Shown: positions 1 to 64,000 of the stretch, in pieces
Position numbering within the stretch: the first letter of the stretch is position 1
Layout: each line of letters begins with the position of its first letter
Source: Ignavibacteriota bacterium
GTDB taxonomy: Bacteria; Bacteroidota; Ignavibacteria; UBA10030
Direction of reading: 5' to 3'
Length of the DNA: 64,000 bases
NCBI GenBank assembly: GCA_963701295.1
Contig: OY969585.1
Coordinates: 2,336,001-2,400,000 of the forward strand
Notes under the pieces: model-generated
What the model was told of the DNA's origin: nothing
Databases searched by the model: none
Seen by the model: the letters and a program-made list of their open reading frames with translations, nothing else
Position numbers and translations under genes: made by a program

Positions 1-1
1 G

Positions 2-1249
2 AATCTTGAAAAGACCGGCAAGTATGATGTAATTATGGTGGAGGTTGGCGGTACGGTAGGTGATATTGAAAGTTTGCCCTACCTCGAAGCAGTTCGTCAG
101 TTTACACTCGACGTCGGACATCGAAATGCATTGAATATTCACCTCACACTGGTTCCCTATATCAAATCTGCTGGCGAGATCAAGACCAAGCCTACACAGC
201 ATAGTGTCAAATCACTACTCGAAATTGGATTACAACCGGATGTGCTGATATGCCGAACAGAGAAACCGTTAACGAAGGAATTGCGTGAAAAGATTGCATT
301 GTTTTGCAATGTCGAAACTCGATCAGTTATCGAAGGAAGGGATGTTAAATCGATCTATGAAGTTCCGCAGTTATTTGAGAAGGAGGGACTGCCCAGCTTG
401 GTCATTGAAAAACTTAATCTCAAATGTTCAAAACCCGATCTGAAGCGATGGACACGATTTGTGAATAAACTGAAGAATCCAAAAGGCAAAGTCCGGATTG
501 CTGTGTGTGGAAAGTATATCGAACTGAAAGACGCCTATAAGAGCATTTCAGAAGCATTTGTTCATGCTGGTGCAGAAAATGATGTGGAGGTACAGCTCGA
601 TTGGATTCGCGCAGAGGATGTGGAAGGGCATGGTGCAGAAAAATATTTGTCTGATGCGACGGGATTGCTGGTGCCGTGGGGATTTGGAAATCGTGGAATC
701 GAAGGGAAGATAGATGCGATTCGATATGCGCGGGAGAACAAAATTCCGTTTTTTGGAATATGCCTTGGCTTGCAGTGCGCTGTTATTGAATTTGCACGGA
801 ATGTGTGTGGAATGAAGGATGCGAACAGTACGGAGTTCCGCAAGACAAAATACAATGTCATCGATATGATGCTTGAGCAGAAGTCGGTGCGTAATCTTGG
901 CGGAACAATGCGATTAGGTGCTTATCCGTGCACGATTCAAAAAGGAACGAAGGCATATGCGGCATATAGGAAAGAAGTAGTCACGGAACGACATCGACAT
1001 CGGTACGAAGTGAATAATAAATTCAGGAGGAAACTTGCGGATAATGGTCTTGTATTCAGCGGGATGTATATGAACAACGATTTGGTAGAGATTATCGAAT
1101 TGCCAAGCCATCCATGGTTCGTTGCGGTTCAATTCCATCCCGAGTTAAAGTCGCGGCCTATTGCGCCGCATCCGCTCTTTTCCAGTTTCGTGAAAGCAGT
1201 GAAGGAAAATACTAACATAGCAGAAATAAAAGCTGCGCTCCTGAAGTAA
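2..1249 (+). CDS. pyrG: CTP synthase (5' end outside window)
   Basis: Motifs EVGGTVGDIES, KTKPTQHSV, GICLG(L)Q, ERHRHRYE, QFHPE; frame open from window start. Confidence 0.97.
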   Translation, partial: NLEKTGKYDVIMVEVGGTVGDIESLPYLEAVRQFTLDVGHRNALNIHLTLVPYIKSAGEIKTKPTQHSVKSLLEIGLQPDVLICRTEKPLTKELREKIALFCNVETRSVIEGRDVKSIYEVPQLFEKEGLPSLVIEKLNLKCSKPDLKRWTRFVNKLKNPKGKVRIAVCGKYIELKDAYKSISEAFVHAGAENDVEVQLDWIRAEDVEGHGAEKYLSDATGLLVPWGFGNRGIEGKIDAIRYARENKIPFFGICLGLQCAVIEFARNVCGMKDANSTEFRKTKYNVIDMMLEQKSVRNLGGTMRLGAYPCTIQKGTKAYAAYRKEVVTERHRHRYEVNNKFRRKLADNGLVFSGMYMNNDLVEIIELPSHPWFVAVQFHPELKSRPIAPHPLFSSFVKAVKENTNIAEIKAALLK

Positions 1250-1309
1250 GGGGGGAAACCTCAGGAGCGCTTACACCCTCTCTAAAGTCACATATCCACC
1301 AGATGTGAC

Positions 1310-1569
1310 TCAAATGAGAGAAGGCGCAGAGTTTATTTTGTCATCACCAATTTTGCGTGATACACTTTCATCGTTGGCATTCAAACGGACGCAATATATT
1401 TCTGATGCCATCTTTTGACTCTTATCTTCGTTGCTATTCCAGTTAATATTATAGTCACCAACACTTTGATATCGATCAATGAATCGATTCACTTCGCACC
1501 CCGTGATATCAGAGTTGATGCGAGAAGGAGGATGAGAATTCCTGAGAAACTTATTAACATCTTCTTCAT
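1310..1569 (-). pseudogene. Collapsed secreted-protein gene: signal peptide followed by remnant of a T9SS/FlgD-like C-terminal domain
   Basis: MKKMLISFSGILILLLAST... then, in another frame, YQSVGDYNINWNSNEDKSQKMASEIYCVRL resembling the CTD tail (GxYxxxWxG...ASGIYxxRL). Confidence 0.45.
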
Positions 1570-2244
1570 TGGAGTCACCTTTCTTTCAATTGCTGTATTA
1601 AGAAGTTCACTCAACGTGCCACCGGAATGACGATTACCCTTTCTGAGCAAAAACTTAAGAAATGCCCGATAAATAAGGCGAAAATGTGACAGGAAAAAAT
1701 AATGAATTGACGGCTCGGTCAAAAAATTGTGTAAGTTCTACAAAGGATTGGTACTCCCGATATTCATGGAATGAGAAGTATTGATAAACTAACTATTTTC
1801 TGCGTACGCAAGCGCCATTCCATTTCCGAAAGTGGCAAACACACACCTTGCTATTCATTAAGAGGTTTGTTACTTTTCCCCCTATAGTGTTGTGACTCTG
1901 AATGCCAAGAAAGGGGATGGAAATAGGAGCATGGACACAAAAGTAAGTTTCATCGGACAGATGTCCGATTACAATTCGTGCCAATTTGATCAAAAGAATT
2001 TTCATGAACTTCGACTTGCGGTCTTGCAAACGGCTGTTGGCATAGAACCTCAGGAATTCTTCAAGATCAATCCCCCCCCCCCCCCAAAAAAAAACATCCT
2101 CAAAAATATTTTCTGATCATAATTTACAATTATTTAAGAAATATCTTGTCCAGTTTCGCTCATCATTTTCAATCGCAGGAGAGTGTTCGGTTTTCTCAAG
2201 CGTGTTTTTTTATTACATAAGCACACGTTGTTCATAAAGAGGGA

Positions 2245-2268
2245 GTGTCAGGAGAAAACTCCTGACAC
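2245..2268. repeat. REP-like palindrome, copy 1
   Basis: GTGTCAGGAG-AAAA-CTCCTGACAC, perfect 10-bp stem; relatives at 6843 and 14826. Confidence 0.7.
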
Positions 2269-2292
2269 CACAAATTAATTAGGACAACACCT

Positions 2293-5200
2293 ATGGATGT
2301 CAAAGACAAGACTATGAATAAACGGCAGTTTCTTCTACTCGCCGGCATATTAGCCGTTCTGATAGCTGCGGGCGGTTATCTCTACTATCGCCACCAAACA
2401 AATACCATCCGCGAGCAAAAACACGCCGAGCTTACGGCAATTGCCAAGCTGAAAATAAATCAACTTGTGCAATGGCGAAAAGAACGAATGGCAGATGCAC
2501 GAACCATTTCCTCCGAGACGTTTTTTATCCGTGAAGTAGACCAATGGCTCCACAATAAAATCAATCGCACACTGAAGGAAGATATAAAAAAGTTTCTCGT
2601 TGTTTTGCATAAAGAGTCCGATTATGAAAGTATATTTTTGGTATCCATAGGAAGCGAAATTCTTCTCTCTGAAGGGAGCACACTACACCGTTTTGATCTT
2701 GTGGCATCTGAAAAGGTCGTGAAGGCAGCGAAATTTGACAGTGTCACATTTTCGGATTTTTATTATTGCAAATTAGAAAATACTATTCACTTTGATATTA
2801 GTGTGCCGCTAAAAAATGAAAAGAATATCACGATTGCGGTACTGGTTCTTCGGATCAATCCGTATGACTACATCTATCCGTTCATTCAATCCTGGCCTAC
2901 ACCAAGTAAAACGTCGGAGACTGTAATTTTCCGCAAGGAAGGTGATAGTGTCTTGTTTCTGAGTGAATTGCGGTTTCGTGCCGGTGCTTCATTGTCTTAT
3001 CGGATTCCACTCACTCAAAAAGAAATACCTGCCGTCCAATCTGTGTTAGGTATAGAGGGCTTATATGAAGGAAAAGATTATCGCGGTGTGGAAGTGCTTG
3101 CCGATATTCACCCTGTGCCGGGCACTGCATGGTTTATGGAAGCTAAGGTTGACCGAGATGAGATGTATTCTGTCCTCTATGATCATGCCATAGTCGTTTT
3201 TGCGTTCACAGGTATCTTGATGCTGGTGTGCGGTATTGGCGTAATGTGGATCTATCATTACCGTCAACGAAATATCTATAGAACATTATGGCAGACTCAA
3301 GAAGAATATCGCACGACGCTCTACAGCATTGGTGATGCAGTTATCACAGCAGATAAACGAGGCAGGGTGCAGTATTTAAATGTTGTTGCTGAGCAATTAA
3401 CCGGTTGGAAAGAACGTGATGCAAAAAACAAACCGAATGAAGAAGTTTTCCATATTATCAATGAAAACACACGGGCTAGAATAGAAAACCCTGTTCAATT
3501 GGTTATAAAGGAAGGACATATTGTAGGGCTTGCTAACCACACATTGCTTATCTCAAAAGACGGAAGAGAAATTCCAATAGCCGACAGCGGTTCGTCGATA
3601 CGAGATGATAAGAATGAAATAATCGGTGTTGTGCTCGTGTTTAGGGATCAAACGGAAGAACGAGCAAGCCAGAAGTTGCTGCGGGATTCAGAGAATCGTT
3701 ATCGCCGGCTCTTTGAAGCGGCGAGAGACGGCATTCTCATCCTTGATGCTGACACAGGAGTGATTGTTGACGTGAATCTATTCTTGATCGAGATGTTGGG
3801 TTTCTCACATGAAGAGTTCTGTGGAAAGACGCTTTGGGAACTGGGATTTTTCAAGGATATCGTTTCGAACAAAGAGAATTTCTTGGAATTGCAGGAGAAA
3901 GGATACATTCGTTATGAAGACCTCCCGCTGGAAACTACCGATGGGCGAAAAATCGAAGTTGAGTTCGTCAGTCACGTTTATCTCGTAGACCATCACAAAG
4001 TCATCCAGTGCAATATTCGTGATATCACCGAGCGCAAACGGGCGGAGGCTGCGTTGGCAACGGTGCAGCGGCGTTACCGGGAGCTGTTCGACAATGTCGC
4101 CATTGGTCTTCTTCGCTCCACGCCAGGGCCGGAAGGGGCTTTCATCGATGTGAATCCGGCGATGGTAAAGATATTCGAAGCGGACAACCGCGAGCAATTA
4201 ATGACTCTTCAGCTGAGCGAGATTTACTGGGATTCGAGCCAGCGTCGCATCGTCAGCGATGTCCTGATGTCCAAAGGCTTCATCGAAGACGAGGAAATCA
4301 AGTTCAAGACCCTCAAGGGGAGGCCGATCTGGTGTTGCATAACAGGGATTAAGAAAACCGACACGAACGGCCAGGTCTATTTCGACAACACTATTGAGGA
4401 TATTACCAAGCGCAAACAGGCAGAGGAGGAACTGAAAAAGAGTGAAGAAAAGTATCGTTCTATTTTTGAAAATGTGCAGGATGTGTATTATGAAACTTTG
4501 TTTGACGGCACAGTACTCGAAGTCAGTCCTTCCATTAAGTTCATTTCAAAAGGACAATACAAACGAGCGGATTTGATAGGGAGATCGATGTACGAGTTCT
4601 ATGCTGATACCAAAAACCGCGATGCTATTATATCAGCGATACAGAAGACAAGTAGTGTGAGTGATTTCGAAGTCCAACTAAAGAACCGAGATGGTTCAAT
4701 TATTGTTTGTTCCATTTCTGCAAAGATTAATTTAGATGCTCAAGGGCGGCCTGAAAAAATCATAGGCAGCATGCATGACATCACCGAGCGCAAGAAGGCA
4801 GAGGAAGCATTACGGGAAACCACTGACTATCTTGAAAACCTGCTCAGTTTTGCGAATGCACCCATATTGGTTTGGGACAATAAATTAAGGATCACGAAGT
4901 TCAATCTGACATTCGAGCGAATGACGGGCTATACAATGCACGATGTCATGAGTAAGCATCCGGAAGTGTTGTTCCCTGCTGAATTGCGGTCAGATTTATC
5001 AACATATATTTCTCGCACATCAGAAGGAGAAAATCTGCTCTCTATCGAAATGCCAATTCTCTGTAAGGACGGGAGTATTCACTTTGTCATATGGAATACG
5101 GCAAATATTTATACTACAGATTCAAAATCAATAACTGCTACCATTGCTATAGGCCAGGATATCACCGAGCGCAGGTGGGCAGAGGAGGAGCTGAAAAAGT

Positions 5201-6705
5201 CAGAAGGTAAGTTCCGGGCTATTTTCGATAACGCTAGCGACGGGATGTTTCTTGTTGACCTGGAAGCTCGAAAGTTCTTCATGTGTAATGCTATGAGTGT
5301 GAATATGTTGGGCTATACTCAAGAAGAATTTTTGACTCTGGATATCGACGGTATACATCCCAGTGAGGATTTGCCTTTTATAAACGACCAGATTAGGAAG
5401 TTTAGCAAAGGAGAAGTGGGCATTCGTAGTGACATTAGATTCAAGCGAAAAGACGGAAGTATTTTTGTATCGGATCTTAGTCCTGCCCTTCTAACAATTG
5501 CTGAGAAGAAATATTTACTTATTATCTTTAAAGATATCACCAAACGCATGCAAATGGAAGAAGGACTGCGCCAAATGCAGAAGTTGGAAGGATTAGGAAC
5601 ACTTGCCGGAGGGATTGCTCATGATTTCAACAATATTCTAGGAATTATATTGGCATACATCACAAGCGCAACGCGGCTCAGAGATAATGCTAAGAAGTTA
5701 GATCTTGCTGTTAATACTATTGTGAAGGCTGTGGAACGCGGCAAAACACTTGTTCAGCAAATATTAACGTTTGCGAGAAAAACGGAAACTGCATTTGGAG
5801 TGGTGAACGTGAATGATGTTGTCATGGAAATTGTGAACATGATCTATGAAATGTTTCCTAAGACTGTGACCTGTTCGCAGAATTTCGATAAATCGATCCC
5901 TTACATCAGTGCCGATCGTTCACAGCTGCATCAAGTATTGATGAACCTTTGTGTCAATGCACGAGATGCAATGCCGAAGGGCGGTGTTCTTTCCATCAAC
6001 ACGCTCATGGTATCTGTTGCAAGTTTGCGTCATCAGCATCCAGATGCTGTCGGGAGCAGTTATATCTGTATCGAAGTGAGTGATACCGGTGAAGGGATGA
6101 CCGAAGAGATTCGAAAACATATCTTTGAGCCGTTTTTCACAACAAAGAAAATAGGAAAAGGAACCGGATTGGGATTAGCTGTGGTGTTTGGAGTTGTTCA
6201 GTCCCATAAAGGATTTATTGATGTGGAAAGTGAAATTGGCAATGGAACAACCTTCCGAATATACTTACCCATGTCAGAAGTAGCAAAGCCGATCATTGAA
6301 AAAGAAGAAAAAACGTTGGAAGAAATACAGGGTGGAACAGAGACGATATTGGTTGTAGAGGATGAAGAGATGCTTCTGATGTCTCTTCAGATGGTGCTTG
6401 TTGATAAGGGATACAAAGTCCTTTCTGCTCAAGATGGATTTAAGGCGCTGGTAATCTATCAAGAGAGAAAAAAGGATATCGCTCTTGTGCTGACCGATCT
6501 CGGATTGCCTAATATATCCGGATTGGAAGTGTGTCAACATATCAAAGCAATCAATCCGAATGAACGCATTATCTTAGCGACAGGGTTTCTAGATCCGGAT
6601 ATGAAATCAGAATTTTTGAAAGCAGGCATACAACATTTTCTGTATAAACCGTATGATCTCAAGGAAGTGTTGAAAGTGGTACGGGAAGTGTTGGATGAGA
6701 AGTGA
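2293..6705 (+). CDS. Multi-PAS hybrid sensor histidine kinase/response regulator
   Basis: Two TM segments, repeated PAS/PAC ending DITERK, H-box [29 protein letters not shown]-terminal receiver (LVVEDE...LTDLGLP...KP). Confidence 0.93.
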
Positions 6706-6713
6706 ATCGTGTA

Positions 6714-6759
6714 ACCTTCGGAAGATTACAGAGTATGAGCCGAGAAACCTTCCGAAGGT
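6714..6759. repeat. REP-like inverted repeat
   Basis: ACCTTCGGAAG (6714-6724) and its exact reverse complement CTTCCGAAGGT (6749-6759). Confidence 0.55.
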
Positions 6760-6842
6760 AGCGGCGAGAAGGTCTCTGTGAAAAAATGATACTAACGTCG
6801 GCTACAAAAATTAAGGCAGATGAAGCGAACTTGCGAAAAGAA

Positions 6843-6866
6843 GTGTCAGGAAGGAATTCCTGACAC
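6843..6866. repeat. REP-like palindrome, copy 2
   Basis: GTGTCAGGAA-GGAA-TTCCTGACAC, perfect 10-bp stem. Confidence 0.7.
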
Positions 6867-6991
6867 CATAGAATATATGTACAATATGCAATCCACCCTG
6901 CAATATGTTTGAATTTCAACAGCTCTTTGGCTATCTTCCTTCAGCATTTTTATTAACGCGATCTATACTACTTACAAAACGATAAAATATT

Positions 6992-9172
6992 GTGAATTCA
7001 AGTTCTCAACCACCTCTCCAATATATTAAAGGTGTAGGACCGAAGCGGGCTGAGGCATTGGCAAACCTCGGTATACAAAGCATAAGAGATCTTTTTTATT
7101 ATTTTCCGCACGGGTATCTCGACCGCAGCCAAATTGTTCATATTGCCGACCTTCGTATGCATGTAGAACAAGGCAAACCCGTCACCATCTTCGCCGAAGT
7201 ATTTCGTCAGGAAGCACGGCGTACACGGCGCGGCAACAAACTTATTTTTCTTCTTACTGTTAAAGATGAGAGCAGCTTCTTAACTTGTATTTGGTTTGAG
7301 GGATTTCAGTGGCTGAAGAATGCATTTGAAATTGGAGAGTTCCTTGCGATGTCAGCCATCCCTACGCTGGATAAACTGAACCGTCCGCAATTTGTCCATC
7401 CACAGTATGATCGATTAAAAAGCGCTGAGGAGGATGAACCGGATTGGGGAAAACTTTTCAATACCGGCAGTATTATCCCTAAGTATCGTTCCAGTACCGA
7501 GCTTGAAAAAGTCGGACTTGACAGCCGCGGATTTCGGCGCATTATCCGTAACTCAGTCGATCATTATCTTTCTGTTGTTGATGAAACGCTCTCCGTAGAA
7601 ATAATGCAGCGGCACGATCTCTGCGATGAAAAATCAGCAATACGATCCATCCATTTCCCTGGAAAATTTCAGGAATTAGAAGCAGCGCGCCGACGGCTCA
7701 AGTTCGAAGAGTTGTTTTTCCTCCAATTAATGCTGGCATTGCGAAAACGAAACGCACAGCAGCAGCTGCGCGGATTGACCTATAATGTGGAAAGCAAACT
7801 CACTCGCCAACTCATTGATTCTCTTCATTTTGAATTGACCAAAGCACAAAAGAAAGTATTGCGGGAAATTGTCGATGACTTAAAATCACCGTATCCGATG
7901 AACCGGCTTCTTCAAGGCGATGTCGGAAGCGGAAAGACGATTGTAGCATTATGTGCTGCTCTTCTTGCAGTCGATAACGGCCTGCAGGTGGCATTTATGG
8001 CACCAACGGAAATTCTTGCCGAGCAGCACTACCAGACACTTAGAGAGTTCCTCAGAGGGCTTCCTGTGAATGTGAGATTGCTCGTCGGAGGCCAACGGAA
8101 GAAATTGCGTGAGGATGTTTTAGAAGACATCCGGCAGGGGAGTGCACAAATCGTAGTGGGCACGCATGCGTTGGTAGAAGAGAAAGTCGAATTTATGAAC
8201 TTGGGTCTTATTATCGTCGATGAACAACACCGGTTTGGCGTTATGCAGCGTGCTACATTGCGTTTAAAAGGGATAAATCCCGATGTGCTTATTATGACAG
8301 CGACACCTATTCCACGCACATTAGCTATGACATTGTACGGGGACCTTGAGGTGTCTATGATCGATGAGATGCCTGCAAATCGCAAGCCCATACGCACGGC
8401 TCTTCGGACAGAAAAGCAAAAAGTGCGCATCTATCAATTTGTGAAAGAAGAAATTCAACGCGGTCGACAGGCATATATTGTCTTTCCGCTTATCGAAGAA
8501 TCTGAAAAAGTCGATCTCAAAGCTGCTACCAAAGAATTCAAATATCTTCAACAGAACATTTTCCCGGAATATCAGCTCGGTCTTTTGCATGGCAGAATGA
8601 AATCAGATGCGAAGGAAGAAGTGATGCAGAAATTCAAGAAGGGAGAAATTCACATTCTTGTTTCGACAACGGTAATCGAGGTCGGTATCGACATTCCCAA
8701 TGCAAGCGTCATGCTTATTGAAAATGCAGAACGTTTCGGGCTTGCGCAGCTGCATCAACTGCGCGGTCGTGTTGGCAGGAGCGCAGATCAATCTTATTGC
8801 GTCCTCATCGCGGATTATAGCTGGTTCGATGCGCATGCAAAGAGAACAGACATGTCGGAAATTTGTGACGAAAAGGAATCTGCGCGTACACGCTTGGAAA
8901 CAATGGTGCAGACTGCTGATGGATTTAAAATTGCGGAGGTAGATTTGAAACTGCGAGGTCCGGGAGAATTCTTCGGAACTCAACAGAGCGGAATGCCTGG
9001 ATTGCAAATCGCCAGTCTTATCGATGATTCAGAACTTGTCACACAGGCACACAAAGAAGCATTCGATCTCATCAAGAATGATCCACATCTCCGTCAGGAG
9101 GAGAACGCGTGTATCAGAAAACATTTTGAAAAAAAATTCAAAGATATTCTTGAATTGGGAAAGATTGGTTGA
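6992..9172 (+). CDS. recG: ATP-dependent DNA helicase RecG
   Basis: KGVGPKRA, RLLQGDVGSGKT, DEQHRFG, MTATPIPRTL, QLHQLRGRVGR, DLKLRGPGE. Confidence 0.97.
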   Translation: MNSSSQPPLQYIKGVGPKRAEALANLGIQSIRDLFYYFPHGYLDRSQIVHIADLRMHVEQGKPVTIFAEVFRQEARRTRRGNKLIFLLTVKDESSFLTCIWFEGFQWLKNAFEIGEFLAMSAIPTLDKLNRPQFVHPQYDRLKSAEEDEPDWGKLFNTGSIIPKYRSSTELEKVGLDSRGFRRIIRNSVDHYLSVVDETLSVEIMQRHDLCDEKSAIRSIHFPGKFQELEAARRRLKFEELFFLQLMLALRKRNAQQQLRGLTYNVESKLTRQLIDSLHFELTKAQKKVLREIVDDLKSPYPMNRLLQGDVGSGKTIVALCAALLAVDNGLQVAFMAPTEILAEQHYQTLREFLRGLPVNVRLLVGGQRKKLREDVLEDIRQGSAQIVVGTHALVEEKVEFMNLGLIIVDEQHRFGVMQRATLRLKGINPDVLIMTATPIPRTLAMTLYGDLEVSMIDEMPANRKPIRTALRTEKQKVRIYQFVKEEIQRGRQAYIVFPLIEESEKVDLKAATKEFKYLQQNIFPEYQLGLLHGRMKSDAKEEVMQKFKKGEIHILVSTTVIEVGIDIPNASVMLIENAERFGLAQLHQLRGRVGRSADQSYCVLIADYSWFDAHAKRTDMSEICDEKESARTRLETMVQTADGFKIAEVDLKLRGPGEFFGTQQSGMPGLQIASLIDDSELVTQAHKEAFDLIKNDPHLRQEENACIRKHFEKKFKDILELGKIG

Positions 9173-9386
9173 GATGAAAATAGAAAACGAAAACGGAAAG
9201 TACAATATGAAAATATGGAATCGGAATATTGTGTTCATGCAATCTGTACTCTGCAATTATCATTCTGTAAACTACACCCTTCAATCACAAATCATCTCTC
9301 GCATTTTTATCGTCTCATCTCTCATCGTTGCTTGCTGTTGACGATCACCCCTCTCGAAAAAAAATTCGTTTAACAAGTGAAAAAAC

Positions 9387-9414
9387 TTGACAACAAGTTA
9401 TAAAGGATTATATT
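9387..9414 (+). promoter_or_regulatory. Putative sigma70 promoter of the ATP-grasp/KamA operon
   Basis: TTGACA-N16-TATATT about 70 nt upstream of the first ORF. Confidence 0.5.
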
Positions 9415-9486
9415 AGTATCAACATTTGTTGTTCATTGAAACAGCAAAGTAGATCAGTCCCACATTTGAAAGGTTGATCGTACCGT

Positions 9487-10602
9487 TTGCTAAAGCGACT
9501 GAACGTAGCTCTCGTCTACAATATCAAGAAGGAAAGTAGAGAAGAAGCTTCGAGTAGTGAAAGAGATCCGGATCAGTTTCAAAGAAAAAATAAATCCGGC
9601 GAAAAAGAATCGAACCTTCAACAGACGAAAGCTGACACATATGCAGAATGGGACACAGAAGAAACCATTCTCGCCGTGAAGACGGCGCTTGAATTGAATC
9701 ACGAAGTTACTCTCATTGAAGCCAACGAGGAAGCCTATCTCAAACTCCTCAGTGCACGTCCAGATATTGTCTTCAACATCGCTGAAGGATTTCGAGGACC
9801 ATCGCGTGAAGCGCAAATTCCAGCGATACTTGAGATGCTGGGAATTCCATACACCGGTTCAGATCCAATTACACTCGGAATTTGTCTTGATAAATCTCGT
9901 ACAAAGGAAATTCTCGCACACTATAGAATTCCGACCCCGACGTTTGCTGTTATCGATTCTGTCGATCAATTATCCAACTTCGATGATTTCCTTCCTTGTA
10001 TTGTCAAACCATTACATGAAGGGTCAAGCAAAGGAATTTTCAACTCATCCGTAGTACATACCAATGAGCAGCTTCGCAGACAAGCGGGAAGAGTGTTCTT
10101 CGAGTATGAAGAACCTGCAATCATCGAAAAATTCTTGAATGGAAGAGAGTTTACTATCGGTATTCTCGGAAATGGTCTGGATATTCAAGTATTGCCAATT
10201 GTAGAAATTCGATTTGATTCACTTCCGGATGGCGTCAATCCTATCTATTCGTATGAAGCAAAGTGGATTTGGGATTCATTAGATAATCCTCTCGATGTTC
10301 ACGAATGTCCAGCAAAGATACCGGCGAAATTACAAAGAGAAATTGAAACGATTTGCCGCGATACATACCGGGTTTTGCGTTGTCGGGACTGGTGCCGAAT
10401 TGACATACGATTAGATGAAGATGGTCGGCCCTATGTGTTAGAAGTGAACCCTTTACCTGGAATTCTCCCCAATCCTAATGAACATTCCTGCTTTCCTCAG
10501 GCCGCCAGAGCGGCAGGATTGGATTATAGTGCAATGGTAAATACCGTTTTAGAGGCTGGAATTAAACGATACGGCTTACAAACAAACGATTTAAAAAATT
10601 GA
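9487..10602 (+). CDS. D-Ala-D-Ala ligase-like ATP-grasp enzyme 1
   Basis: VFNIAEG, IPYTGS, CLDK, VKPLHEGSSKGI, IEKFLNGREF, RIDIR, LEVNPLPG; no canonical Ddl N-terminal GGxSxE. Confidence 0.88.
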   Translation: MLKRLNVALVYNIKKESREEASSSERDPDQFQRKNKSGEKESNLQQTKADTYAEWDTEETILAVKTALELNHEVTLIEANEEAYLKLLSARPDIVFNIAEGFRGPSREAQIPAILEMLGIPYTGSDPITLGICLDKSRTKEILAHYRIPTPTFAVIDSVDQLSNFDDFLPCIVKPLHEGSSKGIFNSSVVHTNEQLRRQAGRVFFEYEEPAIIEKFLNGREFTIGILGNGLDIQVLPIVEIRFDSLPDGVNPIYSYEAKWIWDSLDNPLDVHECPAKIPAKLQREIETICRDTYRVLRCRDWCRIDIRLDEDGRPYVLEVNPLPGILPNPNEHSCFPQAARAAGLDYSAMVNTVLEAGIKRYGLQTNDLKN

Positions 10603-11699
10603 TGCCAGAAATGGCACATATTGCAATAGTTTTCAACGAATTGACCGTCGAGCCCGATGTTGCGAGAAAGTTCGCTATTGAGGCTGGACAAGTAATGGCC
10701 TTAGCCTCTTCCTCAGCGAGTATCACCAGCGTTGTTGGCAACCTGATAGACCTATCGGAAATAGGTGTTATTGAAGAACGTGAAAGGATGCAAGAAGCCC
10801 TGCAACAAAAAGGATATCGCACATCGCTCTTTAATATCAATGGCGACATCAAGCGGCTTATCAAATTTCTTGAGGAAACGAAGATCGATCTTGTATTCAA
10901 CCTTTGTGAATCGCTTAGGGGGCAGGCGATAAACGAGATGCATGTTGCAGGCATTTATGAGCTGATGAATGTTCCCTATACCGGTGCCGCAACACTTGCG
11001 CTTGGCACGTGTTTGAATAAAGTCAGAACAAAAGTGATCTTGGATGCCCATGGCATATCGACTGCACGTCATGCTCTCTATAAAAGACCCGAAGAAATTA
11101 ATCTCGATGATCTGCGTTTGAATTTTCCTATGATTGTGAAGCCATCGCGGGAGGATGCAAGTATAGGAATTGAAAATTCATCTGTTGTGCGTGACATCGA
11201 ATCACTTCGTCAACGAGTTGTATTTGTTGTGAAGACCTATAATCAACCTGCTTTGGTGGAAGAATATATTGAAGGAAGAGAATTAAATGTCTCGATCATC
11301 GGGAATGAACGGCCGACAATTCTTCCGATTTCCGAAATTGATTTTTCAAAATTACCGCCGAACTATCCAAAAATTGTAACATATAACGCAAAATGGGTAG
11401 AAGGAACACCAGAATATATTGGCACGGTGGGGACCTGTCCCGCAAAGCTTACCACTGAAGTGGAGCAACGGATTCGTGATATCGCACGGCAAGCGTATAA
11501 ATTGATGGAGATCCGCGATTATGCGCGTGTGGACATCCGGCTTGATGCATCGAACATTCCTTACGTACTGGAAGTGAATCCGAATCCCGATATTTCGCGG
11601 GATACAGGATTTGCACGTTCTGCTCGCGCGGCTGGCATGACCTTTGAAGATATGCTCGCAAAAATTATTGAGACTGCACTTGAACGAATACGTCAGTGA
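10599..11699 (+). CDS. D-Ala-D-Ala ligase-like ATP-grasp enzyme 2
   Basis: VFNLCES, VPYTGA, VKPSREDASIGI, EEYIEGRE, RVDIR, LEVNPNP; overlaps the upstream stop. Confidence 0.88.
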   Translation: MMPEMAHIAIVFNELTVEPDVARKFAIEAGQVMALASSSASITSVVGNLIDLSEIGVIEERERMQEALQQKGYRTSLFNINGDIKRLIKFLEETKIDLVFNLCESLRGQAINEMHVAGIYELMNVPYTGAATLALGTCLNKVRTKVILDAHGISTARHALYKRPEEINLDDLRLNFPMIVKPSREDASIGIENSSVVRDIESLRQRVVFVVKTYNQPALVEEYIEGRELNVSIIGNERPTILPISEIDFSKLPPNYPKIVTYNAKWVEGTPEYIGTVGTCPAKLTTEVEQRIRDIARQAYKLMEIRDYARVDIRLDASNIPYVLEVNPNPDISRDTGFARSARAAGMTFEDMLAKIIETALERIRQ

Positions 11700-11703
11700 G
11701 AAT

Positions 11704-12177
11704 ATGCTGATTCGGAAATTTGAAAAGGCTGATATTGCACAATTATCAGAAATCGTCCGTGCGACGAAAGTATTTCATGAAGAAGAAGTTGATGTTGCCA
11801 TAGAGTTGATGGAAATTGCAGCGAATGAGAAAGATCAGAAAGATTATTTCCTGTATACATATGTGGATGAGTCCGGAGTTCTACAAGGATATTATTGTGT
11901 TGGACCAACACCGATGACAAAATCGACGTATGATCTGTATTGGATTGCAGTGCATCCACGCATGCACAGAAAAAAAATTGGCCGCGACTTGCTTGAGCAT
12001 TGTGAACAGCAAGTGCAAGGAATGGGTGGAACACTGCTTGTTGTTGAAACATCGTCACAGCCGAAGTACGAACCGACACGAAAGTTCTATCTTCGGCATC
12101 AGTACATAGAGACAGCACAGATCAAGGATTACTATGCACCGGGTGATGACCTGGTCATCTATACTAAACACTTCTAA
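11704..12177 (+). CDS. GNAT family N-acetyltransferase
   Basis: LYWIAVHPRMHRKKIGRDLL acetyl-CoA motif, VETSS, FY; start placed at ATG 11704. Confidence 0.88.
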   Translation: MLIRKFEKADIAQLSEIVRATKVFHEEEVDVAIELMEIAANEKDQKDYFLYTYVDESGVLQGYYCVGPTPMTKSTYDLYWIAVHPRMHRKKIGRDLLEHCEQQVQGMGGTLLVVETSSQPKYEPTRKFYLRHQYIETAQIKDYYAPGDDLVIYTKHF

Positions 12178-12195
12178 GGAGCAAACGCATACGTT

Positions 12196-13386
12196 ATGGA
12201 ACTATGGCAAGAAATGCTTAGACAGAGCGTGGACAGTGCAAAAGATTTAGTTGAACGATTTGGATTTGATACAGAAACCGCCGAGAAGCTCAACAAGCTT
12301 TTCCATATCAGAATCAATCCATACTATCTTAGTTTAATTCGGTACCCAAACGATCCTATTTGGCGGCAATGTATTCCGGATGCAATAGAACTTCAGGACG
12401 AAAAAGCACCTGAGGATCCATTAAATGAAGAGGCCGATAGTCCTGTTCCGAGTATTACGCATCGATATCCAGACAGAGTACTCTTTCTCATTACCAGTCA
12501 ATGTTCGATGTACTGTCGCTTCTGTACGCGTAAACGAAAAGTGAGTGATTCGACAAAAATCAATGCAAAATATATCCAACGGGGATTAGAATATATCGGC
12601 GCTCATCCTGAGATACGGGATGTGATTATCTCAGGCGGTGATCCGTTAATGGTGACCGATTATGCCTTAGAAAAAGTGCTTGCAGGGCTTCGAGAGATTC
12701 CTCACGTCGAGATTATCCGCCTTGGCACAAAAATACCATGCGTTCTGCCACAGCGAGTAACGACAAAACTCTGCAAGATGTTGAAGAAGTATCATCCATT
12801 ATACGTGAACACGCATTTTAACCATCCGTGGGAATGTACACCGGAAGCTGAGCGCGCGTGCAATATGTTGGCGGATGTCGGAATCCCTGTGGGTAATCAA
12901 GCCGTGCTGATGAAGGGTGTGAACGATAACGCCGAAGTCATGCTGGAATTGCATCGGAAGCTGCTCAAGATGCGCGTACGTCCGTACTACATCTATCAAG
13001 CCGATCTCACCAAAGGCACCAACCATTTCAGAACACCTGTACGTGTTGGTTTAGAGATTATGGATAAACTACGCGGACATACTTCTGGACTTGCCATTCC
13101 CTATTATGTTATCGATGCGCCGGGCGGAGGTGGAAAGATTCCATTGTTACCGCAATATGTGCTCGGACGGAACGGAAAAGATATTATGCTCCGTAACTAT
13201 AAATATGAGATTTATACTTATCCGGATGTAGAAGATGCAACGGTAGAACAATATCCGGTAGAACGCAAGTATATGCGGAAACATCAGAACAGCAGACGCA
13301 AATCCGTGAGCGTTCCAAATTCTGCGGAAGGGACAGAAGAGAAAGTCCTTGTGGAACAAGCTCCAGTGGGACAAGTTGTAAAGTAA
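12196..13386 (+). CDS. kamA: KamA family radical SAM protein (lysine 2,3-aminomutase-like)
   Basis: THRYPDRV, CSMYCRFC (CxxxCxxC), SGGDPL, THFNHP, YYIYQAD, DAPGGGGK (PLP lysine). Confidence 0.9.
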   Translation: MELWQEMLRQSVDSAKDLVERFGFDTETAEKLNKLFHIRINPYYLSLIRYPNDPIWRQCIPDAIELQDEKAPEDPLNEEADSPVPSITHRYPDRVLFLITSQCSMYCRFCTRKRKVSDSTKINAKYIQRGLEYIGAHPEIRDVIISGGDPLMVTDYALEKVLAGLREIPHVEIIRLGTKIPCVLPQRVTTKLCKMLKKYHPLYVNTHFNHPWECTPEAERACNMLADVGIPVGNQAVLMKGVNDNAEVMLELHRKLLKMRVRPYYIYQADLTKGTNHFRTPVRVGLEIMDKLRGHTSGLAIPYYVIDAPGGGGKIPLLPQYVLGRNGKDIMLRNYKYEIYTYPDVEDATVEQYPVERKYMRKHQNSRRKSVSVPNSAEGTEEKVLVEQAPVGQVVK

Positions 13387-13406
13387 CTGACTGTAACAGT
13401 ACATTA

Positions 13407-13460
13407 AGCCCGTCTCGATACTTGTTCGCCATTCTGTGGCGGAAGTCGGGACGGGTTTTT
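13407..13460 (+). terminator. Intrinsic terminator after kamA
   Basis: GCCCGTCTCGA / TCGGGACGGGT stem followed by a T run, with inner hairpin TTCGCCA..TGGCGGA. Confidence 0.6.
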
Positions 13461-13497
13461 GTTTGTACAAATTATATTTGCTGAAAGGGCGAACCCT

Positions 13498-14703
13498 ATG
13501 GCAGCAGTAAGAGATTACACAAAACTGATTCGCGAGATCCAAAAGATATTGCAGGCTGAAAAGATCGATGGTTGGCTGCTTTATAACTTTCGTGATTCGA
13601 ATATCTTTGCGACCCGGCTTCTTGCATTGCCGGACCATATTATGTTCACACGACGGTTCTTTTATTACATTCCGGCATCCGGTGAACCAAGAAAATTGGT
13701 GCATAGAATTGAAGAGTGGAATTTGGATGCGCTACCGGGCGGAAAAAACATCTATCTGAGTTGGCGGTCATTGGAAGAGGGCTTGAAGAAACTTCTTTCC
13801 GGTTCAAAACGAGTGGCGATGGAATATTCGCCGAAGTGTGCGATTCCATATATCTCAACCGTCGATGCAGGGGCGATAGAACTTGTACGTGAAAGTGGAG
13901 TAGAAGTTGTTTCCTCAGCAAACCTCATTCAGCATTTTGAAGCACGCTGGAATGAAAAGCAATTGAATGATAACATCAAAAGTGCGACACATCTTCGGCA
14001 AATTGCGGATAGAGCATTTGGATTTATTCGAGATAGTATCCTGTCGAACAGTGCAATTACAGAATATGATGTTCAGCAGTTTATGATGTCGGAATTTAAG
14101 AATCGTGGATTAATCACATCGAGCGACCCTAATTGTTCGGTCAATGCAAACAGCGCTAATCCGCATTACGAACCGACAAAAGAGATTCATTCCCCGTTGC
14201 AAAAAGGTGATTTTGTACTCTTAGATTTATGGGCGAAGAAAGATAAGCCGCGCTCGGTGTATGCCGATATTACATGGACTGGCTTTATCGGTGAAAAGGT
14301 ACCAGAAGAGTATGAAAAGATATTCCAAATCGTTAAAGGCGGACGCGATGCAGCACTAAATTTTGTACGCACTTCCATGGAGAAGGGGAAAGTTGTCCAT
14401 GGATATGAAGTAGATGACGCAGCACGGAATTATATTACCCAGCATGGATACGGCGAATATTTTGTTCACCGCACGGGGCATTCCATCGGTGAGGAAGTGC
14501 ACGGCAATGGTGCCAATATGGACAATCTGGAAACTCGTGATGAACGAACTATCATACCTCAAACTTCATTTTCTATTGAACCTGGAATTTATCTCCGTGA
14601 TGAATTCGGTATCCGTAGTGAGATAGATGTTTATATCACAAAAGATAATGAAGTTCTCGTTACCGGATTACCGATGCAGGAAAATGTAGTGGCGATATTA
14701 TAA
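13498..14703 (+). CDS. M24 (Xaa-Pro) metallopeptidase
   Basis: ANPHY, LLDLW, YADIT, FVHRTGHSIG, SIEPGIY, GIRSE; start at ATG 13498. Confidence 0.9.
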   Translation: MAAVRDYTKLIREIQKILQAEKIDGWLLYNFRDSNIFATRLLALPDHIMFTRRFFYYIPASGEPRKLVHRIEEWNLDALPGGKNIYLSWRSLEEGLKKLLSGSKRVAMEYSPKCAIPYISTVDAGAIELVRESGVEVVSSANLIQHFEARWNEKQLNDNIKSATHLRQIADRAFGFIRDSILSNSAITEYDVQQFMMSEFKNRGLITSSDPNCSVNANSANPHYEPTKEIHSPLQKGDFVLLDLWAKKDKPRSVYADITWTGFIGEKVPEEYEKIFQIVKGGRDAALNFVRTSMEKGKVVHGYEVDDAARNYITQHGYGEYFVHRTGHSIGEEVHGNGANMDNLETRDERTIIPQTSFSIEPGIYLRDEFGIRSEIDVYITKDNEVLVTGLPMQENVVAIL

Positions 14704-14825
14704 TCATAAGTCTATTTCAATAAACATTTCGCTGAAGAAGGCTGTTGCGTTCTTAGGGCGACATCGAGACCATCTGAGAATATGTTTTTTGGGTAGTGCA
14801 TCAATTTAATAAAGCTGGCTATTGA

Positions 14826-14847
14826 TGTCAGGAATTTCTCCCTGACA
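14826..14847. repeat. REP-like palindrome, degenerate copy 3
   Basis: TGTCAGG-N8-CCTGACA. Confidence 0.55.
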
Positions 14848-15009
14848 CTCAGCAGTATCGGTCAGAATGCAAGTCTTGATGAGACTAAACTGAGAAACCG
14901 CTTTCTTTCTTCATCCGTTGATAATAGACCACACTTTATGTAAATTCTATACGACTGCATCAATGGGGTATAAATTGTTTCCAAATTGGAGTAAAGGATT
15001 GTTTCCGAC

Positions 15010-17592
15010 ATGAAATATGATTTTTTAACCATCGAACGAAAATGGCAGGAATACTGGGACAGCAAAAAAACATTCCGTGTTCCTGACGATGAAACGAAAC
15101 AAAAGCTCTATGTACTGGATATGTTTCCGTATCCATCTGGAGCCGGCCTACATGTCGGTCATCCGGAAGGGTACACTGCCACAGATATTCTTTGTCGTTA
15201 TCGGCGAATGAAAGGTTTTGCTGTCCTCCATCCAATGGGATGGGATGCGTTTGGATTGCCGGCAGAACGCTATGCGATGCAGACGAACATTCATCCCAGC
15301 GTAACGACCGGGAGAAACATTGATACATTCCGACGCCAGATTAAAATGCTGGGCTTGAGCTATGACTGGGAACGGGAGGTCAATACTACCGATCCAAAAT
15401 ACTACAAATGGACGCAGTGGATATTTCTGAAAATCTATAATTCATGGTTCGATCCGAAAGAACGTAAAGCCAAACCCATTGAAACATTGGAACAAGAGCT
15501 TGCTGTGCACGGAACGAAAAATCTGAATATTGAAAAACATTTCACTGCGGATGACTGGAAGAACAAATCGAAAAAAGAAAAGCACGATTTCATTGCGCAA
15601 TTTCGTTTGGCGTTTATTGCGGAAATTCCTGTCAACTGGTGCGAGGCACTCGGCACTGTTTTGGCAAACGAGGAAGTTGCCGAATGGACCGAAAAGGGTT
15701 ACACGGTTGAACGTCGTCCGATGCGGCAATGGATGATGCGTATTACTGCATACTCCGACCGACTCTTAGAAGGTGCAAAGGAACTTGATTGGCCTGTATC
15801 GACACTTGAGCAGCAGCGCAATTGGATCGGCCGCTCGGAAGGAGCCGATGTTGAATTTCTAGTGAAAGGTAAATCAGAAAAAATACGTGTCTTCACCACA
15901 CGCCCTGATACGTTGTTCGGTGCAACATATATGGTGCTTGCGCCGGAACATTCTCTTGTGGATACCATAGCGACACCGGAGCGGGTTCAGGAAATTCAAA
16001 AGTACCGGAAAGAAACAGCAATCAAAAGTGAGCTTGAGCGTGGAACAGAAAAAGAAAAGACCGGCGTTTTCACAGGTGGCTATGCAATGAATCCGACAAC
16101 CGGAAAAGAAATACCAATCTGGATCGCTGATTACGTGATGATGGGATATGGCACCGGAGCAATTATGGCTGTGCCGGGTCACGACGACCGTGATATGGAA
16201 TTTGCAAAAAAATATAATTTACCTATTATCAAAGTGGTCGATGGTGGTCCGAATGCACTGGAGTGTTTTGTGGGAGATGGGATCGGAATTAATTCTTCGA
16301 ATGCTGAAGTATCACTCAATGGACTTTCAACTCCGGAAGCCAAGAAAGCAATTGCGGCATGGCTGGCAAAGAACGGAATTGGCAAAGCAACTGTTCAGTA
16401 CAAGCTTCGAGACTGGCTTTTTTCACGTCAACGGTATTGGGGCGAACCGATTCCCATAGTCTATCTTGAAGATGGAACAATGAAGGCAATAGATGAAAAG
16501 GAATTGCCTCTGGAATTGCCGAGCTTGGAGAAATTTCAACCAAGCGGAACAACAGAATCGCCTTTAGCTCTTGCAACGAATTGGATCAATGTTGTTGACA
16601 AAGAAACAGGTTTGAAGGGGCGACGCGAGACAAACACGATGCCGCAATGGGCTGGCTCGTGCTGGTACTATCTCCGCTTCATTGACCCTAAAAACGACAG
16701 TACATTCTGCGATACCACGAAGGAAAAGCATTGGATGCCTATTGATCTCTATGTTGGTGGATCAGAACATGCTGTGCTGCATCTGATGTATTCGCGATTC
16801 TGGCATAAAGTACTCTTTGATCTTGGCTTTGTCAGCACGAAGGAGCCATTCATGAAGTTAAGGCATCAGGGAATTATTCTTGGTGAAGATTCCCGCAAAA
16901 TGTCGAAGTCGCGTGGAAATGTCGTTAATCCAGATGATGTCGTAAAAGAATATGGTGCCGACTCGATGCGATTGTTTGAGATGTTTATGGGGCCGTTGGA
17001 AGAAATGAAACCATGGAATACACGTGGTGTGGAAGGGGTTTTCCGTTTTCTCAATCGTGTTTGGCGATTGTTTGTAAATGATGAAGGTACGTTAGATGCA
17101 TTCATCCAGGATGTTGTGCCGACCATAGATTATGAACGACTCTATCATCAAACTGTGAAGAAAGTCGGAGATGATATCGATGGACTTCGTTTCAATACTG
17201 CCATTTCACAAATGATGATATTTTTAAATGAAACGATGAAGTTGGAAGTCCGACCGCGCAAGTTACTGGAAAACTTTGTCTTGCTTCTTTCACCGTTTGC
17301 TCCTCATCTTGCGGAAGAACTTTGGGAAAAGCTTGGCCATGCAAAGTCGACGGCATATGAACCGTGGCCAGTGTATGATGAAGCAAAATGTGCAGAAACG
17401 ACGGTAGAGGTGGTGTTACAAATCAATGGAAAGATTCGATCGAAAGTTACTGTTGCGAAGGATACTTCCAATGCAGAACTGGAACGGCTGGCATTGGATG
17501 ATGCCAACATGAAACGCTACATGGACGGCAAGCATATCGTCAAGAGAATTATTGTATCGAACAAGTTAGTGAATATTGTTATTGGCAGTTGA
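15010..17592 (+). CDS. leuS: Leucine--tRNA ligase
   Basis: [47 protein letters not shown]. Confidence 0.98.
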
Positions 17593-17603
17593 TGGAGTCA
17601 TGA

Positions 17604-18365
17604 GTGGTGATCCGCGTATCAGTTGTTATTATTACATATAACGAAGAACGAAATATCGCGCGATGTTTCGATTCCGTCAAAGGAATCGCTGATGAGATTG
17701 TTGTTGTCGATTCGTATTCGGCTGACAGAACTGTTGAGATTTGTCGTTCGTATGATGTAAAAGTTATTCAGCATGCATTTGATGGTCACATTCAACAAAA
17801 GAATTTTGCGGTGGAGCAAGCTTCATCAGATCGTGTGCTTTCCTTGGATGCCGATGAAGCGCTTTCAAGTGAATTGCAAAAATCCATTATCGATATTAAA
17901 TCAAACTGGCAGTATGATGCATACAAAATGAACCGACTCACGAATTACTGCGGTGCATGGATACGGCATGGCGGTTGGTATCCAGATTGCAAAGTTCGAT
18001 TGTTTGACAGACGAAAAGGAAAATGGACTGGGATCAATCCGCATGATCAATATGAAGTTAAGAATCCTAAAGCTCATATCGGATATTTGAAAGGAGATAT
18101 TCTTCATTTCAGCTACTATTCAATATCTGGACATATCAAACAAGTTGATTACTTTACAGAAATATCAGCACGAGTTCTTTTTGAAAAAGGGAAGAAGGCA
18201 TCATTCATTCGGCATTGTATCTCTCCAGCATTTCGTTTCTTTCGGGATTATATTCTCAAATTTGGTTTTCTGGATGGCTATTATGGCTTTGTCATTTGTT
18301 TAATTTCATCGTTTGCAAATTTTCTTAAATATGTAAAACTGCGTGAGCTATGGAAAATACGATAA
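17604..18365 (+). CDS. Glycosyltransferase family 2 (WaaE/KdtX-like)
   Basis: SVVIITYNEE, VVDSYS, LDADE, GGWYPD, GFLDG. Confidence 0.9.
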   Translation: MVIRVSVVIITYNEERNIARCFDSVKGIADEIVVVDSYSADRTVEICRSYDVKVIQHAFDGHIQQKNFAVEQASSDRVLSLDADEALSSELQKSIIDIKSNWQYDAYKMNRLTNYCGAWIRHGGWYPDCKVRLFDRRKGKWTGINPHDQYEVKNPKAHIGYLKGDILHFSYYSISGHIKQVDYFTEISARVLFEKGKKASFIRHCISPAFRFFRDYILKFGFLDGYYGFVICLISSFANFLKYVKLRELWKIR

Positions 18366-18378
18366 AGGAGAGAACATT

Positions 18379-18675
18379 ATGGAGGAAAATAAATCGATGT
18401 CCCTTTTTTTTAGTTTGATCATGACATTTCAAGCGGCTGCGATGCAGCAAATGGGAAAACTAAAAAATCCAATTTCCGATAAAATTGAACGAGATCTTCA
18501 GCAGGCTCAATTATCTATCGATATTCTCGATATGCTGGAAGAAAAAACGAGGGGAAATTTATCAGATGATGAATCTCGTTTTCTCAAAGGAGTTTTGCAG
18601 GAGCTTAAGTTGAACTACGTCGATGAGTCGACAAAACAACAGCAATCTACAGATAAGGAAAAGACGTCATTATGA
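18379..18675 (+). CDS. DUF1844-like protein
   Basis: GKLKNP...DLQQAQLSIDILDMLEEKTRGNLSDDE pattern; AAGGAG upstream of ATG 18379. Confidence 0.8.
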   Translation: MEENKSMSLFFSLIMTFQAAAMQQMGKLKNPISDKIERDLQQAQLSIDILDMLEEKTRGNLSDDESRFLKGVLQELKLNYVDESTKQQQSTDKEKTSL

Positions 18676-19562
18676 AATTTGGAATTTGCGGAAATCTGGA
18701 AAAAACAGAATTACCAAGGGTTATCGAAAGGCTTATGACTCGATGTCAAAAGGAGAAGGTGCAGTATATTCTTCCGGAAACACTAGCAAAAGGATTACGT
18801 GGAAAGATTGATAAGCAGTTCCTTCTTCGGTCGAATATTGTATCTGAAAGGAAGTTGCCGACGGCATGCGACATTGTAATATCGATTGGTGGTGATGGAA
18901 CGATTCTCAGGATTGCACGGCTCGTAAGCGGTCACGCAACGCCCATACTTGGAATTAATTTAGGGAAATTAGGATTTCTTGCAGAAGTATCTCTTGAAGA
19001 GCTTGATGATTGTATCACCGAGATATTACGAGGTGATTATGGTATTGAGGACCGAATGATGCTGCAAACACGCATCAATAAATCAAAACAATGCATGTTT
19101 GCACTGAACGACATTGTGCTCAGCCAAACGGATTCTTCGCGTATGTTCACTGTGCAAACATTTGTGAATGGTGAGTTTCTGTCAAAGTTTACCTGTGATG
19201 GCACCATTGTTGCTACGCCAACTGGTTCCACAGCGTATATGCTTTCAAATGGCGGACCCATTGTTACACCGACAAACCATTCTTTGCTCATTAATCCGAT
19301 TTGCCCGCATTCGCTAACCGCAAGAACGGTCGTTGTGCCGGAAGAGTCAATTATCACACTAAAGGTTCAAACAGCACACGGCAAAATGCGAATTACTGCA
19401 GATGGCCAATCTCAGATATTCGTACGACTTCCATTGGAAGTAGTGATAGAGCGCTCGCTGCTTGTTACAAAACTTGTAAAGAGAATGAACACCAGTTACT
19501 ACGATGTCCTGCGAAGAAAACTGCATTGGGGAAGGGATGCGCGGAATTTATCGGAACATTAA
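18672..19562 (+). CDS. nadK: NAD kinase
   Basis: GGDGT, GINLGKLGFL, ALND, DG..VATPTGSTAY. Confidence 0.95.
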   Translation: MKFGICGNLEKTELPRVIERLMTRCQKEKVQYILPETLAKGLRGKIDKQFLLRSNIVSERKLPTACDIVISIGGDGTILRIARLVSGHATPILGINLGKLGFLAEVSLEELDDCITEILRGDYGIEDRMMLQTRINKSKQCMFALNDIVLSQTDSSRMFTVQTFVNGEFLSKFTCDGTIVATPTGSTAYMLSNGGPIVTPTNHSLLINPICPHSLTARTVVVPEESIITLKVQTAHGKMRITADGQSQIFVRLPLEVVIERSLLVTKLVKRMNTSYYDVLRRKLHWGRDARNLSEH

Positions 19563-19565
19563 ATT

Positions 19566-19976
19566 TTAATTATATATTGCCCCTTCTTCAATCCATTTTT
19601 TTACACCATTGATTTGATTTTGGTTCAATTGAGGAGATTTAGGGGGCGGCATTTGAGGCAGATGTCCATCGAGTCGTTCCATCAAAAGACAATTTGTATC
19701 AAGCCGGACGACAAGAGTAGGAATGTGGTTCATGAGAGCCGTAAATGAAGGATACTCAAGATTTAATCCAGCTGCTGGTGTATCGCCCCCATGGCATGGC
19801 GAAGCAGTACATTTTTGTTGAAATAATGGTCCAACCTGCTTGGAAAAACTTATGTTGCTATTTGGGAATACTATCTCCAATGATGGATTCGTTTGTGTAT
19901 CTTTGCAGGAGATAAGTCCGCTTGATACAAGAAGAATAAAATCAAAAAAAAGAAAATATAGAAGAAGACGCATCAT
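19566..19976 (-). CDS. Lipoprotein with cytochrome c-like motif (CxxxxCH)
   Basis: Lipobox LISC, CTASPCHGG, MPP...WIEEGA tail typical of planctomycete-type cytochrome c domains. Confidence 0.65.
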   Translation of the reverse strand: MMRLLLYFLFFDFILLVSSGLISCKDTQTNPSLEIVFPNSNISFSKQVGPLFQQKCTASPCHGGDTPAAGLNLEYPSFTALMNHIPTLVVRLDTNCLLMERLDGHLPQMPPPKSPQLNQNQINGVKKWIEEGAIYN

Positions 19977-20052
19977 CGAGATTCTTAGACTCTTTCGTTA
20001 ATACTGAGTGATAAGTTACTGAAAACTTATTCCTCCTGCAATGAATTTCTAA

Positions 20053-20081
20053 TTGACTTTACTCCGATCCTTGGGTATATT
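20053..20081 (+). promoter_or_regulatory. sigma70 promoter of tRNA-Ala
   Basis: TTGACT-N17-TATATT. Confidence 0.6.
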
Positions 20082-20094
20082 TTATTCGAATGAT

Positions 20095-20168
20095 GGGCCG
20101 TTAGCTCAGCATGGGAGAGCGCCACAATGGCATTGTGGAGGTCACCGGTTCGAGCCCGGTACGGTCCA
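20095..20168 (+). tRNA. tRNA-Ala(GGC)
   Basis: Cloverleaf: acceptor GGGCCGT/ACGGTCC with G3:U70, anticodon arm CCACA-ATGGCAT-TGTGG, T loop TTCGAGC. Confidence 0.95.
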
Positions 20169-20170
20169 CG

Positions 20171-20200
20171 AAAAGGACAATCCAATCGATTGTCCTTTTT
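20171..20200 (+). terminator. Terminator hairpin after tRNA-Ala (duplicated near 20514-20543)
   Basis: AAAAGGACAATC / GATTGTCCTTTT perfect 12-bp stem. Confidence 0.7.
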
Positions 20201-20206
20201 CTTATT

Positions 20207-20476
20207 ATGTTTTCAATGTACATACTTCAAAGTAGTACTTCCGGTCGGTATTATGTAGGTCATACAGATAAAATATCTCGTCGACTAACTGAGCATAATT
20301 CAGGAATGGCGAAATATACTCGACAGGAAAAGCCATGGAAAGTGGTGTATGTAGAAAATTATGCCACACGTTCAGCGGCGATGAAACGAGAGTCAGAAAT
20401 TAAAAGAAAGAAGAGCAAAAAGTATATCGAAAGACTGATTGAATCGGGAGAGCGTCCCGACACGACGGAGTCGTGA
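20207..20476 (+). CDS. GIY-YIG nuclease family protein (89 aa)
   Basis: MYILQS...RYYVGHT...RRLTEHN...KYT...PW...E...A.KRE..IK. Confidence 0.9.
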   Translation: MFSMYILQSSTSGRYYVGHTDKISRRLTEHNSGMAKYTRQEKPWKVVYVENYATRSAAMKRESEIKRKKSKKYIERLIESGERPDTTES

Positions 20477-20544
20477 CGGGAAGGTCACCGGTTCGAGCCC
20501 GGTACGGTCCACGAAAAGGACAATCCAATCGGTTGTCCTTTTTC
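20446..20544 (+). pseudogene. Partial duplicate of tRNA-Ala with replaced anticodon arm
   Basis: 20482-20544 repeats 20139-20201 with 1 mismatch; GGGAGAGCG of the D arm retained at 20446. Confidence 0.85.
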
Positions 20545-20576
20545 ATTATAGGTTCAGCAAGAAAATTGAGGTTTTG

Positions 20577-20900
20577 TTGATTGCATCGAAAATAAAACTA
20601 TCGTCGTCGCAGGAACTTTCTATCCTATGGGATGATGAGCATGCAAGCATCATTTCTCTCCACACACTGCGTGATCGTTGCCCCTGTGCAGGCTGTCAAG
20701 GTGAAACGGTACTCCTCAAGATGTACATACCAGAACCACAGCCTCAACTTCCCGGTAGGTACAATATCATTGGAATTCAGCAAGTGGGTCACTATGCAAT
20801 TCAGATATCTTGGGGAGATCGCCATTCGACCGGTATCTATACATGGGAATATTTGCGCAATCTTTGTGAATGTCCAGGATGCCTATTAAAGAAAGAATAA
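20577..20900 (+). CDS. DUF971 / GBBH-like N-terminal domain protein
   Basis: WDDEH.S....LRDRCPCAGC...VGHYAIQISWGDRHSTGIYTWEYL; start approximate (TTG). Confidence 0.88.
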   Translation: MIASKIKLSSSQELSILWDDEHASIISLHTLRDRCPCAGCQGETVLLKMYIPEPQPQLPGRYNIIGIQQVGHYAIQISWGDRHSTGIYTWEYLRNLCECPGCLLKKE

Positions 20901-20965
20901 AATAGAAAATTTCTTGCACACTGAATGAAGTATTTGTATATTATTATAATACTTGAGGCAGCTAC

Positions 20966-21040
20966 GGGCGCTTAGCTCAGCTGGTTTAGAGCGTACGCCT
21001 CACACGCGTAAGGTCGCAGGTTCGATCCCCGCAGCGCCCA
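20966..21040 (+). tRNA. tRNA-Val(CAC)
   Basis: Acceptor GGGCGCT/AGCGCCC, anticodon arm TACGC-CTCACAC-GCGTA, TTCGATC; promoter TTGCAC-N17-TATATT at 20914-20942. Confidence 0.95.
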
Positions 21041-21064
21041 CAAAAATAAATGTTCTTTGAGAAG

Positions 21065-21158
21065 TTCCTTTAATTCCTATCCAGCGAGGTAGGAAAGGGA
21101 TATGATGATAGTATTGGACTGCCCCCTTTTCCTAATTCAATGGAACTGGGGGTTTTTT
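21065..21158 (+). promoter_or_regulatory. PyrR-binding attenuator leader
   Basis: CCTTTAA...ATCCAGCGAGGT...GAAAGG matches the PyrR binding loop; downstream CCCCC..GGGGG-TTTTTT terminator whose 5' arm (CCCTTTTCCT) can alternatively pair with AGGAAAGGG. Confidence 0.85.
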
Positions 21159-21178
21159 CATTTTAAGAAAGGTGGATC

Positions 21179-21727
21179 ATGATGAAAACAAAAGTACTCG
21201 ACGCCGACGGTCTTCGGCGAACTGTGAACCGTCTCTCTCATGAATTAGTGGAGAGGAATAAAGGTGTTCAAGACGTCGTTCTTGTGGGCATCAGGACACG
21301 CGGCGAATATCTCGCGCATCGTGTCGCAAAAAAATTAGAAGAAATCGAAAATATAAAAGTACAAGTCGGAGTGCTGGATATTACATTGTACCGTGACGAT
21401 CTTCACGGACGTTTGGATCAACCTGAATTGAAAAGTTCTGAGATTCTCTTCGACATTCGAGGGAAAGTTGTCGTTCTTATAGATGATGTGTTCTTTACAG
21501 GGCGAACGATCCGATCCGCACTCAACGCCTTGATGGATCTGGGTCGGCCTGCAATGATTCAGCTGTTGGTGCTTGTTGATCGAGGGCATCGCGAGCTGCC
21601 TATCAAAGCGGATTTCGTCGGAAAGAATGTCCCAACATCACGCGGCCAGGAAGTGAAAGTTGAAATGACAGAAGCGGATGAGGAAGATGCAGTCTACCTT
21701 ATTAAGAATGACGAGAAGGAGAACTGA
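21179..21727 (+). CDS. pyrR: Pyrimidine operon attenuation protein / UPRTase
   Basis: GIRTRG, LDITLYRDD, LIDDVFFTGRT, LVDRGHRELPI. Confidence 0.96.
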   Translation: MMKTKVLDADGLRRTVNRLSHELVERNKGVQDVVLVGIRTRGEYLAHRVAKKLEEIENIKVQVGVLDITLYRDDLHGRLDQPELKSSEILFDIRGKVVVLIDDVFFTGRTIRSALNALMDLGRPAMIQLLVLVDRGHRELPIKADFVGKNVPTSRGQEVKVEMTEADEEDAVYLIKNDEKEN

Positions 21728-21729
21728 TT

Positions 21730-22650
21730 ATGAAATTACAAAGTCGTCACTTACTAGGATTGGAAGGGGTGGGAAAGGAAGATATTACACTCATTCTCGA
21801 CACTGCAATATCATTTAAGGAAGTTTTGGAGCGGCCAATTAAAAAGGTTCCGCCATTGCAAGGAAAAACGATTGTGAATCTGTTCTTTGAGAGCTCCACT
21901 CGAACGCGGATTTCGTTCGAGCTTGCAGAGCGGCGGCTCTCGGCAGATGTAGTGAATTTTTCTTCTGTAGGCAGCAGTGTCAGTAAGGGAGAAACGCTCA
22001 AGGATACAGCACGCAATATCGAAGCAATGAAGATCGATATGGTTGTCATCCGCCATGCATCTTCAGGAGCGCCGCACTTTCTTACTCGTGTGGTGAAAGC
22101 AAATGTGATTAATGCGGGCGATGGTGCGCACGAACATCCTACTCAGGCATTACTCGATATGATGACATTGAAGGAGAAATACGGAAAGCTCGAAGGACTT
22201 CGCGTCTGCATAGTCGGTGATATCTTGCATAGTCGCGTTGCACGCTCTAATATCTACGGATTAAAAACGATGGGAGTAGAAGTCTCCGTGTGTGGTCCCG
22301 CAACAATGATTCCACGGAATATCGAAGCCCTTGGTGTTCGTGTGTATCACCGATTGGAAGATGTTATTCCACACGTTGATGCTTTAAATGTTCTTCGCAT
22401 CCAATTGGAGCGGCAGAAGAGCGGGCTTTTCCCATCGCTTCGTGAATACCACCGCTTTTTTGGAGTAACAAAAGAAAAAGTTGACCGAGCACCGAAACCG
22501 ATCACCATTATGCATCCAGGTCCCATCAACCGCGACGTCGAGCTCTCAGCTGATCTTGCCGATGGACCGCACTCTGTTATTCTAGAACAAGTAACAAACG
22601 GAGAAGCAGTTCGGATGGCAGTACTCTACTTACTTGGAACCTCGAATTAA
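21730..22650 (+). CDS. pyrB: Aspartate carbamoyltransferase catalytic subunit
   Basis: FFESSTRT, INAGDGAHEHPTQALLD, HSRV, RIQLER, MHPGP. Confidence 0.97.
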   Translation: MKLQSRHLLGLEGVGKEDITLILDTAISFKEVLERPIKKVPPLQGKTIVNLFFESSTRTRISFELAERRLSADVVNFSSVGSSVSKGETLKDTARNIEAMKIDMVVIRHASSGAPHFLTRVVKANVINAGDGAHEHPTQALLDMMTLKEKYGKLEGLRVCIVGDILHSRVARSNIYGLKTMGVEVSVCGPATMIPRNIEALGVRVYHRLEDVIPHVDALNVLRIQLERQKSGLFPSLREYHRFFGVTKEKVDRAPKPITIMHPGPINRDVELSADLADGPHSVILEQVTNGEAVRMAVLYLLGTSN

Positions 22651-22661
22651 AGGAATAGCAC

Positions 22662-23945
22662 ATGAAACTACATTTGAAATCAGGTCGTCTTATTGATCCC
22701 GCAAAAGGGAAAGATGTTGTTACTGATATGTTGATCGTCGATGGAAGAATAGAACGCATTGGGCAATCGCTCTCCACAGATCGTTCCTTCGAAACTGTCG
22801 ATCTAAAGAACAAGGTTATTGCGCCGGGATTTATCGATATGCACGTTCACTTGCGCGAACCGGGGTACGAACATAAGGAAACGATTGAAACAGGGTGCGC
22901 CTCTGCAGCAGCGGGAGGATTTACCGCTGTCTGTTGTATGCCCAACACAAATCCTACGATTGATGAAGAGTCGGTTGCACGATATGTACAGGAGGAAGGC
23001 AGGCGTGTGACAGGAGGTCTTGTGGATGTATATCCGATTGCGGCTGCGACAAAAGGGCGCAAAGGCGAAGAATTGGCGCCGATGGCTGAGTTATCCAAAG
23101 CAGGCGCTGTTGGATTCTCGGATGACGGATCACCGATAGCAAGCGCGGAATTGATGCGCCGAGTTCTTGAATACTCATCAATGTATGGTTTACCTGTCAT
23201 CCAGCATGCGGAGGAACAAACGCTGACAAGGAATGGGCTCATGAATGAAGGGCTTGTTGCAACTCGCCTTGGAATGCCTGGAATTCCTCCAATTGCTGAA
23301 GAGCTCATGATCGAACGCGACATCATTCTCTTGCGCTATGTTCCGCATTCGAAGTATCACGTTGCACATATCAGTACCGCAGGTTCAATTGAATGTGTAC
23401 AACGAGCGAAAGCAGAAAAGCTCAATATTACTTGCGAAGTCACACCGCATCACTTCACTCTTACAGATGAAGCAGTTGAGAGTTTTGATACGAACTTAAA
23501 GATGAGTCCGCCATTGCGCACAAAAGATGATGTACAGGCTCTCAAAGAAGCACTACGTGATGGTACGATCGATGTGATTGCAACGGACCATGCACCACAT
23601 ACCATTGATGAAAAAGAAGTGGAATATGCACAAGCCCCATTTGGAATTGTTGGATTAGAGACTGCTATCGGATTGTCTGTGACAGAATTGGTAAACAAAA
23701 AATATCTCACTCTAAATCAATTGATTGAAAAACTCTCAATCAACCCTCGTAGAATTCTTTCTTTACCTATGATAAATATCCAGGAAGGGGAAACCGCCAA
23801 CCTTACATTGTTCGATCCGGAAAAAGAATGGGTGGTAGATATTCAAGCATTTAAATCGAAGTCTAAGAACTCACCGTTCCATGGACGGCGACTCAAAGGG
23901 AAAACAATCGGAGTCATTAACAACGGAAAGTCGTGGTTTGTATAA
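22662..23945 (+). CDS. pyrC: Dihydroorotase
   Basis: DMHVHLREPG, MPNT, EVTPHH, ATDHAPH, SKNSPF. Confidence 0.96.
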   Translation: MKLHLKSGRLIDPAKGKDVVTDMLIVDGRIERIGQSLSTDRSFETVDLKNKVIAPGFIDMHVHLREPGYEHKETIETGCASAAAGGFTAVCCMPNTNPTIDEESVARYVQEEGRRVTGGLVDVYPIAAATKGRKGEELAPMAELSKAGAVGFSDDGSPIASAELMRRVLEYSSMYGLPVIQHAEEQTLTRNGLMNEGLVATRLGMPGIPPIAEELMIERDIILLRYVPHSKYHVAHISTAGSIECVQRAKAEKLNITCEVTPHHFTLTDEAVESFDTNLKMSPPLRTKDDVQALKEALRDGTIDVIATDHAPHTIDEKEVEYAQAPFGIVGLETAIGLSVTELVNKKYLTLNQLIEKLSINPRRILSLPMINIQEGETANLTLFDPEKEWVVDIQAFKSKSKNSPFHGRRLKGKTIGVINNGKSWFV

Positions 23946-24166
23946 TAAATCCTGACTGTTCAGAATAACAGACAGCTGAAAAGAAACCAGATCTCAGAAT
24001 TATCCGACCGTCTCCAACGGGAAGAAAATCACTGGAGCGAATGCTCAGCAAGAATTGAAGTGAGTGGATAGGTAGCACTTGATGGGAAGCAACCCATTCC
24101 TTACGATAGGGTTGCTCTTCCATTCATTGACTTTCTCCACGTTTTCTGATAATTTGATCTTAAATA

Positions 24167-24634
24167 ATGAATTGGTTCCTCGTCATATTGGTTATGTCAT
24201 TTTTTCCCGAAGCACAAGTAAAGACTCAACCTGTGACTAGTCAGACAGATGATACGCTCGTTATACATTCTGTCCATTCAGCCGTCCAGCGCTCTTCACT
24301 AGTAGAGATTTTTCAGAACGTGGAAAATGGGCTACAAAATAACGCAGTAGACAAATTTAAAAAAGAACTTGGTGAAATAGTCTCCATGACAATTAGTTCC
24401 GGTGAACATGGATACTATTCGGCCAACCAAGCGGTATTAGTACTTATTGGATATTTTTCAGAGCGCCGCCTCGTTTCATTTAAATTCTCTCGAATTCACG
24501 AGAAAGGCTCTGCACCTTATGCAACGGGCCGTTTTATCTATGTCCAAAAGGGAATTCAAAAATCAGTACAGGTGTATGTATCTTTGACTGAGCAAGGCTC
24601 GCGATGGGTTATCAATCAATTCAACATTTATTGA
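24167..24634 (+). CDS. DUF4783-like secreted protein
   Basis: Signal peptide, GYYSANQA...YF...F.F pattern. Confidence 0.55.
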   Translation: MNWFLVILVMSFFPEAQVKTQPVTSQTDDTLVIHSVHSAVQRSSLVEIFQNVENGLQNNAVDKFKKELGEIVSMTISSGEHGYYSANQAVLVLIGYFSERRLVSFKFSRIHEKGSAPYATGRFIYVQKGIQKSVQVYVSLTEQGSRWVINQFNIY

Positions 24635-24647
24635 TAATGATGACGAT

Positions 24648-27600
24648 ATGAGGGATCGAATCGTACGAAATGTTCGCCCCGCGTTATGGGGCTTTTTTAT
24701 TTGTGTTGCATTGGCTGGAGCGTTGTATACAATAAGGATTTTCATTCCGTCGTATATCGCTCATCGGTGGGATGCAGAGCGCAGCATTCGGCGATCACAG
24801 AACGAAAAAATTATTCGCAATGCTTTTCAAAGCCGTGTCGAACAACTGACCGAAATCCTCGAGCGTGTTTCTGGAGATACCTCTCTTGCTACAAGTATAA
24901 ACTTAAACGGTGTGCCTGCTGCCCTCAAAGCGTTTCAGACGTTGAATTCCTATCGATTGCATGATGATCAAACACTTGATCTTGTAGATCCGCAAGGAAA
25001 TCTTTTTGCTTGGAATGGACCGAGCATAACGCACCGGTATGCAGAGGTTCCCGGTCAGAATCCTCCTAAGCAATTTGTCCGTGTCACACAAAATGGACTG
25101 CGTGCATATCTAACGGTCGGCAGATGTCTTACTTCCGATAAATATTATTTGATGGCGAGTGAGCCGCTCGAATTAAATTCTCCAATCTCAAATCGATTCG
25201 TTCAAAAAGTAAGTTTGAGCGATGATCTTTCACAGAAATTAAAAGCAAAAGTCACGCTTTGGATTTCGCATACCACCCAGTCAAATCAGGTAGAGCTCAT
25301 TGTTCCTATTATTGATAGGGAAGGGAATACGGTCGTTGAATTCTCTGTAGAAGAAAAAACCATCGAAAATGAAATTGCCTCTATTATCGAAGTATATTCG
25401 ATGTTGATTGGTTTTTGTTTCGCTTTCGGGAGTGTCTTCCTTGCATACGCAGAAACACTATGGATAGCCCGTATTCGGAAGGGTTGGATTCCAATGGCTA
25501 TAAGCATTCTTTCTCTGTGGTTTGTGAGATTGGTATGGCACGAGATGGAATTCCCGGCTAATATTATAGGCGGTTGGTTTTCCAATCTGAATTTATACGC
25601 ATCTCCCTTTTTCTTTGGATTAAGTTCTTCGTTGGGGGAACTGGTCATTAGCATGGGAATACTTACAATTTCGACTTGGCTCTTCTTCACGTACATGATT
25701 TTTAACAAACGGGTGGAAGAAGTCATTTCAGGATTAGGATTGCGCGTTAAACGAATTGGTGCATTCATTATTTTATGTGTGGTTGCTCTTTTAATACTTT
25801 GGATATTTCGAGGTTTTAGCGAAGCATTAAGGAGTTTTGTGTTTGATTCAACGATACGATTTAACAATCCGTCGGAGATATTATTAGATGGAACATCAGC
25901 GATCATGCTTCTCAATGTTATATTGCTAGGAGTTTCATTACTATGCGTTTCGACGGTGTTACTTTGGATAGGGAAGAAAATTCTTTCTATTCAATTCCCT
26001 TCATCAGAATTAAAGATCCAAATCCTTTACATCGTCCTTTTACTTTTATGTATCATGCTCTTTATATGGATAGATGGAACTCCACAATCGCAATTCTTCA
26101 GTACTTTCTTGTTCATAACGCTCAGTGTTGTCTTGGTGGAATTGTTGTCTCGTTGGGACAATTCTGAGATAGGCGTACCATCAGCAAAATGGCGAACAGT
26201 AGTGTCAATAGTGTTAGGTTCGTTTTTGCTGGGAGTGCCAATGATACATCAAAAACTCCAACAGAGAGAATGCAAGGAAGTGGAAGTTGTAGCAAAAGAA
26301 TTATTGCGACCTTCAGACAATTGGTTAACCTATGTAGTACTTGATGGAATTCGCTCGTCTGTCGAAGGTTTGAAAGACGAATTGATCATGAATGATATTG
26401 CAGAAGCAAAAAAAACGAATCTTGCATTTGTCTTGTGGACGAAGACCCTGCTTGGCAAGGAAGGATATAACTCTGCCCTTGTTCTTTACGACCAAAAAGG
26501 AAATGAAGTGGATCGATTCGTCGTTGGAATGAGCAAGCCGGAACAACAAGAAATTCTTACTCGAGTGTTTGAGGGGGAAGAAAATGCTGTCCATATGATA
26601 GGAAGAACGGGGCAGAAAACACTGGGCAAGCTTTATGGTGCTTGGATAACAGTTCGTGATTCAAACGAGAAATTCGTTGGCAGCCTTGCACTCATTCTTT
26701 CTGAACATCAGAAAACATTTTTTCATAACCAGGAAACCGAGCCGCTTCGACAATTTGGAGATCGATTTGAAAATGATATATTTCGCGAAATTGCCATTCA
26801 TGAGTTTCAAATGGACACTCTAATATTTTCAACGGGAAGCAAATTAACCCCGGATCGGTTTTTGTCTTCGACAATTGAGGCTGAACTCCAGGAAGCTCCA
26901 AACGCCATACTATGGAAGGACATGAGAATCAATGGATATGAAACGCAAACCGTATTTTTAAGAGATATGGATTCACCGGAGAAAATTGTGTCGATCAGTC
27001 TCGAGAGATTGGATGTCCGATGGGAATTATTCAGCTATCTAAAGGAATTTTTTATCTGCCTTGGTGTCTTGGCTGCAGTTGGAATGTATGTGTTCATTCG
27101 TAGACATGATCGTAGTGTCCTACCAATGATGGGATTCAAAGGCAAGCTTTTTCTCGGATTTGCATGCATTACGCTTTTACCTCTTGCAGTCTTGAGCTAT
27201 TACAACAAACAACTTGTTGCAGAACGGGTGCAGGAACAAATTGAAACAACATTGTATCGCGAATTATCTCAATTACAGGATCGCATTAGTACATCTGTTA
27301 CAGATGAAGAAGATTATGTGCTTGGGGTTAGCGATGATTTCTGTGAAGCGCTTGCTAGTGAATATGGCATTGACTTCTCAGTTTATCGTAATGCGTCGAT
27401 TCAGGCAAGCAGTCGGTCTGAACTCTATCGCGCTGGACTTTTAGATAGAAGACTTAATGGAGAAGCCTTTGCCTCGTCGGTTCTCGAAAGAAAAAGTTAT
27501 TTTTTAACGAAAGAAAAGATTGGTTCTGTTGAATATGTAGTAGGCTACGCTCCAATTTCAATTGCCGGTTCTGTTGTTGGAGTACTCGCTATCCCGACAT

Positions 27601-28544
27601 TGAATCGAGAAAAAGAAATAGAATCTGAATTAGCACAACGAAATGCTTATGTTTTTGGTGCATATGCCATCGTTTTTGGGATTGCCTTGGTTGGCGGTGG
27701 ATTGCTTGCCTTACGTTTTACCCAACCATTGAGTCTTTTGACCCTTGCAGCAAAAGATGTTTCAGAGGGAAATCTTGCAGTACGAGTCGAAACGCACTCT
27801 CGAGATGAAATTGGTATACTTGCCCGCTCATTTAACGAAATGGTTTTCAAATTACAAAAGAGCAGAGAAGAACTTTCTAAACATGAACGTGAAAGTGCAT
27901 GGAAGGAAATGGCAAAACAGGTTGCCCACGAAATCCGGAATCCTCTTACCCCCATTAAACTTTCAATCCAGCATGTTCGTCAGGCGTTTAAAGATAAGGC
28001 GCCTGACAGGGAAGAGATACTCCAGCGCGTAACACAGACGGTGAACGATCAGATTGAGGTGCTTTCTCGAATTGCTTCTGAATTCTCGAGCTTGGCAAAA
28101 ATGCCGGAGAGCAAGTTTGAACGGCTTAATATTGACGATCTTCTCAAAGAGACAATAAATCTGTTCCGGGAAGTTCAAGGAGTGAGCTTTATCCATACGT
28201 TTGTATCTCCAACGGTGATGATTGTTGCTGATCGCGACCAGCTTCGTAGAGTATTTATCAATATTATCAGGAACGCCATCCAAGCGATACAGAAAGCTGG
28301 AACAATAACCGCTGAGACTTCTTTAGAAAAACATATATGTATTATCAAAATCTCCGATACAGGGTCAGGAATTCCTGAAGAAATACTATCGAGGATATTT
28401 GAACCGAATTTCTCAACGAAGACTGAAGGTATGGGGCTCGGGTTGGCAATTGCACGAAGAATCATTGAAGACCATGGAGGGACAGTATCTTGCTCAAGTG
28501 AGCGTGGGAAAGGAACGACGTTTGAAATCCGGCTTCCAGCCTGA
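24648..28544 (+). CDS. Multi-TM HAMP sensor histidine kinase (NtrY-like)
   Basis: Many TM helices, HAMP (DEIGILARSFNEM), AWKEMAKQVAHEIRNPLTPI, GMGLGL. Confidence 0.92.
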   Translation: MRDRIVRNVRPALWGFFICVALAGALYTIRIFIPSYIAHRWDAERSIRRSQNEKIIRNAFQSRVEQLTEILERVSGDTSLATSINLNGVPAALKAFQTLNSYRLHDDQTLDLVDPQGNLFAWNGPSITHRYAEVPGQNPPKQFVRVTQNGLRAYLTVGRCLTSDKYYLMASEPLELNSPISNRFVQKVSLSDDLSQKLKAKVTLWISHTTQSNQVELIVPIIDREGNTVVEFSVEEKTIENEIASIIEVYSMLIGFCFAFGSVFLAYAETLWIARIRKGWIPMAISILSLWFVRLVWHEMEFPANIIGGWFSNLNLYASPFFFGLSSSLGELVISMGILTISTWLFFTYMIFNKRVEEVISGLGLRVKRIGAFIILCVVALLILWIFRGFSEALRSFVFDSTIRFNNPSEILLDGTSAIMLLNVILLGVSLLCVSTVLLWIGKKILSIQFPSSELKIQILYIVLLLLCIMLFIWIDGTPQSQFFSTFLFITLSVVLVELLSRWDNSEIGVPSAKWRTVVSIVLGSFLLGVPMIHQKLQQRECKEVEVVAKELLRPSDNWLTYVVLDGIRSSVEGLKDELIMNDIAEAKKTNLAFVLWTKTLLGKEGYNSALVLYDQKGNEVDRFVVGMSKPEQQEILTRVFEGEENAVHMIGRTGQKTLGKLYGAWITVRDSNEKFVGSLALILSEHQKTFFHNQETEPLRQFGDRFENDIFREIAIHEFQMDTLIFSTGSKLTPDRFLSSTIEAELQEAPNAILWKDMRINGYETQTVFLRDMDSPEKIVSISLERLDVRWELFSYLKEFFICLGVLAAVGMYVFIRRHDRSVLPMMGFKGKLFLGFACITLLPLAVLSYYNKQLVAERVQEQIETTLYRELSQLQDRISTSVTDEEDYVLGVSDDFCEALASEYGIDFSVYRNASIQASSRSELYRAGLLDRRLNGEAFASSVLERKSYFLTKEKIGSVEYVVGYAPISIAGSVVGVLAIPTLNREKEIESELAQRNAYVFGAYAIVFGIALVGGGLLALRFTQPLSLLTLAAKDVSEGNLAVRVETHSRDEIGILARSFNEMVFKLQKSREELSKHERESAWKEMAKQVAHEIRNPLTPIKLSIQHVRQAFKDKAPDREEILQRVTQTVNDQIEVLSRIASEFSSLAKMPESKFERLNIDDLLKETINLFREVQGVSFIHTFVSPTVMIVADRDQLRRVFINIIRNAIQAIQKAGTITAETSLEKHICIIKISDTGSGIPEEILSRIFEPNFSTKTEGMGLGLAIARRIIEDHGGTVSCSSERGKGTTFEIRLPA

Positions 28545-28554
28545 CAGGGAAGAA

Positions 28555-29289
28555 ATGACCGTTATTCTGCCAAAGATTTATTCTGGAATTTCGAAGGTGC
28601 GTGCCGGAATGAGTACAAGAATCGGGAATGAGAGCGATACTGCGTTTGGAGTAAATTTGAGTTTTAACGTCGGAGATGATCCCACGCGTGTGAGAAGGAA
28701 TCGTAAAAAATTCTTTGCTCAAATAGGGATTTCAGAGCACGATCTTGCAATTCCACTCCAATGTCATTCGAACAATATTCTCAAGGTTGATACTCGAGGA
28801 GAATATGAAAAATGTGATGCTCTGATCACAAATACAGCCCAAGTGGCATTGGCTGTTACCATAGCGGATTGTGTTCCCATTTTGCTCTTTGATCCAATCA
28901 ATAAAGCAGTTGGAGCAGTACATGCGGGGTGGAGAGGGACAATTGGTTCCATTGCTAAACGAGCTGTAGAAAAAATGAAGGCAGAATACAGGACGGACCC
29001 TGCTCAAATGCTTGCTTATATTGGCCCATCCGCCGGAGCGTGTTGTTATGAAGTAGATGAGGAAGTTGCTGTTATATTCGGGAATAAAGTCGTACCTTAT
29101 CCCAAGAAGAAGATATTCCTCGATTTAAAAAAAGAGAATATGCTCCAGCTTATGCAACTTGGAGTTTTAACGAACAATATTGAGGTTAGCTCATCCTGTA
29201 CGATTTGCGAGAGGAAACTGTTTCATTCCTTTAGAAGGGATGGTCGGAAGGCAGGCAGGATGATGGCGGTTATTTGCATGATGCAATAA
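28555..29289 (+). CDS. pgeF: PgeF/YfiH family protein
   Basis: NLSFNVGDD, QCHS, DALIT, ADCVP, HAGWRG, IGPS...CYEV, CT, SFRR; start at ATG 28555. Confidence 0.92.
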   Translation: MTVILPKIYSGISKVRAGMSTRIGNESDTAFGVNLSFNVGDDPTRVRRNRKKFFAQIGISEHDLAIPLQCHSNNILKVDTRGEYEKCDALITNTAQVALAVTIADCVPILLFDPINKAVGAVHAGWRGTIGSIAKRAVEKMKAEYRTDPAQMLAYIGPSAGACCYEVDEEVAVIFGNKVVPYPKKKIFLDLKKENMLQLMQLGVLTNNIEVSSSCTICERKLFHSFRRDGRKAGRMMAVICMMQ

Positions 29290-29302
29290 TTGGAGATAGA
29301 GT

Positions 29303-31135
29303 ATGTGTGGCATTGTTGGATATGTCGGAAAACGGAATGCGTTGCCGATCCTTTTAGAAGGATTAAAGAGACTTGAATATCGGGGTTATGACTCTGCGGG
29401 AGTTGCGTTACTTCAAGACGGAAAACTCCAAATCAAAAAATGTGTTGGGAAGGTGTCTCAATTAGAAGAGGCAACCAAGGAAATCAAGTCAACAGCTACC
29501 ATCGGTATTGGACATACTCGCTGGGCCACTCACGGCGTGCCCAATGATATAAACGCGCATCCTCATACGGACTGCCATAACCATATAGCACTGATCCATA
29601 ATGGGGTGATTGAGAATTATGCAACGCTCAAAAAGAAATTAGAGACACTTGGACACATTTTTAAATCAGCGACAGATACCGAGGTTTTAGTGCACCTTAT
29701 CGAGGAGTTCTCTCGGTGGAATAAGGATTTGGATTATGCTGTTCGTGGTGCACTGAAAGAAGTAACAGGTACCTATGGAATTATTGTCGCGGACATTTTT
29801 AAACCGGATACTCTTATTGTTGCCCGCAAGGGAAGCCCGATAGTGATCGGTTATGGTGATGAAGAGATCGTTATTGCTTCTGATGCTTCGGCTTTAGTGC
29901 AGCATACCCGGAAAGTGACATATTTAGAGGATGGTGAGGTTGCTGTTGTCACCGCACAAGATGTTACAATAAAAACCTTAAGCGATGTTGAGATAACAAA
30001 GGTAGTAGAAGAACTCACATTTGATCTCGATCAGATTGAAAAAGGGGGATTTCTTCATTTTATGTTGAAAGAAATTCATGAACAGCCTGAGACAATCCAA
30101 AATTCTATGCGAGGTCGTTTACTGGAAGAAGAGGGAACAGTGAAGCTTGGTGGTCTCAGTGAAGTGGCTGACACGGTAATACGCGCACCTCGTCTAATCT
30201 TTGCAGCGTGTGGCACTTCTTGGCATGCTGCACTCATAGGCAAATATATGCTTGAGCAATATGCTCGTATTCCCGTGGAAGTCGAGTACGCTTCGGAATT
30301 CCGGTACCGTAATCCTATTCTCAAGAAAGATGATGTTGTTCTATTGATCAGCCAAAGTGGTGAGACAGCGGATACACTTGCGGCCTTACGAGAAGCAAAA
30401 GCACAAGGAGCGACTGTTATTGGAATATGTAATGTGGTGGGGAGTTCTATTGCGCGCGAAAGTGACGGTGGTGTGTATATTCATGCCGGACCCGAAATCG
30501 GCGTCGCATCCACAAAGGCATTCACGTCACAATTGACCGTGCTGGCGTTGCTTACAATTCTCATTGCACGGAGCAAAGGAATGCCGCGGGAGAAAGGTAT
30601 CGAACTTGTTCGAGAACTGAAACTGTTGCCAGAGAAGGTGCAAAAAATTCTTTCGGACGTATCACAGATCGAGTATATAGCAAGTGAATTTAAAAATACG
30701 AAAAACTTTCTTTATCTTGGGCGAGGATATAATTTCCCTTCTGCGCTTGAAGGTGCACTGAAGATGAAGGAGATATCATACATTCATGCCGAAGGATACC
30801 CCGCGGCAGAAATGAAGCATGGTCCTATAGCACTCATTGATGAAAATATGCCGGTTGTGTTTATTGCACCTCATGATAGAACATATGAGAAAATTATGAG
30901 CAATATTCAAGAAGTGAAAGCACGGAGTGGGAAAGTGATTGCGATTGTAAACGATGAGGAAGACAGCATCTGCCAATTGGCAGATTATAGGATTTGTGTA
31001 CCTTCAACCATTGATTTATTCACACCGATTCTTGCAGTCATCCCGCTGCAATTGCTGGCATATTACATTGCAGTTTCCCGAGGATGCAACATTGATCAAC
31101 CACGAAACTTAGCAAAAAGCGTTACTGTTGAATAA
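29303..31135 (+). CDS. glmS: Glutamine--fructose-6-phosphate aminotransferase
   Basis: MCGIVG, LEYRGYDSAG, GHTRWATHG, SQSGETAD, PRNLAKSVTVE. Confidence 0.98.
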   Translation: MCGIVGYVGKRNALPILLEGLKRLEYRGYDSAGVALLQDGKLQIKKCVGKVSQLEEATKEIKSTATIGIGHTRWATHGVPNDINAHPHTDCHNHIALIHNGVIENYATLKKKLETLGHIFKSATDTEVLVHLIEEFSRWNKDLDYAVRGALKEVTGTYGIIVADIFKPDTLIVARKGSPIVIGYGDEEIVIASDASALVQHTRKVTYLEDGEVAVVTAQDVTIKTLSDVEITKVVEELTFDLDQIEKGGFLHFMLKEIHEQPETIQNSMRGRLLEEEGTVKLGGLSEVADTVIRAPRLIFAACGTSWHAALIGKYMLEQYARIPVEVEYASEFRYRNPILKKDDVVLLISQSGETADTLAALREAKAQGATVIGICNVVGSSIARESDGGVYIHAGPEIGVASTKAFTSQLTVLALLTILIARSKGMPREKGIELVRELKLLPEKVQKILSDVSQIEYIASEFKNTKNFLYLGRGYNFPSALEGALKMKEISYIHAEGYPAAEMKHGPIALIDENMPVVFIAPHDRTYEKIMSNIQEVKARSGKVIAIVNDEEDSICQLADYRICVPSTIDLFTPILAVIPLQLLAYYIAVSRGCNIDQPRNLAKSVTVE

Positions 31136-31200
31136 GAGATGGATGTTGACACAATGCTTTGTGTGTTGACAGTGCTTTACGAAAGGAAAGTAAGACCACA

Positions 31201-32037
31201 ATGAAGCAAGATGTAAAATTTAAGTCGAATGAATGGGCGCTTATCCTTGGGGCATCAAGCGGATTTGGAGCTGCCACAGCTATTGAATTAGCAAAACATG
31301 GAATGAATATTTTTGGTGTGCATCTTGATCGTCAAGCAACCATGACTAATGTGCAAAACCTTATCAAAGAAATTAAACATACAGGTGCGAAAACAGTATT
31401 TTACAATATCAATGCGGCTGATAATATTAAACGGAACGAGACGCTCGACGATATTCAGGAACAATTTGGAAATGATTCATTGTCAACTGTTAAAGTATTC
31501 ATTCATTCTCTTGCATTTGGAACCTTGAAATCATTTTTCGCTAAAAAACAGGAAGACGCAATAACACAGGCTCAAATGGAAATGACCGTTGACGTGATGG
31601 CACATAGTCTTGTATATTGGGTACAAGGGCTTCTCACTCGCAATCTTATCAAACGTGGTGGACGGATTTTTGGCATGACAAGTTCCGGTGGTCATACAGC
31701 AATGCCCTTTTACGGTGCGGTGTCAGCTGCAAAAGCAAGCCTCGAATCGCATATTAGACAATTGACCATGGAACTTGGGCCTCGGGGCATTACATCAAAC
31801 GCAATTATGGCGGGAGTAACGGACACTCCGGCGTTGCGCAAGATACCTGGAAATGTAAAGATGGTTGAAGCTGCGTGTCTGAAGAACCCTACCGGACGGC
31901 TTACGACACCGGAAGATGTTGCGAGGGCAATTGTTCTTCTTTCTTCAGAGGAAGCTAACTGGATATCTGGCAATGTCCTTGGAGTTGACGGAGGCGAAGA
32001 CAAAGTCGGATTTATCAGTCCTCGAAATAATTATTAA
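31201..32037 (+). CDS. SDR family oxidoreductase (enoyl-ACP reductase FabL-like)
   Basis: LGASSGFG, YGAVSAAK, TDTPAL; start at ATG 31201. Confidence 0.85.
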   Translation: MKQDVKFKSNEWALILGASSGFGAATAIELAKHGMNIFGVHLDRQATMTNVQNLIKEIKHTGAKTVFYNINAADNIKRNETLDDIQEQFGNDSLSTVKVFIHSLAFGTLKSFFAKKQEDAITQAQMEMTVDVMAHSLVYWVQGLLTRNLIKRGGRIFGMTSSGGHTAMPFYGAVSAAKASLESHIRQLTMELGPRGITSNAIMAGVTDTPALRKIPGNVKMVEAACLKNPTGRLTTPEDVARAIVLLSSEEANWISGNVLGVDGGEDKVGFISPRNNY

Positions 32038-32075
32038 AAATATTGCTGATTCATTAAATTAGAAGGAATCCCACT

Positions 32076-33218
32076 ATGTTTCAATTTGAATTCACCGAAG
32101 AACAACGTATGCTGCGCGATATGGCGCGAGATTTTGTAAACACAGAGGTCAAGCCTCTTGCTCAGAAGATGGATGAAGAAGAAAAACTATCTCCTGAATT
32201 AATTTGTAAAATTGCAAATATAGGTTTCCTTGGTGCATCATTCCCTCAAGAGTATGGCGGCGGGGGATTCGGTGAAGTTGGTTATTGCGTCATTCAAGAG
32301 GAAATGGGAAGAGGTGATCTTGCAACCTCCACATTTATTGGAGCACATCAATCCATTGGAGCAAATGCAATCTTTATTGGCGGTTCCGAAGAATTAAAGA
32401 AGAAGTATCTTGTTCCGCTTGCTGAAGGGAAATATATTGGAGGATTTGCATTAACAGAAGCTTCTGCCGGTTCCGATTCATTTAATTTACGAACGAAAGC
32501 ACGCCTTGATGGAAACGAATGGGTCATTAATGGTGAAAAACTGTGGATCACGAATGGCGGTTTTGCGGATATCCTTTCGGTTTTTGCTCGGACAGAACGA
32601 GGTATTAGCGCTTTCGTAGTTGAAACAAAAACTCCGGGATTCACTGCAGGTCCTAAAGAAAAGAAAATGGGTATTCGCGCCAGCATGACAAATGCGTTGA
32701 CGTTTGAGAATGTTCGAATCCCAAAAGATAACATCATTGGTGATGACGGTCGTGGATTTCTCATTGCAATGAAAACATTAGATGCCGGTCGTCTTGGTTT
32801 AGGGGCTGCCTGTCTCGGTGCTATGAAAGAACTCTTAGAACTCAGTACAAAATATGCAAAAGAACGGAGGCAATTCGATGCACCGCTGTCACAATTCCAG
32901 GCGATTCAATTTATGCTTGCAGATATGGCAATGGCAATCTATACTTTGGAATCAATCGTCTACCGTACGGCTCAAGATTATGATGAAAAGAAATCGGTCT
33001 CTCGGCAGGCAGCGTATGTAAAATTGTACGCTTCAGAACAACTCTGCAAAGTAGTTGATAAAGCAGTTCAGATCCATGGAGGCATGGGGTATTCTAGGGA
33101 GCTGCCCATCGAGCGTTACTATCGAGACGCTCGCATCAATCCTATATTTGAAGGGACAAGTGAGGTACAAAGACTTGTGATAGCGCGCGATGTTCTCAAA
33201 AAGAATGGGAAAGTATAA
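32076..33218 (+). CDS. Acyl-CoA dehydrogenase
   Basis: ALTEASAGSD, GEKLWITNG, KMGIR, QIHGGMG, RDAR...IFEGTSEVQ. Confidence 0.95.
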   Translation: MFQFEFTEEQRMLRDMARDFVNTEVKPLAQKMDEEEKLSPELICKIANIGFLGASFPQEYGGGGFGEVGYCVIQEEMGRGDLATSTFIGAHQSIGANAIFIGGSEELKKKYLVPLAEGKYIGGFALTEASAGSDSFNLRTKARLDGNEWVINGEKLWITNGGFADILSVFARTERGISAFVVETKTPGFTAGPKEKKMGIRASMTNALTFENVRIPKDNIIGDDGRGFLIAMKTLDAGRLGLGAACLGAMKELLELSTKYAKERRQFDAPLSQFQAIQFMLADMAMAIYTLESIVYRTAQDYDEKKSVSRQAAYVKLYASEQLCKVVDKAVQIHGGMGYSRELPIERYYRDARINPIFEGTSEVQRLVIARDVLKKNGKV

Positions 33219-33303
33219 GAATCAAATATTGACTTTCAACGAAAAGTCTGGTAGTTTTAAACAATCTTTTTTGGTCCCGCTGAGGTCCAGCGGGATTTTT
33301 ATT

Positions 33304-33376
33304 GGACAGGTAGCTCAGTTGGTAGAGCAATGGACTGAAAATCCATGTGTCGGGGGTTCAATTCCCTCCCTGTCCA
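33304..33376 (+). tRNA. tRNA-Phe(GAA)
   Basis: Acceptor GGACAGG/CCTGTCC, anticodon arm ATGGA-CTGAAAA-TCCAT; promoter TTGACT-N17-TAGTTT at 33229-33257. Confidence 0.95.
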
Positions 33377-33456
33377 CTCAAAATCGCCATTTCTGACGCT
33401 AAGTGTTACGCACTGCTAACAGTGTGCTAACACTTTTTTGCGTACTGGAGGTAAGT

Positions 33457-34019
33457 ATGGCGTCCCTCATTCAACGTTCCAACGGCTTCTATTATCTTGT
33501 TACCTATCTCAATGGTAAACGTATCTGGCAATCGACTGGATCAAAAACAAAGCCGGGAGCAATTCGATTTATAAAAAGTAAAAAACGAAAATCCAGAAAA
33601 ACGAATAATCTTACTCTAAGTCAATTTAAAACACAATATGTCACCTTTGCTACTGCGAATCTCGCTCCTTCTACCGTCACTCTGTATTCAGGAGCTATCT
33701 CTTCATTCTTAAAATACAGCGGGGATCGTAATCTCTCAGATTATTCTCCTCAAGTGATCGAACAATTTAAAGTCTCTCATTTAAAAAGAGTCTCTTCGAC
33801 AAAAGTTAATATTGATTTTCGATCTCTGAAATCTGTATTTGGAACAGCGGTAAATTGGGGATTGCTACCAGAAAAACCCATTTAAAAGATGTAAGCAACT
33901 GCGACTTCCTCAAATGAGCCCTATTTATCTTACTCCAGAAGATTTCCAGAAATTACTTGCTGTGATTCAATACGATTGGTTCCGAGATATAGTTCGATTT
34001 GCTGTTTCTACGATGATGC
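33457..34019 (+). pseudogene. Truncated tyrosine integrase (N-terminal/SAM part), frameshifted and cut by IS3
   Basis: MASL..R..YY...WQSTG arm-type start, SAM-like core; after a frameshift near 33875 continues NPFKRCK...YLTPEDFQKLL...FAVSTMM and ends at the IS terminus where the catalytic Arg would be. Confidence 0.8.
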
Positions 34020-34129
34020 TGACCTGACCCCGTTGAGTGTGCCAATGATAAGTTAGATTTTTTTCAATATCAAGCATTGGTACTTGCCCCCATCGCAGGT
34101 CCAAGTTCAATGTAAGTTTTTTTGTGATT

Positions 34130-34948
34130 TTATGCTGCAAAGGCTTCAGCATTGCTTGTTTTCATCCTACCTTCCAACGGTGTTCTATAACCTAAAGAGC
34201 TGTGCGGCCTCTGGGTATTGTATTCGTTTCGCCAGGCAGAAAGTTTCTCTTTTGCATCTTCCAGCGACAGGAACCAATGCTGATTTAAACACTCTTGTCT
34301 AAAACGAGAGTTGAACGCTTCCACCAGTGCATTGTCCGATGGTCTGCCCGGACGACTAAAATCCAATTCAACATGATTCCAGTACGCCCATCGATCTAAA
34401 TCCTTCGAGATAAATTCCGGTCCATTGTCCACCTTGATCTGTTTCGGAAATCCATGTTCACGTGTGATTTGTTCTAACGTCGTTGCCACATCGATACCTC
34501 GTATCTTTGCATTTACTTCAAGTGCTAAACATTGCCTGGTGTAATTCTCTAAGATCACCAGCACTCTTAGACGTCTATTGTCAAATAGTTGATCAGAGAC
34601 AAAGTCCATACTCCAACACTCATTCCTCGTCAATGCCGCCGGGCGTATCTCCCGCTTTACACAAGCCACTCTTCGTCGAGGTATTTTCTTACGTATTGAC
34701 AGGCCTTCCATACGATATAGCCTATACACTCTTTTGTGGTTGATCTGCCAACCTTCACGTCTTAAAAGCACATGAAGCCGACGATATCCGTATGCTATGC
34801 GTGTTGCTGCTAACTCCCGCAAGCGCAACCGTAATGGCAGTTGCGGATCTCGAGCGCTTTTTTGGCGATGTGTTGACCGTGGCCATTTCATTACTCTCAA
34901 AGCCCGCCGTTCACTTGCTCCATAGATTGCCTGCACCTCCTGGATCAA
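34130..34948 (-). CDS. IS3 transposase OrfB (DDE)
   Basis: YGYRRL, WSMDF, VDNGPEF, DNALVEAFN, RPHSSLG. Confidence 0.93.
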   Translation of the reverse strand: MIQEVQAIYGASERRALRVMKWPRSTHRQKSARDPQLPLRLRLRELAATRIAYGYRRLHVLLRREGWQINHKRVYRLYRMEGLSIRKKIPRRRVACVKREIRPAALTRNECWSMDFVSDQLFDNRRLRVLVILENYTRQCLALEVNAKIRGIDVATTLEQITREHGFPKQIKVDNGPEFISKDLDRWAYWNHVELDFSRPGRPSDNALVEAFNSRFRQECLNQHWFLSLEDAKEKLSAWRNEYNTQRPHSSLGYRTPLEGRMKTSNAEAFAA

Positions 34949-34968
34949 CTCCCGGCGAAGGGCAGGCT

Positions 34969-35232
34969 TTAGAGCTTTTTTGATAATACTTCCTGCAGCA
35001 TTTGCTTATCGAGTGTCAAATCTGCCACAAGTTGTTTCAATCGGCGATTATCTTCCTCCAGCTGCTTCAGGCGCCGTATCTCCGATACTTCTAAATTTGC
35101 ATAGAGCTTTTTCCATCGATAGAATGTCACATCCGAGACTCCCATCTTTCGGGTGATCTCTCCAATGGGTATCCCTGATGACGCCTGTCTCAAGGCAAAT
35201 GCTATCTGTGCTTCCGTGAATCGTTTCTTCAT
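34969..35232 (-). CDS. IS3 transposase OrfA
   Basis: MKKRFTEAQI...TFYRWKK...LEEDNRRLKQLVADL. Confidence 0.93.
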   Translation of the reverse strand: MKKRFTEAQIAFALRQASSGIPIGEITRKMGVSDVTFYRWKKLYANLEVSEIRRLKQLEEDNRRLKQLVADLTLDKQMLQEVLSKKL

Positions 35233-36502
35233 GGTCTGTTCCTCCTAGCTCCAATAATGTGAATGTAACAAAAAACTAACATTCAAATTGGACCATGATT
35301 CGGGGGGCAGTACCCATTGGCCACCTGATAGGGAATAAATATTTCTGGTGCTGGTGGACGATAACCCAAAGCGCTATGCGGCCTGATCCTGTTGTAATGG
35401 TTCCTCCACTGTTCTATGATTACCCGTGCCTCGATAACTGTATCAAATATTTCTCCGTTTAATAATTCATCTCTGAACTTTCCGTTAAATGATTCGATGT
35501 ATCCGTTTTCCCAGGGACTGCCAGGTTCGATGAAAGCAGTATGAATATTTAAATCTTTCAGCCATTGCCGTATGAGCTGTGCAACAAACTCAGGTCCATT
35601 ATCAGATCGAATGAACTGCGGCGTTCCACGCTGAATAAATACATCAGCTAAGGTGTCAAACATCATTGGCTGTAATCTTTCTGTCTACACGGATAGCCAA
35701 ACATTCCATGGTATATTCATCGATGATGTTCAGCATACGTAAAACTCTTCCATCACTTGTTCGTTCAACGACAAAATCATAACTCCATACGTGATCTTTG
35801 TGTGTCGGACGAAGCCTCACACAAGAACCATCATTGAACCACAGCCGTCTGCGCTTGGGCTGCTTTTGTGGCACTTTTAAGCCCTCTTGTCGCCATATTC
35901 GTGCTACACGTTTATGATTCACTCGCCATCCTTCTGTTCTTAACAGTATTGTTATACGTCTGTATCCATATCGACCGTATTGACATGCAAGTTCTGTAAT
36001 ACGCTTCCTAAGGCGTTCTGTAACCTCGTTCACTTTTGGTTCCTGCCTCTGTGTCGATCTGGGTTGTTCTAATACCCGACAAACTCGTCGTTCTGATACC
36101 ACTATCTGTTCCAGGACTTCTTCCACTGCCCGGCGCTTTTTATCCGGGCTCAGTAGTTTCCCCGGGCTGCCTCCTTGAGAATCGAATTATCGATCGTCAG
36201 ATCAGCTATCACCTTGCGTAAGCGTTGATTCTCTTGCTCCAACTCCTTATACCGTTTGGCTTGATTTACTTGAAGTCCACCGTATTCTTTCCGCCATTTA
36301 TAATAGGTCGCATCGCTGATGCCCAATTGGCGCATTACTTCTTCGATAGTCTGACCTTTTGCAATCATAACATCTGCTTCTCGAAGCTTTGATACAATTG
36401 TTTCCACTGTGTGTCTTTTTTGCCCATTTTGTATATCTCCTTTGACCCATAATACACTTTTTTCTAACTTGTTATGGATCGTTTTATTGGGGCAAGGTCA
36501 TT

Positions 36503-37366
36503 ATGAAATATCTTCTATTGATGATTATAACGATAGCATTGTATGGTTGTGCAAATGTTCCAGGAGTGAGAAATGAAGCCCCGACGATTTCTGATCAACC
36601 ACAATGTAGATCGGTAGTTGAAGCTTTTCTGCGAACTGATACTGTATATCATCCTAAACCACCATACATCGTTCTTAAGAAAAGTCAAGATTTCAATGGG
36701 ACTCGAACCTATCGTGGTGGTATAATCGAGTTGAATGATTCAGGGGTTGTATTTCTTCGTTCAAAAGATGGACAATACTCTGTAGAAACCAAATTCTATC
36801 CTTTCTCAGATATTGAATGCCTAATTGATTCTAATAATCAGATTGTCATTGGTGAATGGAAAAAGAAAATTGGTTTTTGGAATATCGAACTTATGTGTCA
36901 AAAGGAGGGTAATCCAGATGCAGAACTGTTTTCAATAGTTCTTCAACCAAACCAGAAGGTTTCCTATTGTATAGAGCCAGGCGAATACAGAATAGTCTAT
37001 CTACGATTCAGAAGTACTGATAATTACCTGGACTGCAGCGACTCACTATGCTGTAGTCGTTTTACAGTTGCGCGGAATGCAATTACATATATTGGCACTT
37101 TCGAATTAGAATATCGATGGAAACCGTCTTCGGGCATGACGATGATTCCATTTAAAGTTCTTCATCACCAAGGAATGAATTCTACGTATCCACCAATGGG
37201 TTTGGTGGGCGGAGCTTTACAATATTATGCAGATAAAGAGAAGGCTGAAAAGGAGGCGAAAGAAACTCCATTTCATGCTCTTAAAATAATCAACGATTCT
37301 TCTTACGTTCCTTTATTCAAAGAACATTTGCCATTGAATTTTTGTCCTGTCGGAATTCAGAAATAA
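36503..37366 (+). CDS. Hypothetical lipoprotein (cassette gene)
   Basis: Lipobox LYGC; attC begins 6 nt after the stop. Confidence 0.75.
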   Translation: MKYLLLMIITIALYGCANVPGVRNEAPTISDQPQCRSVVEAFLRTDTVYHPKPPYIVLKKSQDFNGTRTYRGGIIELNDSGVVFLRSKDGQYSVETKFYPFSDIECLIDSNNQIVIGEWKKKIGFWNIELMCQKEGNPDAELFSIVLQPNQKVSYCIEPGEYRIVYLRFRSTDNYLDCSDSLCCSRFTVARNAITYIGTFELEYRWKPSSGMTMIPFKVLHHQGMNSTYPPMGLVGGALQYYADKEKAEKEAKETPFHALKIINDSSYVPLFKEHLPLNFCPVGIQK

Positions 37367-37372
37367 TAAGCG

Positions 37373-37530
37373 GCCTAACCAGAAACTCAAACTGACGGTT
37401 GCCAGCTGGGTACGTTAAACATGGCGAACATAGGTTTCAGTTTTAATAATAACTTTTTCAGCATGAACTCATTTCGTTGGGTGCATGTTGCAAATTTGCA
37501 ATGCCGCAGCTTAGCGCCAATCCGTTAGCC
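37373..37530 (+). repeat. attC site 1
   Basis: R'' GCCTAAC, L'' CTCAAACTGAC, L' GCAGCTTAG, R' GTTAGCC. Confidence 0.88.
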
Positions 37531-37552
37531 CGCAGGCATAAATTATAGTCAA

Positions 37553-38656
37553 ATGAAAATGAATCATCCTATAAAAATTCTACTTTTCCTCATCATTACC
37601 TTCCTAGAATTAGGATTTGGTACGACAAGTAAACAAAATATTTCAAAATCACTCGATAAAATAAATAAGCTTAGTCATATCCTTCATACAAATCTTGACA
37701 GTATATTTACAAAAGAATATGTAAAGGCTTTTGGACGAGCGGACGCATCCAATTTATTAAGTCGTGTCGTCGTTTCTTCAAAGAAAGCTCAATATCGGTC
37801 GAATACTAAGAAAGATTATTTTATCCAATTCGATGATATAGTAAATTCAAGAGTTATCTATTTTGGTTTTATTTATCGTTCAAATCAATATGTCTTTTAT
37901 TATCGGCTATGCCTTGAGGGGAAAAATATTACCATTAATTCAATCAACAGAACACTAAAACTGGACTTCGAACAAGAGATTGAAAAAGAAATTGACAAAT
38001 ATCAAACTAAATACGCCAATGATACTCTAGATGACCTTGCCAATGATGCTATATGTACGATAAGGCCGGTCAATTTCACACATAACTCTGGCAACCATTC
38101 TGATTTTCTTGTGTATGTAGAATTCTTTGGAAGCGACATTAGCATGTCTTTTGGATTTGTTTTAGAAAACGGTCAATATTATCCTCGATTCAAATACGTT
38201 GGCGCAGGGAAATCTGCAGTGACCCCTAAGCTTATCGATATTGACTCAGATGGCAAAATGGAGCTTCTTCTAATTGCAGACGAGGCAGGCAATCAAAGTG
38301 GTAAGGACTTTATTACGATCTGGCGATACCAGAGAAAAAGGTTTGAAGAAATATTCAGAGAAGGGCTTTCTGAAGGTTACATGTATTGTCCATATTTCTA
38401 TCATAATAGTTATTCATTTATAAAAAATCCTATCAATAATAAGATGCTCGATATATCATTTCACGTCAGCACAGATACAGAGTTTTTCGATGTGAAGGAG
38501 CCGATTTCCTTTTATAAGAGATATGGAAATTTTTTACCTAAAAAGGATTCTACGATCTTTGTTTTTAATGGCACGAAATATATTCCCAAGAAGAAGTTTT
38601 ATGATTATCGTGCTTTTTTCAGACGATGGTGTAAAGAAAATAATTTTAGAGAATAA
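37553..38656 (+). CDS. Hypothetical exported protein (cassette gene)
   Basis: Signal-like N-terminus, DIDSDGKMEL motif; bounded by GTTAGCCCGC upstream and its exact complement GCGGGCTAAC downstream. Confidence 0.75.
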   Translation: MKMNHPIKILLFLIITFLELGFGTTSKQNISKSLDKINKLSHILHTNLDSIFTKEYVKAFGRADASNLLSRVVVSSKKAQYRSNTKKDYFIQFDDIVNSRVIYFGFIYRSNQYVFYYRLCLEGKNITINSINRTLKLDFEQEIEKEIDKYQTKYANDTLDDLANDAICTIRPVNFTHNSGNHSDFLVYVEFFGSDISMSFGFVLENGQYYPRFKYVGAGKSAVTPKLIDIDSDGKMELLLIADEAGNQSGKDFITIWRYQRKRFEEIFREGLSEGYMYCPYFYHNSYSFIKNPINNKMLDISFHVSTDTEFFDVKEPISFYKRYGNFLPKKDSTIFVFNGTKYIPKKKFYDYRAFFRRWCKENNFRE

Positions 38657-38664
38657 TGCCAGCG

Positions 38665-38784
38665 GGCTAACCAGGCGCTCAAGCTCGACCTGACTGGTAT
38701 CGGGAGATAAATGAGCAGGCGAAGGAGAATTGAATTGTAATTAACCTATTTTAAGTGCTACAGCTTAGTTGCCAACCGTTAGGC
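38665..38784 (+). repeat. attC site 2
   Basis: GGCTAAC-CAGGC-GCTCAAGCT...CAGCTTAG...GTTAGGC. Confidence 0.85.
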
Positions 38785-38833
38785 GCAATAACTGTATCAA
38801 AAAAAATACATATAGTTATTTATATTTTTATAA

Positions 38834-39247
38834 ATGAAGAAGGCAATTCTTATGGATATAATGGAGAATAAAGAAACGTTATATAAATGTATAGAAATAT
38901 ATAACAAATGTACCCTAGAATGGGTTGATACTTTTTACTCAAAAGATTTAATTTGGAAAGAGTTACCAACAACAACTTTTCCAAAAGGAAGATCAGGAGG
39001 GTTTAAAGAATTTCGTGAAGCAGCCGAACAACGATTAAGGCTATTCCCTAAAAATTCTTTAACTGTAGTAAAATGTGTTGCAGAAAACGATTATGTTGTA
39101 TCTGAACAAGACTTGAAAGGGACACTTGCTATTTCAGTAGGAAACTATAAAGCAGGTGATGAAAGCAGATTAAAGATTGTTACATTTTTTAAATTAAAAA
39201 ATAATCAAATTATTGAACACACTGACTTTGTTGTTTCAATTCAATAA
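38834..39247 (+). CDS. SnoaL/NTF2-like protein (cassette gene)
   Basis: 137 aa, FYSKD..W..P, VAENDYVVSE, FFKLKNNQIIEHTDF. Confidence 0.75.
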   Translation: MKKAILMDIMENKETLYKCIEIYNKCTLEWVDTFYSKDLIWKELPTTTFPKGRSGGFKEFREAAEQRLRLFPKNSLTVVKCVAENDYVVSEQDLKGTLAISVGNYKAGDESRLKIVTFFKLKNNQIIEHTDFVVSIQ

Positions 39248-39264
39248 AACTAAAAATAATATCA

Positions 39265-39408
39265 ATTATTAATACCATTACTATGCCACACAGTGCGTTA
39301 GGATACCGTCCAACAGCACTAGAAACTTATTTCCCTTGTCAAGTGGCAAGTGCTTGATATTGAAAAAAATCCAACTTATCATTAGCTCATATTCTGAGGA
39401 GTAGGTCA
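39265..39408 (+). mobile_element. 3' remnant of the outer-type IS3 (orfB tail plus right end)
   Basis: Encodes PHSALGYRPTALETYFPCQVASA*; TGCTTGATATTGAAAAAAATC.AACTTATCATT...GGTCA matches the reverse complement of 34020-34076. Confidence 0.8.
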
Positions 39409-39521
39409 GAGATTTCGTGTTCTTTGCGGTCAAGCCACAAAGGCCGCCAGAAAAAAAACATGTCTTCCGAAGTACACAAAAGGAAGGTTCAAGGGTCACT
39501 TTTTATGGGAATCTGCGAATC

Positions 39522-41951
39522 ATGAAAAAATATTTGATCATCCTGCTTTTTCTGATCGAACAGCTCGACGCACAAACGATTGATCAGATCGAAAAAAACC
39601 GGATCATTCTTCCCAACGGGTGGTCATTAACCCCGGTGGGGAAAAGTCTGCCTCTCGGTGATCTCCCGCTTAATCTTGCTGTCTCACCAGATAAAAAAAT
39701 GCTCGCAGTCACCAACAATGGACAAAGCACGCAGAGTATCCAGCTTATTAATATCTTCAAAGGCATGATCACCGACACGAAAGAGGTTCGAATTGCTTGG
39801 CTGGGACTTGCATGGAGTAACGATTCCAGAACACTTTACGCCTCGGGCGGCAACGGGAATTACATAATGCAGTTCGATGTTCGAAACGGCAAAATCATGC
39901 CCCGTGACAGCATCGTCGTTGGAAGACCGTGGCCCGAAGAAATCTCCGTCGCCGGAATCGCGCTTGATGATGACCGTCATCTACTGTATGCCGTGACAAA
40001 AGAAAACAATTCGCTCTACGTGATCAATGTGAAAGAGAAAAAGGTTGTGAAAACCATTCCCCTCGGTGGTGAAGGATATACATGCATTCTTTCGCCGGAT
40101 AAAAAGATGCTCTATGCTTCCTGCTGGGGTTGTGATAAAGTAGTGATATTCGATACACAAAAAATGGCGATTGCCGGATCGGTTGTTGTCGGCGATAATC
40201 CGAATGAGCTGCTTTTAAACTCTAACGGTTCACTGCTCTATGTGGCGAATGTAAACGACAATTCGGTCTCAGTCATCGATAGACGCCGGCGGAAAGTGAT
40301 TGAAACGTTAAACGCTGCCCTCTACCCTGATGCGCCGAGCGGATCGACCACAAACGGCATTGCTCTGAGTAAGGACGAAAAAACACTTTACGTCGCCAAC
40401 GCCGATAATAATTGTTTGGCGGTGTTTGATGTGGCACGACCCGGCCATAGCAAAAGCAGGGGGTTTATTCCGACCGGGTGGTATCCCACCTGTGTCCGTG
40501 TTGTGGACAATACAATTTTTGTCGCCAATGGAAAAGGATATTCCTCCCTGCCGAACCCGCACGGTCCGAATCCGATGAAGAAAGAAACAAAAGTGGAATA
40601 CCAGAAAGGAATCGAGTCTGCCGAAAAAGAGCAGTACATCGCAGGCTTGTTCATCGGCCGACTTGGCATTATTCAAGTTCCTAATGAAAAACAGCTTTCC
40701 AAGTATTCACAGGTCGTTTATCGAAACACACCCTATTCGAAAGAAAAAGAGACACAAAGCTCTGGGCGACCGGGTAATCCGATCCCCATGAAATCAGGCG
40801 ACACTTCACCAATCAAGCATGTCTTCTATATCATCAAGGAAAACCGGACATACGACCAGGTGTTGAGTGATATCCCCGGAGGAAATAGCGACACTTCTCT
40901 GCTCCTTTTTGGTGAAAAAGTGACGCCGAACCAGCATGCACTTGTAAAAGAATTTGTCCTCTTCGATAATTTCTATGTCGATGGAGAGGTCAGTGCCGAC
41001 GGCCATAACTGGAGCCTCGGCGCATATGCAACGGATTATCTCGAAAAGAACTGGCCCACGGTTTATGGAAATCGCGGCGGTTCGTTTGACGCAGCAGGAA
41101 CGCGCGATATTGCGAATAATAAAAATGGATTTATCTGGGATTTCTGCAAACGGTACGGGATCACGTATCGGACATACGGCGAATTCATGGACGACTATAA
41201 ACCGAATATCCCGGCGCTTGAAAATCACTTCTGCCCGTATTACACGAGCTGGGACCAGACGGTGATGGACACAACCAGGTTACGACAGTGGAAACGGGAA
41301 TTCGATTCGCTCCTCACAATCGGAGCAGTTCCGCAACTCAACACGCTCTGGTTCATCAACGACCATACCGAAGGACTTAAACTCGGGCGACCGACACCGA
41401 TAGCCGAAGTAGCAGATAACGATCTGGCAGTCGGTCTTTTTATCGACTATCTGAGTCACAGTAGCATCTGGGACAGTAGCGTCGTCTTCATCGTGGAAGA
41501 TGACGCTCAGGACGGACCCGACCATGTGGACGCACATCGAAGCACATTGTATCTTGCGGGCGGATTTGTAAAACGACACTACATCGATCATACGATGTAT
41601 TCCACGTCGAGTGTATTGCGAACGATCGAACTGATTCTGGGACTACCACCCATGAGTCAATATGATGCCGCCGCTGAACCACTCTGGAGAAGTTTTACAG
41701 ACACTATTAATGTATCCGCCTTCAATTCAATTTATGCAAAAGTGGATTTATTTGAAAAGAATACTGCGATGAATGAATGGCAACGGAAGAGTGACCAGTT
41801 CGATTTCGGTAAAGAAGATCGCGTCCCTAATGTCATGTTTAATGAAGTCCTTTGGGCTGCAATAAAAGGAGGCCGTATCCCGTGTCCATCTCCGCGGCAC
41901 GCTGCCTTTGTGAATTCTGTTGTTGGACAGGAAAACCAAGGTAACGAATAA
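39522..41951 (+). CDS. YncE-like beta-propeller / phosphoesterase (alkaline phosphatase superfamily) fusion
   Basis: LPNGWSLTP, LYVAN repeats, PIKHVFYIIKENRTYDQV, SADGHNW, EDDAQDGPDHVDAHRS. Confidence 0.9.
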   Translation: MKKYLIILLFLIEQLDAQTIDQIEKNRIILPNGWSLTPVGKSLPLGDLPLNLAVSPDKKMLAVTNNGQSTQSIQLINIFKGMITDTKEVRIAWLGLAWSNDSRTLYASGGNGNYIMQFDVRNGKIMPRDSIVVGRPWPEEISVAGIALDDDRHLLYAVTKENNSLYVINVKEKKVVKTIPLGGEGYTCILSPDKKMLYASCWGCDKVVIFDTQKMAIAGSVVVGDNPNELLLNSNGSLLYVANVNDNSVSVIDRRRRKVIETLNAALYPDAPSGSTTNGIALSKDEKTLYVANADNNCLAVFDVARPGHSKSRGFIPTGWYPTCVRVVDNTIFVANGKGYSSLPNPHGPNPMKKETKVEYQKGIESAEKEQYIAGLFIGRLGIIQVPNEKQLSKYSQVVYRNTPYSKEKETQSSGRPGNPIPMKSGDTSPIKHVFYIIKENRTYDQVLSDIPGGNSDTSLLLFGEKVTPNQHALVKEFVLFDNFYVDGEVSADGHNWSLGAYATDYLEKNWPTVYGNRGGSFDAAGTRDIANNKNGFIWDFCKRYGITYRTYGEFMDDYKPNIPALENHFCPYYTSWDQTVMDTTRLRQWKREFDSLLTIGAVPQLNTLWFINDHTEGLKLGRPTPIAEVADNDLAVGLFIDYLSHSSIWDSSVVFIVEDDAQDGPDHVDAHRSTLYLAGGFVKRHYIDHTMYSTSSVLRTIELILGLPPMSQYDAAAEPLWRSFTDTINVSAFNSIYAKVDLFEKNTAMNEWQRKSDQFDFGKEDRVPNVMFNEVLWAAIKGGRIPCPSPRHAAFVNSVVGQENQGNE

Positions 41952-42323
41952 TGCGAAGACAACGATTGTCATTTTCAGTGCATGGGGATACCTGGCATTA
42001 CGCAATTTGTAAGTGATACTGCAAAACTTATAATAACAGACATGAAAGCATCAACTCGAATGATCGCGGGAACATTTTCATTCCATATAGTGTCTGCCTG
42101 GTCTGACTCAGTTTTAGTTTTCTCCGATGCCGAGAAATCGTCAGCTTTTGCTATAGGAGCATATAAATTTCAGCCATTGCAATAGTTTACAACAAAAGAG
42201 GGATCGCAGGTCTAATGCTTAATCAAAAGAATAAAGCGCTGATGGATTTTAAAAGAGCGATAGAATTGGGATATCAGATCTCTTCATGAGACTCTGGATT
42301 TGTGTGGGCAAAAGTGAGTATAT

Positions 42324-42500
42324 GGTCATTTTGCCATCTCGCCAGATGCCTTAGGGGTTGTGACAGTATGGCGAAATGTCGAATATGGGACCCGCTTTTA
42401 AGCCTTACAGGAGTTTCAGGAGTATCTTCTGCTTCGATATACCAGAGGAATCAATGTCGAGGGGATGGCGAAAGTGGTTTTGCTATAATTTTTTTGGAAA
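42324..42500 (+). repeat. Structured non-coding repeat, copy A
   Basis: First 70 nt are 67/70 identical to 51564-51633; both copies end AAAGTGGTTTTGCTATAATTTTT. Confidence 0.8.
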
Positions 42501-42936
42501 TTATTTTCATTCCCTATGGCGGATCGTTTTCTAAATTTTTGTTTGTATTTAGAAAAAGGTCATTATATGCTCCATTTATAGGCTATTGCGCAGTCTTTGC
42601 AAGCAACAAAAATATCTCTTGCATTTGAAATTGAAAGTATTTACTTTTTTGCCAGCTGTTTACGAACGCCGGCTTGTCCGCCATAATTAGCTTATCTCCT
42701 GATAGCGGATGGACAATCCCGAAAACAGCTCCGACGCCGACGAATTCCTGATAGAAATTTTCTGAATACACACTGATCTGCCGCATGATGGTTTACGGTG
42801 GACGAATGTGTTCCAGCAATGTTCCTTAAAGGGGAAAATCTTTTCGTGCCAATGCTTTTTCGTTATTTTGAGGAATACGCCAAAGAGGTTAGACAACTTC
42901 GCGAAATTATGACGAACCAATATAGGAGGGAATTTT

Positions 42937-44190
42937 ATGCGTAAACGATTTAAGTATGATAAACCGATAACACCCACAATTTCAACAGTCCTCAAGTGTA
43001 TCTTATTAACCTTCATAGTCTTGTCTATCACTAGTTGCTATTCATGGTGGGTAGGGGAAAAGAATACAAACTGGGGAGGGAAAAATCCTCAGATAGATAC
43101 AACTAGGCGCCAGAAAATATATAGTGATCTAAAGCGTGGTTCGAAAGACTGGGTTGATGCTGCCCACGAATATTATGGCGATACCTATGACGATAAGTTA
43201 CCGGACCTAATTGTTTCCATTGACTCATTAAATGAAATTAGTGCATCGTTAATTCAACGAAGTGATTCCCAAAGTGTGCTGTATGGAGAGAATAAGTTTT
43301 GGGTGCTTATCATCAGCAAAATCCAATATCCGGTTGTCCGCCGAGATACAGTATCACTTCCGCAGAAAATTGTTGTCACAAGCGACAAATCCACCTTACA
43401 CCACGTAAAAGACGTGAATACCGCTGATTCTGTCTATGTAAAATATGACACCACTACTACCACGGAGAAAGATGTGTCGCCTCCATATTCACTTCAAGTA
43501 AGCAGAGAAGTCCTCTATTACTCTCGTGGGCCAAGAGAACTTTCGATATCGAATATCATAGGAGGGATTCTTGCTATATTCAAAGTGAATATAGCACCAT
43601 CCGATAACTCGTCGAAGGCTCCGAGTGATTCCGTAGTGTTTGTTAACTTACAGCCCTTGGGTAATGAAAAGGATAGTTCAAAGTTAAAGTACCCATTATA
43701 TGGCATCAATGCCGGTATAAACCTTTTTCCTGACACATACAACCGCGTTGCTATTCATTCCAGTGACACAACAAAATATTCATACAATTTCAACTTCATT
43801 AATACGGAAAGCATTCTTTTTAATACGAGTATCGGTGTTGGTCTAACACTTTGGGGGGTGCAGGACTCCCTTGTGCACCGACCTTCATTTCTTTTCCTGG
43901 GGAATATAAATCTTTGGCATTCGCATGCGCCGATTGATTCCAGAAGTCTTAGTCTATCCTTCGGGATTTCACCAACTAGTTTGGACGATATTTTCTCAAA
44001 GCTTTTTCTAGGAGGCAGAGTGAGCTTGGGATATTTTGAGAATGTAATCGGACGTGCCACCGAAGGTAAAACTAAGTACGAGTATTCCGACCACACGTCC
44101 ATCTTGGGTGAAAGCGGTTTGATATTTGGAATTGTCACTGGGCATCGCATCAAACCGCTAGTTTTAATTGGAATTGACTTTAGACTCTGA
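42937..44190 (+). CDS. Hypothetical protein (possible lipoprotein/outer-membrane protein)
   Basis: 417-aa ORF, AGGAGG RBS, hydrophobic stretch ending ITSC, beta-rich C-terminus ending GIDFRL. Confidence 0.7.
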   Translation: MRKRFKYDKPITPTISTVLKCILLTFIVLSITSCYSWWVGEKNTNWGGKNPQIDTTRRQKIYSDLKRGSKDWVDAAHEYYGDTYDDKLPDLIVSIDSLNEISASLIQRSDSQSVLYGENKFWVLIISKIQYPVVRRDTVSLPQKIVVTSDKSTLHHVKDVNTADSVYVKYDTTTTTEKDVSPPYSLQVSREVLYYSRGPRELSISNIIGGILAIFKVNIAPSDNSSKAPSDSVVFVNLQPLGNEKDSSKLKYPLYGINAGINLFPDTYNRVAIHSSDTTKYSYNFNFINTESILFNTSIGVGLTLWGVQDSLVHRPSFLFLGNINLWHSHAPIDSRSLSLSFGISPTSLDDIFSKLFLGGRVSLGYFENVIGRATEGKTKYEYSDHTSILGESGLIFGIVTGHRIKPLVLIGIDFRL

Positions 44191-44318
44191 AATAGATGAC
44201 AAAGGAGAATTGCTTATTTTATACTATAGTGATTTTTGAAAACCTCATCTATATGGGAATATCAAATCATTGCATACAACAGATTTGCTTTCATCGCAAC
44301 TAAATTAGGAGGAGAGAA

Positions 44319-44960
44319 ATGAAAACAAAAGTTATGTTATGTTTGCTTATTGGCTTGTTAGTATCAAGCTTTGCAAATCGTTCGGTTGCCCAAGTTCCTG
44401 TAAACCAGGACAAGATTGCTATTCCTGCTGCTATTCCTCAACATGCAGATCATTCGAATCAACAATCGACAGCTCCTGTACCTTGGTGGATAATTCCAAT
44501 TTATGTGATTGCAATAATAATACTTGCAGGCTTTCCAGAGATCTTGGATATATTAATGGCGTATCGATCAAAAAACAAGGCACAAGACATCTCAAAAAGG
44601 TTAATAGAGTATAAACTAGGAATCGATAAGGAAAGCGGAAAAGGGCTTTCGAGCACACAAGGGCTTTCTCGAATCAAGACTCTTGGAAAATTAGAGTTTG
44701 ATGAACTGAGGGAATTCATAAAGGAAAGTGAAAAATCACCTCCGGGCATTCAGGGTCTTACTCGGGGCATTATCGCTGTTACTGTAATAGTGGTCTTAGG
44801 TATAGCCGTGTTTCATATATTAGTTTACGGTATTCCTGAGAATGATTCCCCAATCATTAACAATATCTTGAGCATGTTTGCAGGGCTTTTAGCTGCTATA
44901 ACTGGGTTCTACTTTGGTGTTAGACAGGCGGAAGAGAAAGTGAAGACGAAAACGGATTAA
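44319..44960 (+). CDS. Hypothetical membrane protein
   Basis: AGGAGG RBS, signal peptide, three TM segments ending ITGFYFG. Confidence 0.75.
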   Translation: MKTKVMLCLLIGLLVSSFANRSVAQVPVNQDKIAIPAAIPQHADHSNQQSTAPVPWWIIPIYVIAIIILAGFPEILDILMAYRSKNKAQDISKRLIEYKLGIDKESGKGLSSTQGLSRIKTLGKLEFDELREFIKESEKSPPGIQGLTRGIIAVTVIVVLGIAVFHILVYGIPENDSPIINNILSMFAGLLAAITGFYFGVRQAEEKVKTKTD

Positions 44961-45406
44961 ATAATTGAGAGGAAAACTGCACTGTCCCAATTGCCTGTTA
45001 GAAATAAACGCGACTCATTTTGAGGTGTGGGAGTCAGAGGGGTCTGGAGTGAAGAAGACTGTTGAAGAAACTCCTATCGAAAATTTAAGAATCTTAATTA
45101 TTCTAAAGAAAATCCGTAAATATTAGTAGCCAAAAACATTAATCCAATAATAAATAGTTTATAAAAGGGGGTAAGTTGATATCAATCCCCCGATGATATC
45201 AAAGGCTATTTTTCAGTAGCATTACTGTGTTGGCGCTCGGTGATTTTTTACCCCCTCCCCCTTGACCCTGACATTTAAGCGTCGGGTTTTTTATTCGCTA
45301 TTGGAAAGTAGATATTGTAGGTTTTAGTTAGATGTATTGGGTTTTGGGGACTTGTGGGAGTGGTCACTCAATGTATCAATCCTTTTTGTTCCCATTGTTA
45401 TTAATG

Positions 45407-45433
45407 TGGCAGCTTAGCCGCTATCCGTTAGGC
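45407..45433 (+). repeat. attC 3' half (L' and R' only)
   Basis: TGGCAGCTTAGCCGCTATCCGTTAGGC. Confidence 0.75.
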
Positions 45434-45470
45434 GGCATACCAATCCATAATAAGAAAGAACAATTACAAG

Positions 45471-45989
45471 ATGAAAATTACAGGTAAGGTTGTCGCCCTT
45501 ATAGTCGGTGCGTCATTGGCTATTTCAATCATCATAGATTACTCAATTATACAACATCAGTTACCTTGGCTACACAGGATACTGGCTATAGAGGTTATCA
45601 TCACACATTGGGCGGGAGGAGACATAACAATACCACGACTCTCGCTACTTCCTCTTTTGGCTATTCCTTCAATCGTAATGGTTCTTATGTTTGTTCCCTA
45701 CACCTCTCTCCACAATCGTGAATCTTGGAGAGCGTTCGGAGTCAAACTCAAAACTATATTTCGCACTTGCTTTTGGGTTCTTGTTCTTTTAATCGTTGGC
45801 GAATTAATCTTCCTTTTTGCTAAGAAGTATTTGCTTGATGCAATAGGGCAGCTCCCAAAAATATTGTCGGTCGGACTTAAATTGTATTCATTTGATTTTC
45901 GATTTCTTTCTATCACCTTTACACCGGCAGGTATCATTGGAATGCTTGTCGGGATGTGGATATGGTATCGGACAGGCATCAAGAAATAA
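45471..45989 (+). CDS. Hypothetical membrane protein (cassette gene)
   Basis: Four hydrophobic segments; bounded by GTTAGGCGGCA and TGCCACCTAAC. Confidence 0.7.
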   Translation: MKITGKVVALIVGASLAISIIIDYSIIQHQLPWLHRILAIEVIITHWAGGDITIPRLSLLPLLAIPSIVMVLMFVPYTSLHNRESWRAFGVKLKTIFRTCFWVLVLLIVGELIFLFAKKYLLDAIGQLPKILSVGLKLYSFDFRFLSITFTPAGIIGMLVGMWIWYRTGIKK

Positions 45990-46203
45990 TCTAGACCGAA
46001 TGTGATTATCGCCGATATGCCACCTAACCATTTTAAAAAGAAAAGAGTCAAGTACATAACATTCTCCCGATGCGTCCCACAGAGTGGGATTCAAGTGTTA
46101 ACAACTGAACATAACCGGCAAAGAGCGATGATATAAGCCGCAACTTCGTTAAAGTTACATTCTTTTTGAGTCAATGCGGATGAAGGATTACGAAAAAGTG
46201 TTC

Positions 46204-46232
46204 TTGACTTCAATTCTATCATTTTGTATACT
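46204..46232 (+). promoter_or_regulatory. sigma70 promoter of the lectin gene
   Basis: TTGACT-N17-TATACT. Confidence 0.7.
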
Positions 46233-46301
46233 TCGCGGGTCGAAATGACACTGCAATAAAGCAGTTGCTCAATCATTTTACTAACCACAGGAGGATGTAC
46301 T

Positions 46302-46670
46302 ATGAAACACATCGCAATTATCGCTGCATGCCGCGTTCTCTTTTGCGCCTTCGGCGTAGTCGCACACAGCCAGGAAATCCAGGTGGGAACATTCAGCATC
46401 ACGCCTACTATAGAAGGCTATTCGCTGAACAACGGAAGCGGTGATCGAACCGTATCGGTTGAAGTGGCTTTCCCGAAGCCGTTCGAAGTAAAACCGGATA
46501 TCGTATTGAATCTCAACTCTATCGATGTAGACAAGACGGCTAATCTGCGCATCTCGATGAAACCTGTTTCGATCTCGCGCGACGGATTTACGATCCAAGT
46601 GAAAACGTGGGCAGATTCGAAGATCAATCTAGTCGGCGGCACATGGATTGCAGTTGCTCAGAAAAAGTAA
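46302..46670 (+). CDS. Secreted H-type lectin domain protein
   Basis: Signal peptide; G.R.....V.F.KPF...P.....L..ID......LR......I...GF.I...TW.DS......W.A pattern. Confidence 0.82.
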   Translation: MKHIAIIAACRVLFCAFGVVAHSQEIQVGTFSITPTIEGYSLNNGSGDRTVSVEVAFPKPFEVKPDIVLNLNSIDVDKTANLRISMKPVSISRDGFTIQVKTWADSKINLVGGTWIAVAQKK

Positions 46671-46702
46671 CGCAGCATCTGTTTCTTTGAATGTAGAGGG
46701 TT

Positions 46703-46735
46703 TGGGTCGCTTGGCATCAGCGACCCATTTTTTTT
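46703..46735 (+). terminator. Intrinsic terminator after the lectin gene
   Basis: TGGGTCGCT-N7-AGCGACCCA-T8. Confidence 0.8.
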
Positions 46736-46937
46736 ATCTACCGACAATTCATGGCGAGCTTAGGTTTAGTACAGAATTGAAAGTTATCAGTATGAACTTG
46801 TTTCGTTGGGTGCATTTTGCAAATTATCAGCGCTGCAGCTTAACGCCAGTTCGTTAGGGCGCACGAACAGAGATTTAATAACGACTATATTTATAAATAA
46901 CTATCTTAAGTACAATTGATAAAATATTGAGAAAATA

Positions 46938-47639
46938 ATGACTGAAATTGGAAAAAGTAAAATCGCATTCAAATTGGAATTGATTTTTAAGGCATTGTTG
47001 TTTTGTATTTTGTCTGTAATATTTTTTGGTTTACCGCTTTTCTTGTCTGCTGGTAACATACAATTCTGGAATGCATGGTTGTTTCTAGAGGCATTTTCCA
47101 TTCCTGTGTTCCTTATTTTTATTTACTTGTCTATAAAGAATCCGGATCTATTTGAAAAGAGAATGAAAACAAATGAAAAAGAAGTATCACAAAATGTATA
47201 TAAAACTCTTTTGGCGTTTGTTTTCATTATATCGCTTGTAGTTTCCGGTTTCGACTATAGATACCATTTGTCGACGGTTCCAATATTGGTTGTTAGCATT
47301 TTCACAATAGTAATGCTATGTGGATTATTAATGCTCTTCATCGTTATGAAACAGAACAGTTATGCGTCGCGCGTAGTGGAAATTCAAGAGGGGCAGAAAC
47401 TAATAGACACCGGATTATATTCTGTTGTTCGGCATCCGATGTATCTGGCATTTTCAATTATCTTCTGCTTTTCACCATTTGTTTTGGGGTCATTTTATGC
47501 TCTCATCCCGATAGTATTCATGCCTTTGCTTATCGCCATGAGAATAAAAAATGAAGAGATAATATTACAAAGAGGATTAAAAGGATATGACTCATATATG
47601 AAGAAAGTAAAATATCGTTTGATACCTTATATCTGGTAA
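46938..47639 (+). CDS. Isoprenylcysteine carboxylmethyltransferase / PEMT family membrane protein
   Basis: NSYASRVVEIQEGQKLIDTGLYSVVRHPMY, RIKNEE, YRLIPYIW. Confidence 0.88.
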   Translation: MTEIGKSKIAFKLELIFKALLFCILSVIFFGLPLFLSAGNIQFWNAWLFLEAFSIPVFLIFIYLSIKNPDLFEKRMKTNEKEVSQNVYKTLLAFVFIISLVVSGFDYRYHLSTVPILVVSIFTIVMLCGLLMLFIVMKQNSYASRVVEIQEGQKLIDTGLYSVVRHPMYLAFSIIFCFSPFVLGSFYALIPIVFMPLLIAMRIKNEEIILQRGLKGYDSYMKKVKYRLIPYIW

Positions 47640-47741
47640 AATGAAAACCACTAAGGTGCTAAATTGGGATAATATAAATAGTATCCCAGTGTTTAAATAT
47701 AATAACGTACGGTATCTTTAAATTATTCTTCGGTAGTTACA

Positions 47742-48568
47742 ATGAGTAACGAATTGAATCTCAACTCAAAAGAAAAACTATATTATTACTTGACATTAGT
47801 TTCTATTGGGACAATGTCATACATAATCGCAGATATTGCCTATGAAGCAATAGGACATGGAGGAGCATGTTTAATTGCAGGTGGAAAAATTACTTTGCTG
47901 ACTTCTGTTTATTTTAGAAGTGAGACACATAGTTTTATTACAGACACTTTTGGACCGCTTGCTAACCTTGCAATGGGATTGCTACTTTGGACACTGCTGC
48001 GAAGAGCAAATCACTTTAAAGCCTATTCTCAATTGCTACTATTGCATACCATGACATTCAACTTGTTTTGGTTTTTCATGGCTATGTTTTTACGCAGGCA
48101 TAACGAATAAAGGCGATTTTTGCATTTGATATTAGAGGAGCTATTGAACTTCTGACATGGAGAATATTATTAATAGTTATTGGTTTTTTCTCTTATCGTA
48201 TCTTTTTTTATTTAATTGTTAGTGCAGCCCTAAAAATATTCAACACCTTTAGAAATAGTTCTTTAACACGTCGATTATGGCAATTATTTCTATATCCGTA
48301 TTTGTCACCAGGAGTTTCAACATTAATTGCAGTTTCATTTTTTAGCCCACGTTCAATTGACACTTTTATAGAAGCAATTAACTTTCCAATGTTCTTCCCA
48401 CTGCTATTAACACCAAGATATTTACGAAAATCTGATAAATATTTTCATCGGGAGACGAACAATTTAAATCAACCTTTCTTAACTAAACAACAACTGAATT
48501 TTAATTTCTATGGCGTAATCATATTTATAATATTTTGTTGGACAATGGGACGTGGAATACGTTTTTGA
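47742..48568 (+). pseudogene. Frameshifted multi-TM protein (peptidase M50-like N-terminus)
   Basis: YEAIGHGGAC...GPLANL, frame breaks at T runs near 48073-48121, hydrophobic coding continues to 48568. Confidence 0.55.
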
Positions 48569-48582
48569 TTTATTGGCAAGTG

Positions 48583-48737
48583 GTATAACCGGCTGTTTAA
48601 GTTAACCGGAAAAACGTGAGTGCATTAAGAATGGTGCGAATATGTTTCGTATATTTTGAAGGCTATAATCTTGAACTCGTTTCGTTATCAGCAACTTGAT
48701 AATTATCAACGCCGCAGCTTAGCGCCGGTCGTTAGGC
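48583..48737 (+). repeat. attC site (degenerate left arm)
   Basis: GTATAAC...TTTAAGTTAAC...TGAACTCGTTTCGTT...GCCGCAGCTTAG...GTTAGGC. Confidence 0.75.
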
Positions 48738-48760
48738 GGCATTCTTAAATAAGGAGAAAT

Positions 48761-48964
48761 ATGAAAATGAGAACTTTGAGTTTTATTCTTATGATTATTA
48801 GCTCGCTATGCTATTTGATTATCATGGGAGTTATCATTAGGGCTGGAGAAGCTTCTGGTTATCTTTTGTATCTTAATATTATCTTTGGATTATTATTTAT
48901 TGTACTAGCTTGGTATAGGTTTTATAAAAACAGACCGAAGAAAGAAACACAATCGATTAAATAA
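48761..48964 (+). CDS. Small two-TM protein (cassette gene)
   Basis: AAGGAG RBS, bounded by GTTAGGCGGCATT / AATGCCACCTAAC. Confidence 0.7.
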   Translation: MKMRTLSFILMIISSLCYLIIMGVIIRAGEASGYLLYLNIIFGLLFIVLAWYRFYKNRPKKETQSIK

Positions 48965-48974
48965 TTTAAATGCC

Positions 48975-49114
48975 ACCTAACCATTTTAAAAAGGAAAGAG
49001 TCAAGTAAATAGTAATCTCCCGATGCGTTCCGCAATAGTGATGTGAATGAACTTATTTCGTTATGTGTATATTGAAAATCATCGGCGCCGCAGCTTAGCG
49101 CCGTTCCGTTAGAA
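48975..49114 (+). repeat. Chimeric attC: R'' + IS1111-like end + attC 3' half
   Basis: ACCTAAC-CATTTTAAAAAGGAAAGAGTCAAG...ATGAACTTATTTCGTT...GCAGCTTAG...GTTAGAA. Confidence 0.8.
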
Positions 49115-49185
49115 CGCACAGACAGTTTACGGTAAATTCATATAAATAAATTGCAACTATTTTGTTTACACCATTGGAGAAGAAT

Positions 49186-50307
49186 ATGAATAATCGCATA
49201 ATCCTTTTTTTCGTTACGGTCATTATAATAGTTGTATTCAGTATCAACGCTCTAAATGCCTGCACGACATTTGTCATCCATCAGAAGAACCATTTACTTT
49301 TCGGACGAAATCTTGATTGGCCAACTGGAACAGGTCTTGTTATGATCAACCAAAGGAATCTTGAAAAAGTAGCCCTTGTTGATTCGTCCGAAAAACCTGC
49401 CAAATGGATTTCCAAATTCGGAAGTATCACGTTTAATCAAGTCGGAAGAGACTTGCCATACGGTGGTATGAACGAAAACGGCCTCGTAATGGAACAAATG
49501 ACATTAGATCAAACAGTGTACCCTTCCAGAGATAACCGATCCGGAATAGGTGCATGTCAATGGATACAGTATCAACTGGATAATTACTCTACCATTGAAG
49601 AAGTTATTCAAAGCAATACAATATTGAGAATTGTCGATGGCATTTCGAAACTCCATTTTCTAGTTTGTGATCGATCCGGCCACACAGTATCCATAGAGTT
49701 TCTCAACGGCAAAATGGTATGCCATACCGAAAGTGACCTTCCCGTTCAGGTGTTAGCCAATAGTACGTATGCAGAATCGATGATTTGTTACAACGACAAT
49801 GGCGATACACAATCTAACCGGTCACTCTATAATTTCGTCACCGCTGCACATCAAGTCAAGCACCCTGATTTTCCAGACGATACTTCAGCTATTTCCTATG
49901 CTTTCAGCGTATTACATTCCGTTAGTCAGGGTCTTGCTACAAAATGGAGCATTGTTTACGATATTACAAACATGAAGATACACTTCAAGATCTTTGAAAC
50001 ACCTACCATTGTTTGTGAACAAAAGATTTTCACCAAGCAACCGCCGTATGATCCAGTAACGAAGATTGTAGATTTCAAAGGATTGAATTTTGATTGCTCT
50101 GCGAAGATGAAAGTTCTCGATTTGAATTGTGATATCGAAGGGATAGTGAATCAGTCCCTGACAAACTATTCTACAGATATTAACAAGGAATTCATTGCAA
50201 AGGCTTTTACCTTCTTCAAGAACTGGGGAATACCTATTGAATTGAAGGAGCAGGAATTAGTCTATCTAGCAAAGTATCCCGAATCATTTAGATGTGTTAC
50301 GAAATAG
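49186..50307 (+). CDS. Linear amide C-N hydrolase (choloylglycine hydrolase / Ntn family)
   Basis: Signal peptide then catalytic CTTF, GRNLDW, GGMNENGL, WIQYQLD. Confidence 0.88.
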   Translation: MNNRIILFFVTVIIIVVFSINALNACTTFVIHQKNHLLFGRNLDWPTGTGLVMINQRNLEKVALVDSSEKPAKWISKFGSITFNQVGRDLPYGGMNENGLVMEQMTLDQTVYPSRDNRSGIGACQWIQYQLDNYSTIEEVIQSNTILRIVDGISKLHFLVCDRSGHTVSIEFLNGKMVCHTESDLPVQVLANSTYAESMICYNDNGDTQSNRSLYNFVTAAHQVKHPDFPDDTSAISYAFSVLHSVSQGLATKWSIVYDITNMKIHFKIFETPTIVCEQKIFTKQPPYDPVTKIVDFKGLNFDCSAKMKVLDLNCDIEGIVNQSLTNYSTDINKEFIAKAFTFFKNWGIPIELKEQELVYLAKYPESFRCVTK

Positions 50308-50344
50308 TATTTATGCTTGGTATTTGGATATTTATATACGTGCG

Positions 50345-50655
50345 CCCTAACCAGGCGCTCAAGCTGACGGTTGCCAGCTGGCAGTAACCCAATCAGAAAA
50401 ATTCTAATCACGTTCATCACATTTAAGAGGAGATGATAATGCACAATTTCTTTGAACCAATCCTAATTCTTATCATTCTTTTAATCGTTGTTGGTCCAAT
50501 CGGATTTATGCGCTATAGACTTTTCATACGCTTTATCCAAGTACAAGAGTCAATCGCACAGAGTTTGCAAAAACTTGTTGAGAATCAAACGAAAGCCAAA
50601 TAACCTCTATTTAGGTTTCAAGTATAATGCGGCAGCTTAGCGCCGGTCCTTAGGC
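50345..50655 (+). repeat. Expanded attC (311 bp) enclosing a small ORF
   Basis: CCCTAAC-CAGGC-GCTCAAGCTGAC...GCGGCAGCTTAG...CTTAGGC (R' degenerate). Confidence 0.75.
50433..50603 (+). CDS. 56-aa single-TM protein inside attC (below the ORF-track cutoff)
   Basis: GAGGAG RBS; MIMHNFFEPILILIILLIVVGPIGFMRYRLFIRFIQVQESIAQSLQKLVENQTKAK. Confidence 0.65.
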   Translation: MIMHNFFEPILILIILLIVVGPIGFMRYRLFIRFIQVQESIAQSLQKLVENQTKAK

Positions 50656-50717
50656 GGCCCAGGCGCAAACAAACAGTAGGAGAAAACCATGATTCTTATA
50701 CTCGAAGGAGATAGCAA

Positions 50718-51521
50718 TTGACCGATTGGAGCACAGGAAACTGCGAAACGAACGGAATTAACATACACTACACAAGAACTGGAGGAAGCAAGCCCCCTAT
50801 AATTTTGCTACACGGATTAACTGCTAATGGAGCCTGCTGGGCTGCGTTGGCCCATGCTATAGAGGGAGATTATGACGTAATCATGCCGGATGCCAGAGGC
50901 CATGGCAAGTCGAGTGTGCCTAACTATGGGTACCGATACGAAGACCTTGCAAACGATGTCGTTGGTCTTATATGGGCTCTACGACTTTCGCCTCCGATCC
51001 TCATCGGACACTCCATGGGAGGTATGATTGCCGCCGTGGTGGCAAGTCATAACCCAGAGCTTCTTCGTTGTCTAATCTTAGCTGATCCAACGTTCTTGAG
51101 TCCAAAAGTTCAGCGCGAAATACGAGACAGCGACGTGGCAGATAGGCATCGGCGATATCTCAATATGTCATTGGATGACGTCGTGGCAGAAGCACGGATT
51201 AGACACCCTGATCGGTCATTAGATACAATCGAGCTGATCGCCCGGGCACGACTTCAAACCAGTATGGGCGCTTTCGACGTTCTCACGCCACCGAACCCTG
51301 ACTATGTGCAGGTAGTCAGTGCCATTGAAGTTCCAAGCCTACTTGTGATTGGTGGTTCAGCAGGCGTGGTTTCGCCTGATGTTGCCGCAGATCTGCAACG
51401 TCTTAATCCGCGACTTCAAGTTGAACAAATTCCGGAAGTCGGCCACGGGCTCCATTATGACCAGCCTGAGCGATTTGCGGTTGTCGTCAAATCCTTCTTA
51501 CGTTCAATTGGCGCCACCTAA
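50718..51521 (+). CDS. Alpha/beta hydrolase (cassette gene)
   Basis: LLHG, DARGHG, GHSMGG, GHGLH; stop codon lies in R'' ACCTAAC. Confidence 0.9.
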   Translation: MTDWSTGNCETNGINIHYTRTGGSKPPIILLHGLTANGACWAALAHAIEGDYDVIMPDARGHGKSSVPNYGYRYEDLANDVVGLIWALRLSPPILIGHSMGGMIAAVVASHNPELLRCLILADPTFLSPKVQREIRDSDVADRHRRYLNMSLDDVVAEARIRHPDRSLDTIELIARARLQTSMGAFDVLTPPNPDYVQVVSAIEVPSLLVIGGSAGVVSPDVAADLQRLNPRLQVEQIPEVGHGLHYDQPERFAVVVKSFLRSIGAT

Positions 51522-51750
51522 CCATTTTAAAAAGGAATAATATTCTCCTGATGGGTTCCGCAAGGTCGTTTTGCCATCTCGCCAGATGCCTTTAGGGTTG
51601 TGACAGTATGGCGAAATGTCGAATATGGGACCCAAGAGCCTCAATCCCGTGACTCCGGAGGGATCGTTATGGTTGCTTCTACTTCGAGATAGGAGAGAAA
51701 TCAATCTAAACCGAAAAGGAAAGTGGTTTTGCTATAATTTTTTCTGGAAT
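51516..51750 (+). mobile_element. attC R'' + orphan IS1111-like end + structured repeat copy B
   Basis: ACCTAAC-CATTTTAAAAAGGAATAA.., then the repeat shared with 42324-42500. Confidence 0.7.
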
Positions 51751-52023
51751 AATTTTAGTGTCTCTCAGGGCTTTTTCTTGACTCTTTTAAAATGATTATG
51801 TAACGTCTTGCATACTTAGCAGTTGGGAAGAAGTAGAAGCGGAGACGTATGGTTCCCCTAGCTTGTTCCTTCAGCTTTGGCGCCAAAACGTATCCTGATA
51901 AGAGTATAGAGAAGTATACGAATGAAATTAGCTTTGTCAACCCAGCTAATTGTTAGGTCAAATTATGCAGTCTAACATACGAAAAACTCATGTTAGACTG
52001 TAATATGCAATCCAATCTTCCCA

Positions 52024-52230
52024 ATGGAAGAAACTGAAATATTTGCTCAAGAAGCCGCTGATGTTGGCGCGCAGGCGATTAAGCAAGGTGTTGCGCGAAT
52101 TCAACTCAGTCATCAAGAAATTTACGATACAACACTTCGCGATATAAAAGAGGCTCGCAGTATATTAGATTTGTTAATGAAAGAAAATTTTATTAAAAAC
52201 CCGATATTGCATTTATCGAAGAAGCAGTGA
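52024..52230 (+). pseudogene. C-terminal fragment of malic enzyme
   Basis: P.MEETEIFAQEAADVGAQAIKQGVAR...IKEAR....LMKENFI resembles the malic enzyme tail. Confidence 0.65.
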
Positions 52231-52373
52231 AAAAGGCAATTGAATCAGTTACATAAATCTATAGATAATGCATAGAAAATCGTTTTCTACTATATTGAAA
52301 CAAAACTGAAAATGATACAATTAATTATTCGTATTTGAAATACGAATTGTATTAGTATAAGACGAGGTGTAAT

Positions 52374-54599
52374 ATGAAGAAGATAATTATTAAGATATTT
52401 TTCCCAATTATTGGATTAATATCACTTATCTGGTTTTTATTTCGTGTCGTTCCCAAACCAAGTCGTGCCACGTATCCCTGCATGCGTGTCGCCTATCCTA
52501 TAGCTTCTTCTTTTGTGATCTACTTTCTTGGATTGGTTACTTCTGCTTTTGCTTTTGGCAAAATGAAAGAGCGTTGGAAATATTCACACTATTGGACTAT
52601 GATCGGCTTTTTGGTGATTGCACTAATAACAGGATTTTTCTCTTTTCAGGCAGATCAACCTCCAGTATATGCTAATACAAGCAATCTTGGTGCAGCTAAC
52701 GCACCTATTGGCGAAGCAAAAGGAATATACCCAGGAAGAGTAGTTTGGGTGCATGATTCTGCCGCTACAAATCAAAATTGTGTTCCCGGTTCTTACGGTC
52801 ATGGATGGTTTTTGCCGGAGAACAATAATCAGACAGTTGTAGACGGGATGGTTTCTTCTGCTATTCAAAAACTGACAGGACAGATTACAGATAGTGCTGC
52901 TTGGAAGGCGATATTTGAATATCATAATACGACACGCGGCAAGGGAGCTGTCAATTATGCAGCCGGAGAAAAAATCTTTATAAAAATAAACGCTACAAGC
53001 GGCTGGAGTGGAAACTATAATACATCGGATCTATCAAAGGTATACAATTCAAATTACGGTATCTCCGAAACTTCCCCGGCGATTGTGCTGTCAGTGCTGC
53101 GTCACCTCGTGAGCAAGGTGCGTGTTTCACAGACCGATATCTATATTGGCGATCCGATGAAGCACATCTACAAACACTGCTATGACCTCTGGCATGCGGA
53201 ATTTCCGAACGTCCACTATCTCGATAACAGCTACTCCACGCTGGGAAGAGAAAAAGCAACCGCAAGCACTACAGCAAAAATATATTATTCCGATCACGGA
53301 GCCGTGTTGCGCGCGAACGTTTGGGACCCGGGGAGACCCGGGGGAAGTCCTATCTATAATGATTATCTTTACACAATATTATCAACCGCGGAATATGTTA
53401 TCAACCTGCCGATGTTAAAAGGACACCAGCGGGCGGGCATAACGGCTTTTGCTAAGAATAATTTCGGTTCACAAACCAGAGCAGACGCGTCACAGCTACA
53501 TGACGGTCTTGTGGCTCCGATGCAAATGGAGAATGGCATAACAAGACCTGGATACGGTTTATATCGCGTTCAGGTCGATTTCATGACACATTCACTCACC
53601 GGAAAAAAGAACCTATTTTACTTGATGGATGCCCTGTGGGCGACCGACTACGAAGCGGACGTCCCTTTAAAATGGCAAATGGCTCCGTTCAATAACGACT
53701 GGATGTCTTCGGTATTCGCATCGTTCGATCCTGTCGCTATCGAATCTGTTGGGTACGATTTTCTCCGTTCTGAATTTACTGCCGCGCGCGGCAACTGCTC
53801 TACTGTTGTTCAAATGGATGGAGTTGATGACTATTTACATCAGGCAGCGGATTCGTTGAATTGGGCAAGCGGTATTAAATATGATCCCGACAGTAATGGG
53901 GTACATATTAAGAGCCTTGGAACGCATGAACACTGGAATAATGCTACCGATAAACAATACACAAGGAATCTCGGAATAGGTGAAGGAATAGAATTAATTT
54001 CTATTGATAATTCTTCCCTTCTCGTCCAACTCGTTTCTTTTGAGGTTACGCTTAAAGAAACTCAAATATTGCTTGTATGGAAAACTGCATCAGAAGAGAA
54101 TAACTATGGATTTGAAGTAGAGAGAAGAGCGGTTGTCAGTGATCAGTCATCGATGACCAATACTTGGCAGAAAATCGGGTTTGTTGCCGGTAACGGTTCC
54201 AGCAATATTACGCATGAGTATTCTTTCAGTGATCCCAAGCTTATGGTAGGCAGGTATGCCTATCGTTTGAAACAGATTGATAATGATGGGACGTTTACAT
54301 ATTCGACAAGTGTAGAAGTGAAGATTGGAGCGCCGGCTGTTTTCTCTTTGTCTCAGAATTATCCCAATCCCTTCAATCCTTCTACAAGTATTTCGTTTAA
54401 CCTTCCCACAAAATCATTTGTGTCACTCAAAGTATTTGATTTGATGGGAAAAGAGGTGGTAACACTGGCCGCACAAGAAATGAGCGCGGGAAATCATGCT
54501 CTGCAATGGAATGCGAGTAACCTATCGAGCGGTGTCTATTTTTATCGCTTGCATGCTGGTTCATTTTCTGAAACAAAGAAACTCGTTTTGCTGCGATAA
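52374..54599 (+). CDS. DUF362-like protein with T9SS-type C-terminal sorting domain
   Basis: RVVPKPSRATYPC, GIYPGRVVWVHD, IFIKIN, INLPMLKGH..AGIT..KN, DPVAIE; CTD NYPNPFNPST...KKLVLLR. Confidence 0.8.
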   Translation: MKKIIIKIFFPIIGLISLIWFLFRVVPKPSRATYPCMRVAYPIASSFVIYFLGLVTSAFAFGKMKERWKYSHYWTMIGFLVIALITGFFSFQADQPPVYANTSNLGAANAPIGEAKGIYPGRVVWVHDSAATNQNCVPGSYGHGWFLPENNNQTVVDGMVSSAIQKLTGQITDSAAWKAIFEYHNTTRGKGAVNYAAGEKIFIKINATSGWSGNYNTSDLSKVYNSNYGISETSPAIVLSVLRHLVSKVRVSQTDIYIGDPMKHIYKHCYDLWHAEFPNVHYLDNSYSTLGREKATASTTAKIYYSDHGAVLRANVWDPGRPGGSPIYNDYLYTILSTAEYVINLPMLKGHQRAGITAFAKNNFGSQTRADASQLHDGLVAPMQMENGITRPGYGLYRVQVDFMTHSLTGKKNLFYLMDALWATDYEADVPLKWQMAPFNNDWMSSVFASFDPVAIESVGYDFLRSEFTAARGNCSTVVQMDGVDDYLHQAADSLNWASGIKYDPDSNGVHIKSLGTHEHWNNATDKQYTRNLGIGEGIELISIDNSSLLVQLVSFEVTLKETQILLVWKTASEENNYGFEVERRAVVSDQSSMTNTWQKIGFVAGNGSSNITHEYSFSDPKLMVGRYAYRLKQIDNDGTFTYSTSVEVKIGAPAVFSLSQNYPNPFNPSTSISFNLPTKSFVSLKVFDLMGKEVVTLAAQEMSAGNHALQWNASNLSSGVYFYRLHAGSFSETKKLVLLR

Positions 54600-54609
54600 A
54601 ACAATTGCA

Positions 54610-54767
54610 ACCTAACCAGACGCTCAAGCTGACGGATGCCAGCTGAGTACGTTAAGCATGGCGAGCATAGGTTATAGTTTTTAATTGAAAGTTGGTATAA
54701 TGAACTTGTTTTGTTTAGTATGTTTTGAAAGTTATCAGCGCCGCAGCTTAGCACCGGTCCGTTAGGC
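54610..54767 (+). repeat. attC site
   Basis: ACCTAAC..GCTCAAGCTGAC...GCCGCAGCTTAG...GTTAGGC. Confidence 0.9.
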
Positions 54768-54813
54768 ACAATGCGCGATTCGGAGTCAGTGTCAAATAAA
54801 AAAGGAAATCACG

Positions 54814-55206
54814 ATGAACAACAAATATTTCATTCCCGCCACAACCATGTTTGGAGGTCTTTTCGTTTGGGTAGCCTTCCTTATCTTTCATGAAACGAAC
54901 GGTGCGATCAATGTGTCGTCGTTGTGGCTAGGAGCGGGACTATGTTTGGTGGCGGGTGGCCTGGTCTTTTTCTCTGCTGTTCGTTGCCGCCAGGTAGGAG
55001 GTCCCCGCATCGGTAATATCGTCCGAACTGTTCTTCTGATTGTGATGACAACAATTACCTACTGGAGAGTCGGTACTGTTGTTGCAGGCGTGCTGGCGGT
55101 AGCAGCGATCACGACTGGATCATTGCTTCTGATGGGAAGCTATCAGTCGAAGGTGGCGGAAGGCTCGGTTTCTTCAGCCGTGCAGGCGAGGAACAAATTC
55201 AATTAG
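54814..55206 (+). CDS. Hypothetical four-TM protein (cassette gene)
   Basis: AAGGA RBS, hydrophobic segments, between attC sites. Confidence 0.7.
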   Translation: MNNKYFIPATTMFGGLFVWVAFLIFHETNGAINVSSLWLGAGLCLVAGGLVFFSAVRCRQVGGPRIGNIVRTVLLIVMTTITYWRVGTVVAGVLAVAAITTGSLLLMGSYQSKVAEGSVSSAVQARNKFN

Positions 55207-55216
55207 GTGCGCATGT

Positions 55217-55375
55217 ACCTAATCAGCGGCTCAAGCTGACCGGATGAGCGTTGGTACTTTTAACATGGCGAGCATAGGTTTCGGTTTTTAATAATAAATA
55301 TTTCAGCATGAACTTGTTTCGTTTGGTACAGTTTGAAGGTTGTCAGTGCGGCAGCTTAACCGCCGTCCGGTAGGT
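55217..55375 (+). repeat. attC site (degenerate R boxes)
   Basis: ACCTAAT..GCTCAAGCTGAC...GCAGCTTAA...GGTAGGT. Confidence 0.82.
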
Positions 55376-55406
55376 GGCGTTTTAACTACTGATCAATAGG
55401 AGAAGA

Positions 55407-55955
55407 ATGAAAGTATTATTAATCATTGATATGCAAGTAGGATCATTTAAACCTGAAACGCCGTGTTATGATACTGATGGTGTTGTTCAAAGAATAAATT
55501 CATTATCAAATTATTTCCGACAAAATGGAGATAAAGTCATTTTTATCCAACATGATGGAACAAAGGAAAACTATTATATCCCTGGTACGTTCGATTGGAA
55601 TATTTTACCAACTCTAATTCAAAGTACAGACGATATTATCATTGGCAAAACGGCTAATGATTCATTTTATCATACAGATTTAGAAAGTGTATTGAATAAA
55701 AACGATATAACTGATTTATTTATTACAGGTTGTGCAACCGATTATTGTGTCAATGCAACAGTACATTCTGCTTTAATCAAAGATTATAATATCTTCATTG
55801 TTCAAGATTGTCACACAACAAAAAATCGTAAGTATTTGAACGCTGAACAAGTGATTCAATATCATAATTGGTTATGGGAAAATCTGACTCCTACGAATGG
55901 AAAAGTAAAATTAGTTTTATCAAAGGATTTGATAAAAACTCAAAACGCCACCTAA
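55407..55955 (+). CDS. Isochorismatase / cysteine hydrolase (cassette gene)
   Basis: LLIIDMQ, FIQH, KTANDSF, TGCATDYCV, DCHTT. Confidence 0.9.
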   Translation: MKVLLIIDMQVGSFKPETPCYDTDGVVQRINSLSNYFRQNGDKVIFIQHDGTKENYYIPGTFDWNILPTLIQSTDDIIIGKTANDSFYHTDLESVLNKNDITDLFITGCATDYCVNATVHSALIKDYNIFIVQDCHTTKNRKYLNAEQVIQYHNWLWENLTPTNGKVKLVLSKDLIKTQNAT

Positions 55956-56108
55956 CCCGCGGCTCAAGCTGACCAAATGAGCGTTTGTGCAATTTGCATT
56001 TCGCAGTTAAGTTTCGGTTCTTAATAAATAATATTTCAGAATGAACGCAGTTTGTTATCTACAATTTGAAAGTATTCAGTGCGGCAGCTTAGCCGCAATC
56101 CGTTAGGC
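55950..56108 (+). repeat. attC site (intact; uninterrupted GCCACCTAAC target)
   Basis: ACCTAAC-CCGCGGCTCAAGCTGAC...GCGGCAGCTTAGCCGC..GTTAGGC. Confidence 0.92.
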
Positions 56109-56150
56109 GGCAAAACATTGAGAAGTAAATCAATTAACAATGGAGCAAAA

Positions 56151-56792
56151 ATGAAAAACTCATTGATTGTGTTATTTCTTCTACCCTGTTTTGCTTTTTC
56201 TCAACCTTCTTCAAAAGTTGCTAACCCTGTCTCATCATCCTCATCTAAAGACTCTACTTTGCTATTAGAAATAAAGAAAAGCTATTCAAGGCAGATCGGG
56301 GCCGCGTTTAAAATGCTGGAGCATGTAATTGATAATGCCAATGATACAGCATGGACGGCAAGAATAAGCAACGTGCCGTTCTGGCAGATATCTTATCATG
56401 TTCTATGGTTTACTGATTTTTATTTTCACGCCAATGAAGCAACTTTTCAACCTCAGAGTTTTGACATGAAAGGAATTCATAATTATTGGGTCTATCCAGA
56501 TTCTCAAATGGTTGAGAATCAAAAGCATCCAATCTCAAAAAGTAATATGAAAGCTTATTGCAAATATGTAAGACAAAAAGCAAATCAATTCATTCAAAAT
56601 ATAAATGTTACATATTTTACTACTCCTTCACCATTTGAGTGGCATGGTTTCCCTAAAATTGACTTAGTGGATTACAATCTCCGTCATCTTCAACATCATG
56701 TTGGACAGTTGGATATTATATTAAGAAGAGATCAAAATATGGGAAATCCTTGGATTATGTTTGATGATTTATCGGAAACACCGAAGAACTAA
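56151..56792 (+). CDS. Secreted DinB-family protein (cassette gene)
   Basis: Signal peptide, FWQISYHVLW..D.Y, YNLRHLQHHVGQL. Confidence 0.82.
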   Translation: MKNSLIVLFLLPCFAFSQPSSKVANPVSSSSSKDSTLLLEIKKSYSRQIGAAFKMLEHVIDNANDTAWTARISNVPFWQISYHVLWFTDFYFHANEATFQPQSFDMKGIHNYWVYPDSQMVENQKHPISKSNMKAYCKYVRQKANQFIQNINVTYFTTPSPFEWHGFPKIDLVDYNLRHLQHHVGQLDIILRRDQNMGNPWIMFDDLSETPKN

Positions 56793-56809
56793 GCCTTTTA
56801 TCGTTTGTG

Positions 56810-56991
56810 GTCTAACCAGCAACTCAAGCTGACGGAATGAGCCCGCCAAAAAGACGGCGGGCAGGCGTGGTACGTTAAGCATGGCTAATAGAGGTTCAGA
56901 TGTTTAATAATAAACTATTCAGAATGAACTCGGCTCGTTTTCAGCAACTTGCGGCTTCTCGTTGCCGCAGCTTAGCACCGGTCCCTTAGGC
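56810..56991 (+). repeat. attC site with hairpin insert
   Basis: GTCTAAC..ACTCAAGCTGAC...GCCGCAGCTTAG...CTTAGGC. Confidence 0.82.
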
Positions 56992-57036
56992 ACACGAGCA
57001 TGAAAATATTATGAATAATTCCATGATTACTCAAAG

Positions 57037-58025
57037 ATGAAGCACCGGTTTACCGAGCAGCAGATTACTTTTGCCTTGAGGCAAGCAGCATCAGGCACAC
57101 CTGTGGTAGAGATAGCACGAAAAATGGCAATTAGTGAGCCTACATTTTACCGATGGAAGACACAATACACAGGATTGGAAGGCTCTGAGATTCATTGGTT
57201 GAAATCACTCGAAGATGAGAATCGGCGGCTGAAGCAACTAGTGGCAAATCTGACACTGGACAAGCAGATGCTTCAGGAGGTGCTGTCAAAAAAGCTCTGA
57301 AGCCTGTCACATGCAGAGAACTGGTAAAAGAGTTGGTGGAAACGTACCAGACAAGCGAACGTCAGGCCTGTGCAGCATTAGGATGACCACGCACGACCCA
57401 TCATTATAGAAGTAAGGCTGATCCTCAAGAGGCATTAAGGATGAGATTGAAAGATTTAGCTGGAGGACGGGTAGGATATGGATATCGAAGGCTTCACATA
57501 TTACTCAAGCGAGAAGGATGGGAAGTTAATCATAAGCGTATTTATCGTCTGTATCGGCACGAAGGGCTGGCATTGCGTAAAAAGCGGCCACGGCGAAGAG
57601 TGGCATGAGTGAAGCGTGAAGTACAACCCACAGCGAAGGAACACAATGAATGTTGGAGTATGGATTTTGTTTCTGATCAGTTGTTCGATGGACGCAGGGT
57701 ACGGATATGAGTGATAGTCGACAACCACACACGTGAGAGCTTGGCATTAGAACCGAGCCAGAGGATCCGTGGGATCGATGTCGTTGCTGTTTTGGAACGA
57801 ATTACTCGTATACGAAGCCTGGCGTCAGGATTACGATGCACAGAAACCTCATAGTGCTTTGGGGTACCTTTCACCAATAGAATTTATTGATGATCAGAAG
57901 AAAAACAAAGCTGCATGAATAAAAATAAACAGCTAAATTATCACCCAATCTGGATCAAAGATGGGGAGCAGTACAAAATGGATAAATATTAACTCATCAT
58001 TGGCACACAATCCGGGTGCAGGCCA
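57037..58025 (+). mobile_element. Degraded IS3 (inner type) followed by an outer-type right end
   Basis: orfA 57037-57300 similar to 34969-35232; orfB with several stops; ends GGGGAGCAGTACA (57975) and GGGTGCAGGCCA (58025). Confidence 0.85.
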
Positions 58026-58096
58026 TGTTATGGGAAATTTCTTACAAACCAAAGAATTAGCATAACATAATACGTACAGAAATCAGTATAACCGAT

Positions 58097-60307
58097 ATGA
58101 AGCATTTTGCTAAATCAAATTATTCTAAAGTAAAATTTTTGTATCGTTTATTTATCATCATAGGTCTTCAATGTCTGTTGATTTTCTCCATGCATGCCCA
58201 ATTAAATCAATATCCGCAGAAAAGCTATATACTAGACGATTTTGATCACGATACAACATCAGGTTTCAACGATTTCTTCGGTATGCGTGGAATATGGAAT
58301 AATAATACCGCTATCATCAACCCAAGTTATATTCCTACTGGAGGCAAAAACTATTATTTAAAACTTACCTATGACGTAAGTGATTCTTCTGCTCAAGGTG
58401 GGTGGTGGGAACAGTTTGCATATAACTATTCTAACAATCCGATATTTGATATAAGTGATTTTGATGAATTCAGGTTTTCGGTCAAAGGCGGAAGCACGTA
58501 CACCACCAGATTCTATATTGAATTTGACCAGGGGCAATTCGAAAAAGTGAAACGCATTGAAATCGATGGTGTCACTACGAGCTTTCAGGAAAAAATAATT
58601 CCGCTAAAGGATTCCCTGGTGGGATTCGATTTTACCAGAATGAGGCAGGTCGCTATTGTGCTGGATAGTTCTGCTACTGAAAAAGCGGGAACTCTTTATT
58701 TTGACAATTTTTATTTTGTTAACAAACACGAAAGTTATTCGACCATAGATGATTTGCTGGATTTAATTAGTAAGAAGGCGTGTAAATACTTTTTTGATCA
58801 TGTGCATCCTACAACAGGACTGGTTCGCGATCATTCCAGTGATGTGAATGTATCGAGCATTGCAGCCGTCGGTTTTCAACTTACCGCATTAGGTATTGGA
58901 GCTGAGAGGACTTGGGTGACTAGAAGTGACGCAGCTTCAAATACAAAGAAAATTCTGAAGACCCTTAGTGCCAACCAAGACTCAAACGCAAGTGGAAGTA
59001 ATGGATATAAAGGATTTTATTATCATATGCTCGGAATAAATACAGGATTGAGAGACGGGACGAGTGAGCTTTCATCGATCGATGCGTCTATTTTCTTTGC
59101 GGGTGTAATTTTTGCAAGAGAGTATTTTCATGATTCTACTTCCGATGAAATTCAAATACGGGCGTTGGCTGATAGTATTGTTAATAGAGTAGATTGGAGA
59201 TGGATGCTTGATACACTCAAAAATCAATTTTACATGGACTGGAAGCCTTCTATCGGGTTCGGTCCTTCTCATTGGGATAATTATACCGATGAAGCAATCC
59301 TCATCTCATTTTTAGCTATTGGCTCAGGAAAAGTTGATTCAAGCGTCTTCTATGCGTGGACAAGAGTTCGGGGCACGTACGGAGCTTATACTTTCCGACA
59401 AAGCTATTGGGGTTCACTCTTTACGTATTTGTATGCACATTGTTGGATAGATTTTAAAAAATGCGGTTACGATCATTGTTCTGATTCGGTGAATTGGTGG
59501 AATAATTCTGAACAAGCTGTTAAAGCAAACAGGCAGTTCTGCATTGATAATTCAGCGAATTATTCGACCTATAGCGATAGCAGCTGGGGATTGACTGCTT
59601 GCTTCGGACCCGGTGGATATAACGGTGGAGTATCAAAAAGCTATGGAGCTTTTCCGTTAGCTGATCCCCCGCCTAATCACGACGGGACCATTCCACCGTA
59701 CGGCGCCGGTAGCAGCATAATATTCTTCGACTCGATTCAAAATGAATCAGTAAAGGCTCTAAAAAATTACTACGACAACTATCCCAGGCTATGGGGGCTT
59801 TATGGATTTAAGGATGCATTTAATTTAGGACGGGCTTCCGATTCTACAGATGATTGGTATGCAAACGACTATGTAGGAATTGATATTGGGACATTGTTAG
59901 TCATGATCGAGAACTACAGAACTGGTCTAGTATGGAATTATTTTTTGAAGAATAAGTATGTCGCAACTGCAATAAAAACAATCTTCAAAAAAGATATATC
60001 AGCCTTGTCACTCTCCGTCGAATTCAATGTTAGTAATATACCGGAAAGTGCTTTCCTGCAACAAAACTATCCTAATCCATTTAATCCTTCAACGACAATT
60101 TCATTTAGTCTTCCATCACAATCATTTGTATCATTGAGAATATTTGATCTATTAGGAAGAGAAGTGGCAACTATTGTCTCTGAAGAAATGTCAGCTGGTA
60201 ATTATTCCAAACGATGGAATGCGGCAAATATATCGAGTGGAATTTATTTTTATCGGTTACAGGCAGGCACATTAACTGAGACCAAAAAACTCCTTTTGCT
60301 GAGATGA
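58097..60307 (+). CDS. Glycoamylase-like (GH144-like) glycoside hydrolase with N-terminal carbohydrate-binding-like module and T9SS-type CTD
   Basis: TGLVRD...SSIAAVGF, GFYYH, SELSSID, RVDW.WM, WGLTA, YGFKDAFN, GIDIG...MIENY; CTD NYPNPFNPST. Confidence 0.82.
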   Translation: MKHFAKSNYSKVKFLYRLFIIIGLQCLLIFSMHAQLNQYPQKSYILDDFDHDTTSGFNDFFGMRGIWNNNTAIINPSYIPTGGKNYYLKLTYDVSDSSAQGGWWEQFAYNYSNNPIFDISDFDEFRFSVKGGSTYTTRFYIEFDQGQFEKVKRIEIDGVTTSFQEKIIPLKDSLVGFDFTRMRQVAIVLDSSATEKAGTLYFDNFYFVNKHESYSTIDDLLDLISKKACKYFFDHVHPTTGLVRDHSSDVNVSSIAAVGFQLTALGIGAERTWVTRSDAASNTKKILKTLSANQDSNASGSNGYKGFYYHMLGINTGLRDGTSELSSIDASIFFAGVIFAREYFHDSTSDEIQIRALADSIVNRVDWRWMLDTLKNQFYMDWKPSIGFGPSHWDNYTDEAILISFLAIGSGKVDSSVFYAWTRVRGTYGAYTFRQSYWGSLFTYLYAHCWIDFKKCGYDHCSDSVNWWNNSEQAVKANRQFCIDNSANYSTYSDSSWGLTACFGPGGYNGGVSKSYGAFPLADPPPNHDGTIPPYGAGSSIIFFDSIQNESVKALKNYYDNYPRLWGLYGFKDAFNLGRASDSTDDWYANDYVGIDIGTLLVMIENYRTGLVWNYFLKNKYVATAIKTIFKKDISALSLSVEFNVSNIPESAFLQQNYPNPFNPSTTISFSLPSQSFVSLRIFDLLGREVATIVSEEMSAGNYSKRWNAANISSGIYFYRLQAGTLTETKKLLLLR

Positions 60308-60339
60308 AACAATTGCCACCGAACCACTTTAAAAAGGAA

Positions 60340-60637
60340 TAAGTCAAGAGAAAAGAGTACTCCCGAGGCATCAAGTGATCTATGATGCCGTGTTTGTTCT
60401 TTGAATTAGTTGTCACCGATACACGCCCGCCACAAGATACCGCACGGCGGGCAAGCCGCAGTGCCGATAGATTTATCGAGCGGACAGCCATACCGAAGCA
60501 ATGACGTCCAAACCATTTTTCGGATTAACCTCCAATTCATCAAAATACCGATGGTGGAAGCATGTCTCGTCCAAGCGAGAGGTTCCAGATATTTTCACGG
60601 CGCAACGCCTGACTTCCCAATCCAGCGGACGATGCTC
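60340..60637 (-). ncRNA. Candidate bridge RNA / seekRNA region
   Basis: Position typical of IS1111 guide RNAs; several hairpins; two short matches to the element's end junction; RNA boundaries unknown. Confidence 0.6.
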
Positions 60638-61651
60638 TTACGGCATCAGTGAGGAAAGCGGGCTTGTCAGGCGCGGCCATTGCTGAGATTTCTGTCGGTT
60701 GATCGGCTGCCCTTTGAGACCATTATATGATGTTTTGTTCTTTAAGACATAGTAAACAATCTTTGCAAGCTCCTTCGCAAGAACAGCATAGGCGGTTGGC
60801 TCGTTAGATCGACGAGCTAATTTCTGAAAGAGACGTTTGTATTCAGGATAATACTGAACAGCATGGACAGCGGCATCAGAGAAGGCGATTTTGAGATACT
60901 TATTGCCGTCTTTGCTGGAACGGTGGTGCACGGAACGATTGGGGTTATCAGCCGCAGGGACAAGTCGGCAGTACGAGACAAATCTCTTATCAGAGTCGAA
61001 GCGTTCGATACCGTCGATCTCAAGATACACCGTGAAGGCTGAGAGCTTGCCGATCCCTGGGATGTGCAGGAGACGTTGAATATCGTCATTGGGGATCAGG
61101 ATCGGATGGAGAGATTTTTCCAGAGCGAGGATCTGAGAGGTGAACATATCGCGAGTATGTTCCAGCACAGCAGTCTGGAAGCGATAGGGATCATGGACAG
61201 AGCCGTTAAATTTGGCGTGAATGCTGTAGAGACGCAGCAGACAGGCAGAGCGTTGCTGAACGAGCCGTAAGCGAATGCGCATGGTATCTCGTAAGCCGCG
61301 AAGATCGCGGCTGATTTTATGAGCTTGGGGAATGAGTCCCTGCCGTAAGAGGATAGCGAGAGTTTGCGAATCAACTTTATCGGTCTTAACTTTAGCATAG
61401 CTGATGGCTTTGAGATATTTTGCGTGAGCAAGGACGAGATCGATGCCGTGGTCTTCGAGTAAATCGTTGAGCCAGTACCACCCGGTGGTAGACTCGACGA
61501 CAGCCTGATGGGAACCAGGCAAGGAATGGAAGTAATCGAGAACCACCTCGTTGCTATTCTCGACGCGTTGTTGTTTGATGACAGCACCGGTGTCATCGAC
61601 AGTGGTGATATAACTATTATCAGAGTGCAAATCGATACCTGAGTAATACAT
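60638..61651 (-). CDS. IS110 family DEDD recombinase
   Basis: GIDLH, VVESTTGW, KTDKVDS, IPGIG, SYCRLVP, GNKYLK. Confidence 0.93.
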   Translation of the reverse strand: MYYSGIDLHSDNSYITTVDDTGAVIKQQRVENSNEVVLDYFHSLPGSHQAVVESTTGWYWLNDLLEDHGIDLVLAHAKYLKAISYAKVKTDKVDSQTLAILLRQGLIPQAHKISRDLRGLRDTMRIRLRLVQQRSACLLRLYSIHAKFNGSVHDPYRFQTAVLEHTRDMFTSQILALEKSLHPILIPNDDIQRLLHIPGIGKLSAFTVYLEIDGIERFDSDKRFVSYCRLVPAADNPNRSVHHRSSKDGNKYLKIAFSDAAVHAVQYYPEYKRLFQKLARRSNEPTAYAVLAKELAKIVYYVLKNKTSYNGLKGQPINRQKSQQWPRLTSPLSSLMP

Positions 61652-61730
61652 GGGAATCTCCTATTGTTGATGATGAATGTTTAATTCTTCAAGCTAAACA
61701 TACAAAATCGGGAGGTTCCTTTTTGGTAAT

Positions 61731-61953
61731 ATCTAACAACTCAAGCTGACGAAATGAGCGCCCGCCCAAAGATAAAGCTTGGCGGGTAAATGGGTACGTT
61801 AAGCATGGCTGGTGGTAGGTTATCGTTATTATTATTAAGTTCTTTGTACCTTATATATTTTTGTGTAATTAATTTTGTTATCAGCATGAACTTGTTTCGT
61901 GTTCAATATATTGAAAGTTTTCAACGCCACCGCTTAGTGCCGATCCGTTAGGC
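61731..61953 (+). repeat. attC remainder right of IS110
   Basis: ATCTAAC-A-ACTCAAGCTGAC...ATGAACTTGTTTCG...GCTTAG...GTTAGGC. Confidence 0.82.
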
Positions 61954-61972
61954 GGTCTCAAAGCTGGCATCA

Positions 61973-62509
61973 ATGGAGGATATTGCAATGCAAGTTTCCG
62001 ATTACCAGAGTCTAATTCACCAAATGGAGTGGGCTGATGCACTGATTTGGAGATCAGTCCTAAATCTTCCTTCATTGGAATTGGATAGACCCATGCGGGA
62101 ACGTTTGCACCACTTCCATTCGACGCAATGGGCATACGGCCAATTGATGCGAGGAATGCCGCTAGACATCCCCGACCTGAGTACTTTCTCGAACTTGAAG
62201 GCAATCGGTCTTTGGGCATGGCAGTTTTACAAAGAGGTATCAGCGCATTTTGACGGGCTGACCGAAACGGATCTTAAACTCAAAATGGAGTTCCCATGGG
62301 CTGCGCAGATAACCAAACGTTTTGGTAGCGTGGGGCCAGCGACCGTAGGGGATAGCATCTTACAACTTGCGCTCCACACGAGCTACCACCGAGGTCAAGT
62401 GGCATTGCAACTGCGTGAAGCCGGCGGCGAACCCCCACTCACTGACTACATTGCTTGGATCTGGATGGAACGACCCACACCGGATTGGGTATTCATTGAT
62501 GCCATCTAA
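61973..62509 (+). CDS. DinB family protein (cassette gene)
   Basis: HQMEWAD, LHH, QLALHTSYHRGQVA..LREAGGEPP.TDY; stop lies in R''. Confidence 0.88.
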   Translation: MEDIAMQVSDYQSLIHQMEWADALIWRSVLNLPSLELDRPMRERLHHFHSTQWAYGQLMRGMPLDIPDLSTFSNLKAIGLWAWQFYKEVSAHFDGLTETDLKLKMEFPWAAQITKRFGSVGPATVGDSILQLALHTSYHRGQVALQLREAGGEPPLTDYIAWIWMERPTPDWVFIDAI

Positions 62510-62700
62510 CCAAGCGCTCGAGCTGACGGAATGAGCGCGAGTGCGTTAAGCATGGCTGGTGGTGAGTTTGGGTTTTATTTATTACGTTTATTGTACTTCA
62601 CAACTTTAGTGTCTATAAATTTGGTTTTCATCATGAACTTGTTTCATTGGGTGCAAGTCAATAATTATCAACGCCGCAGCTTAGTGCCCGTCCGTTAGGC
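62504..62700 (+). repeat. attC site (197 bp)
   Basis: ATCTAAC..GCTCGAGCTGAC...GCCGCAGCTTAG...GTTAGGC. Confidence 0.88.
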
Positions 62701-62752
62701 CGCCGCATAGAATAAATGTACCCGTCTAATCGTAATTGAGGAGATCGTCTTC

Positions 62753-63226
62753 GTGGAAAAGAATCCTAAAATCTTCGACTATCAACTCCAACTTATTACA
62801 CGACGATGGCAATATTTTGCTACATATCTTGTTATCGTTGGACTTTTTGCTAATATAGTACCAAAGATATATTGGAGTGATAGTACTCAAATTGCTACCA
62901 ATCTCATTCCAATAGAAATCAGGATTTGTATTCCCGTTATTGGAGTTCTTATTGGTATGATCTTTTGTCATTTTATTTCTCTTACTACTTTCAGAATAAA
63001 CTATATAGAATCCTTTTTTACTGAAAAGGAATCAATCACTCACAAGCATATGGATGGGAAATTTTATGGTAAGTCTGAAACTGTATTCACATATATTATC
63101 ATCTATATTATTTCTGTATTTTGGATCGCCTTGCTTTTCAGTGTAAATAAATATATCGCCATAATCATGATAGTTATTGTTAACTTAAATCTTTTCACAC
63201 TAAAGTGGAAAAGACCTATACGGTAG
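62753..63226 (+). CDS. Hypothetical membrane protein (cassette gene)
   Basis: GAGGAG RBS, GTG start, TM segments, between attC sites. Confidence 0.7.
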   Translation: MEKNPKIFDYQLQLITRRWQYFATYLVIVGLFANIVPKIYWSDSTQIATNLIPIEIRICIPVIGVLIGMIFCHFISLTTFRINYIESFFTEKESITHKHMDGKFYGKSETVFTYIIIYIISVFWIALLFSVNKYIAIIMIVIVNLNLFTLKWKRPIR

Positions 63227-63265
63227 ATGGAAAATATGAAGGATGAAATTCTTTCAAAAGCGGCG

Positions 63266-63406
63266 CTTTAACCAGGCGCTTAAGCTGACGGAATGAGCGT
63301 TGGTACGTTAAGCAAGGCGAGCATAGGTTCTGTATAAATTTGAAAGTTCTCATAATGAACTCGTTTCGTTTAGTGTACATTGAAAGTTCATAGTGTGGCA
63401 GCTTAG
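63266..63406 (+). repeat. attC site truncated after L'
   Basis: CTTTAAC..GCTTAAGCTGAC...GGCAGCTTAG, no R'. Confidence 0.8.
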
Positions 63407-63411
63407 TTTAA

Positions 63412-63467
63412 TCCAAAATATACTTTTTACTAAATTTATATTGGATCACTTTTTTGGGGGCACGTCA
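63412..63467 (-). mobile_element. Isolated left end of an outer-type IS3
   Basis: CCAAAATATACTTTTTACTAA...TGGATCACTTTTTTGGGGGCACGTCA resembles 36447-36500. Confidence 0.7.
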
Positions 63468-63566
63468 CAATTGATTCGATAAATTATTTAAACATGATTG
63501 ATAGAAAATCAACTTGAAATCCCTTTTAAACAAGAATATATTTATTCTATTCATCCGGAGAACAAA

Positions 63567-64000
63567 ATGATAAAGTCGTATTTCCTTTTATTGTTGCTGA
63601 GTTCTGTTGCTCTTGCCCAATCGCCTGTCCCATCCGGCGCGAAATTAATAACAGTATCGACGGGAATAGAACAGCCCGAAGGTCCGGTATGGAAAGATGG
63701 AAATTTGCTCTTCAGCGACATTCAGGGTAATGTCATATATAAATGGTCACCCGTCGACAGTTTGCGGACGGTATTTCTCTCACCATCGTGGAATTCCAAC
63801 GGCTTGACACTTGACAAGCAAGGGCGGTTGATTCTCACCCAGATGGGTCTTCGGCGGGTATCACGTCAGGAGACCGATGGAACAATCACCGTTCTCACTG
63901 CGACGTTCAGAGGAAAACGATACAATAGTCCGAATGATATCGTCGTGAAATCTGATGGATCGATATTCTTTACTGACCCCGACTATAATGTCCCTGCCGG
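63567..64000 (+). CDS. SMP-30/gluconolactonase family secreted protein (runs off window end)
   Basis: MIKSYFLLLLLSSVALAQ..., PEGPVW, LLFSDI, NSNGL, YNSPNDIVVKSDGSIFFTDP. Confidence 0.88.
   Translation, partial: MIKSYFLLLLLSSVALAQSPVPSGAKLITVSTGIEQPEGPVWKDGNLLFSDIQGNVIYKWSPVDSLRTVFLSPSWNSNGLTLDKQGRLILTQMGLRRVSRQETDGTITVLTATFRGKRYNSPNDIVVKSDGSIFFTDPDYNVPA

Follow-up and report, generated by a model that had tools for sequence, protein, structure and literature searches.

A 343-bp unit that comes and goes at tRNA-Ala(GGC) in Ignavibacteriota: a candidate selfish cassette with a small GIY-YIG nuclease gene and a hairpin-plugged tRNA part-copy

Several described systems come close to the locus reported here. 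SsnA, a single-domain GIY-YIG nuclease, is reported to bind a hairpin with a TCCCG...CGGGA core and to cut single-stranded DNA a few nucleotides upstream of it, and its authors propose an IS- or REP-like selfish origin for Ssn, similar hairpins being scattered in the genome (PMC11893778, Chenal et al. 2025). SegB of phages T4 and T6 is described as a free-standing GIY-YIG homing endonuclease of tRNA clusters (PMC2330249), which together with recombination proteins is reported to amplify the tRNA-segB unit (PMC13096335). For the stand-alone Slx1-like or UPF0213 proteins of prokaryotes, a role as repair nucleases and mostly vertical inheritance have been described (Dunin-Horkawicz et al. 2006, PMC1564403). 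Finally, integrase islands are reported to be bracketed by a tRNA gene and a same-orientation fragment of it, with crossover subsites in the anticodon loop and the T loop (Islander, PMC4383910).

The present locus lies in the window, by which we mean the whole 64-kb stretch of DNA that was analysed, and places a small GIY-YIG gene between an intact tRNA-Ala(GGC) gene and a part-copy of that tRNA in which a hairpin replaces the anticodon arm. The genome of the window is called G000, and loci elsewhere in it are given on contig G000:C1. The features of the locus are as follows:

20053..20081, + strand: sigma-70-like promoter of the host tRNA gene (TTGACT-17-TATATT, 10/12), outside the 343-bp unit
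20095..20169, + strand: intact tRNA-Ala(GGC), the landing site (ARAGORN; Rfam RF00005, 57.7 bits)
20122..20138, + strand: native 17-nt anticodon arm, missing from the part-copy
20139..20201, + strand: direct repeat copy 1, tRNA nt 45-75 and intrinsic terminator (terminator at 20170-20200)
20207..20476, + strand: 89-aa single-domain GIY-YIG gene of the Slx1 lineage (PF01541)
20446..20454, + strand: retained tRNA nt 19-27 (D loop and 3' strand of the D stem), the left homology of the plugged copy
20455..20481, + strand: 27-nt TCCCG...CGGGA hairpin plug in place of the anticodon arm, the predicted recognition site of the nuclease
20482..20544, + strand: direct repeat copy 2, T arm, acceptor 3' strand and terminator

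This tRNA is the sole Ala(GGC) gene of the G000 genome, and a sequence similar to its promoter is also present upstream of the tRNA in empty alleles. The two copies of the direct repeat (20139/20482) start 343 nt apart, and its first 63 nt, comprising T arm, acceptor 3' strand and terminator, contain one mismatch. Aligned with tRNA-Ala, the plugged copy reads as nt 19-27, a deletion of 17, an insertion of 27 and nt 45-75, with GGGAGAGCG (tRNA nt 19-27) present again at 20446-20454; 11 nt are retained here in genome G002 (L006). The open reading frame (ORF) runs into the tRNA copy, and its stop codon, TGA at 20474-20476, lies inside the hairpin. The original prediction had described the duplication, the 343-bp unit, the kept 3' strand of the D arm and the exchange of 17 for 27 nt with the stop codon, all of which were confirmed in the sequence. 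Folded as DNA, the hairpin at 20455-20481 reaches -14.5 kcal/mol (z -3.85), and none of 200 shuffles was equally stable.

An assembly artefact was considered and rejected. The junction and hairpin are identical in the independent genomes G009, G013 and G002 (the hairpin in G008 too), and the stretch from the ORF end through the hairpin to the T arm is spanned by contigs from three of four public DNA runs (X1, X3 and X6), which come from close relatives that differ in up to about 10% of the letters. Hence the 343-bp unit is real. No run from the window's own strain turned up, all runs found sharing less than 0.15 of the sequence words. Four metatranscriptome runs yielded only short contigs of relatives, three of which cross the terminator into the ORF and none of which cover the hairpin; DNA carry-over being possible, these contigs were left out of the evidence. 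Elsewhere in the window, a PyrR-binding-site-like leader at 21063-21160 (+; RF00515, 47.6 bits against a gathering score of 54) lies ahead of a gene for a phosphoribosyltransferase, likely pyrR, and of what appear to be pyrimidine genes, and a TCCCG...CGGGA hairpin with flanking T runs is found at 33275-33295 (+), just 5' of tRNA-Phe(GAA).

The ORF at 20207-20476 encodes 89 aa followed by TGA and matches Pfam PF01541 (E 1.7e-17, 63.9 bits). The catalytic Tyr, Arg, His and Glu of GIY-YIG nucleases are all present, and Y5, Y16, G18, R26, H30 and E62 are invariant among 18 aligned relatives. An AlphaFold model (pLDDT 88.9) is confident except for the tRNA-derived tail, which is predicted to be disordered and to follow a terminal helix (71-80). 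In VIA-align comparisons, the best fold matches of this model were HIGLE and Slx1 (7wme, Z 8.4, rmsd 3.0, 87 aligned; 6seh, 7.9; 7cq2, 7.0), with lower Z for I-TevI (5.9) and UvrC (5.1), while the best PDB sequence matches were the UPF0213 proteins 1ywl and 1zg2 (E 1.9e-10 and 1.9e-8). Pfam matches were of the GIY-YIG type only, an appended DNA-binding domain being absent, and NCBIfam, PHROGs and PADLOC gave no match for the ORF. The protein is a minimal domain of the Slx1 lineage without a DNA-binding extension.

Like the Ssn proteins (CDD cd10448), this is a single-domain GIY-YIG protein of about 90 aa whose gene adjoins a short hairpin, and the outer stem of the plug is the NTS core TCCCG...CGGGA, this 5-bp outer stem being the only part shared. 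Unlike Ssn, the plug has no CGTCAT flank, and one hairpin lies within a tRNA duplicate instead of repeats on both sides. The degenerate SRM pattern has no match within 1 kb of the unit or at five tRNA-linked paralogue loci and matches one of 189 related loci; it is a weak test, since it also misses the Ssn-like gene of the G000 genome itself. The latter, a longer GIY-YIG gene at G000:C1:2938878-2939195 (-) with no tRNA near, is labelled Ssn-like by its flanking GTCATTGCGA-type repeats, some of which hold a nested TCCCG hairpin; the 89-aa protein shares 30% identity with it over 66 aa, and on the tree the Ssn-like gene occupies a long branch apart from the Ala clade. The term 'tRNA' does not occur in the main text of the Ssn paper (PMC11893778).

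As with SegB, a GIY-YIG gene lies beside tRNA genes, T-loop sequence is involved and tandem tRNA-nuclease units occur. SegB is described as phage-borne, as a cutter of double-stranded DNA and as lacking a tRNA-isotype preference, whereas the present unit sits in a chromosome, has a minimal protein of the Slx1 lineage and shows tRNA specificity by clade; furthermore, a hairpin plug or duplicate tRNA fragment is absent from the parts of the SegB descriptions drawn on here (PMC2330249; PMC13096335). With the UPF0213 and Slx1-like proteins the unit shares the minimal domain, the best PDB sequence matches (1ywl, 1zg2) and the HIGLE/Slx1 fold; unlike UPF0213, it occurs as several tRNA-tied paralogues per genome, patchily and often broken, and four UPF0213-like loci have no tRNA. 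REP/RAYT and IS200/IS605 systems use HUH transposases with a covalent tyrosine intermediate. The unit differs from them in its hydrolytic GIY-YIG fold and in having tRNA genes as target, and is like them in linking a small nuclease gene to dispersed palindromes and, presumably, to action on single-stranded DNA (PMC11893778). As in integrase islands, an intact tRNA gene and a same-orientation fragment lie around inserted DNA; unlike these islands, the unit has no integrase, its 343 bp fall below the 2-kb filter described for Islander, and its fragment is internal and hairpin-interrupted. Since it has no SRM match, no appended binding domain and no integrase, we file the unit under no known system, and in its working it may combine traits of Ssn-SRM pairs with those of free-standing homing nucleases.

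At the tRNA-Ala(GGC) site, the unit or its remains were found in 8 of 16 genus genomes, the other eight having no GIY-YIG gene there. It is intact in G000, G009 and G014, has an internal stop in G004, is present in two copies in G002, is cut by a contig end in G003, persists as two plugged remnants in G008 and, judged across a contig break, appears to fill the site in G013. Empty alleles had been suggested as a check and were found in half of the genus genomes: the tRNA and terminator run straight into a DUF971 gene in G010, G012, G005, G011 and G007, and into other DNA in G001, G006 and G015. The close relative G010 is shorter by exactly 343 bp (DUF971 offset 115 vs 458). Filled and empty alleles are intermixed in both main clades of a leuS tree, and every filled allele seen at the site keeps an intact tRNA gene. 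Among 14 loci of other genera, G050 is filled, with a plug that is a perfect-stem variant. The empty alleles can equally come from plain deletion between the 63-bp repeats.

One transfer tract was clearly resolved, in G014. Its first terminator and the two ends of its ORF agree with the G000/G009 lineage at 0.87-0.97, whereas its flanks match the same lineage at only 0.61-0.69; flanks and last terminator match G012/G005 at 0.80-0.97, and the middle of the ORF is nearest to G050. It follows from this pattern along the unit that the foreign tract starts in or near the tRNA and ends at most about 45 nt past the hairpin. Judged by these matches, the G014 copy is a horizontally acquired tract confined to the unit. 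The last terminator of G014 resembles that of the empty relative G012, and its first terminator that of the G000/G010 lineage; on this basis repeat copy 2 (20482..20544) is likely the host's original 3' half. Between G014 and G002, furthermore, the hosts are close (leuS pS 0.52) and the ORFs far apart (pS 0.78). Inside the G000 clade, dS is similar for the ORF (0.26-0.46) and leuS (0.26-0.37), and therefore vertical descent with deletion also contributes.

A survey for recurrence of the architecture had also been proposed. Among the matches listed, at least 38 of 41 genomes match the GIY-YIG family; 109 loci were taken from 150 listed of 220 matches, 108 of them with a hit. Among these listed matches, a same-strand tRNA lies within 300 bp in 88 of the 108 loci, an opposite-strand tRNA alone in none, and a part-copy of the tRNA lies beyond the ORF in 80 of the 88 tRNA-linked loci; the remaining 20 comprise seven with tRNA pieces at contig ends or gaps, nine of a sister clade and four UPF0213-like loci. 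In GTDB, the best 80 of 271 matches show a tRNA in 61, a part-copy in 49 and a plug in 32, with 4 of 300 random windows reaching the score of a GTDB locus as the null; within these best 80 of 271, part-copies occur in ten named phyla, and the nearest named relatives are Ignavibacteriota records. Tandem arrays of near-identical units reach 14 units of about 298 bp (L061) and seven of 305 bp (L062), and both orientations are found inside one protein clade. The survey thus recovered the same architecture at many tRNAs and in many phyla, together with the tandem expansion that had been anticipated. At E <= 1e-10, 7,859 cluster representatives match a profile built from 18 relatives, though not all of them are expected to be of the same kind.

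Searching with the DNA motif and without the protein gave 128 loci among the matches listed. Thirty-two of these lie inside ARAGORN calls, 23 looking like genuine tRNAs and nine like near-whole plugged copies, six of the nine with a GIY-YIG gene. For the 33 listed non-tRNA motif loci with full flanks, a same-strand GIY-YIG gene was found at 19, an opposite-strand one at none and a tRNA at 30. In viral contigs, a protein scan with a six-sequence alignment returned 33 pattern matches, none of which was confirmed; the DNA motif occurs in six viral contigs, two with a GIY-YIG gene and the other four with matches within called tRNAs. On one contig of the viral collection (L363:150-620), a GIY-YIG gene and plugged Ala copies lie opposite in strand to an apparent tRNA-Ala, an exception to the same-strand rule. 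At L302:190-850, eight tandem ORF-less plugged 5' copies of tRNA-Val at 72-bp spacing are followed by an intact tRNA and a GIY-YIG gene.

In the G000 genome, tRNA-linked paralogues lie at C1:3297422-3297850 (-), 3414881-3415250 (-), 2067100-2067541 (-) and 40457-40705 (+). Those at Leu(CAA) and Cys have hairpin-interrupted 5' copies upstream, that at Ser(CGA) is frameshifted and has a T-loop double hairpin, and a remnant lies before tRNA-Asn. A decayed, ORF-less copy of tRNA-Gln(TTG), which carries both a TCCCG hairpin and a double hairpin in the T loop, sits right behind the gene (G000:C1:2549660-2549765, -), and small scars like it adjoin Leu(TAG), Thr(CGT), Met and Gly(GCC). A looser genome-wide scan for pseudo-copies (threshold 13) gave 24 rows, most of which look like chance, and only the clear rows were used.

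The sister clade consists of small GIY-YIG genes (SH-aLRT 100) with no tRNA near and a unit of about 280-295 bp: L089:729-1005, L095:2928-3209, L097:224-511, L099:737-1014, L105:367-662, L119:711-999, L120:681-968, L121:377-664 and L130:719-996. These genes are closely flanked by terminal inverted repeats of 10-11 bp or longer (CCCCGTGAGAT...ATCTCACGGGG), and the copies in L097 and L130 appear to interrupt what we take, from its motif, to be an integron-type integrase gene. The clade looks like a separate IS-like mini-element.

The plugs themselves follow a pattern in which the outer sequence is fixed and the inner structure free, the inner pairs covarying. Across the family, 85 of 106 plugs fold better than all 30 of their own shuffles, and in a set of 79 distinct TCCCG...CGGGA plugs the two stem positions that follow are variable in sequence, with Watson-Crick pairs in 69/79 and 60/68. 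At inner stem positions 6-8 of the 79 plugs, G-T and A-C occur 10 and 8 times, with no clear excess, and this bias does not separate folding as RNA from folding as DNA. The proteins group according to tRNA and hairpin family rather than genome. On trees of 89-91 columns with many open forks, and with a GTDB set fetched by likeness to the Ala-protein clade, the tRNA amino acid changes 15 times (shuffles at least 51) and the genome 79 times (shuffle mean 77), and plug family changes 13 times (at least 16 in 500 within-tRNA shuffles), tests that make the signal look more significant than it is, given related rows that are not independent and short alignments. TCCCG plugs lie beside 55 of 61 rows of the clade that holds the 89-aa protein, across 11 tRNA amino-acid labels, and CCCGCC/CCTGCC plugs (10/10) fall in the other protein clade.

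The same stem is also met in tRNAs proper. The 23 apparently genuine tRNAs of the 128 motif matches listed, mostly Val and Ala, use TCCCG/CGGGA as anticodon stem (L256, L263, L265, L267, L270, L273 and others). Because of these, conservation of the plug stem could partly reflect tRNA origin, and the plug may descend from a TCCCG/CGGGA tRNA arm or may itself have converted such an arm. The hairpin had been called foreign in the original prediction; foreign to tRNA-Ala it is, but its 5-bp stem is a natural anticodon stem in some tRNAs of other organisms. In the G000 genome, TCCCG...CGGGA pairs are enriched (116, vs 33-48 at control spacings), and hairpins also occur there on their own, as do plugged copies without an ORF. 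A longer dispersed repeat, which includes a perfect TCCCGAC-3-GTCGGGA hairpin with identical flanks, was also found there in nine identical copies (G000:C1:226327, 234901, 2413184, 2474609, 2479986, 2828989, 3164688, 3557431 and 3563836), which are probably the end of an IS or of another repeat family.

Since the unit is present or cleanly absent in close relatives and recurs beside many tRNA genes, it is probably an integrase-free selfish element, and the suspicion that it is a minimal selfish unit gains from the tandem arrays and precise empty alleles. That it is a mobile cassette we hold with considerable confidence. With moderate confidence, and by analogy with the systems above, we favour a selfish cassette that comes and goes at tRNA-Ala(GGC) through a hairpin-guided nicking nuclease and host recombination; mobility is supported, and the chemistry of the nuclease is a reading from sequence. 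The nuclease would recognise the TCCCG...CGGGA hairpin of its own unit when the DNA is single-stranded or extruded, and would nick beside the plug, at a position that presumably leaves an end in tRNA-derived sequence. Host homologous recombination, probably using RecA, would then pair the tRNA-derived repeat with a real tRNA gene, with insertion, amplification or deletion as the outcome. Because the crossover could fall on either side of the plug, one working tRNA would survive at either array end. Expression would be low, by read-through of the tRNA terminator, and the same activity may seed loose hairpins into tRNA loops and intergenic DNA.

The alternative that survives best, although we think it unlikely, is homing in the manner of SegB: the nuclease would cut the native tRNA gene in the anticodon arm or T loop, repair from the donor would copy in the unit, the plug would be an immunity scar, and residual cutting of the intact copy would drive arrays and decay. 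Indeed, the preference of plugs for native tRNA stem-loop boundaries and the T loop would also be explained by a tRNA-cutting enzyme. Near-pure insertions at T-loop positions 55-57 make up 20 of 79 distinct tRNA/junction pairs and occur in 13 of 20 tRNA types, and these positions belong to the motif that SegB is reported to recognise (PMC2330249; PMC13096335). The clustering of proteins by tRNA, the exact swaps of whole anticodon arms in six tRNA types (Ala, Val, Pro, Met, Leu and Gly copies) and the plugs stacked in successive loops of single copies (L096, L100, L127) point the same way. However, an intact, unplugged tRNA lies no more than 40 bp from the ORF, which speaks against immunity of the filled allele. 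A conserved sequence would moreover be superfluous for immunity, whereas the outer stem does not vary and follows the protein clade. Of the two signalling roles originally suggested for the hairpin, that of a recognition signal is plausible, its family tracking the protein clade and its outer stem being the NTS core, and that of an immunity signal is doubtful, every filled allele keeping an intact, unplugged tRNA gene beside the nuclease. The protein also fits homing poorly, with 89 aa in one domain, no appended DNA-binding region and Z scores of 7.0-8.4 for Slx1 vs 5.9 for I-TevI, and neither the protein scan of viral contigs nor PHROGs yielded a relative.

A passive passenger, or a repair or defence nuclease useful to the host, is distinctly improbable; it would have been captured once per tRNA through ordinary duplication, inherited vertically and lost by deletion between the repeats, its hairpins coming from an unrelated REP-like system. 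Among intact orthologues with measurable dS, dN/dS is 0.14-0.24, and the ORF is under purifying selection at about 0.2, as this explanation would have it; inside the G000 clade ORF divergence equals host divergence, T-loop hairpins of other families were secondarily added in G004 and G014, and loose hairpins and ORF-less plugged copies are on record. That selection is accompanied by frequent decay, and the long near-identical arrays and many broken copies argue against a passenger, as do the repetition of the exact architecture at many tRNAs and in many phyla, the G014 tract bounded by the unit, the lack of a PADLOC match and a plug family that tracks the protein clade.

We regard as very improbable that the plugged copy is a functional tRNA-mimic RNA, a decoy or antitoxin, with the protein as its paired RNase or toxin. 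The plug keeps the geometry of the arm exactly, ARAGORN accepts nearly whole copies (9 of the 128 motif matches listed, six with a GIY-YIG gene), and ORF-less plugged copies are tandemly repeated in L302. At the Ala locus, however, the copy lacks nt 1-18, and the best upstream acceptor partner pairs at 5/7 positions with wobble allowed; the copy has no RF00005 match at E <= 1 and overlaps the ORF. The inner stems of the 79 plugs show no clear excess of G-T over A-C, and SsnA is reported to be inactive on RNA (PMC11893778). The tRNA mimic that had been entertained for this locus is rejected, given that the copy is without the acceptor 5' strand and the D-stem 5' strand, has no Rfam tRNA match and has no promoter-like site.

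An ordinary integrase att scar, that is, a degenerate satellite served in trans by a tyrosine integrase whose displaced fragment was later given a hairpin, is scarcely credible, for although a tRNA gene with a same-orientation 3' fragment is a reported island signature (PMC4383910) and the G000 genome has 14 PF00589 matches, all 14 lie outside the window, no integrase is in or near the unit, tRNA sequence (nt 19-27 and 45-75) lies on both sides of the plug in place of one end fragment, the terminator is duplicated too, 343 bp leave in our judgement no room for arm sites and cargo, and both orientations occur in one protein clade, so that the original view of the locus as something other than such a scar stands.

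In searches of a mainly open-access literature, GIY-YIG genes accompanied by hairpin-plugged tRNA duplicates were nowhere described, although the supplementary tables of the Ssn work could include such loci, and a paper on tRNA gene fragments (PMC9897764) contains no occurrence of GIY, nuclease or hairpin. The Ala(GGC) locus is a clean and intact representative of the tRNA-lodged nuclease-hairpin cassettes, a kind that is widespread and apparently unpublished. It is a good test case, with an intact ORF, an exact arm swap and an exact empty allele in a close relative, and it offers a natural pair of native and plugged substrates.

The selfish-cassette reading suggests a probable way of life for a great many small GIY-YIG genes that lack an explanation and points to integrase-free colonisation of tRNA genes, joining the stories of Ssn with its hairpins and SegB with its tRNAs. 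It also gives the many TCCCG...CGGGA palindromes and tRNA pseudo-copies of Ignavibacteriota, Bacteroidota and CPR genomes an origin that can be tested, and plugged pseudo-copies there can mislead tRNA callers. Tentatively, and as a possibility towards which we do not yet lean, these cassettes may form a widespread and novel class of mobile elements that ranks with the smallest autonomous ones, in which a hydrolytic nuclease of ~85 aa plants sequence-specific hairpins at tRNA stem-loop boundaries or swaps them in there, the plugged duplicate serves as a universal recombination handle, and spread between taxa proceeds without integrase or transposase, with hairpins seeded genome-wide. If so, small GIY-YIG genes now annotated as repair nucleases would, in their thousands, be such elements, and each nuclease-hairpin pair would be usable as a specific cutter of single-stranded DNA.

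Follow-up and report, generated by a model that had tools for sequence, protein, structure and literature searches.

A probably inactive IS110-family element in an Ignavibacteriota integron array belongs to a lineage that is likely directed to attC by a predicted RNA overlapping the transposase stop codon

Among the described systems closest to the element analyzed here are IS621 and ISCro4 (PMC11208160, PMC11208158, PMC13626964; PDB 8wt6, 9t56) and the IS1111-attC group with ISPa21, ISPst6, ISKpn4 and ISPa25 (PMC11187229, PMC3001079, PMC13604230 Table 1), both as described in the accessible portions of these sources. IS621/ISCro4 have in common with the lineage described here two guide loops, a 7+2+5 geometry, a 2-nt core with C as its first base, handshake dinucleotides that immediately follow the right guides on their 3' side and a DEDD enzyme with an additional Ser, which is essential in IS621 (S241; PMC11208158, accessible portion). 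Unlike in IS621/ISCro4, the predicted RNA of this lineage is located downstream of the gene, the DNA is read opposite to the gene orientation, the donor loop is multi-branched, the repeats are long and the protein is distant (phmmer E 7e-6 to 9e-5). PMC11208160 (accessible portion) predicted that downstream RNAs carry donor guides in multi-loops, and the mechanism itself is already known. The IS1111-attC group shares with this lineage an IS110-superfamily DEDD enzyme, a non-coding RNA region that follows the gene, repeats in sub-terminal position, insertion into the R''-L'' half of attC, an orientation antisense to the cassettes and the order of the target matches; the half-site and orientation given for attC-targeting elements in the accessible text of PMC3001079 agree with those found here. 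IS1111 elements are defined by terminal extensions of 7 and 3 bp and sub-terminal repeats of 11-13 bp (PMC11187229, accessible portion), and the 7/3 extensions were confirmed in ISPa21 (sequence taken from pME-1a, naming according to the accessible part of PMC7232449). Group IIC-attC introns (PMC3001079, in part) are likewise attC-specialized mobile elements with antisense insertion, but they are retro-homing ribozymes with a reverse transcriptase and are unrelated. Integrons in Ignavibacteriae are mentioned in the accessible part of PMC9024848. A literature search, largely confined to papers outside subscription, returned no description of the present lineage or of an overlap between guide and stop codon.

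We identified an IS110-family element at positions 60326-61734 of the window (the whole stretch of 64,000 nucleotides that was analyzed), where it splits one attC, the boxes of which carry the usual names (R'', L'', L' and R'). The transposase gene (60638-61651, minus strand) encodes a DEDD recombinase of 337 amino acids (333 in the intact sister copies) with the domains DEDD_Tnp_IS110 and Transposase_20 and an NF033542 match above the cut-off. The residues D7, E53, D91 and D94 are present; D7 and E53 are invariant among the homologues, while D91 and D94 were read from the sequence. Non-coding DNA extends ~310 nt downstream and 80 nt upstream of the gene. The first-pass annotation had placed a DEDD recombinase gene between R'' and L'' of an attC, which is confirmed by the domains and by L' and R' following at 61932-61953. 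A tblastn search of the source genome identified 11 full copies. Type A comprises two copies with a protein identical to that of the window copy, and type B comprises nine copies with 88.7% identity to type A that are mutually identical over 1377 bp. All 11 lie within attC, in one register and antisense to the cassettes, with 10 distinct flank pairs (two type B copies share their flanks, so that the nine represent eight distinct ones). Insertion is site- and orientation-specific in 11/11 without target duplication beyond the core, as in IS110 elements, and 11 of the 118 attC sites of the genome (~9%) are split. We consider it highly probable that the copy in the window, located in the spacer between R'' and L'' of an attC, is mutated and likely without catalytic activity, and that its lineage likely moves by a bridge-type RNA which runs from the last transposase codons into the right end, with a target loop reading attC and a donor loop reading the joined ends.

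The final 27 kb of the window form a cassette array with repeated attC halves. The source genome (3.64 Mb, one contig) contains the 118 attC sites in clusters, a count obtained from 121 matches minus three isolated ones; a looser attC pattern left 235 of 361 matches unassigned and was replaced. The only integron integrase above the cut-off is found at 3566721-3567662 of the genome, more than 1 Mb from the window array. No full integrase adjoins the array (37376-63400), and the attC clusters are scattered over nine genome regions (median attC length ~155 nt in a rough count). Two unusually long cassettes of 2.2 kb (52374-54599 and 58097-60307) encode a DUF362 protein and a glucoamylase-like protein, each with a C-terminal domain for type IX secretion, and have a common 3' block of 265 nt (73%). 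An open reading frame for an IS3-type HTH protein (87 amino acids) between cassettes at 57037-58000 is probably an IS remnant. A non-coding block is repeated within the array (42324-42507 and 51564-51756, 89-96%), with the second copy directly behind a solo right end, and a CCCGCC...GGCGGG hairpin, possibly a small mobile repeat, recurs in similar form in the element right end (60421-60452), at 61760-61789 and inside several attC.

The boundaries were defined by comparison with sister copies, empty sites and relatives. Type B junctions read xxxTAA-CCAG on one side and AATAT-CCAG on the other, with CCAG at both junctions in all nine sisters. Among 68 elements with both junctions, the core pairs were CC/CC (34), CA/CA (21), CC/CA (11) and CC/CT (2); the first core base is C in 68/68 and the second is C or A. 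The CCAG at both sister junctions and the fixed first C therefore place a 2-nt core at 60324-60325 and 61733-61734 (plus strand). It reads CC at the left junction, between target arm and element right end, and CT at the right junction of the window copy, where the intact sisters have CC. The AA core proposed at first is not compatible with these data, as it leaves a 1-nt spacer compared to the 5-nt R''-L'' spacer of empty attC in the source genome, which the 2-nt core restores. The donor junction proposed with it, AATATCT-AA-CCA(C/T)TTT, is 4 nt too long and gives a -35/-10 spacing of 21 nt. The -35-like hexamer TTGACT (60342-60347, minus strand) of an inferred promoter comes to lie 17 nt from a -10-like hexamer only once the ends are joined, and across the corrected junction this spacing is found in 71/71 elements. 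A spacing of 17 nt is the rule for sigma-70 promoters.

From left to right on the plus strand, the insertion consists of the attC R'' box as left target arm (60318-60324, with G replacing the usual T), the core, the right donor arm ACTTT (60326-60330), the second base of which differs from the guide of the window copy itself, and the sub-terminal inverted repeat of the right end (60331-60339). At the other side are the repeat of the left end (61716-61724), the left donor arm (61726-61732), the core and the remaining attC (61735-61953) with spacer, L'' (61739-61746), L' (61932-61938) and R' (61947-61953). The 9-bp inverted repeats had been recognized in the first-pass annotation; in 62 of 67 relatives they are 8-14 bp long. 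In the predicted circle the repeats are separated by 15 nt (8, the 2-nt core and 5), in contrast to 10 nt in IS1111 proper. Left flanks end in TAA in 59/61 cases and right flanks fit the L''-box pattern in only 45/65, and metagenome contigs of run X2 diverge just behind 61733. A circle joint was not found among the contigs of four metagenome runs, a search that is uninformative. A blastn search of the element left end against plasmids gave no match; tblastn of the transposase against plasmids gave nothing above 33%, and another search only IS4321/IS5075.

The predicted guide RNA is read from the minus strand and begins inside the gene. The 5' strand of the target-loop stem (60666-60674, PRLT codons) and the predicted left target guide (60648-60656), which reads R'', are both coding sequence. 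They are followed by the predicted right target guide for core and attC spacer (60622-60628), a predicted handshake AU (60620-60621) that, once strands are exchanged, would pair with the AT in the left donor arm and the 3' strand of the stem (60605-60613). The donor loop comprises the predicted left donor guide (60587-60595), variable hairpins closed by a conserved 3-bp helix (60522-60586), the predicted right donor guide (60513-60519) and a predicted handshake UU (60511-60512) that would pair with AA of R'' after strand exchange. The outer right end with terminal hairpins (60326-60497) completes the region. The first-pass annotation had singled out two 9-mers as candidate donor guides, and both are present where it located them; the expected number of occurrences of any one 9-mer in this end of 316 nt is ~0.002. 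That at 60585-60593 remains a donor-loop guide for the left arm without the proposed wobble pairing to the core, since the GG after AATATCT pairs with CC before the right donor guide in 43/43 rows and is structural. That at 60511-60519 remains the right donor guide, with its supposed core pairing replaced by the UU handshake (TT with AA of R'' in 68/71). The stem AACCTC/GAGGTT flanked by these matches is not conserved, with at least five of six positions paired in only 2 of 44 clusters. Target guides, which had not been found by eye, are readable at the two positions given above, the left one in the last codons of the reading frame and mutated in this copy. A left target guide at 60666-60674 was ruled out, as that segment is the covarying stem. 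The single-sequence fold of the region is unremarkable (z -1.18), and an Rfam search at gathering threshold gave three tRNAs and nothing over the element. Relatives L030, L044, L053 and L077 have lost nearly all of the hairpins that separate the donor guides, leaving natural minimal RNAs of 134-139 nt as candidates for compact scaffolds, and in L098 and L131 internal deletions take out most of the guide region while gene and right end remain.

To assess the layout, 77 genome loci and the 11 own copies were compared, of which 80/88 could be parsed; 77 full guide regions formed 44 clusters at 92%. The RNA alignment had 43 rows, and the consensus structure was derived by RNAalifold from the same alignment, which favours that structure. 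In the target-loop stem, 99% of 774 cells were paired with 126 double changes (0/500 shuffles; slid controls 32-44%). The right donor guide matched the element end at 199/200 positions across 40 clusters, where shuffles averaged 146 and reached 168 at most, and was exact in 69/71 insertions, with L016 and the window copy as the two exceptions. Column shuffles ignore relatedness, and the donor guide alone was also counted on a tree (34 rows), where the guide changes jointly with the element end in 7/7 end changes. The right target guide matched the attC spacer at 164/234 positions (shuffles 136, max 157) in a comparison without L031 and type A. The left target guide matched at 214/280 versus 198 in the column-shuffle test (3/20000), a weak covariation because the target barely varies, and the left donor guide is nearly invariant across relatives. 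The target-loop handshake AT agreed with the left-end AT in 67/76. The covariation of the loops with donor and target that had been named as a check was thus found, and it supports the proposal, made from the sequence alone, of an IS110-family recombinase that is guided by RNA to attC of the FCB type.

A held-out set of 80 metagenome loci gave similar results (final parse 67/80; first, stricter parse 43/80, with the right donor guide exact in 19/31, several mis-parses included). The right donor guide matched at 178/190 positions (shuffles max 161) and exactly in 28/38 loci, the right target guide at 178/216 (shuffles max 151) and the left target guide at 199/259 versus 184 (5/20000). Target-loop guides that covary with the target, donor-loop guides that covary with the ends, and handshakes, which are the features of a bridge RNA, are present in the predicted RNA, suggesting that the element likely steers itself by a guide RNA.

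Target choice in the source genome was compared with the guides. Type B copies occupy spacers with C at position 12 in 8/9 cases versus 39/107 empty sites (p=0.003) and the commonest spacer in 0/9 versus 48/107 (p=0.01; p=0.02 on the eight distinct sites), in agreement with their guide, which predicts avoidance of that spacer. In relatives L003, L007, L009 and L013 the guide reads the commonest spacer and that spacer is used. The empty site at 55947-55973 that had been proposed for a recombination assay has a mismatch to the right target guide at the base immediately following the core, and 56813-56822 fits better. Pairing with the target is loose (70-82% of positions), and 12 of 34 perfect 9-nt target matches in the source genome fall outside catalogued attC, where none of the 11 copies is found, so that a folded, single-stranded attC hairpin, or a structure related to IntI, might be required while the RNA merely fine-tunes the position. 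The guides, however, match both strands of a duplex, and close relatives with altered guides occupy non-attC sites that fit the new guides at 7-8/8 positions, which makes this explanation quite unlikely.

A second alternative, modeled on seekRNAs, is that the target loop alone is used and the protein recognizes the ends via the sub-terminal repeats, the donor matches being remnants or serving excision only. An 82-nt RNA with target matches is sufficient for ISEc11 according to the accessible portion of Siddiquee et al., and the 8-14 bp repeats of the family would suit this model, as would the nearly constant left donor guide and the single donor position mismatched in 10/38 held-out loci (nearly always position 11, at which the window copy is mismatched as well). 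It is decidedly improbable given that the other four of five right-donor positions match in 37-38/38 held-out loci, that all seven changes on the tree are joint, and that the donor-loop handshake tracks the target in retargeted members, which requires DNA contact. Handshake letters change along with the DNA in the non-attC relatives L155, L081 and L078, with one handshake base mismatched in L078 and in L153.

The predicted left target guide overlaps the end of the gene. The TAA within this guide (60650-60652), needed to read R'', would double as the stop codon; it is the transposase stop in 75/80 parsed loci and in 60/63 held-out loci, compared to 48% TAA stops among the long open reading frames of the source genome. 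The five exceptions are two loci with insertions, L061 and both type A copies, which have TCA. The C-terminus lies two residues after SP in 100/120 close homologues versus only 4/96 full-length distant representatives. In L122 as well as L125, the WPRL codons are split off from the target loop by insertions, with a new stem upstream of the guide, so that gene end and RNA are separate. The possibility that the stop overlap locks the target was ruled out by three retargeted relatives (L132, L153/L156 and L155), which have lost the TAA and read through for 3-10 residues; the guides of L155 match its non-attC site at 8/8 positions on the right and at both donor-loop handshake bases. Since retargeted members read through, the overlap follows from the target, and it is likely incidental, a consequence of the reading frame extending into the RNA. 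A more speculative proposal, which we regard as unlikely, is that the attC-reading guide is the stop codon for a reason: a ribosome terminating inside the guide would keep the target loop open and hand the RNA to the new protein, so that the bridge RNA would be assembled in cis and processed in step with translation. This proposal also has the element as an independently evolved integron parasite, whose right target guide would be rewritten repeatedly, both to follow the attC spacer of each host and to let co-resident elements share the array.

The window copy, which had been treated as functional, carries lesions that had been overlooked. Codon 237 (60941-60943, minus strand) encodes Pro where the catalytic Ser is expected, at the position aligned with S241 of IS621. 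Ser is found here in 120/120 homologues, in the nine type B sisters and in metagenome contigs of runs X2, X3 and X5; among the 88 loci, 63 have Ser, two have Pro (both type A) and 23 were not parsed. The catalytic Ser of IS110 enzymes is accordingly lacking in the window copy and present in its lineage. A second type A change, P153H, affects a column that is invariant in 120/120. The change from TAA to TCA both lengthens the protein and breaks the guide, which explains why no target guide had been seen. The Ser237Pro change, the mutated guide/stop and a chimeric outer end suggest that the window copy is likely inactive, whereas the nine intact type B sisters likely move on their own. It is very improbable that the copy is still functional or that the lesions are assembly errors: its DEDD residues and both ends are intact and the protein of the sisters could act in trans, but Pro237 and TCA occur together in both type A copies, and a contig of metagenome run X1 matches 220 nt of the type A allele exactly, spanning neither lesion.

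The two type A copies are identical at 60498-61810 (77 nt into the attC) and different outside. The outer right end of the window copy is nearest to L006-type ends (84%) and its guide region to L001 (91%), and the simplest reading is that it likely arose by recombination between copies. The sites at 46026, 48979 and 51520, which the first-pass annotation had taken for sister ends, are truncated right-end remnants that lack transposase and guide region. On the plus strand they correspond to solo right ends at attC R'' (46028-46081 and 51522-51563) and one joined to the right half of an attC (48981-49034). Nine of 12 pattern matches to right ends without transposase appear genuine, three of them in the window; the others lie at 97796, 162894, 1810044, 2271824, 3157482 and 3160835 of the source genome, and several of the nine are joined to the right half of an attC. 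Solo left ends, in contrast to the nine solo right ends, were not found.

The relation to the IS1111-attC group, to which the element had been assigned, was analyzed by sequence comparison and phylogeny, with 6 of 44 clusters omitted because of frameshifts. ISPa21 is only 21.6% identical to type B, and one clade with ISPa21 was rejected by the AU test (p=2.8e-5) in a 16-row tree with long branches in which ISPa21 alone represented the IS1111-attC group. The transposase shows 22-24% identity to ISEc11, IS4321 and ISPa21, and its motif RLVP....SN (or SG/SA) differs from the GL-P----S(t)G of the tight IS1111 clade; the long downstream non-coding region of IS1111 is present, and the top-strand match lies 5' of the bottom-strand match (strands defined by the transposase gene). 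The crossover takes place at the C of TAAC, which the core overlaps, and in ISPa21 and ISKpn4 6 nt after TAAC, placing it ~5 nt nearer to R'' in this lineage than in the IS1111-attC group. Unlike in that group, a guide lies inside the end of the open reading frame and the hosts are mostly Ignavibacteriota and Bacteroidota MAGs, which also harbor the closest transposase relatives and so point to an FCB host. The nearest named relatives are deep-branching elements, namely NCBI 'ISGsu4 family' proteins (the NCBI label of L081 and L078, which the tree covers rather than ISGsu4 itself) and ISHvo10 (L082), with 29-32% identity and sister-group support of 97/96; the tree joins the lineage to the 'ISGsu4 family' proteins and less surely to ISHvo10. 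L081 and L078 resemble the lineage in how the RNA is laid out, in end spacing and in the RL.P catalytic loop, but have non-attC targets, a stop codon upstream of the target-loop stem and no WPxxxSPxx tail. Because identity, tree and crossover point differ, the lineage acts like a bridge/seekRNA element and like IS1111-attC and yet is no member, and it likely reached attC separately from the known integron invaders. The original geometry, an AA core in an IS1111-attC member, has a negligible probability in view of its spacer and promoter spacing and the rejected clade, even though attC half and antisense orientation are as in ISPa21/ISPst6 and a downstream non-coding region is present. A second, distant IS110 (24% identity to this lineage, 357 amino acids) was observed at L013:58-1131, where it occupies the L'' box of the attC that also holds the L013 member of this lineage, in opposite orientation; its ends also occur in L015, L045 and L120 and a related end in L004 and L166. 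It represents another lineage that targets attC, nested next to the present one.

Position, ends, core, guide-like matches with their covariation, and lesions are direct observations, and the remaining steps of the mechanism are drawn from work on IS621 and IS1111. By analogy, the element would excise to a circle, in which the -35 from the right end and the -10 from the left end would form a junction promoter that transcribes transposase and RNA. A tetramer would cut beside the 2-nt core through DEDD plus Ser, and the handshake pairs would favour insertion. Integration would take place antisense to the cassettes with loss of the normal attC geometry, so that the cassettes would be frozen. For tool building, the overlap with the gene means that the RNA needs to be expressed apart from it, starting ~30 nt before the stop. 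For an element with a downstream RNA and long repeats, the lineage also provides a large natural data set in which both handshake pairs and all four guides are readable and change with the DNA, which bears on the use of donor loops by such elements (predicted in PMC11208160; the accessible part of PMC11187229 gives no account of it for seekRNAs). The findings point to convergence, in that a branch distant from ISPa21 also targets attC and crosses over at a different point. If split sites freeze cassettes, ~9% of the attC sites of this genome would be affected.
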